64,000 bases of DNA, taken from NCBI RefSeq assembly GCF_964204645.1, contig NC_134031.1, positions 4,464,001 through 4,528,000 on the forward strand, written 5' to 3'. Origin of the DNA: Tubulanus polymorphus. Taxonomy: Eukaryota > Animalia > Nemertea. The number at the start of each line of letters is the position of its first letter. Within the stretch, counting starts at the first letter, position 1. Of this stretch, positions 1 through 64,000 are shown piece by piece. The notes beneath the pieces are model-generated. The model was not told the origin of the DNA and made no database searches. It saw only the letters and a program-made list of their open reading frames with translations. A program made the translations under genes and the position numbers.

Positions 1-1004
1 CGACATAAACCCAGCAAAATTTCTAGCCGGTCAGTAGTCTCCATTTTTTAACCAGTGGATGTAGTTAGAATTACTAGGGTCTCTTTGTGTGAAAGAGTAG
101 TTTTCTCTTTACCAACATTACTCGCATTAGATTCACTATCTTTTTGCATTTCTATTCAAACAGCTAAGGTTTGCGGCGCTACTGACTTCATTAATCCTGA
201 GGACTACGGTGACCAACCAATGGCCGACGTGATAGAAAAATTGATTGGTAGTTTATGCGACTTTACCATCGAATGCGTTGGATCACAACAAACTGTGGTT
301 GGTACCGGTATATTTAATTTCAGACATTCTTCCTTGAAAGGATTTTTCTTCTCCAAAATGCAGATACTTGTTCTTTCAGAGAGATGCATTTTTATGTTGT
401 AACTCTTGGCATGGTGTCTGTATCGTCAATGGTGTGCTTCCTGATGGACAAGATATCCATTTTCCCGCGTACGAGTTACTTCGAGGTAGAACCGTGAAGG
501 GCAGTATACTCGGTGGTATGTAAAAAAATACCGCAATGATAGAGCAAGAATTATCAAGTTCACAAAGTTTTCACTCCAACCCTTTCTTAGTCATTTGTAG
601 TATTTGAAAACTTTCAAGTGTATTGTCTTGCATATGCATTTTCATACTAGTTATCAAATAACCACGAATAGCCCAGTTTCAACTATTAAAGTCTCCAAAA
701 TGTTAAAATTCAAACCACAGTGTTACTGTATATGATCAGGTAAGAAGACGCTGGATGGTTTGAAAGTATTGTGTGATGAATACAAGGCTAAACGACTGAA
801 TCTCGATGCATTGATAACTCATAGAATGACTTTGGAACAAATTAACGAAGCTCTGGATATTCTCGAACAAGGAAAAAGGTGATAGACTATACTATTAGTA
901 TGTCTAAATAAACAAATGAAACCAATTTAGTCCGGCGACGATGGACTAAATGTCATTTCTTTCTTTTAAGCATTCGGACGGTTTTGACTTTATCCGAACA
1001 GTGA
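1..1004 (+). CDS. Zinc-dependent medium-chain alcohol dehydrogenase (ADH3-related, divergent), 3' part only. Exons <1-29, 164-297, 380-515, 740-878, 971-1004
   Basis: Phase-consistent GT-AG exons give DINPAKFLAAKVCGATDFINPEDY...CDFTIECVG...GVCIVNGV...GRTVKGSILGG...[36 protein letters not shown]. This is the typical C-terminal half of an MDR-family ADH. Confidence 0.92.
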
Positions 1005-1361
1005 GGATGTATGCATGTTGGAACATCACCGACTTAAACATATTCTGCTTTTACATATGATATAGATGCTTTTAACCGAAGATGATATCGATCATGAATT
1101 TTCATGTTAACAAGAATCTCCTATCAAGATATCAAGATTTCAAGATATTTGCTAGTATCTACTTATTTCAGATTAGATTAGATTAGATGCGCATCGAATC
1201 GGAAACGAAATAAAGATATTTTAATCAAATTTTTTTTCACGTATTTTAGTTCTTTTTTTCGCCAATACTGTAATAATGATCAGGCGGGTGCGCGCTGAAA
1301 TCTCCGATGAACATACTCGGTGACCACGTATACGGCGTAGTCTAATTGTTGGTTGACGTTG

Positions 1362-1389
1362 TCGTTGCTAAGGTTGACTTTTTACGTCA
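1362..1389. promoter_or_regulatory. Candidate X-box-like (GTTGCTAAGGTTGAC) and CRE-like (TTACGTCA, 1382-1389) sites upstream of DBH
   Basis: Motif match only, about 370 bp upstream of the ATG. Confidence 0.3.
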
Positions 1390-1759
1390 GATATTTCATG
1401 TTCGATCGCTTCGATGATGGAAATCCTTTTCATTAAGACATTCCGAGACTGCCTGCTCTTTTGTATTCAGCTATTCTAATCAGCCGGTGGGAATATGTGA
1501 ACACGATATTTAATGGTCCACGAGAATCATGTTAAGATGTCAACGCAACTGATATGTACAGATTGCGCAGGAATTGCGCGCAGTCTCTCCGTTCCTGATC
1601 AGTCAGTTCAATAATCAATTTTTGAAATCAACCAATCGTCGTGCGTGTAATCCCCTCATGTTTATTCAAAGCAGCCGCGCTCGGCCCGAAACCCATCACT
1701 TTCAAAAGTTGTTGTTCACTTAACAGAAGGAGACAATCACAAATACGACGTTATTGAAT

Positions 1760-4700
1760 ATGATACACTATTTAGCTTATGTTTTATTCAACTTTGTCGT
1801 CGGACTAAACGGCTTTTATGTGGAAAGGTATATAAAGCCCCCGGAACAACTATCAGACGCTTTCAGATACGATATCTCCCTAGACCAAGCCGGTAAACTT
1901 CATTTATTTTGGGATATTTCTCCGAAAACCGAGGACATATTTTTCCTCGTGAAAGCCAAACTTGAAGAAGGCGAATGGTTGGGCATCGGTTTCTCCGATT
2001 ACGGAGAAAAGGAAAATGCGGATTTGGTGATTTTCTACAAAACGTCGTTCAAGAAATTAGAATTAGTGGTAAGTTCGGTCGCTTCGGGCTTTTTTACAAT
2101 ATCTATAAACGTATCTATAAACTCATGGATGCCGATTTAGGTGTTGAATTGTACGCGCTTGAAAATGCTTTTTTGACTTAATGAGCGAAACTTTTGGAAC
2201 CAATTTTCAAATATATATATATATATATATATATATAAGCTACATATCAACATTGACAACCTTTCATTTATTAAATTCCATTGAAGTAAGAAGATGGTAT
2301 CACTTTTTCATTATATATAACTTTACGTTTTACTGTCGATTCGATATATTTCTAAGTTAACATATATTCTATGATATTGGATTGCCCCGAATACTTGAGA
2401 TATCGATTGACTAGATGTTTACTGATGATAACTGTATTCGGCCGTTTAGAATCTTATGATAAATATTCGGTAATTTCCGAGTAATTTCCCGCATTTCAAA
2501 ACAAACAGACTGTCTTCTGCGGTGCTATTTGCTGGTGCAGTCGCAGCGCGGGACAAGACGACGCAAACTAAGTGTTAAATTGCATAGTATAGATGGTAGT
2601 AATTACAACTGTTGACAGATTCAAGATTTTGAAATGCATACTGGTACCGCTGTAAGAAGTAAATATTTGTCAATGATAACTACTGAAATTAATGACTTTT
2701 AGGTGTCATTCGTAAATTCTAATAAATAATGTCAGAAAATAAACCTTCTTTGTATAACTAATATGTTTTCCATTCTCATATCCCACCGTCTTCAGTATAG
2801 TAATATCTGGTAAATATTTGTAAAATCATGCTTCAAATCAGACCAGTTTCTACAACCGTGATGTGAGCAATGAATACTGTTAAACAGCCATAGACCTTTA
2901 AATGATATCCATCCATTTACGTGGCAAAATGTTGTTTTACGAAACTTTCCAAAACAGCCTACCGACCACCTTATAAAAAGCACCAACATCGTGTCGATGT
3001 CCGCAGGCGGCTGAGATTGAGAGAGAAAGTTGCGGTTTACGATGGCTTGTGGTATCGTTAACGTCAATATCACACCCTCTTATCAGACGAACCGAAACCT
3101 CTTAATACCATTTAGCCAAATTATCTTCAAGTGCCCGTTTTACGAACACTGTTATCAAATACCGGTGACGCTATCTTTGTGTCGTCATGGTTACTGCCGT
3201 TTCATTTGACGTGTTTTGCCGGTAAAATTCCAGAGTGAGTTATGCCCCGTCGCGGTGTTTGATGCTTTCATATCTTAATGAATATCTGTCGTCACGCGGG
3301 TGATGTATGAAAACGATTTATACGTTGAAAACGATGGAAACGCGACAGAAAGTTTTTGTTTATAACCATTTATTGGTATTTAGTCATATGACATCGTGAA
3401 AGTAATTCAATTGAGAAATGATTACTTTTATTTTACCACCCTATCATTCTAAATACATTGTACAGTTAATCAACCAATTGAATTCAGTTTTACTATCATT
3501 ATCTGTGGTTATCCGGAGATTGAGCTCAAGTAAAATGATTTTATCATTCATTTTATCATGAGGCACTAAATCAGCGAGCTTTTCGTATATATGACACCTT
3601 ATCTGGAATAAGATATACTTCTAAAAAGAAATTCGATTCTAGGACACCTTCACAGATAACAAAGGCGTCGTGCACGTAGATAAACACCAGGACTATCAAT
3701 TATTGGGCCAAAAAACTACCAAGGACGTTACGAAATTGACTTTTAAACGGAAATTCAACACGTGCGATAAACAAGATTATAAAATCGATGTAAGTATGTG
3801 ACACAAAAAACAGGGCGGATCATGAATTCTTTTATTCTTTGAAAGATTATCTCCTGCTTCTAAAATCAGCTATACAATATGAAGCCCTTACATCGTCAAT
3901 GGCAAACAGCAGACCAAAAAGTCAATTATCAACTGGGGCCAGTTGCGCCCGTCATGACTTAAGTCCAAAAATGGTCATAAATCTTAAGACTGGTCTTAAG
4001 CTGTTAGATTGGATATAGAACTAAATTGGTCTTAGACTGGTCATAAGTCTAAGCCATGACTATGCAACCGGCTTGCTTCAAAAAATTTTCATGGATAAAC
4101 ACTATATCCGTGTTGTGGCGATAGTATCAAGAGAACCCACAATAATGAAGAAAATTCCTATATTCCTGAGGATGACTCCATTAGGATATACTCGGAATGT
4201 TGAATAAACTACTAGCTCGAGGAAACATTTTCGGAATTTATTTTCCTTCATTATCGTGGGATTCTTTTTTTACTATTCTAAATACCGTTTTCGTCGCTAG
4301 CAGTTGTTAACAGAGCGGTTCTTCTTTTCGGATTCAGAATGGGACTACGCATGTTATATACTTCATCGGCCGGACTCCGATCGTCAGCCCACGCGGTCAG
4401 AATCTGTTTAAATTTCAAGTCGGTCTACAGCGGACGCAACTCATCAAAAGCCAGATTCCACTGCCCGATCTACCAGACGACGTCAAAATCTTTGACATGA
4501 CCGTAAAAAATGTGGGAAAATTTCCTAAAAGAATCGTTCAATTTTTCTTTATTTGTATAAAGATTTAGAAAATATATGTTGAGACGAATAGTAGTAGTGT
4601 ATAGGTTAACTATTTATTTGACGCACGAGCTTTCGCTTCTAATGAATAGCAGCTTCATCAGGTGAATGAGTCATTAATTCACCTGATGAAGCTTCTATTT

Positions 4701-7700
4701 ACTAGAAGCGAAAGCTCGTGCGTCAAATAAATAGTTAACCTATACAGTATTACTCGTCTCGTTACTTATTTTAAACCTGGTTAACACGGCTACTCTACGA
4801 AAATATATGTTCTCATTTCATCTAGGTACATGTTCCGTCAGATGAGACGACTTATTGGTGTGAAACGCATTTACTTCCTAATCTTCCTAGAAAGTCCCAC
4901 ATCATAAGAGTAAGACTGGACGATAGAAATGGATTATCGTTTAAGTAATTACACTATCGTCATCGAAATATACTTTGCATTTTAGTACGACGGAATTGTT
5001 TCAAACGGCCACCGATCTTTGGTACATCACATGGAGGTTTTTCATTGCGAAGCGCCCTCTGGCGTTAAGATTCCTATATTCCGTGGCCAGTGCCCGGATG
5101 AAGGTACGATGATGCAGCGGGGTCCGTCACTTCTAGGCATGTGTAAGCGAGTCATCGGCGCTTGGGCGATGGGAGCCCCGGTAAGTTGGGTTTAGGTTAA
5201 AAAACGTCCGTAAGACAATCGCAGCGTAGATGCGTAAATCTACGCAAGTGACTGTCTACATTTCAATCGAAGAAAAACCCACACTATAAAGAAACAGTAA
5301 AACAGTAATGACGATCAAATTTACGATCTATTTTTCAAAAATTAGAAAATGAAATAATGAATGTTGTTGTGTTGGAAATTTCAGCCGATGGTTTACCCGG
5401 AAAACGTCGGGGTTCCAATAGGCGGCGACGAGATGTCGAGATATGTGGTGGTTCAGGTTCATTTTAACAACCCAGATCGCGTTGCAGGTACAGTCGTATG
5501 TTTTTGATATACCCAGGTATTTTCTTGTGTTTTTCAGTGAAAGTGATTGGAATATAACGAATGGCTTTTGGAAAATTTTCATTGCAATTTTCGTAAAAAT
5601 TCATGAAATAACAAATAAAGGAAAAATTACTATTGAAAAAGGCTAAAATTTCTAAATGTTTTTTCACCCAATTAATTTGAATTGATTAAAAAGGTATTTT
5701 TGTTTTCACGGTCGAAGATCAAATAGTTTCACCGGCATTTCCTTTTCAATTCTTCTCTTCTCTTTATCTCATTCTTTTCTCTTTCCTAAGGGCTGCTTTC
5801 TTATAATATAAGCTAACTGTTGCTTCAAAGCAGTCCTTCGTCTGATATCGTTACATTTTTGTTTTTGCATTAACATTTCATGTGAAAAATAGATCATATC
5901 GTTATCATTTTCGAATGACGAAAAACGATTAACGACTGAAATTGAAACCTATAAATTGTAGGACAAATAGACAGTTCGGGAATTCGATTTTACGTTAGCG
6001 ACGAGGAACGTCAATACGAAGCTGGAATTATGGAGCTGGGTTTAGAGTACACTCCGAAAAATTCGATTCCACCCAGAATGAACGCTTTCACTTTAACCGG
6101 TGATTGCATTTCAGAATGCACCAGAACTGTGAGTAGAGATACAAAATTGGATTGCGCATTTTAAATACCAACGATTTATTCATTCTTACCTAATCGTGAA
6201 AGAATCTTTTTTTACTTTTCTTTTAATTCACAAGGAACGTTCTATCAGATTTCCCTACCTAACTATTGTTACGTCATAAGAGAAATAACCCTTCGTGTAT
6301 ATACGTAAAACGATTTTCTGATACTCATGATATTGTTCTTTTCTATATTGAAAGGCTCTGCCTGCCGAGGGTATAGTTATATTCGCGTCCCAGTTACACA
6401 CCCACACGACTGGCATCCGAGTTTACACTAAACACGTCAGAAACGGGATCGAATTACCGGAATTAAACAGGGATGACCATTACTCCCCGCATTTCCAGGA
6501 AATACGACTGCTAGACACCCCCAGACGTATATTACCGGTAACTAATTCAATCTTCAGTAGTTCTGTGGTTGCGCGCATCCAAGGGCGGATCTAGTAAAAT
6601 TGAAAGGCTGGGGTCCAGAAGTAGGGAAATGGCATTTCTCAGATAGGGCTAGTAAGTAGTAGGGCTAGTCAGTAGTAGGGTAAGTAAGGCCCCCCACCTC
6701 GGAATTCGATATTTTTGTAGAAACAAACCCGAAAACAATAGGTTTTCACGATATCTGTCTTGGCGTTGGTAACCCCGATGGGAAGTCAGGGATCCGGGCC
6801 CGCCGAGACGACCCCTAAATCCACCAGCTGCATCAGATGAAACTCTGGGGCTCGATCGGTCTGAAAAGTGAGATATTCTTTCAACTGCCCTTATTTCACA
6901 GTGTTGAGGAGGTCTTAACATTAGATTGGAATTCAAAAAGAGACTTTTCTTTCTCCGATCCAATCGAAAACTTCACGATCATGTTTTCCAGTCAGTTAAA
7001 GATTAACGAGTAATGCTATTTAGTTTTTCCGCTGTTAGGAAATTATTCAGCGTCTCACTCATTTTTATACATCCGATTTGAAGCTTATCTCTCAACATCT
7101 CGCTTTATCTTCCAGTGATTTATACTTTCGAGTACTGTTATTTCATCGTTTCGTTTTCGGTTAATTGTGTCTCGGTAATTTTTTTTCTTGCCAGGGTGAC
7201 GCATTGCGAACCTCGTGTACCTATAAAACGACGCATAAAGAACAGATTACACTGGTAAGTGCATGTTAACTACATGTGAGATCAGACGATTTTACTACCG
7301 GAAAGCCACGCTTCTTTTAGAGAGGAAACCCTGAAAATAATGTAATCAACTTCTTGAGTTTATTCACGGATATATAAAGCTTCGGTAGAGAGTCCATTGT
7401 TTTAAATAGCCACGACAAGACGATACAAACAACAGTGAAATTCGTCTTTAATTCGATCGATTTCGGGATTGCCCCATCCCCTTTTCAAGAACAATATAAC
7501 AGGAAGTATGTATATACATGGATTGTAAATTACAGAAAACAGACGAAATCTCAGCATTACGAAATATTTCGTCATAATGAGTAATATCTATTTCTATGTA
7601 TGAATTAGATTTTCTAGTTTACACGTCAGTGGTTCTTTTTATATCTTATTTCGTTTGTCGTTATCACCATGCGGTCTGCTGTAAAGCTCCATTTACAACT

Positions 7701-9372
7701 GCATCACAACCACTGGAGTCAGACGGGGGACTGGATAAATTTGTTTTACACCGAAAATAGGATATAGTCGAAATTACTAGATAATCCAAGCTCCGTTTTA
7801 AAGGACGTTACGTCTATGGTTGGTCCATGGACGCTAAAACCGTAGTCAGAGTCCATGGTTTAAAGTCGTAAATCGTTTAGGAGCGGTATCTAGGAGAAAT
7901 GCCGGTTTTCCAGAAATGCCAGTTAAATCAAATATGATATAATGAGTACTAGTTTAACGCTGTATATTGAATCAAGGATTTTTTTCCACCGATACTAACG
8001 TTAAATCAGCGGTACCACGAGGGCTGTTTTTCACACCGGCCGATTTTAAAGGTTATTTATGTTTTATGTTTCCAGGGTGGATTTTCAATATCGGATGAAA
8101 TGTGCGTCAACTACGTTCACTATTACCCGAAAACAAGTCTAGAAGTTTGTAAAAGTTCCGTCGATACGAACGTGCTGAATGGATTCTTCAAATTCATGCG
8201 CCAGTAAGGATAGTTCCGACGGAAGCGTTTTGATCATCGTCGGCGGAAAAGCTCGAAAAATTCGTGAAATAACCCCATTTAGAAAAATTCTGATGACGTA
8301 ATAATTGCTGTTGAATGAATGGTATTTACAGGGAAAATAAAAAATGTTTGGATTTACTGAGTGTTAACAGTTCTCCCTCACAATACATATAAGTACACAT
8401 AATTTCCATCTTACTCTTACTAAATATGCCTATTCCTTATATCTGTCTAAGCTTTTATGACATTTATGATACTTGTAATAAACTTCAGACGTCTTATTTT
8501 TCCCATTTGGAACAGGTATGACCTGGACGACACGTCAAATAGAAATGATGTATCCAGTAATCTCAAGTCGATACGATGGACGCCATTAACGAGTTATTTG
8601 CTGAATAATTTGTACAATGACAACACGTTGTCAATGCAGTGCAATCAGTCGTCTGGAGAACGATTTCCGGTACGTTGAAAATGTCAACATTCCTACCCTG
8701 TACTCGAGACACTCTCTCTTCAGCAGATATCAGGTTACCGTTATATCGAAACTAGGTGTCAGTTCCAGATGGTGAGACCTGTCAGTACAGGTATAGTCGG
8801 GGAGTCGGTATAACCGTGGACTCTAAAACGAAGTCAAACCGTGGAATAATCATCTTGATTACTCCGAGGTCAAACCCAATACCTTTTGTCATTGGTTTCC
8901 ATAGACAAGATAGTCTGTGTTAGTAAATTGAACAATAAACCCACAATCAAAGAAAAACAGTTGGAGCATTTGACGTTCCAAACTCAAATGCTAAAACAAT
9001 ATGTAATAAAATGTACAAAGTTTTTTGGAAATGCCTCATCGCTTTTCAGTGGAAACGTTAAATGCTCTTAAAATTTTACTATGATTGTAGATTTTAATGT
9101 TCACATTTAGAAATAAAATTATATAATTGTGGAATTAGATTGAATATTCGCATACCCCACTGAGTGTCTAACGTTATTGGATATTTCTAAGAAATAGAAT
9201 ATACAAGAAAAAGTCAATTTATCGAGACAATAGAATCGTTCTATCGGTTTTTCAAATCATTTTGTGTTTGTATTTTCAGGGTATTTGGGAGAATATGCGC
9301 CAAACGGTTATCGAATATCCCCTTCCCATACCTCGAGATGAATGTAAAAACTGTGACAAGGAAAATGAGTAA
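1760..9372 (+). CDS. DBH: Dopamine/tyramine beta-hydroxylase (DOMON + copper type II monooxygenase), ~598 aa. 12 exons: 1760-2068, 3643-3789, 4338-4511, 4826-4909, 4986-5180, 5385-5487, 5962-6128, 6355-6537, 7195-7254, 8076-8203, 8516-8669, 9280-9372
   Basis: Hydrophobic N-terminus and DOMON motifs (WLGIGFSDYG, FKRKFNTCD). Also ETTYWC, CuH ligands VHHMEVFHC and VHFNNP, GAWAMGA, AGIMELGLEYT, CuM ligands SQLHTHTTG and DEMCVNYVHYYP. All junctions are GT-AG and in phase, and AATAAA follows the stop. DBH versus TBH substrate preference cannot be read from sequence. Confidence 0.95.
2210..2237. repeat. (TA)n microsatellite
   Basis: Directly visible dinucleotide run in DBH intron 1. Confidence 0.95.
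3933..4071. mobile_element. MITE-like element (CTGGGGCCAGTT-type ends), related to 63731-63966
   Basis: Imperfect terminal inverted repeats (ggccagttgc...gtcatgacttaag / ctaagccatgac...gcaaccggc). Internal sequence is shared with the copy near 63.9 kb (ttagactggtc(a/t)taagtctaagccatgact). Confidence 0.7.
4120..4278. repeat. Imperfect inverted repeat enclosing a degenerate hammerhead-like core
   Basis: Arms aagagaacccacaataatgaagaaaat / attttccttcattatcgtgggattctttt, with internal CTGAGGA ... GAAAC. Confidence 0.4.
4624..4664 (-). ncRNA. Minimal type I hammerhead ribozyme motif (- strand copy)
   Basis: Reverse complement reads cac-CTGATGA-A-GCTGCTA-ttcat-TAGAAGC-GAAA-GCTC^gtg, with one mismatch in stem II. 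Confidence 0.62.
4680..4720 (+). ncRNA. Minimal type I hammerhead ribozyme motif (+ strand)
   Basis: cac-CTGATGA-A-GCTTCTA-tttac-TAGAAGC-GAAA-GCTC^gtg. Core boxes present, 7-bp stem II, palindromic AGCT minimal stem III, stem I cac/gtg. Predicted cleavage after C4717. Confidence 0.7.
6582..6830. mobile_element. MITE-like element, GGGCGGATCTAG...TAAATCCACC family (reverse orientation relative to the 24831 and 40741 copies)
   Basis: Ends agggcggatctagtaaaattg / acccctaaatccacc match the termini of the other two copies. Confidence 0.65.
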
Positions 9373-12037
9373 AAATCGAATATATGTGTACGATAATAAA
9401 CAGTTAGCATCTAGATTGTATTGTTTATCATGCAAGAATAAACGTTGATTTAGACTCATCAATTGAAGAAACCTTCACTCGTGTTTTAATGGTTGATTTC
9501 CCTGCAGTACGGAACAGGATTGCGATATTCAGCCCGTAGGTATTTGTTAACGTCGGCGCTCTGGAATTTCATTCGTTCGCTTAGAAAGATGAAGTCTCTG
9601 AATTCTCGTGTATTTGGGGGCTTTCACGGCTGAAGTAGCTCTTCACAAACATGTCATCCCGATAGAACAAGATAAAGTATGCCGCGTTATTCCGGCGTTT
9701 TTATCCTGTTCATTCGACTTGGGATTTAGTCTATATTGTTGCCTGAACGTCCTGAGAATCAATCTTTTTCGAGTGAACACACAGAGTTAGTGCACGCTGG
9801 TTTCTCAATTGAAAACTGTGTAATAACGGTTCGCCCCAAGACTACATGTAAATATCGCTCGCTGTCCAGTTACAAGAATTATCATTTGTTTTCATAGAAA
9901 CACCGAATGAATTGCGAAACATTATATTAATTAAATCTTTGTCTATTTTCAAATATCAATATCAAATTTCACGGCTAAACAAGAATGATCTGTTGCTATC
10001 CGAAGAAATGAAACTTCATTTTGAAAGCGCGCGACTAGATTTTTAGTCCCGATGCTGCATTATAACATCCAATGTCAATATCATTAATAAAAGGATCAAC
10101 ATTTTCAAGATGGAATCATGCAAGGTTTTCTCCTTTGAAATATTATATAAAGTATAAGACGACGACAATGGATTGTATACATATCGCGTATCAGGTGCGC
10201 GATGCAAAATACGGATTATGTTTCTACAAATAAAAGGCTTAACCGGTGGCGCGAGTAGCGATCACGAGGAGCTTTAGTTTGACAAGCAGACGGTGGCTAC
10301 AGACTACACACCGAGCAGACGGTTTCTAATCAGTTCCGATGTCGTCACGCATCACTCAGATCCGTATAACTATTGTGACGATATTGCTACATGAACGCTA
10401 GAGAATCAGATCTTAAGGTACATACAAAAGGCAAGATGGTTAGGCATTTTTCGGATCAATGTTGTGTAGTTTTCGTAATTATTTTTCAGCTTCGGTGGCG
10501 TTTGAAGCGTCGAGGTAGGCTACTACTATCACTGCGTGTTTTATATAGTTCGAAAGAAAATCATAATTTTTGAATCAATGAGTTCTCCTTATTGATTCAG
10601 ATGGCGATTCTCGCATATATCTTATGTAATCATGTATATACACATTTTCTAATGCATTTTATTTGCAGCTGTTTAAGTCGAATGAAATTGAAAATGGATT
10701 AGCGTAACGCTTCTGATGCTCAAACAATAGAAAATACCAGATGACTGAATGGGATGAAACAGTGAACTATTGCTAAAACGACACTTTAAAAGGCCATATT
10801 TCACGGGAAATGCAGTCATGAGGCAGTGTGACACACGTGCCTTTAATGTTCGATGACTTCCTGGCTCCTCAGTAGAGACTAACGTTTTTAGCGCTCTAAC
10901 CCGATTATGGATAGATTGTTTGACTTATCGGATCTGAACGACACGGACATCGGTACAATACGTCCGCCGAACACAGTAACTCGCAATGGTAAGGTCTTTT
11001 TATTTGGCGTCATTGTGGCTGCAATATTGTTCAATCCATTTGTTTCACGTATTCGCCCATCCCATTCTATGAATAGTATTTGACATTTTGCCAATCAGTC
11101 AATTCGTCTAGCGCGCAGGAAAGACGTCCACGCAAATTGATACACGAGCACTTCTTAAGCCATTAAATCGTGCCTTTATTTCCACATATTCTCAGATTTT
11201 ATGTATGCACGTGACTTTGTTTATGGGCTTCCTGATCATCGGACCCAATCCAGATTCCATATCGAGTATATATATATCGTGGGTTGGTCTCGAAGTCATC
11301 ATTTATATCGCCATATCTCTTACTGCGTGCCGTCAGCATACACGCAGGAAACCGTGCACATAAAATGGACGATGGTTAATAAATGTTCGTTCTGGGAATC
11401 TTTTATTTTTTACGACATCCGTAATATTGAGATAAACGCCAATACATCGCGACGCGTTGGTCTTCGATAGCAAATAGTTCACGGAATTTCTCCATTACGC
11501 GCTCGCTCACTGGCCATATAAACGTGCGAGAGGAGTCGACCTATGACTTGCAACGCGATTCATCACGAATCTAATTACGCCGCCGAAGTCAATTGATCCG
11601 TTGTTTTTTTTTCATAGAAGAAATCATCAAATTACAAGAAAAAGAAATTTAGCGCCTGCAATGGTGCGAGTTAATCCGATTTAAAACACGGTGAACTTCG
11701 AAGTGATATAGGCCTATCCTTGGATTGACAGCTGGAGGAAATGCAGTTCAAATTTAAAAATTTGTTTAAGACTATCAATTTCCAATCATTTTGATCAACC
11801 AGTTTCGTCTCGTAGATGTGTACACCACCATGCTGATTCGTGGACGACCTATACCGTATTGCTTCCATGACTCTGCATGAAACCGCATCCCTTCCTATTC
11901 TCAGAGCACACAGTGGTGTCTACGCGGGAGCCGTTTAACTGCGTTTTCTATCAATCCGGATTCAGAAGAATTTGTCTCGACGCTAACCCAATGAGCATAC
12001 ACTGGCAGGCGAGGTTTGTTGTCATATGACTTTATGC

Positions 12038-12250
12038 CTTTTTTAAAAATAGCTTGGTTTACGGGGTAGACCTATTAAAATATAATTTCGGAGGAGGAAA
12101 TACAGATATTAAAAAGAATTTTGCTCATTTTTTCACTAAATTTGTTCCACAGACGGGAACCGAAATGAAAAAAAAATTGTTTTTATTTGACTTTTCTTCA
12201 AATTTCGGGAGGCGGTTCCCGTAAACCAAGCTGTTAAAAAAAGCCTTAGT
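12038..12250. mobile_element. Inverted-repeat element related to 34670-35020
   Basis: aaatagcttggtttacgggg / cccgtaaaccaagctgttaaaa arms. The right end cgggaggcgg(t/a)tcc(c)gta is shared with 34976-35020. Confidence 0.5.
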
Positions 12251-13009
12251 GGTATGCGTCTGAATACTCTGGATTGAACTAATACCAAAAATACATCCTC
12301 TTTATGTATTTTTGCTAATACGGATTGATCGGCAAGTGTAGACACTGCCTATATGGAAAGGCTTAGTTCTAAGAAATCTTCGTCTTTCAAGCGCATCATT
12401 AAATTTCTTTTAGATAGGTACTCGAGAACATATTAACCGTGGCTACGGTTGTTATCGTTGTCTGCTTCAGACACGGCAGACTCTCAAAGGCAAATCGAGA
12501 AAAAAGATCGTCTGCTAAAGAATTTTTACTTGAAAGCTATCGGTGACGTCTAATACTCCTTTTACTTCTTGTCGGAAGATGTACACCACGCATTCTATCA
12601 GAGATAATTAAAGCTGGGCAAACAAAAAGGTGGTCTACTGAATCAACAAAGTTACCCGAACTATTTCTACCTCATTGCGAAGATCGGATATCTGGGATGA
12701 ACGTTTTTGTGTGTAGATTGTCATTTCTTTCGTCAAACCGAATTCCGTCGGGGAATGTTTACCGTTGGATCCTCAACATTCATTAGTGGAAATTGAAATA
12801 CAAAACCATTGCGCTTACCCTTACGGTTTTTCTAACTTTTGAATTGAACGAAATGGAAATTTTCACGAAGAGCTACGCCTGAGTAAATTAGAAGATGGTG
12901 CATAAACCTCGGATTTTGATTAGCTGCTAATGACAACATCAACATTTCCGATAAATTCAGATTCACGATTGAAATTAACTAAGTTATTTCATTTCTTTGA
13001 TATACGTAG

Positions 13010-16000
13010 GCACAGATCTTGTTCCTCGTAGGGACTTCGTTATTCAATTCCAGTGGTAAGATAAAAGTAGACCATAGTGACATAAAACTGTTCCACATCT
13101 GCTGCAGTCATTCATTACTCCGCCTTAAAAGGAAGTTATCGACTTCACAGATGAATTATTTTCGATACCGACAAATATAATCTCGTGTAAGGGTAACTCA
13201 CTGTAAAATAGATTGAATATTCGTGCGCATTTTTCGATTCATTCTATAATGTAACTCATCGTCTATAAGAGTCTTGGCATTGAAACTGTAAACTTTTAAG
13301 CTCGAGTCTATTTTTGGCTATTTTAAGCAAAGTCAATTATTTTTTAGTATGTTTCACTGTACTTACATATAGATCTCGCATGTAGCATGTCGGTCACGTG
13401 AAAAATCATATGCTAGGCGGACATTAGTTTTTGAGGTTGGTCGACCATTTACGAACTAAGCAGAGTGTCAGTAAGTCCGAATTATGGTTCGAAAAGAGTC
13501 AATCACGCGATTGAGCATGGTCGCTGTAGTTCGGACTTCGTTCCAAGATGGCCGACAGTTTCACACTGTAGTGTATTGGATTTAATAGTTCCAACCACTA
13601 GTTAACTAGTTACGAACATCTAAGTTCGCCCAGGCTGCCGAGCACCTAAAACTACAAAAGAAATATCCGGTAGTAATTCGCCGGTGGTCGTCATTTTAAT
13701 CATGGCAGCTTCTCCAGTGTCATCAACATTGGTGTAATCCCTTAGTAACGAAGCGTTTGTGCTATACATATCACAATCTACAAAAAGACATTGGACAATT
13801 CATCTCCGAAGCCTTTGCTAGTATGTTATCATTCAAGTATCTGTTTTAAGTCTTTACAATTACTTCTTAAGTCTTTTTATTACCAATGTATAATTACTCA
13901 AGTATTAGTAATTAGTGTATATAATATCTTTTTATGTTTTCTTTTCTTTCTCAAATTTGGTTATTATCATTGTTAACCTATAATATCTCTTTTACACTCT
14001 GTATGTCTCAGTGCGTAAGAATTTTTAAATACAACAAAGAGTCTTTTTGAATTGAATTGAATTATCACATAAGTTAAAGATCCCATACTTGGTGAACAAC
14101 CGATTGGAAATCTATCTTAGGCCCCACAAGACCTTAGGCCACCAAGAAAGAAAATCAAAGAACAATTTGAATCATCAGTGAATGTTATGCGGCCTCATGC
14201 ATCCTAACGTTTTCTGAAATTAACCCTATTTATTAAACGAATCATTTGCATCTATTTTGTATTCTAAGACACGGTTTTTCGCAATGACTTCACGATCAAC
14301 TAGCTCAGCTCCGTCAAGTAAGCGACATGAAAAACCACAACGAAGAAAGAGGCAGCAATATTGTCAATATCTTTCGTGGACGCATGGCAGGGATTGATTA
14401 GAGGACCAACGGAAAAAGAACAAAATGCTCTTTGGCAAACATATTTCTATATCAACTCAATCTTCAAGCCTGTGGATACCTTATACCCCGTCTTGTCCAT
14501 CCGTGTGATGTTTACTCAATTGCGTTCGCACGCGGTCACATCAACGCCACGAAATGAAAGCTGATATTTCGTACAACAGGAAATGTTCTCGCGGCAATGC
14601 GTTCCTATTCACTAAATCATCGTTAAGGAAATGATCTGAGAATTCGATGTTATCGTGAGAAACAAATGTTTACCTTCGGGTGCAGGATATTTCATCCAGC
14701 GATGAATCGGTGCAAAAACCATAATAGGTAATGTGGCGCAGAGTCCATTTGTTAGTACATCGCGAAAATGAAGTGATTCTGTCGCCGTTGCTTTGTTTTA
14801 TTAATACGTTGATGGCGGGTGTTATTCATGTTTATATATACACGATGAGTTAGATTTGTCGAGTGAGTTGTAGACGTAAACTCGGAATTTATGCAAAAAT
14901 GCTTAACCTAAGAGATATAGAATCTAATAATCCCATCCGTAGTTACATGAACAAGACTACATGTGTAATGGTCGTGACAAGTGCAGGAATGATTATCAGC
15001 CGGTTTACCGTCACTAAGATAGCGCTGAACTGATATCTGGAGAAATTCTCTAAAGTAACCATAAGAGACGGGGTTAACAGTTCCGTGTACGTTTGTGGTC
15101 ATTTCCATCACCGCAGAAATAGGTAACAAAACAACAATATCGGTATCGGTTGACATTACGAGCGACAGGTTGACATCACAGCGATTAATGATCCACACTA
15201 ATGACCTCTTTTTCCGTCGCAAACCAAACGGCCAAAATCATCGTTGCACATCACGTCCAGTAGGAAGATGAACCTTGGGCGCTGGCAAATTGGATTTGTT
15301 ACTATTGAAGGAAAGTCGTCTAAATGTACATCTACCTGCGAATGTGTAAATCGGCCAATATCGAGCAGGAGTCATGGACGCGGCCATGTAATATAAGGCT
15401 GTCCATGGCCAAACCAACGTAAGATTACATGCTGTTTTCGGTGAGGTTGCCATATCACCACTTATCGTGCGAGCTCCTTCCTTACATACTGAATGCCCCT
15501 TCAAGGAGCCGGGTAAAATGCTACACGAATATATAAGGCCGGATATATAGACATCTCGTTTCAGATCAAAGATCGATACGTTCTGAAGCATACGGATGCA
15601 TTTCACAGAGGCAGTATGTGATTAATTATATCTACACATCGACAAAAATCGTCCAATTATTGCGTAAACCGCTCGGGTGGCAAAATGATCGAACGGAACG
15701 CTCCGCAAATCCGACTAAACCGAATTATATGTATAGATTGCGTGTTGAACAGCTTTGAGCAATGTCGGTTGCGAGATTTAATTATAGAGCCGTCACAAAA
15801 TATTAACGAAGCACCATGATACGCCTTCTTACCGGGATACCTGAACGCCGTGACCTAATTGATTTTTTTCCACCACAAAGGCGGAAGAAAAATCGAATTT
15901 AAGCCGTCACATTCTTCAGTCGCTTGCCGTTTCAGGGTGGTCGGAACCGAAATTTCCAATTATGTACATGTACTTCGATTAAAACAGAAAATGCTGTATA

Positions 16001-17515
16001 TACGACCGTCGATCACACAACCAGTAGGCTACTACGATTTCTGATTTCAAAATCAAACCACTATTTCGCTCCCGGCAGGTGTGGTGAATTTGTAAGAGAC
16101 ACCAAATCAAACGAAATCTATCAATCAGATAAATAACAGTTTCGATCCTTATTCTAACGGTGGCCCTCGCTTTCCCCACAATGCTTTGAACAAAGTGTAT
16201 TTTGTAAAAAGCCGACCCGTTTCTACAGCATTTTACTAAAATCATTAGCTTTTTAGTATGTAAACCGCCGAATATTAGTGGGATCTTCTAGAAATTCTGT
16301 ATGGTAATCCTTCCATAAGAGATGGCTGCCCCCTAACTCTGCTATGACCGGACGACGCTTACAGATCCAATCACAGTTGACGATTTGATAGTTTCACAAA
16401 CGATTTTGGAGGCAGTTGTCGTTTATAACAGGCTGTTTCGATCAACATCTCAAGGTAGTTATAAGATAAACTGTTGAATGATATTTTTCAGACGGTGAAA
16501 TGACGCGGGATGATAAAATAGTTGTTATGACGACCGTGTTGGTGTTTTGTTTTCCAATCCTCATCATCGGTATCATTTGTCTTTTGCGTGTACGCGTGCA
16601 CCTGTTAGACGTAAGGGATAAGAAAAAAGGTCGCAGAAGACAACAACAAGAGTAAGTTACAGATGGCCCTACGGGCAAAGAAGAATGATTTGTGCGGGTA
16701 TTGTTTCCACGAGTCCCGCTAGAATAAAAAAGAAATCTTCATTTGTAAGACGTCGCATTATTGAGCACGTCATAGCTGTACTATGATTAATCCCAAGATA
16801 AGGCTCTTAGGAAAAAATGCCCGTGCATCTCCAACATTGGATAATGAAACCGCAAATTTGTACCCGATATTCTAGGGTTTCTGAGCTTGTCTCGATGTTT
16901 TGTGGTTTCAAAATATAGAACGGCAATGTCTACGATTGTCAGTTTATTTTTGACGCCGTAAAAACCGTTATAATAATGTTTATAAACATATCGCGTTATT
17001 TGAAGGGTTCTGTGTGAGTCGATGTGTATTACGTCATCAATATTGGCGTTTCAATATAACAATTACAATAATGTGAATTTTGGCACTTATTTTGTAATTG
17101 AATATATTTCATAACTCTTATTTCATACTTGATTAATTCTAATATGTATTTTCGAGAGGAATCAATATATCGGGGCTAGACTGGTTGCCGGTCAATTCAA
17201 TTCAATCATCGATATATTCAAATCCAAAAATAACTTAATCGATCCTTGATATCATGCAATTCATATCATATCATTCATTTTCGACAATATTAAACACTAG
17301 ACGCGTTTTTTTACAAGGCGTCGATAAACTTTGAAGTTGGTTTTCTATCTGTCTATATTTTTGCCTTATCTTGCAGGTGCATGTCTTCGGTAACGATCCT
17401 AACAGCGCCAATATCTCGCGAAAACTCCATGATAAACGAGGAATCTATACGTCTTACGCGCAATACGTCATCGAATACTGGCGATCTCAGTTCACCAAAC
17501 GATGACTACAGTTAA
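13010..17515 (+). CDS. Small single-pass membrane protein of unknown family. Exons 13010-13055 (tentative), 16492-16651, 17377-17515. 96 aa from ATG 16500, longer if upstream exons are coding
   Basis: Phase-matched junctions give (AQILFLVGTSLFNSSDGE)MTRDDKIVVMTTVLVFCFPILIIGIICLLRVRVHLLDVRDKKKGRRRQQQECMSSVTILTAPISRENSMINEESIRLTRNTSSNTGDLSSPNDDYS*. There is a 23-aa hydrophobic helix followed by a basic cluster, with strong tttcag/gtaagt/ttgcag splice sites. Confidence 0.68.
15941..16110 (+). repeat. Dispersed repeat shared with 28473-28625
   Basis: cggaaccgaaatttcc...gtacttcgatt(t)aaac...gatttcaaaat(c/a)aaacc...tttgtaag occurs at both positions. Confidence 0.6.
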
Positions 17516-17579
17516 AGCCGCGCAGACGAGGCGAGAAAAACGTGTACGCAAAATGCAGTGCGGCAGACTCACCTCATTG

Positions 17580-17742
17580 TATGGGCGGCCATTCCCGCTA
17601 AAAATCAGTAAAAATCTCCGTCGGCCAAAATGTAAAATGTAACGTAATATCGTGTAATGTCAGCTAATTGACACAAGGGGTGATACTGTACAGATAGTAA
17701 TTTTCCGCTTTGCGATGTTTTCTGGGAATGACCGCCCATACC
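17580..17742. repeat. Inverted-repeat (MITE-like) element
   Basis: tatgggcggccattccc ... gggaatgaccgcccata arms. Confidence 0.55.
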
Positions 17743-18846
17743 CGAGTGCGGGTGATTTTCTACATTTCGCGCTAAATGCGTACGAACTTTGCGCGGCGGG
17801 CTGGAGCTGTCAAATACAAACATTCAGAAACCGTAAACCGCATACGGCACTAAATCAAATTGATTTAACCACCAACATATAGACTCGTTTACATGATTTA
17901 ACCTTGGAGTAATCAGACTGATTACTCCAGGATTTAACTATGTGCAACCCATGGGCGCTTTATTGTACACATTGACGGCAGGCAGAGGTACAAGGCTGTG
18001 GCAGTTGTTTTTATAGAGAAATCATTTTTAATGTGCCCAAACACTCGCTAAGGCGTATCTCTTACAATCTTGTGGTTACGATTACAGAAGTTATGAATAA
18101 TTTATGGTTTCGTTCAGAGCAATACGAAAGCACTTAGAAAATCATCAATGCCATTGACATTTGGCGACTGTGTATAGTGTATCTTCTTCGATATGTTACC
18201 GTTTCAATAAACCTTCACGAAATCTGTATGTTTTCGGAATCAAAAAATGATCGTGAAAAGATTCGCAGAATGAACGTTGTATGCGACGTTAAAGAAAAGC
18301 GAAATAAAATTCAGATAAAAAAACCTACTGAAGATAAAGCTGTTGAATATAGCTTTGACTTCAACGGCGAAAAACCAAAACACTTATAAAGTAAGTGACA
18401 ATGTAAAAATTCAAGAAATTTGACAAAATGGAGGATTTTCTCTCTCATTCAATTGGACTTGAGGAGTCTTTTTGCCAATCCATCTAATTGGTACAGAACT
18501 GGAAATATATCGGATATTCAGTTGTTGTCCGCGATTTTTGGCATTCTGTTAAGACATAAATGAGGTATGTACCCCAAAAAGTAAGCAAAATATCCAAGAA
18601 AAACAGGTCTCATCCATTAATAAATAGACATTAGGAATATCTAAATCGTGAATTCTGTATCGATTAGAGATTTTTTCCTCCATTCCAGCATTCGAGTGTC
18701 TTTTCTATCGCATTACGCGCAAATTACAACGAAGATCGTGTACATCGAGCGCGATTGTCGATGCGAGTAAATCTGACAAGTTCCCACCCACACTTTACCG
18801 ATATTACGATCTTGTTCGATATCACAGTCGAATTTGGTGTTATACG

Positions 18847-19262
18847 TACGGAAGCGATAAGGGGCCTCGAGATGTCACGTTCCAACTCGACAAGTCGTCA
18901 TATTTATGTCGACATATCGCGATATATCGCGTCAAGTCGACATGAATATGTCGATATATCGTGACGTTTTCACGACATATTTCGTTTTCTCGACGACTTT
19001 CCTCGCGACAAGTCGACATATTCATGACGACTTGAAACTCAGTCGTCATATTACTGGTGTCCTCATCTTACATTTACACATGTCTTCAAATGACGGCTTG
19101 TCCCGTGGAAAATGGGCGAAAAAGCGAAATTTGTCGTGAAAACGTCACGATATGTCGACATATTCATGTCGACTTGACGCGATATATCACGGTATGTCGA
19201 CATAAATATGACGACTTGTCGACTTGGAACGGGACATCTCGAGGCCCCTTATCGCTTCCGTA
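18847..19262. mobile_element. 416-bp foldback/MITE with ~140-bp terminal inverted repeats, in TA-rich flanks
   Basis: Left end TACGGAAGCGATAAGGGGCCTCGAGATGTC... is mirrored by ...GACATCTCGAGGCCCCTTATCGCTTCCGTA, with internal GTCGAC/CGACA subrepeats. It explains the mirror-image ORFs listed at 18755-19332. Confidence 0.9.
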
Positions 19263-21368
19263 TATACATATATATGAAATAAAGGGCGCGCACTCAATCA
19301 GTCTGAAGAGATTGACTAGAGTAGAAATATGATACGTGGCAGATTCTATTGTTTCGAGCCTAGTATTTCATATATAATGGGGTACTTTTTCTAGAACGCA
19401 CGGTTATCTTGGGAGTGATTTTCTGTGTAAATTGCTTTCACGGCACAAATTTCATTTCGAAAATTGTACATTGCCGGATTCGTTATTTATGGCAGCCCTG
19501 AATTTGCCGTATACGAGTTTAGGCAATTTTCATGCGAACGACTTGACGTGACGCGAGAAACGATCCCCATAACGACGGAGACCTCTGAAAACGAATACAA
19601 ACATATTTACGTCATAAGACTTAATTGATATAAAATATTTGAGTGTAGGTAGGTAAATAACAAGGAACGAGGAATTAAGAGAGAAAAAAGTATCTCCGCT
19701 GGTAATTTGATCAAGCGTTGTTCGGCGCCGTATACAAGCTTAAGAGCAACTCTGATGGGGAAAAACAACACTACTGTTAATTAGTAATCTCAAGCAACCA
19801 TTGTAGTCGATGGATCTAGCAGACACGATATCTATGCTCCGCGAACTATTTGGCATTCAGGTATCTTGCCATCAGAAACCAGACAAAATCCTCCAGTTTA
19901 CATTCAGTATTGGGTTTCCAGGCGGAAATTCCGGATGATGGTGGTCGATGAACCAGTGCGGGCGTACTGCTAGTATTCCAATTTGCGGTGGCTTTATTTT
20001 GTGGACGAGTGTCGATCGAATGTGAATTTTTCATGATACAATCGATAGCAATTGCCGAATCGAAACGAATAGTACAGAAAACGTTTTTCGATAAAGTTCT
20101 ATTATTATTTTCACGTGAAACAACACGGAATAACAGCCTGTCCAACCGCGAAGGAATTTTATTTCTTAAACAATAGATTTCATTTCAGAGAAGGTCTTCT
20201 ATACATTACTAGTTCTATGTCACACAAATCGCAAAAGCATTAGAACTAAGCAGTGAGAAATTGAATGAGCAGTTTGACACGTCAATAGTTTGTACAGTGA
20301 TTAAAGTTTTTACTACAATAGCATAATTTTCTCGATTCTTCGGATAACCAATGACAAAAAAGAAAGTAAAGGAATTCAACTCGCAAGTTTTGAATTCTTA
20401 GACCGTTCATTCCTCTGATCTCTGTCCGCCCGCCCATCTCGATGTTCGATAGAAATGCTGTAAATCATAGATTCAGGAGCTGCATTGACAGTTCTCTACA
20501 TTAAATCAGAAAGTCGTAAAACGCTTTGCGGTTACACATTAATCTTTTACTTCCAGTGGAAAGACATTAAACTACGTCGTTAGTTTGTTAGTTTAACGGC
20601 GTATTTAGTGTCTTTTCGAAGTAAGATTCGGTACTAATTTACTTTCCCTAGATTGAAGTGGCTCGATGAGTATATCCGTGTCATCCCCGCGGATTCTAAG
20701 CTATCGTGTTCCATGCGTAGGTTCTCCGTATAACAATAGGCTGACGCGTCCCTGAAGAAATGAATACAGAATACGTTTGGCAGAAAACGATATTATGTAT
20801 TTATGAGGCATCTGCTTACAGATATCTAGTTTCAGAAATGCGTCTGATACATTTTTTATCCCATTCTTCCTCCAAATCGTCACGGCGATCTCCTCATATA
20901 TGAGACAATCATCTTTCGCCACAAAGGCGCATCAAATATACATTCCCTTTGGCGTTTGATAGCAATAAAGATGACATCCGATCCTTGCCAGAACCTGGAT
21001 CATTAACTATGTATGTCGACTATTTCGGAATTAGGTACAGTATTTCAAGTTTATAAATCCTGGGCCCAGTTACACAGCACGTGCTTTTAACATTTTTTTT
21101 TCAATATTTCTATTAACAAAGTATAGGCCGGTCTTTATTCAATGCCAATTTCCGCCTAAATGGTATAACTGGATCCTGCATGGATAAGCTACACTCGGCA
21201 ATTTCAGATACAGCATTTCAACCTGCCAATAGAACTAGCTATAATGATTTTGATTATAATAATGATAAACTGTAAATCTATAAGCGCCTGTTTCATTCAG
21301 GAAATGGTCACCAGCGCTTTATGCTTAGTGAAAAACTGCACCCACAGTCCATACGCTTTACAGAAAAG

Positions 21369-21482
21369 CTGGGCTCAGTTCCACAGTCGTGAGTTAGAGT
21401 TAACTCTGAGTTAAAATCAATTCATTTTCAATGAGTTCACTCGGAGTCAAATCTTAACTCAGAACTATGGAACTGGGTCCAG
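21369..21482. mobile_element. Short MITE (CTGGGC.CAGTTCCACAG...GGAACTGGG.CCAG). Second copy at ~22186-22302, fragments at ~21060 and ~54510
   Basis: Terminal inverted repeats and internal gagttaactctgagttaa palindromes shared between copies. Confidence 0.75.
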
Positions 21483-22569
21483 GTGTTCCAGACCGTGTTT
21501 GAATGTGTTCAGAGCATCAATTTTCCGCATCCCTGAATCCAAAGAGTTCCACGAAGATGAAGCAATATATTAGAAGCAACGTCCGCCAAATGTTTCTAGA
21601 CAGTCGGGATGCGGGGACAAAAGATTGCCAGAACTGGATCGGAGGGGACGTGCTGGTACATATGGAACTTGCTGGTATATATGGAACTATCAAATCGTGT
21701 AGGAAACGAGGAACCGGGTTGTTTAGTTATAGCTTTACAATACTTTTACTATTTTGCTCTCTACCGCGATTTTGTTCATACAACACTGCGAATAGGTAGG
21801 CAGAGAATGAAGGGCTTTTTTGATTTTATGAACGCCTGCCTGCGACGAACGCACGGAGTGTATTCGTCTCTAAATGTCGATTGGTCATCAATTCGCCATT
21901 AACTCTGATGATGAAAAACAGTTATCGGGGCCGGTGTCGTCTGCGTGTCAGCGAGTTTTTATTGACATCGTTTTTATTGACATTGCTCTCGCAGTAATGT
22001 AGAAAGTGGATTTATTTTTCAAATTACACACGATCAACGCAAAAACAAATCGACCAAACTTTCAAGAGATCGTTCCGTTTCGGGAGAATATGGAGTCGTC
22101 TTCGGTCAATACCCACGGACAGAATTATCGATACAGTCCAATGCGATGCGGATTGGAAATTGATTGAATTCCTACTGTTTTTTCACGGGTGTTCGACTCC
22201 ACAGTTCCGAGTTAAGACTTGACTCTGAGTTAACTCATTTAAAATGAAATAACTTAAAATCAGAGTTAACGTTTAACGTTAACTGTGGAACTGTGGGCCC
22301 AGGTGGCTGATTTCAGACTCTATAGCCTACATGACTGGAGACTTTTCACTCGAAAGGACACAATTGAGAATAAAACTACATCGTTTGGTTTTAAACGTGT
22401 TTTGATGCATGTAGATGAATAATAATACACGTGACGCGAACGCGAGACAATAACACGATTGAATTTGTACATTTTCAACTCTGAGTATTCGAAAAGAATA
22501 GTCTTACTATCTTATTATGTCATAATTCTGAATTCATTTAATATCAATCATTTTATTAGTAATCCTAAT

Positions 22570-22889
22570 CATGGGCGTCACCAGATGGGGTCGGGGGGTG
22601 AGGACTTTTAAAAAATAAAAGTTCCGCACTTTTCTAGTTCCAAATTTTGTTTTTATTCACACTCCGGAAATCTTTTGAATAGTTTGAATTAAAATGTCCA
22701 GAAAACGCCCCTCATAAATCAAATTCGAATTCCAAAAATTCAGGCTATTTTACAACATTCAAGCAATTTCGACGATTCAGAAATGCTCGTTTCACTTCGG
22801 CGCCCGGCGGAAATAGCGCAAAATATCGCATAAATCTCCCCTTTATGAATTATTCTGACCCCCTTTTTAAACATTCTAGTGACGCTCTG
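22570..22889. mobile_element. MITE-like element (CA.GGGCGTCAC.AG ... CTAGTGACGC.CTG)
   Basis: Inverted termini catgggcgtcaccaga / tctagtgacgctctg. Confidence 0.55.
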
Positions 22890-22939
22890 AGATCAGTTGC
22901 ATAGGGACCGTTGACAGTCTTTCACCTATTGTAAACAAT

Positions 22940-24520
22940 CTATTCTAAAACCCAAACACAGTCGTCACTTCTCGTAGAAACGCCTGTAAACTTTCCGTTT
23001 CTAATCGCCAGGAATTTTTTGCCGAAGAGAGCGAATAGGACGACCTCTCGTTCACCGCTCGACGACTGGGTATCGGCTGCCACAGACCACTCTTCCGCTC
23101 CGTAATGCTGGCCTTTAGTGTACGTGTAATCACCGTTTGGATCGTAACCTTGAATTTAGAAAGTTCAGTAAAAATGATTAGGATAGAAAGCGGCCGAATG
23201 GTGACCTATGTTACTAATAAGAAACACGCCCAATAGCAGATCGTGGTATATTTACCGAGGTATCCATTGGATGCGTAATTCTTATAGAAGTAGCAACCAT
23301 CGCCTTTACTTTTACGTTCCTCGACCCAGTAACTCGTGCTTTCCGGTCGATCTCTGAGGACCAGCGTACTTCTCTCACCACTCGCCGGATGGAATTTTAC
23401 TTGCCCTAAACGATAATCAGTTACATCTCATCATTGTAGTGACTTGGTGACTAATGAAACTTTAAGTCGCTCTGTGAAAACTTGGAGTAATCATTTGATG
23501 TCAAATGATTACTCCAAGGGGAAACGTACCCTAGCGCAAATATAATAATCTTTATATACTCAATATCTCATCGTTACCTGATTAAAAAAAGTAGCTTAAT
23601 CACATAATGACGTTTATAAAGTTGCTCTACAGTTACCTGATTCAGCTAGGTATTTTCCAGTAAGTTTATGACGGAACGCTCGGCCTGGTTTCGCGTGGGT
23701 TACGGGAGCCGCGGATTCGGGGGATATCGCTGATTGGACAGCGTTGCCTCCCGCGTGGACGATCTCTTTAGCCAACGAATCGATACGCGTGTCCAGATTA
23801 GATTCATTCCTGGAATGATCGGCAACATTCTTTGCTTCACAACCGAACGCGATATTCAGTGACAATTTTTTTGACTTATCGTATACATACGGATATACCT
23901 GAAATCTATCCAAAGTAAACCGGCAGTAATGATTCCTAGCCAACCTGTCGCCTTCCAAGACGGTTCTGTCATCGCTGGTATGATTGTCTTTTCTTGGCTA
24001 TCAGCGTACGTCAATTCCCTTTTGCAGTTCTTCGAATCCTGAGAAATAGATAATACATCTATCTAAAACTGTCAAAATCGACCATTGGACCATTAATGTA
24101 TGATAAAACACGCATCACAAACAGTTTTTTTAAAGAGAAAAACGACATGGTGGCTAGCAGTTGTAGGATGGTTTATTTGCTTACTTAGGAATCAAATCAT
24201 TTTAATAGATCTGAAAGTGGAAAAAAATAAAGAAGATACTCACTTGATATTTATTTGTCATAAAACAACAAACGCATGCAGCGCCATCTACACCCTTTGC
24301 CATGCTGAAAGAACAGAAAAATGTACGCGTACGTTAAGTTATGACTCAGTTGATGGGATTTTCAGTCTATATACCTTTCGTTGATGTCACCAGACATTCC
24401 ACCCTCTATATCCATCCACACGTTTATTCCTCGCACTTTCAGACCTTTAAAGACTCGTTTAACGAGTTCCTGTCGGTCCCACTGGTATGACAGCATGACA
24501 TGACGCGTGGCTGTAGCCAT
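22940..24520 (-). CDS. TIR domain + beta-trefoil (fascin/ricin-B-like) fusion protein, 292 aa. Exons (minus strand) 24520-24375, 24304-24244, 24038-23899, 23809-23637, 23405-23256, 23148-22940. Possible upstream 20-nt micro-exon 25131-25112
   Basis: Six phase-consistent GT-AG exons: MATATRHVMLSYQWDRQELVKRVFKGLKVRGINVWMDIEGGMSGDINESMAKGVDGAACVCCFMTNKYQDSKNCKRELTYADSQEKTIIPAMTEPSWKATGWLGIITAGLLWIDFRNESNLDTRIDSLAKEIVHAGGNAVQSAISPESAAPVTHAKPGRAFRHKLTGKYLAESGQVKFHPASGERSTLVLRDRPESTSYWVEERKSKGDGCYFYKNYASNGYLGYDPNGDYTYTKGQHYGAEEWSVAADTQSSSGEREVVLFALFGKKFLAIRNGKFTGVSTRSDDCVWVLE*. TIR_2-type motifs (VMLSYxW, VWMD, YxxSxNCxxELxYA, IIP, WIDF) are clear. The beta-trefoil call is inferred from three GxYL...W repeats. 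Confidence 0.88.
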
Positions 24521-24830
24521 TATATTTGCTTTCCCAGATCTTGAAAATAGATATTTTCGAAATAGTTACGAATTTATGAATTACAATAAAAAGCACACTC
24601 AAAAGAATTCGTTTTCCTAGTCCTTCATTAGAAGCTGATTCATGTTAGATATATATTTTGAAAGGGTACTTGATCTTTTACATAATTATAATCGAATTTG
24701 ATGTTGATCTTTTTCTCTTCATTCTTATGCTAGTCTCAAATAAAAAGTATGATTTACATTTTCAGCGAAGCCTATACACTTCGTAAATTTGAATATCACA
24801 TCGAATGTCAAATGAATTGCATGTTGATAC

Positions 24831-25019
24831 CAGGGGTGGATTAAAGGGGTGGTCTTTAGGGTCTGGGCCTTTCGGATGAATTTCTTCAAAAATACCTAAA
24901 AACGTGGGCGGAACCATGTAGAACCCCATTAGAGGCCGTTGATTAGGCAGCTTAATCGGAGAAATGTCTTATCTTTTCTTCCGGACTTCGGCCTTCCAAT
25001 TTTCCTAGATCCGCCCCTG
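24831..25019. mobile_element. MITE with CAGGGG(T/C)GGAT...ATCCGCCCCTG termini (hAT-like ends)
   Basis: Terminal inverted repeats. The right end cggccttccaattttcctagatccgcc is identical to the copy at 40952-40978. Confidence 0.75.
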
Positions 25020-27719
25020 AATATACTTCAGACCCATATCCTGACCCATGTCCCATCGGGGAGAGGACTTTACCAATCACCCGAAAAAAAGACAAATCAG
25101 AAAGTACTTACGATTTCTTTACAACTAGGTCCTGCAGATTGAACTATACAGGTTAGCAATACGTGTACAGGTATAACTGCACTGGAATACTCGCTGTGCG
25201 TGCACTAAATAATATAATAGAGGTATTATGGGTCGTCATGGCCACAAATCTATATACCGGAACGATTGGAGGCCGTGTCTAAAATTGATAGACGTATTGT
25301 TTCAACGTTCCATTGCCGCCACAGCTATCCAAATCCATTGTCAATTGATTTTATACGTTTTGCCCATGATTTTCAAATCAGATCGAAGTTGGTGTTCTGG
25401 TTGAAATTGATCGACGAGTGTAGTAAAATGACGCGCTATTTCGAGATGAAATTGCAGAGAATATACGCGCGCTGGCGACAGAAGTTATTTGCCTTGATAG
25501 ATGTCAGGTAGATGGCAGGGGATGCAACTGGTTCAGTCCAAGAATATTTCCTTAGTTCTAATGGGCTTGACTATCTTGACAAAAGGTTTTGTCAAATTTT
25601 GATACATATACCAAATACGAATGAGTTGCTGAAATGAGTTTGTTCGTTGCCGATCTGATATTTCGTGAAGTACATTGCTGTATTTTTCTTATGGTGATTC
25701 TTTTGTTTATCTCTTGATAAATATGATAGATGGGGCAGGTGCGATGAAAATATGCTTGGATTTCATCATTTGTAACTGATGGAACGTATTTACATCATTT
25801 GTGACTGAGGCCTGAACCGAAAGGGTTTGAATATCTCGACATTTTTTGTTTGGTATTTGATTGGTCATCGGTGATAGAACCAGAGATGATTTGGTCTCAT
25901 CGTGCCGAAATCTTTCCGTCCTATTTCATATTCGAAACGTTTTTTGCTTAGTCGCGGTTCATCTCTTGAAAGCCCCTTGTTTTTTTACCACTGGTCAGAT
26001 TATAGTCACGTTACATCACATTTCTCGTAACCAATGTAATAAATCTATTTACTATGTTAAATTGTCACGTCTTCGACGACATAAAATGATTCCTCAAAAC
26101 GTTCGACTCTTACTTCGCTAGTCATCATAGCTATTATTGGAACCGCAAGACAGTCGAACCTTATCAAATATACGCTTAATTTACAACGTTTGTTTATCCA
26201 TCCGATTGCTACAATTTCTATTTAATCTCTAATTTCTTATTTTTTCTAAAATCTTTTCATATTTTTCCAATGGCTGTTTGCTTTACTGAATATTCATTTG
26301 TATTCACGTTATCAATGCGATTTTAACACTGGTTTTCTATCGAAACGTTCCGTTTTTTGTGTAAATTTGTGTTGACATCCAGCGGTAATGACACAGGTGA
26401 AACTCAAGTTGCGGAATTTCGTATTGCAAAATAGTTTCCTAGGATAAGCTCTTAAAACTGGAATTCCTTGCATCTATATATTCTAAAGGGTGAATCTTAA
26501 TACAAGTACACAACTCTGTTCTAACGAAACTCATAATTTCTACATACATAAGTTTTCCTTAAAATTCTATATCATAAATAAAATATCCACATGTCTAAAA
26601 TGCTCAATTTCTTCATCGCTACTTTGTCGTTGAAATGCTCTGTTTATATCTTTACCGTTCGTTGTGAGCCATGTTACGGACTCGGGGTGTGGTGGTAGAT
26701 ATTTGATTGCCATTGTAGACGGCGAGCCTTAATGGACGTATTGATGCTGCCGATAGTGTAGATAAACGCGGTCTTCATTCCTTTATACCGTTCTTGTTGT
26801 AGTTTGGTTATGTTATTGATGCAACCACAGGGCGCTTTTAAAATATTCATTGTCGAACAATTAATTCACTATTCCATATTTACATATGTAATAACTATAT
26901 GACTGTTTCTTGCGTGTCCGTACATGGCTATAGCGAGGGCGTTGGATATTTCACCCTCACGTAGAAATTGCCATTCACGGAATATCTTAAGTTTTTTCCT
27001 GATTGTAGCTTATGTTTATTCGATAGTTAATCACAATGCCAATTTTGCCGGTTAACATGGCACACGCCAATCAACGTTAGTTTTGAAGATACTTTTAAAG
27101 ATACTGAAAAAGATACTAAAAATTAAGAAAAACTATCTGAGTTCTAATTCAAATACTCAAAACCCTAACGTATCGACAAATCTGAATACATATCAAATAC
27201 GTATGAATTACTGAAATCATATATTTCTTTTGTCCATTTTAAACGCCAGGATAATGATAGAATTTCGTGACGTACATTTTCAGCATTTTCGTATGTGATT
27301 GTATCATCTCTGTTTACCGAAGTAGAAAATCTCAGTTGATTTCTGTAGGAAAAAAGACGCGGAGACAGAAATGTACAATTAAATATTTTCTTTATTTCGT
27401 AGTTCTATCCTCGTATCTAGTTTTCTCATTGTTGTATTATGTTTAAAATATCCGCTGAACACAAAACCGGTGGACAACACTGAATTATATATTATCAACT
27501 ACCACGCTTGAATTTGTACGTAATTAATTGTAATTAATCTTTTTCACAAAATAATCGACCTGCACTGATATTGACTGAGTTTTCGTTATTGTCTTTTATC
27601 TTCCTGTTTAAGCGGTTTCCGAAAAAATCATGGTTTTCTCGAGTAGTGACGAAATCTTCGCTATCAGCGCCGCCTCGTGGTATCGAAGTGGGCAGCATGG
27701 ATAGTTATTACCGGGGCCT

Positions 27720-46584
<18,865 letters not shown>

Positions 46585-46940
46585 GTTTAGTTTGTGCGGA
46601 AGTATATTACTCGCCGAACTTTTGTTTCAAATCGAAAGACGGCTTAGAAAACAGCGTGACGTATTAATCGACAGGTCGGCAGTAAGTTTGTCGCACGAAT
46701 CAACCTCCAGTACCAGACGATGATTTGTTTAGCGTCGATGTTGATTTATCTATTTCACTATTCAGCAAACCGTCAATAGATATTCCAGCTCTTCGGATCG
46801 ATGCTTTCCCATAAAATCTCCAAACGACAATTTTCAGCAAGCAAAATTCATGAAACACCTACGTCTACGTCGTTTTTTCCCAAGTTACCCGCTAAACAGG
46901 AGTCACATTTGTTAAATGCTTATCGTCTCCATGTATTGGC

Positions 46941-47204
46941 TATTTAAGTTTCTTCTAGTTTCCCACGGCTCGCGTGGCGTCAACCAATCAGATTCGCGGG
47001 CGCGGCTTGTCAGTGTCAACTCAAACCAAAGCCGCCATCACGTAAAAATATCCCCCAGATTAATTCCTCCATATAATCTAAAATTCACCCAAATACGTAA
47101 TGCCATATTTTACTTCAGTTCTTCATGTAATTGAAGTAATTACAAAATATCTTTGGAGCTAATTAATTAATTGATGAATCGGATACTGATTTCAATTTAC
47201 GTCA
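46941..47204 (-). promoter_or_regulatory. Candidate promoter of the neuropeptide gene: TATA-like CTTAAATA (46941-46948), CRE-like TGACGCCA (46975-46982), CCAAT box (46984-46988), CRE-like TGACGTAA (47197-47204)
   Basis: Clustered motif matches about 360-620 bp upstream of the signal-peptide ATG, in a plausible order. Confidence 0.45.
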
Positions 47205-49204
47205 CTCTGGCAGCAAGAATTTTGGTCACGTACTTAGAGGCGTGGAGGAAATGATCGTTTAACGTCAATTAATCGAATGTACAGAAATTAATATCTTAAA
47301 AGCCACTAATCAGTCGACGTATGTTTGTTTGTACATATATATACGTATAGGCCCTGACAGACTATAAAGCATCATGAGAACATGAAGAACCGCTAAATAA
47401 ATGCGTCTGACATTTGTAATAAGACCGATGTCACTATTGCTAATACCGAAATGACGGTACGAATTTGAATTTCACCGAACAGAGGAGTCGAGCCCATTCA
47501 ATCAGCGTTTGGCACCGGAAATGCATATATATATAATCCGTGCTTGCAGAAAAACAGAGCCGTAGATTAGCCGAATAACATACTAACCACAGCAAATATC
47601 TCTTACTGTTCTTATGCAATTTCATTCGCAGTTTAGACTGTGAAACTAACTTATGAATCATGAATGTCATTTCAATCTTATTGGCGAGAAAATACTTTCG
47701 GATAATTACGTTCATGTTCCACGATCTCTTGCCCTATTCTCGTTTCTCGTTGTTTTTACCCTTACAGTGCTCTCTCAGGTCAACGAAGTATGTAAGAAAT
47801 TTAACGCCTTTTTCCAAGCTTCGTCGCGATTTCGTTGCTCACACTGAACTATGAGTTTTAGAGAAATCTCCGTTAATGGTAAAACAGCTAATTGCCACTA
47901 CAACATTAATTTTGTTTCAGTTTTCCCAACTCAATTTGGACTTTTCATACGAAACTATTCAGTCTGGAATTTTTGGGGAAGAATCTTTAAGGAACGTAAA
48001 CATTTTAGGGGTGGGGTGTCGGACCCCAACGGACCGGCCCCTGTAGTCCTAAAAAACAATGTTTGTATCTTTTTTGTCTTTCTTTGGCGTCTTTTTGATC
48101 TTGACCAAAAAAGCTCATATCCTCGCATCTCTTTGAAATAATGCAAGGATGTGAAAAAAATCTTGTGAGTGTGAAGACAAGTGATTCCATTTTACTCAGT
48201 TCCTTACGAAAGCGTCCCGGAACGTGAAAATCTTCGGTGACAAACTCGAAATCAAGCTCAGAAAATAACCTTTAACTAAGAATTAAACCAGTTTATTCCG
48301 AGTTATAAACATCTGGAATAAACCTCGAATTTTGTTCTTTGAAATGAATGGCCCTTACTACAAAGATGACTTTTAATGGGCGATTCGGCCACGCAAAGAT
48401 CAACTAACGTTATATTCGGAGACTACGCGTCCTTCCACGTCGTGCGAAATGTACAGTTTGATGCCCCCAGGACGCCTGAAAATCTAATTTATGCGAAAAA
48501 ACCCATTTCTTTTATTAATCGTTAGAAATAACATGTGTTTCTGTGAAAAGCCGTTTTAATCGCAAATGTCCAGACAGTCACAAAAAATCGCAGGGAGAAT
48601 TATACTTTTAATAGAAAAGCGGTGATTCTATCTGTGCCAAAATTGCTCTCGCATATTTTCGTTCTGACTGAAGAATGGAATTTAATGCCATTTTGTTCGC
48701 GATGAATAAAATTCTATCGAATTTGAATTTATATTTTGTCTGTTTTGCGTGGTATTTAGTTCGATGTAAACAATATGGCGTCCGTGTATGTAACTAATGA
48801 ACATATATACAACACCGGTTTATAACCTATTAACAACACGTTTCCGACGTTATATTCGATCTTTTGTGTTAGAAAACTAAAGCCCGGGAGCAGTGGAAGG
48901 TTGGAGTTTAAGATATCTTGCTGCAGCTAGTTTATGTAGCCGGCCTAGAGCGTGAGTCTAAGACTGAAGAGTCCGACCTGCCAGACAGACAGGTAGTACG
49001 CTGCTCTCGACAAAGTCACAAAGATAATACTCCGTTTCCTCGTACACGGACAACTACCGAGTCTGAATACCAGATGTTGTAATGGTCCCCTACGTTTTTG
49101 GAAACCCAGCTAGATACTAACACCTACCAACAACAACAGTAACATTCAAGTCCCTCCCGGACGCGGGCAAGAAGCGGCTGGGCCCCCATTTCTACCGATT
49201 GAAT

Positions 49205-52200
49205 ATGGACGAATACGATAACACGAGCTGCAGTTATGACGATGATGATAAAAAACTTGAGAGCTATAAAGAAATTCGGGCTGTGGCATCGAAGGTGACT
49301 ATCTATCACGTCTTGCTTGTTTCTTTTCTTATTCTCTTTCACCCTGCCAGTCCTGCAACAGATGCTTAACACAAAAAGATTTTGACCCCACCCAGTAGGC
49401 CTATTTGAATAGTACCTAGGACACTGGGTGAAGTCAAAGGAGTTTTTGCGTTGGGTCCCCTGTGGTACTGGTTCGTGGAAGTGGTTGTATCCGCAGTGAT
49501 CTACGTCGCTCTACGATCCTAGTGTACCTATATGCGTTAACATCAGACAATAAGATTCTTCGTGAAACCATTCTTTGACTTTGTAGGCCTAAAAACGCGC
49601 AGGGTCAGGGGCCAGTTGCTCAAAAGTTGGTTGAATATAACTAGCAGATAGATACCCTAGTAACAATGCAATTTAAATTGTCACTATACCAACTATCTAC
49701 TGGTTTGCTCCAACCAACTTTTGAGCAACTGACCCCTGCAGTAGTGTAGGTCTAGTCTTATAGAAATTTACTGGAATTGAAAACCAATAATCATCTCTGG
49801 CCGGTATCCAGTGGTTTGTTTTATGATACATTCACGATGAGGAAGAAGGTTTTGGACATATGTTGGTTTAATAGCTGGCTATTGATTCGGGAATATGTGC
49901 TGAATGAATACAATGAAAATTTATATATTTCAGAACTGGTTGAATTCTGCGTACGTTTCACTGGCAAAGTTAGACGAAGTGAAAGCGAAAGTCTACAACG
50001 TTGGTTTAAGTGATGCTCGACAATTAAAAGCGAAGCCAATTACGAAAGTGATTTCTAAACATCAGCTGCAAATGAAACCTCCGATAACATCTGTAATGAG
50101 CCAACGAACTGCATGGTACATAAACCCCTAGTGAGACCCAGTTTTGACAACCACTCTACCCGAACATGGATTTGATTGAATATGATGCTTGCCTTAGTCT
50201 TTAAAATAAGCCCTTGAAATATCTATTTTTGAGGATTCTGATCATTTGTTTGTTGTTTGTGTAAACGCAGGGGCAGCAGTTCTTCAATCCCCGAACTGGT
50301 GCGACAGCAAAGCGAAAAGCAACGTCCCGAAAGTGCGAAGCTTTTAAGGCCTTCTCGTCCGACCAGCGTCAAAAGACGTCCAGAAAGTGCAAAAACTCCA
50401 CTGTCTCAACACAAAAATATGAAGAATAAGATCATTATGGCAGGTAAAGTGACCGGTCGATGTAAGACTGGTAAAATGGTGTTATTTATAGTTCATGTGA
50501 TGAAAAAAGAAATGTTTGTCTCGTTGTAGTAAAGGGAGGAAGATATGAGCCAAACAGCCGTCCACCGCAAACCAACCCGCATCTCATAGATCAGCCGAGC
50601 GGTGATCACTTCAACAGAGCAATCAATATGAATTTTGAACAGAACGCAGAAAGTATGATTTCAAAATTTCTCAATAAAAACGTTTCGGTACAGCAGAATC
50701 TCCTAACAGTGAAATGATTAAAATAATTTCGTATGGATCAAATAGAATTTCAGACACTGTTACTTCTGAGTTCGTTAAAAGCAAAAGTTCCGCTGTATTA
50801 CTTTGAGATACAATTATTTAATCTCATTAACAGAGGAACCTCCTCCTGCGCCGTGTGCTTCTCCTGACGAAATGACTACTAATGGTATCATGACAGATTT
50901 TGTTAATCAGGATTCTGAGTAAGCAAACAAATTTGTAAATCAGTTTAAAGTCCTCATTCAAATTATCATAATGAGATATTAGTGAAATGCAGCATTTGAA
51001 ATACTGTATCGTATCCATTTGATCAAAATTGAAATCGGAACTCGTAGTGAAAAGGGAAAGAATGTTTTCGATTTGTAGTGACAGCGATGTGAATAGTGAA
51101 GCTATCGAAGAAAGAGTTCGAAACAATCGCGCTCATCAACACAAACACAAATCTCCAACGACGACCCTGCTACGAAAACCGGTTCAAGACCCGATCCATT
51201 TAACACTTCCACACGCCAGTTTGGATGATGAAGATGCTGACAATATTGACACTGAACGGTATTTTTTTTCCGAAAAATTACATTTTTTAGAAGCCGAGTT
51301 CGACCGAAAATATGGCTAAATGACAGCCACCTCATTCACAATGACTTTAAAAGATCAATTTAACTACTGAATTTGTGAATCCGAAAAACTGCAAAATTTC
51401 TTTAGATTTTTTTAGCCCTTTCAGTGCTGACTTATTAATACGCGCAAATACTGGAGATGATTTTAAGATTTTAAAAAGTTCCATCCCGGTGTGTTGAATT
51501 ATGTGCATACATCTATAGTGTGTCTGCATGGCAGTGCAGTGTATCATTAGTTACTAATATTTCACTATATTTGACAAGTGCTGCTATCTTTCAATATAGA
51601 AACTGATTACTAGTAACATCAATACACCGTGATGCAGTGTACTATCAAAGTCTATCACCGATTCATACACTGCACTGCGGTGTAGACACACTGAAAGGGT
51701 TGAAATGATTTAAGAATACGTTTTTCATTCGCGTTCAATGTACCGGGTATTTTTCATCAGGTTATTGGAAGCGGCCGAAGGTACGGGTCTTCAAACTAAA
51801 CCAGGCTTTTCGTACGTGCACGCGGTCAGTACTAAAACTACGCCAAAAATTCACATTCCCGGGATGAACATTTTCTGGCAGATAGAAGAAGAACAGCTCG
51901 GAGTTATCAACGATGATGATGATGATGATGGTGATAGTTGTTTCGAGGATTTCGAAGATGTTCATGAATCGAAAAAAGAACACAAAGTAAAATTCGACGT
52001 CGATAATGAATCTCCGGCGACTCGAGCGACGACGTATCTTCATTCGGGACGACCGGATTTACGAAACGTGAAAAGCCGAACCGATTCTGGTCTCGGTTCC
52101 GTGAAGACGCGACCGGCTTCGGCTCAGAAATACAGCAGACCGTGTTCGGCAAAAAGCGATACGACGAGTACGGGAAGTCGATCGCGACCTCAATCGGCTA

Positions 52201-55200
52201 AAGTACAGTTCGTCCCGACCGCGGTCATGGTAGCTTACAGCGACGACGATGAAAACGGTGACGTTAAAAATCAGGCGGAGACGGAGAGAAGAAAAAAGAA
52301 ATCGAGGAAATCGTTGAGAGAAAGTATAGATGACGTCGATACTTTGGTTCGAGGATATAGCGTCGGCACGGTGAATTCGGACGATGTTGGTGAGGGTAGT
52401 ACTGATCAGAACGGAGGAAATTCGTCGCGTCGAAGATTTCTATCGGAACCCGAGCGTAATTATTACGAAATCGCGATGATGCAGAACGCCGCCGGCGCCG
52501 ATGATAACGAATCGTCGTCGTCGAGTAAAATGAAAACGGTGAAAACGATCGAATTCGTCGACGGCGAAGTGAAAGAGACGACCGAGATCAACACCCTCGA
52601 TTGTCACGACGTGCGCTCAAAACCAACAGCTCGACCTTTATCCGGCAATATCCATAAGGTAATTCAAGTAGATCTTTGACTCATGCCGGTTTTGGAAATT
52701 TTTCGAAAGTTTTGGAAAATGGAATGGAAATTTTTTCCAGACCTTGGAAATTTTGATTTATTCTCTATGGCTATGGAAAATCAGGAAATTGGCTAACAAT
52801 TTCGATTATGTTCATAGCCACTAAACATTTGAGAAAAATCTTTATGAAAACTCTTGGTCAAATGTATTGATGATAATTGCCAACAATTCACTCTATACGA
52901 AAACAGTTTGGGGATGTGTAACTTAGGGTGTATAGAAAATCTATAATCTCGGTATGGAAAATGAAGTTGGTTAACCCGTATTAACCCTGAGATCTTTTGA
53001 CCGATGATTCTTTATTGTGTACACGGACCACTTTCATAGATATTAGTAACAAGATATTTATCCCTAGGCATATAAAGCTGTCCTTGATATTGTTGATAAC
53101 AATCATGGTAAAAAAGTAGCTGTCAAATATTTTGAAAGATTTTCTGTTTTGAATGATAACCTCGATGATTTATCACGTACTTTATAGGAGCTGTTGAAGC
53201 CAATCGAAGAACTTTGGGATAAAAATGGACGAAGAATTAAGAAAATCGAGGAAGAAAATACCTGTAAAAAACGACCAAAATCGGCTTCACTGGTGAGTAT
53301 AGTTAATCAGAGGAGCTACGGGCTTTTGTTGCTGTTTTTGCTTGTAACTAGTAACTTTTTGTATTTCAATCGTTTTAGGCTAAGATTGGGACTGCAAACA
53401 AACTGGAGAATTCTCCTTATCAGAAGCCTGTGGGTTGTATACATTCCTATGCACCTCCGATACGAAGGTAAGTATTATATTACACATTTCTCACGGCTGA
53501 GAGATTTTCTAAACACATTTCTAAACACAACTTTTTCCGTTAATTAGACCACGTTCTGCTCACATTGGGGGCAAACCACAAAAACCAAAGCATGGTAAGT
53601 GTAAAAATTAGCCGTTAAACTTTAAACAAAGATTATATTTCTGAAGTGTTAGATATATTTCTGAAACGTGTACTTATTCCTACAGCAGCTAATAGACCAG
53701 CTAGTGCTGGTGACGTTAAACCTCACAACAAACTACGCGTGAATAAGAAAACACAGAATGAAAAACCGCCGAAAAAGATTCTCTATATCGAGACTCGGGA
53801 CCGAGATGATATCATACGCGTAAGATTGATCGTGATTCAACTGGTTTCCAGGGTGGCCACTTACCTGGAAATCAGGGAATTTTCTTCTCTTTAAAAAGAT
53901 CAGGGAATTTTGTTTTGAAATCAGGGAAAAGTCAGGGAAATATGTTGAGATTGCTATGATGTGCATATAATCAAACAGTTTCCGTCTATGTCTTGCGTAT
54001 TTGATTGTGTTAATTGCTCGGGTTCTTAGCAAATCAAGTCAGGAAAAACAACGTGCTTGTCGGGGGGGAAAAGCAAGTCAAATAAAAGTGGCCACCCTGT
54101 TTTCGATATTCACATTTATCTGCTTTCGATCATATTTTTTGCCAACACAAATTACCATTTACCATGATACATATTATCGCGTATATAATTTGCGGAATTT
54201 AAAGAAACTTTGGAATAACGACCAAATTTAATCCAATTGTCACAAACATTTGTCTCCAAAAACATGTTTTACCATAGTGTGTTTCGTTTCACGCATATCA
54301 CTCACTGTGTTAATCCATTCACCGGTTTGAGTTGTTATTTTATGTTACTACAGTCTAATCAATCCGAGGGTATGAGGCAATGTAAAAGCATGCATTTTAA
54401 ACTGCTTGAAAAGGGTATGGATATCCCTGTGGATACACTTGCTCGGTGAGTTATTACACACACAAAGTGACGCTGTCGTTCATAGAACAGCAGATGATAT
54501 GTACTCTATTGGACCTAGTTCCACAGTTGTGAGTTGGGGGTTTAACCCTATAGGAGAGTCCAAAATAATTCATTTTACTAAGAGTCAATTCAACTAGCAT
54601 AACTAGCATTGCTATTCTTGGTCATTGATACTGCATATGATATATCTTGGAGTAATCATTTGCTGCTGACTTCATGAGATTTTAACTCACATCTGTTGAT
54701 CCGGGACTCGGTAGTTTCTTGCATTAGGAGAATTATATTTGAATCTTAATTATAAATTTCAGGGCATTACTTCCACCTCAAGGCACAAGTGTTTATCTCG
54801 ATTCCAATGCAGCACAAGCCTTGCCTAGCAATTACAGTTCAGGGTAAATAATACACAACTTGCTATTCATTCTTTTTTAGCGTGATTAGATTCAAAATTG
54901 GACAGCTCTTTTTACTCTCTGTCTGTCTTTTAGATTACTAAGCAGTCCGGCTGTGTGGTTATCTAAAGAATTTAGACGTCTCAAACTTGCTGAAAAGGCT
55001 CTACGTAAGTAATCGTTAAATTCACGAAAGCGATGTTGCATTCCTGTGCGTATAGTTGATAGCGTTAATTCATTCTATGTAATTTCAGAGAGGGCAGAAG
55101 AGAGGCTGTATTTACAGCGAAAAAACGAAGAAAAGCTCGCTAAAGGGGAACCAGTTACTAAAAAGAAAACTAAAAAGAAATCGACTTCTAAAACGCAGCA

Positions 55201-55228
55201 AGCAACTATAAAATCAATTGCAGTATGA
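49205..55228 (+). CDS. Uncharacterised ~830-aa largely disordered protein with RPxSA repeats. 15 exons: 49205-49294, 49934-50115, 50271-50443/50470, 50530-50652, 50834-50918, 51079-51258, 51761-52658, 53188-53292, 53379-53467, 53548-53594, 53686-53819, 54354-54445, 54763-54843, 54934-55004, 55089-55228
   Basis: All junctions are GT-AG with matching phases and no internal stops. It includes the 313-aa ORF at 51738-52679. There are eight RPxSA motifs, acidic tracts, and a more ordered C-terminus (IPVDTLARALLPPQG...GLLSSPAVWLSKEFRRLKLAE). Family not recognised, and the start codon is tentative. Confidence 0.82.
49607..49738. mobile_element. MITE (CAGGGGCCAGTTGCTCAAAAGTTGGTT ... AACCAACTTTTGAGCAACTGACCCCTG)
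   Basis: Near-perfect ~27-bp terminal inverted repeats. Confidence 0.85.
51517..51692. repeat. Inverted-repeat element in intron
   Basis: gtgtgtctgcatggcagtgcagtgtat / atacactgcactgcggtgtagacacac arms. Confidence 0.65.
53849..54099. mobile_element. MITE with CAGGGTGGCCACTT / AAGTGGCCACCCTG termini and TCAGGGAA subrepeats (hAT-like ends)
   Basis: Perfect 14-bp terminal inverted repeat and internal repeated tcagggaa motifs. Confidence 0.8.
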
Positions 55229-56086
55229 TTATTTCTAGATTTATATCTAAATCATACTTTGTACGTATTTGGGCAGGTTTGAATTAAGACTTGTCTGTCT
55301 ATGTATTTACTGTTTTGCACTATTGTTGTACAACGTTAAAGATTTAATCTGTCCCCCCTCCCCCCTTTGCCCAGTGGCAAACTTGGCATCCCGGTTGTAA
55401 TACAAGAGAATTTGATGCTATTAAAAAATCTCTTGCGTTTGTGATGACCCAATATTTAATCAAACATGATCCGTCCAACTTTACAAAGAAACACACCGAT
55501 CCGTCCAGCATTATAAATGCACACAATGTTTAGTGATAGACTGCACGATATTATTGTGCACATTTATACGTTTGATGTACACTATTTATCTATTGTTTCC
55601 TGTTTCCTTAGGAAATAAATGCTTTATCATTTATATTACATCATCTGTTGTATTCTATGTTTTATTGTGAACGTTTCGAGGAGTATAGAAGTCTTGCAAC
55701 TTTTTCGACGTGACAGGCCCGTGCTGAGCTTTTATGAGGGGCAGTTATATTTCAAGAAAATGGGCATTTTGCATTTCAAAAAGGAAAAAATCTTGAATAT
55801 GCACCTGAATGAATCATTTCCCACAAAAGATATGAAAAATGTATTCGAATTTCGAAAAATCTCCACCCAAATTTTTTGACACTGACTTTTCGATGACTTT
55901 GACCTAATATCAGATATATTAACGGGTGGTGAAATGTGCCGTCAAAAGTATTTGCGTTTAAAATTCGAAGGGGACTAGGGTACTATGAATTTCAAACTGT
56001 ATTGGGCAATAAGGCTATCAAAATGGTCTGGATCCGCCCCTGCATTCGTAGAATTGATAGCGTTACTTCATTCTATGTGATTTCAG

Positions 56087-56175
56087 AGAAGGCAGCAGAA
56101 AGACTGTATTTCCAACGAACTAAACGTCATGTCACTTATCTTACAGCCGTCTCCGGTCAGACAATCGTTCACTGA
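56087..56175 (+). CDS. Duplicated alternative terminal exon of the RPxSA gene ((Q)KAAERLYFQRTKRHVTYLTAVSGQTIVH*)
   Basis: The acceptor region ttgatagcgtta.ttcattctatgt.atttcag and the first codons are paralogous to 55056-55120. Same phase, open to TGA. Confidence 0.5.
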
Positions 56176-56272
56176 GATAGTTATTGGGAATTATTGGTTG
56201 AGAAAAACGATGGACACAAGTCAATTAGACCTTGAAGAGGTTTATTGTAACTTCCTGATCCGCCAATTTTAG

Positions 56273-58406
<2,134 letters not shown>

Positions 58407-59429
58407 CTAGCAATAAAAATGACATAGAAATCGACTTGCATAGTCAATGCAGGTCACATCTTAGAAGCTTTGAGATCAATTATGTCTTACCTTGCAATAG
58501 TGTCACCACCGAATGTACATCTAACTAATGTGTGATCTCAATCTTTTTAGCACTAGTTTATTAATCTAGTTTATTCAATACTCGTGATCACTTGACGTTA
58601 AGTCGGTCAAAATCTCGTTTATCATTCTTACGGGACTGACGACGGACAGATATAACCCCGGCGGCGACGACGGCGGCCGGAGACGATCGAACCGTCGAGT
58701 GAAATCATGTATGTCCCCACATGGGTAATATTTATTAGGCCCAATGCAGTGACAATACATTCGATTGAGAGATTTTGAAGTCAAATATAAACCAGTACTT
58801 TTTGGACCAATCAGGTGAATCGGGGAATTTAAATGACCCCTATGTAGAAAATCCCACAATAATAACGAGAAAATATCTTAAAGTCCGAAAATGTTTCCTT
58901 GAGCTCACAGGGGCCCGACATAATATGTTTTTGACCCCAATAGGTACTATTACTTAGGATTCCCCCGGTACTGCGAGCCAGTCGACGTAGGCCGTCCTTT
59001 TGACCGAACGGCTCCGATTTCAAAACAATACATAGTATAGTAATGCGAGAGGATACATTCGATGCGAGAGGAAATTCGTGTCGATATTATGAATAGTTTG
59101 ATAAATGAGGTTATATGAACATTAGTAAATTGTCCTAGTTTATAGTTGATACGTCCATTATGGTTGGTCTTTTTTGAAATACAGTCATCGTGGTTGAGGA
59201 ACTTACATTATAATTCCTTAAGCACGTAATCTGGCATTTTCTATAATTGGTGTATGAAAATAAATATGATTCACGTTAAAACCTTTCAATCGTTTCATGA
59301 AGTTTTTAGCAACAATCAAAGGTTGATTCAATCGAAGCCATTTGGGCTTTGCCCTGCTTTGTTTATTTCATCGTTGTTTCTACCATGAGTTTTCTTTGAA
59401 TGAATAATATTGACTTTTATTGCTAGTGG

Positions 59430-59578
59430 TGACTCTCATATTCGAGAAGTCTGAATTGGTCAGTGATGGTCAATTCATAAATTTGCAATGGTGAATCATT
59501 TTAGTCTGACACTAAACGCGGTATATCGTTCTCATATTCGAGAAGTTTGAATTGGTCAGTGGTGGTCAATTTATGAAC
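59430..59578 (+). repeat. Two ~45-bp direct repeats about 97 bp apart
   Basis: tctcatattcgagaagt(c/t)tgaattggtcagtg(a/g)tggtcaatt occurs twice. Confidence 0.8.
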
Positions 59579-60334
59579 ATTAAAGAAATTTGTGGTTTGA
59601 ATAGAACAGCGCCATCAGTGATTGTATGACTTTGGCCAACGACTTGATATATTATGGCTGCTGACTAGCTTTATCTCCTGATAAATGTCACCATAAAGCA
59701 TTTCTGTTGTTTTAGTAGGAATAAAAAGCGATAAAAATCTTAATAGATCCCCGAAAAGTGGATGTATTAAGATCGTAGCTATATCGGCATGTGCGCCGGT
59801 CCGGCCGATCTCGTCGCTCTCGTACGTACCCGGCAGCAAACAAATGCATGGTAGGGAATCTGTGCGGTCACGTCTCCGATGAATCATGCTTAATTAATGA
59901 TGGTAATAGAAGCCATCAAAGGTTTTTAGGGGCGATAAAATCATATTTCGTCTCGTGTGACGTGAAATAGGTAGCCTCCGGTATCTGATTGGAGTTGTCC
60001 TGTGATGCTGACTATGGCAGGTGAGCTCAACTCTAGATGGTGACGCCATCTATCGGGACGTAAATAAGTGAGCGTAAATTTGAAAGCGATTGCTGCTATA
60101 GGGAGGATTTATAAGATTTTTAGGGCTTTATGGTAAAGGTAAGTTAGTTTATTCGCACGGGAAGGGTTTATGGATGAAACAGACAAAGGACGGGTTTGAA
60201 ATATGTTTCATGTTTGGTTTTAAACCGACACCGAACAGAGGTTGAAATAGAATCCCCATGCTGAATTAAATTCAATATTTTATTCAACGAGTAGAGCGAT
60301 GTAGACGAAGTGTGTTATTTTATATATATTTTTT

Positions 60335-60660
60335 ATATTTAAGCAACACGGATCGAATCGTCCATTTATTTAAGCAACGCGCCTACAACGATTTGCCCAC
60401 AAAGTCCATTTATTTAACCAAATCGTCAACGCGAGTACCCAACGCGACCAAATCGCTCATCAAAGCGCTTTGATTCAATTTGCTACGACAGTGGAGCGTT
60501 CGGTGATAGATTAAAAACAAAATGGCGGCTTTTTCAATCGCAGAAAATTCAGGTTCCGGTCGTGGAGAGTAGGGTCATTTATTTAAGGCGATTCGATTTG
60601 TACCACGTGACAGTAATCGACGGAGCAAAGCGATTTTATACGAGTTGCTTAAATAAAAAC
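60335..60660. repeat. Inverted-repeat element with an internal duplication
   Basis: atttaagcaac...cg (twice) / cgagttgcttaaata, and gtccatttatttaa repeated. Confidence 0.55.
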
Positions 60661-63600
60661 GCCTTATGTATTTAGATGTATAACAATAAAGTAATAGTCA
60701 CATTTTTTTAAGTGGAGAGGTCAAGGAAATGTGTTCACGATCAATTACTTATTTTTATTCTGGTGTATTAATGTCATGGAGTTAGTTATTTCAGAATCAA
60801 AACGTTTGTGGAATTTCTCTTTGAAATCAAGAAACATCTTTGTTTGATTTTAATTAGGCTTAATTGATAGGCAGACTTTTGTGGTAACTAGGCCCATAAT
60901 AAGCCTGATCCTATTTAGGGCACTTTATTATTTTGCACTAACGATCATTTTTCACCTTTCACAGAAAACCATTTCTCGATAACGAGCCTAATAATTCAAT
61001 ATTGAAGAAATGGCGTATTCGCCGTTAAACAACAGTTAAGACTACATTAAGCTTTTGCCTGAAATTGTACGAGAGCTTTTCAAAACATAATCTACTACAA
61101 AGACAACAAAGTGATATACCTTTGTTAAATATTTATATATTTACCGATGTGCCTAGGCACGCCGTTATGACTTTGAGTCTATTGTCATGAAGAGCCCATG
61201 ATTTTTATATAGCCCCTCACTGCTCAGACACGTTCAATAAGTCAATATTTTAAAGCTTATGCTTTTTTTTTGTTAGGAAAATGAACTACGTATAAATGAC
61301 TATTTAAAAACGTTCCGCTGTTGAGTTCATGCTCGAATGAACTCATTGAAGAATGAAATGACATTGATTCTAACTGGTTCAACATTTCACCTGTATTTAT
61401 AACACTTAGTGAATATCGATGATGATGCTAATTAGCCATTGGCCTCGACTCAACTGTAATCTATTCAATCAGGAGGTTCCCATCAGTTGTAAGCTGGGAT
61501 TTTAAAGGGGCTGTATTGATCGTTAAGCGTATGACATCATGGCTGCTGAAAAAGTAGCGAGGCCCCCCCCCCCCCCCTAAAAAAAAGTACAAAAAATTAA
61601 GTTTAATTTGGTGTAATCTTCTATAATTTTTCACATTGAGCTAAACATACTTAAAAAGCAATTCATGGATGGAATATTGACAATGACATCCACTCTGGTA
61701 GGGGCTGCAGATATTTCATGTCTGGTGGCTGATTCTCAGAGGAGCAATAAGAATGATAGGTGGCCGCCCCTCAAAAACCTGTTGTGGAGAACACTCACTG
61801 CCACCCTAGAATTCCTTGATTCAACCTTTATTTTCAGTGAAATAAAAGTAATTCAGGATTTTCTCGTAATTCTATTTTCTTAGATTTGGCCAATTTGTGA
61901 GAATAGTCCAATAAACCAGTACTAAGCCTATCAGACCTTCTCACTCCCATGTTGGAAAAATCTTTTACATTTTTCCTTATTTCGATAGGTCTGCCCACTG
62001 CTATCTCAAAACGAAAAACCGAATGCCAGTGTAGTCTCCTGTGCTTTTATTTGAAAGCATTTTGAGAACTTGAAGGTTTGAAGAAGATGTTCAAATCTTT
62101 TATCCATTTCATTTCCCAAGAAAATCCTCGGTATACTGACTGAGTGAACTCATCATGGATAAAGCTATGAATTCATTATAAAGCGTAGGTCAAATATTTC
62201 ATTTCGGGCGGGATTGTAACCCGTTTTAAGTTTAAGCAAATAATCTAGAGCTACCTCAGTGTATAAATAACAGTACATGCCGGTTGTATGTGTGTGTGAT
62301 ATATGGAAACATTTCAGGATTTAATACATTATTGTTACCGGTTTAAGGGGGAACTGTCACCGGGTTTTATTGTGCTTAAGCCGCTACAAACATGAATGAA
62401 ATTAGAAGATTTACAACAAGTGCGTTCAATTCTATATCGCCGCCTGTTATGAGGTCACGGCGATCTTTCGCTGAACGCAATACGTTCGACGCAAGGCGCT
62501 CCGCGTAAAGCTCCGGATTTCGATAATAGCTCGGAGAATACGCCAGGTATGTTCGAAATAATACTACATGTTTCTTACTCGGTGCTTCTCAACTTATATT
62601 CTGTTGGTAGCGTGAACTTCAACTAAGTCGAATTAAGGCAACTGGCCCTGCTTTGAGTATTATATTCGCGCATGTAGCCTATATATGTGGCCAGTGGCTT
62701 GTTCTTGTAGAGACCAGGTCCAGGACATTAGAATCGATATCAATAACCTCTTCGACCTGGGAACTCATATATCATATATTATGCCCTATAGGTATTGTTT
62801 TCAGACATAGCACTTAACTTTTTGAATATTTTATCTGGCCTATGACTGTTTTTGTTGTAGTGTTTATGCCCTCGAGGTATCACGAGTACTGATTAGCTTA
62901 GCTTCTTTCAGTCATTCTATGCTAAACAGCATGTATCTACTCTCATTGACGTCTGCGCTGAACAAGGAGGCCCCTAGGTCTTTATCTTGCTCTTTTGAAA
63001 CCTTTTTTTCTGAATATCGAAAGATTTCTATTATTAAGGCCGGCTGGAAGGCTTGATAAGTTATTGGCAAATTGAGCTCGCGGCTTTATAAATAAATATG
63101 AACTACTTTATATTCTTGATCTTAATTTATGAATTAACTGTCCCTAGACTTCGTCGTCGACTGCTTCGATTAACCTATCATCATTAATGTCAAGAGCTCC
63201 GGAAATTTAAAATACATGCGCGCCATGATAATATTAGAATGTCAAATGCCGTGTTAACCGTACTTATAGTTCGAAATATCATGAAGACAATTTGTGAAGC
63301 TTAGAATACAATATCTTTTGCATGGATTTTTTTTTTAATCGCTAGATGGTGATTGCTTGTTGCCGTTAGACATTTTCCGATATCCCCTTGATATATATAT
63401 ATATCTGCTGTATATGTCGTCATGGAGACACGTGTATCTTACTCATAGGATTACGCGTTTTTGTCGGCAGTTTGCGTGTTGTATTCATTCATTCGTTTAA
63501 TTAGAAATCAATTGGCGTTTTATGACGATCGATTTTCCGGTCAAATCGTGCTCTTTGATTAATAACGCAGCGATGAATCAGAAAAATAATGTAGTTTTTC

Positions 63601-63730
63601 CGTACCGAATGAAGTTGTTCGTATCGCGGTCTGTCTGGGTGTACACGCGCTAGCTTTTCGCGTCATCGGAAACTTTGTTAAAAACTTTGTTCTTAACGAG
63701 CCAAAGTCTTGGAGTTTTACAGTCCATAAA

Positions 63731-63966
63731 TTGGGGCCGGTTACATTAGTCATGGCTTAGATTTTAGACCAACTTTGTTCTCTATGTACTGTAGCTAATC
63801 TGACAACCATTTTTGGACCTAAGCCACCCTGTGTCCGGTTCCATTAAGTTGAGACGTGTGGTCTTAAATCTTAAGCCTGGTTTTAAGTTGTTTGATTAGC
63901 TTTAGAACAGAGTTGGTGTTAGACTGGTCTTAAGTCTAAGCCATGACTTCATCGAACTGGCCCCCT
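63731..63966. mobile_element. MITE-like element, family of 3933-4071
   Basis: ggggccggtt...agtcatggcttaga / tctaagccatgact...aactggcccc termini. Confidence 0.75.
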
Positions 63967-64000
63967 GGAATTTGCGGAAATATTTTGGATTTTATGTAGG

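Follow-up and report, generated by a model that had tools for sequence, protein, structure and literature searches.

A gene with six coding exons in the nemertean Tubulanus polymorphus, encoding a TIR domain joined to a predicted beta-trefoil

Does a spliced gene of Tubulanus polymorphus encode a soluble protein in which a TIR domain is fused to a beta-trefoil, and would the TIR half then be an enzyme controlled by the other half? We addressed this question in a window of 64,000 nucleotides, the whole stretch of DNA that was analysed. The original prediction had read six phase-consistent exons there as a 292-residue protein. We favor the reading that the product is an ancient two-domain sensor-effector, an NAD+-cleaving TIR regulated by the trefoil, with a probability of about 0.55.

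Gene structure and transcripts

The six coding exons lie on the minus strand from 24520 to 22940 of the window, with phases that are consistent over 292 codons and a stop, and with GT..AG borders at every intron (Table 1). The joined protein is identical to XP_074655014.1 (P0039), a RefSeq 'uncharacterized protein' of T. polymorphus at locus LOC141908741. In tblastn, this protein gave a 100% match to each exon within the exon bounds. We used XP_074655014.1 as the joined protein in the analyses and also searched the exons singly.

Transcript support came from spliced contigs of two independent studies. A 1422-nt RNA contig (run X2, 2014, study P2) joins all six coding exons at exactly the predicted junctions. 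Four of these junctions recur in a 653-nt RNA contig (run X3, 2024, study P1), which also carries a further 5' exon with its end at 25112. At 24539, the X2 contig has eight loose letters, and these agree with the end of this non-coding exon. The DNA-like run X1 reads through the introns unspliced. The exon structure was thus confirmed by the splicing check, including KYQDSKNCKRELTYA across the exon 2/3 junction as the original prediction had stated. There is no ATG between the upstream in-frame TAG and the start codon. Because this stop sits in the transcribed 5' exon, an upstream receptor domain is excluded, and no transcript was found to join the TIR exons to upstream receptor exons. The signal AATAAA is absent near 22424, the end of the RNA contig, so the 3' UTR may reach beyond this position. 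The neighbouring ORFs in the 12 to 36 kb part of the window gave nothing informative.

The program-made ORF track misses the gene almost entirely, as had been noted, and holds only fragments of it. These fragments would suit an artefact or a decaying pseudogene assembled from chance ORF pieces, a reading to which we assign a negligible chance. It is refuted by the exact junctions in the spliced contigs, by the same protein in RefSeq and by intron positions common to Tubulanus, Nematostella and a teleost, and orthologues with 42-68% full-length identity also argue against it. The gene is real and expressed, and its product is a 292-residue cytosolic TIR-trefoil protein.

Table 1. Positions of the TIR-trefoil gene features in the window
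Feature	Position	Strand	Description
5' non-coding exon	25112..25161	minus	3' end at 25112 (X3 contig joint 24539/25112, GT..AG); drawn to 25161, may start further upstream
In-frame TAG	~25146-25144	minus	within the 5' non-coding exon, 18 codons 5' of the ATG
Exon with 19 nt of 5' UTR and coding exon 1	24375..24539	minus	ATG at 24520, coding 24520-24375; residues 1-48 plus 2 nt
Coding exon 2	24244..24304	minus	residues 49-69; contig joints 24304/24375 and 24037/24243 (cut +1)
Coding exon 3	23899..24038	minus	residues 70-116; TIR helix C with Glu77, strands D-E
Glu77 codon GAA	24015..24017	minus	catalytic position of NAD+-cleaving TIRs, by family profile alignment
Coding exon 4	23637..23809	minus	residues 116-174; TIR helix E, Ala/Pro/Ser linker, first trefoil strands
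Ala/Pro/Ser linker	23748-23692	minus	residues ~137-155, variable
Trefoil start	23691	minus	residue 156, within coding exon 4
Coding exon 5	23256..23405	minus	residues 174-224; middle of the beta-trefoil
Last exon, coding part	22940..23148	minus	residues 224-292 and TAG stop (22942-22940); end of the beta-trefoil
3' UTR	22424..22939	minus	at least to 22424; X2 contig gapless from 23146 to 22424

The two folded domains

The AF2 model of XP_074655014.1 has a pLDDT of 91.6 and a pTM of 0.88. In domain order, TIR_2 (residues 4-134) is followed by a short variable linker and a beta-trefoil (residues 156-292). Pfam matched only TIR_2 and TIR over the whole protein at E up to 1. ARM repeats and SAM domains before the TIR are absent by Pfam, and the upstream stop bars further N-terminal domains. 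The death domain, LRR and Ig features of MyD88, TLR and IL-1R gave no Pfam match in an ORF that is complete at 292 aa. The highest Kyte-Doolittle hydropathy in 19-residue windows is 0.98. With this low maximum, TIR as the sole Pfam domain and no upstream receptor exons, the protein agrees with what had been proposed, a soluble product with an architecture unlike TLR, IL-1R, MyD88 and SARM1.

The TIR_2 domain expected at the N-terminus was found far above threshold. The Pfam profile (PF13676) matched residues 8-121 with 76.5 bits (E 3.2e-21; gathering cut-off 28 bits), and exon 1 alone and exon 3 alone gave co-linear matches to profile positions 1-33 and 65-108. Coding exon 1 carries strand A, helix A and the BB loop with D37, E39 and G44. 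In VIA with the AF2 model, residues 4-134 matched Hydra TRR-2 with Z 16.7, the SARM1 TIR with Z 16.2 (rmsd 1.9 Å over 126 residues) and MyD88 with Z 15.4. The best PDB sequence match to the TIR was Cat1, an NAD+-degrading CRISPR TIR (E 3e-4).

Glu77 is located within a predicted helix (residues 72-83 of the AF2 model). The family profile alignment places it opposite the Glu of SARM1 'HKEIV' and Cat1 'DEL', and it places the pattern D37-x-E39-x4-G44 opposite the D/E/G of the SARM1 BB loop. Glu77 is retained in at least 95% of 63 orthologues, which upholds the assignment of the Glu in the C-x-x-E-L helix to the SARM1 catalytic position. The intact Glu had also been taken as a remarkable feature. 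This part did not stand: it is much less remarkable than assumed because most non-TLR animal TIRs retain the catalytic Glu (bioRxiv 10.64898/2026.04.20.719644).

The surroundings of Glu77 differ from those in SARM1, to which the TIR is ~18% identical. A Trp at the fourth position N-terminal to the Glu (WxxxE of SARM1, AbTir, Cat1 and plant TIRs) is missing, and Asn73 replaces it in N-C-K-R-E, where the family consensus is N-C-K-K-E. The SARM1 'SYRR' motif reads 'SYQW' in the Tubulanus protein. The WxxxE Trp and the 'SYRR' residues are important in SARM1. The pocket therefore differs from that of SARM1, and its products may be different, which counts against the favored reading.

Residues 156-292 form a confident beta-trefoil in the AF2 model, as had been predicted for the C-terminal half. 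Foldseek gave a probability of 1.0 for this domain (E ~1e-7, TM by target 0.75-0.83). In VIA, Z was 18.6 for Symfoil (rmsd 1.6 Å, 117/124 residues, residues 158-292), 17.9 for fascin-1 domain 1, 17.8 for ThreeFoil and 16.9 for SeviL. Comparison of the Atlas model with ricin and MIR clusters gave TM 0.75-0.81. The domain is like SeviL, MytiLec/Mitsuba, BEL, fascin, FGF/Symfoil and MIR in its 12-strand threefold fold (Z 15-19, TM 0.75-0.83). It also resembles trefoil binding modules in the conserved Trp that closes each subdomain.

The sequence of the trefoil is much less telling. SeviL was its only marginal sequence match (E 0.056), exons 4-6 alone gave no Pfam match, and no Pfam family reached threshold in the trefoil half. 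XP_074655014.1 itself matched none of the ricin-B/R-type lectins (PF00652, PF14200), Fascin (PF06268) or FGF/IL1 families. Across the family, there were sub-threshold RicinB_lectin_2 matches in 7 of 65 members (best E 0.0016), weak Fascin matches in 2 of 65 and FGF matches in 5 of 65 at E 0.055 or worse. The (QxW)3 sugar motif of ricin type is absent, the subdomains ending in YW, EW and VW, and fascin has four trefoils whereas the Tubulanus protein has one. Trefoils of the lectin and FGF types are mostly secreted, unlike this cytosolic protein without QxW or a Pfam trefoil family. As modelled, the domain does not allow a choice among fascin, ricin-B and FGF/IL-1, since the Z scores are tied and none of these families passes Pfam. 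Of the original claim of a trefoil of the fascin, ricin-B, IL-1 and FGF kind, the fold stands (Z 17-19) and the family does not. The three ~40-residue repeats fared similarly. The model has a threefold fold, but the three subdomain alignments were not significant in hhalign (probability 0.1%, P 0.5-0.7), so the threefold symmetry is a property of the predicted fold.

An orthologous family and its TIR activity

The gene is single-copy in T. polymorphus. Its orthologues, which encode ~290-300 aa, come from cnidarians, annelids, flatworms, acoels and teleosts, with members in Nematostella (A7SAI7), Exaiptasia (A0A913WV41), Clytia, Macrostomum and several fish. A Pigoraptor sequence (EukProt label Opistho-2) is apparently a filasterean orthologue. 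The Tubulanus protein is 58-64% identical to the cnidarian orthologues, 57-58% to the Pigoraptor sequence and ~47% to a Conger teleost orthologue (P0012). Judged from these alignments, the levels toward the cnidarian and Pigoraptor sequences are unusual for an immune sensor, and this weighs against the favored reading. Mean column identity is 0.70 in the TIR, 0.65 in the trefoil and 0.36 in the linker.

Of 1.84 billion proteins scanned with phmmer, only 22 gave a match. The last coding exon alone recovered the family in phmmer, and a search restricted to the trefoil led back to it. By sequence matching, the trefoil subfamily is shown to be nearly confined to the TIR-trefoil architecture. One phmmer match, a 1477-aa planctomycete-type protein (P0015), was similar in its Calx-beta repeats and was taken as chance. 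The TIR-trefoil gene is an ancient and vertically inherited animal gene, and its strong conservation extends from cnidarians to coelacanth and teleosts. Because of this strong conservation, the single copy and the vertical inheritance, a conserved signalling or execution enzyme would fit better than a fast-evolving pathogen sensor.

Activity data for two related TIRs come from assays on isolated TIR domains only, expressed in E. coli (Hurieva et al., bioRxiv 10.64898/2026.04.20.719644). Rows 145 and 146 of Table S4 list the TIR of coelacanth H2ZXV5 (a 296-aa protein; catalytic residue 74), which depleted NAD+, and that of herring A0A6P8EVF3, which made cADPR. According to the preprint, mutation of the Glu abolished activity in all cases. 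A trefoil or lectin domain is not mentioned by Hurieva et al. On visual comparison, the tested coelacanth and herring sequences have in common with the family H.MLSYQWD, the S..CKKEL..YAD helix with the Glu, and GWLGL.TAG.LW.DFR, and the coelacanth protein is similar in length to the teleost family members. From their printed sequences, the two TIRs appear to be of the same family as the Tubulanus protein; neither protein was among the matches of our teleost-query search. The reading of the TIR as an NAD+-cleaving enzyme is largely supported, indirectly, via these orthologues matched by eye. After this 2026 preprint, enzyme activity of the family TIRs is no longer new.

The same observations bear on a non-enzymatic adaptor, whose TIR would dock on TLR or other TIR partners while the trefoil localises the protein, for example to membrane lipids or actin. 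Such a design is familiar from TIRAP, in which a PIP2-binding segment localises the adaptor. The receptor-type TRR-2 as top structural TIR match, the match to MyD88, fascin-1 among the tied best trefoil matches and the replacement of the WxxxE Trp by Asn73 all point in this direction. Partners would be plentiful, with at least 37 TIR_2 matches in the Tubulanus genome, many of them in ~770-aa single-exon TLR-like frames. However, TRR-2 has Thr at the aligned position of Glu77, whereas the Glu is kept by nearly all orthologues across Metazoa. The family also persists in Nematostella, which has a single TLR. Together with the Glu-dependent NAD+ consumption and cADPR production of the TIRs matched by eye in the preprint, these points make the adaptor quite improbable.

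A regulatory role for the trefoil

In the favored reading, the TIR would cleave NAD+ through Glu77, draining NAD+ or yielding cADPR/ADPR-type products, as the orthologues suggest. The trefoil would be the regulatory half, by analogy with other TIR enzymes. In the resting state, it would restrain the TIR via fixed inter-domain packing. Binding of a conserved ligand to the trefoil would then let TIRs assemble with one another and complete the active site. Sensor and effector would be united in one protein that serves cell death or NAD-derived signalling. The isolated TIRs matched by eye were active although they lacked the trefoil half, and this fits a regulatory role. The original prediction had let the trefoil bind a glycan, actin or a pathogen product and cluster the TIR, which the analysis did not support.

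In SARM1, the ARM domain gates the TIR. The Tubulanus protein is alike in TIR fold, catalytic Glu position and BB loop, and it likewise holds a catalytic TIR and a presumably regulatory domain in one chain. Unlike SARM1, it has no ARM or SAM domain, its TIR is N-terminal and the partner is a beta-trefoil. The bacterial effectors TIR-STING, TIR-SAVED and Cat1 (CARF-TIR) are switched on by small ligands. They are also small and soluble, with a TIR NADase and one compact ligand-binding domain, but their sensor domains are unrelated to the trefoil, and the TIR-trefoil family differs in being eukaryotic and in having conserved introns. These effectors have been shown to form filaments on ligand binding, and by analogy the TIR-trefoil family would be expected to do likewise. 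More tentatively, the trefoil may serve as the receptor of a conserved molecule in the cytosol, for instance a nucleotide-derived messenger, phosphoinositide or exposed glycan, whose binding would drive TIR filaments. On this view, the family would be a ligand-gated NADase of pre-bilaterian and possibly pre-metazoan age. It would be an animal counterpart of TIR-STING/TIR-SAVED, and also a second executioner of the SARM1 kind that mammals, insects and nematodes have lost. We regard this extension as possible but doubtful.

The trefoil could also accompany an enzymatic TIR without sensing a ligand. It would then be a structural or self-association module, or an autoinhibitory lid freed by proteolysis or modification, with regulation via expression or other proteins. 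The pTM suggests a fixed TIR-trefoil packing that would suit such a role, as would the lack of ricin-type QxW in repeats with other endings, the lack of a lectin family above the Pfam threshold and the activity of the isolated orthologue TIR. On the other hand, the trefoil is conserved like the TIR (0.65 vs 0.70). The nearly invariant surface-type stretch GYDPNGDY..K.QHYGAEEW in the family trefoil, together with conserved R159, H163, R185 and R257, exceeds the needs of a fold core, and trefoils are typically binding modules. We therefore consider a non-sensing trefoil unlikely and prefer the regulated sensor-effector.

To our knowledge, the recognition of animal TIR enzymes beyond SARM1 has only just begun, and we know of an activating switch for almost none of them. 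Here, the family is small, soluble and single-copy, and it combines orthologue TIR activity with a compact binding-type fold missed by domain databases. Bivalve TIR proteins have reportedly been sorted by Gerdol in 2017 into ecTIR-DC classes. Our literature search for a TIR joined to a trefoil, ricin or fascin domain, with the ecTIR-DC classes of Gerdol 2017 outside the comparison, found no paper describing the architecture, and the TIR-trefoil fusion looks undescribed. Earlier surveys would count the family as 'TIR-only' because Pfam sees only TIR_2. A7SAI7 and A0A913WV41, for example, would fall among the 'TIR-only' proteins of a cnidarian survey (van der Burg 2016, PMC5094078), although half of a TIR-trefoil protein is a second folded domain. 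The design introduces no new principle, as a TIR with a sensor domain is familiar and the intact Glu is common among non-TLR animal TIRs. The ligand of the trefoil, once found, would provide a directly testable case of gating in an animal TIR NADase, and Nematostella, Clytia, Macrostomum and several fish are tractable carriers for its study.

Gene structure and transcripts

The window (C7:4464001-4528000 of the 268-Mb Tubulanus polymorphus assembly) has intron-rich, animal-like DNA with a G+C content of about 38-40%. The six phase-consistent exons of the original prediction were found on the minus strand. They encode 292 codons and a TAG stop, and every intron has GT..AG borders. The gene model was searched exon by exon, and the database entry P0039 was then used for the joined protein. 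Searched singly against Pfam, exons 1 and 3 matched TIR_2 positions 1-33 and 65-108, respectively. With just the last exon as query, phmmer picked out 22 proteins from 1.84 billion representatives, including full-length ones of ~300 aa. A search seeded with a phmmer match found P0039 ('uncharacterized protein LOC141908741 [Tubulanus polymorphus]', XP_074655014.1, 292 aa), which matched the window by tblastn at 100% in all six exons, inside the exon bounds.

Coding exons of the TIR-trefoil gene
Feature	Position	Strand	Reading
Coding exon 1	24520-24375	minus	consistent phase, translated
Coding exon 2	24304-24244	minus	consistent phase, translated
Coding exon 3	24038-23899	minus	consistent phase, translated
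Coding exon 4	23809-23637	minus	consistent phase, translated
Coding exon 5	23405-23256	minus	consistent phase, translated
Coding exon 6	23148-22940	minus	consistent phase, ends with TAG

Public T. polymorphus runs cover the locus. In the region 22300-26300, the RNA run X2 (2014, study P2) contained a single 1422-nt contig missing exactly the five coding introns, and a 653-nt contig of the RNA run X3 (2024, study P1) showed four coding joints again. The DNA-like run X1 crossed the region unspliced, as expected for genomic DNA. The spliced contigs and the tblastn identity bear out the six-exon structure, and the gene is expressed in T. polymorphus; the chance that the gene model is an artefact is negligible. 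The X3 contig has a sixth joint (24539|25112), likewise GT..AG, and the extra 5' exon is non-coding. Inside this exon a TAG lies 18 codons upstream in the ATG frame with no ATG between, so the transcript adds no upstream receptor domains to the TIR; such a receptor fusion had been named as evidence against the prediction. The 3' UTR extends at least to 22424.

A perfect inverted repeat lies in intron 4 at 23481-23518, its 18-nt arms (CTTGGAGTAATCATTTGA / TCAAATGATTACTCCAAG) separated by 2 nt. Additional short X1 contigs stack exactly at this place (depth 63 vs 42), so the repeat probably belongs to a small repeated element. X1 depth also spikes at 24042-24175 (intron 2) and 24980-25113 (5' intron), to about 290 and 164 vs 42, and around 24100-24129 and 24989-25024 many X1 contigs end in loose flanks that differ from one another. 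Both high-depth segments look like short, high-copy interspersed repeats.

Domain composition and predicted fold

P0039 matched TIR_2 at 76.5 bits (cut-off 28), which agrees with the predicted domain, and Pfam gave no match above E = 0.2 beyond it. The AlphaFold2 model, built from a 65-sequence alignment of the TIR-trefoil family, had a mean pLDDT of 91.6 and a pTM of 0.88. In this predicted structure, the TIR (residues 4-134) resembles Hydra TRR-2 (Z 16.7), the SARM1 TIR (Z 16.2, rmsd 1.9 Å over 126 residues) and MyD88 (Z 15.4). The C-terminal half (residues 156-292) resembles Symfoil (Z 18.6), fascin-1 domain 1 (Z 17.9), ThreeFoil (Z 17.8) and SeviL (Z 16.9), followed by FGFs, MIR and many lectins. 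Foldseek on this half gave a probability of 1.0, E about 1e-7 and TM by target of 0.75-0.83, and the ESM Atlas model agreed with the trefoil fold.

No Pfam trefoil family passed its threshold for the TIR-trefoil proteins; sub-threshold matches among the 65 members were to RicinB_lectin_2 (7/65), FGF (5/65) and Fascin (2/65), and the family profile reached SeviL at E 0.056. Given structural matches together with Pfam matches below threshold only, we regard the modelled beta-trefoil fold of residues 156-292 as certain and leave its superfamily unassigned. The original prediction had read a threefold sequence repeat here: the predicted structure confirms the fold, but the three subdomains, compared by sequence, have no detectable mutual similarity. 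No segment of P0039 is hydrophobic enough for a transmembrane helix, its N-terminus does not resemble a signal peptide, and the first TIR strand begins at residue 7. As anticipated, P0039 is a soluble TIR_2 + beta-trefoil protein.

Conservation and descent of the family

Anthozoans, one scyphozoan, one hydrozoan, two annelids, a flatworm, an acoel and many teleosts have 285-303-aa orthologues that contain both halves, all of them named 'uncharacterized' or 'TIR domain-containing' in the databases. A EukProt sequence labelled Opistho-2, the clone name of the filasterean Pigoraptor chileana (PMC7147346), has the same architecture; we treat it cautiously because it is very similar to animal proteins. 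Mean column identity in the family alignment is 0.70 for the TIR, 0.36 for the linker and 0.65 for the trefoil, and both domains are under strong constraint. A quick maximum-likelihood tree (SH-aLRT supports only, divergent P0011 row left out) grouped teleosts, anthozoans and spiralians largely by taxonomy. The five Tubulanus coding introns lie at Nematostella's alignment positions, and the three visible introns of the tarpon Megalops at those of Tubulanus, in both cases to within a few residues, the resolution of tblastn ends. The trefoil part occurs in the Tubulanus genome at the window locus only. The gene is old, vertically inherited and single-copy, and many lineages have lost it. Elsewhere, this TIR subtype is joined to SAM, Ras/Roc or Death domains and, in one metagenomic protein, to an unrelated, Pfam-recognisable ricin trefoil.

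In P0011 (EukProt Opistho-2@69029, 244 aa), a trefoil of the same subfamily, sharing 59% identity with the one in P0048, follows a non-TIR N-terminal region for which Pfam gave no match; this trefoil can thus pair with another partner domain. The divergent relative P0013 (344 aa), on a very long branch, has a TM-like hydrophobic segment, a weaker TIR_2 (31.7 bits) and then the trefoil, and may be a membrane-anchored form. Teleost entries of ~237 aa (P0098, P0099, P0146 and similar) end within the trefoil, as does the 236-aa herring entry A0A6P8EVF3, whose TIR was assayed by Hurieva et al. (see below). In P0146 (cod), the only short entry whose sequence was inspected, the C-terminal residues are unrelated; the short entries may reflect wrongly predicted last exons or a genuine short isoform. 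On other contigs of the assembly, C10 (about 1.29-3.45 Mb) and C3 (8716808-8724474), many TIR_2 matches in uninterrupted ~764-785-aa frames look like a large, partly clustered set of single-exon TLR-like genes.

Predicted NAD+ cleavage and the putative role of the trefoil

The family profile aligns D37, E39 and G44 of P0039 with the BB-loop residues D, E and G of SARM1, which matter for SARM1 activity. The profile also places Glu77 (K-R-E-L, helix C) on the glutamate in SARM1 'HKEIV' and on that of Cat1, which degrades NAD+. P0039 thus has the predicted glutamate at the catalytic position, kept in at least 95% of 63 orthologues. The match is not perfect: where SARM1, Cat1 and plant TIRs have Trp four residues before the Glu, P0039 has Asn, and SARM1 'SYRR' is 'SYQW' in P0039.

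According to Hurieva et al. (bioRxiv 10.64898/2026.04.20.719644), most non-TLR animal TIRs retain the catalytic glutamate, and several produce cADPR in E. coli. Isolated TIR domains in Table S4 of that study include Latimeria H2ZXV5 (296 aa, residues 3-140, catalytic residue 74), which depleted NAD+ with no cADPR isomer, and Clupea A0A6P8EVF3 (236 aa, residues 4-138, catalytic residue 74), which produced cADPR. By eye, both TIRs match the family consensus almost residue for residue, and the herring TIR is nearly identical to that of the sardine member P0072. The predicted NADase activity is supported through these apparent orthologues and is already published as a pattern. We infer from them that the P0039 TIR would consume NAD+ through Glu77; next to this, a passive adaptor role of the protein is unlikely. 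The study does not mention a trefoil or lectin domain, full-text literature searches for the TIR + trefoil architecture found no describing paper, and earlier cnidarian surveys would count such proteins as TIR-only. New here is the recognition of a second, trefoil domain in this conserved 'TIR-only' family.

SARM1 (ARM lock) and the bacterial effectors TIR-STING, TIR-SAVED and Cat1 suggest, by analogy, that the trefoil would restrain the TIR and that a conserved ligand on the trefoil would release or cluster it. The strong activity of the coelacanth TIR in isolation is consistent with restraint by the half that was absent. From the high pTM, TIR and trefoil probably pack in a fixed way. A defined, putative site on the trefoil is suggested by conserved Arg and His residues and by the near-invariant stretch GYDPNGDY..QHYGAEEW; beside such a site, a trefoil working without an external ligand, which the fixed packing might also suit, is doubtful, though less improbable than the passive adaptor. 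A classical role as a secreted lectin or in an arms race fits poorly with a slowly evolving, cytosolic protein that lacks QxW motifs.
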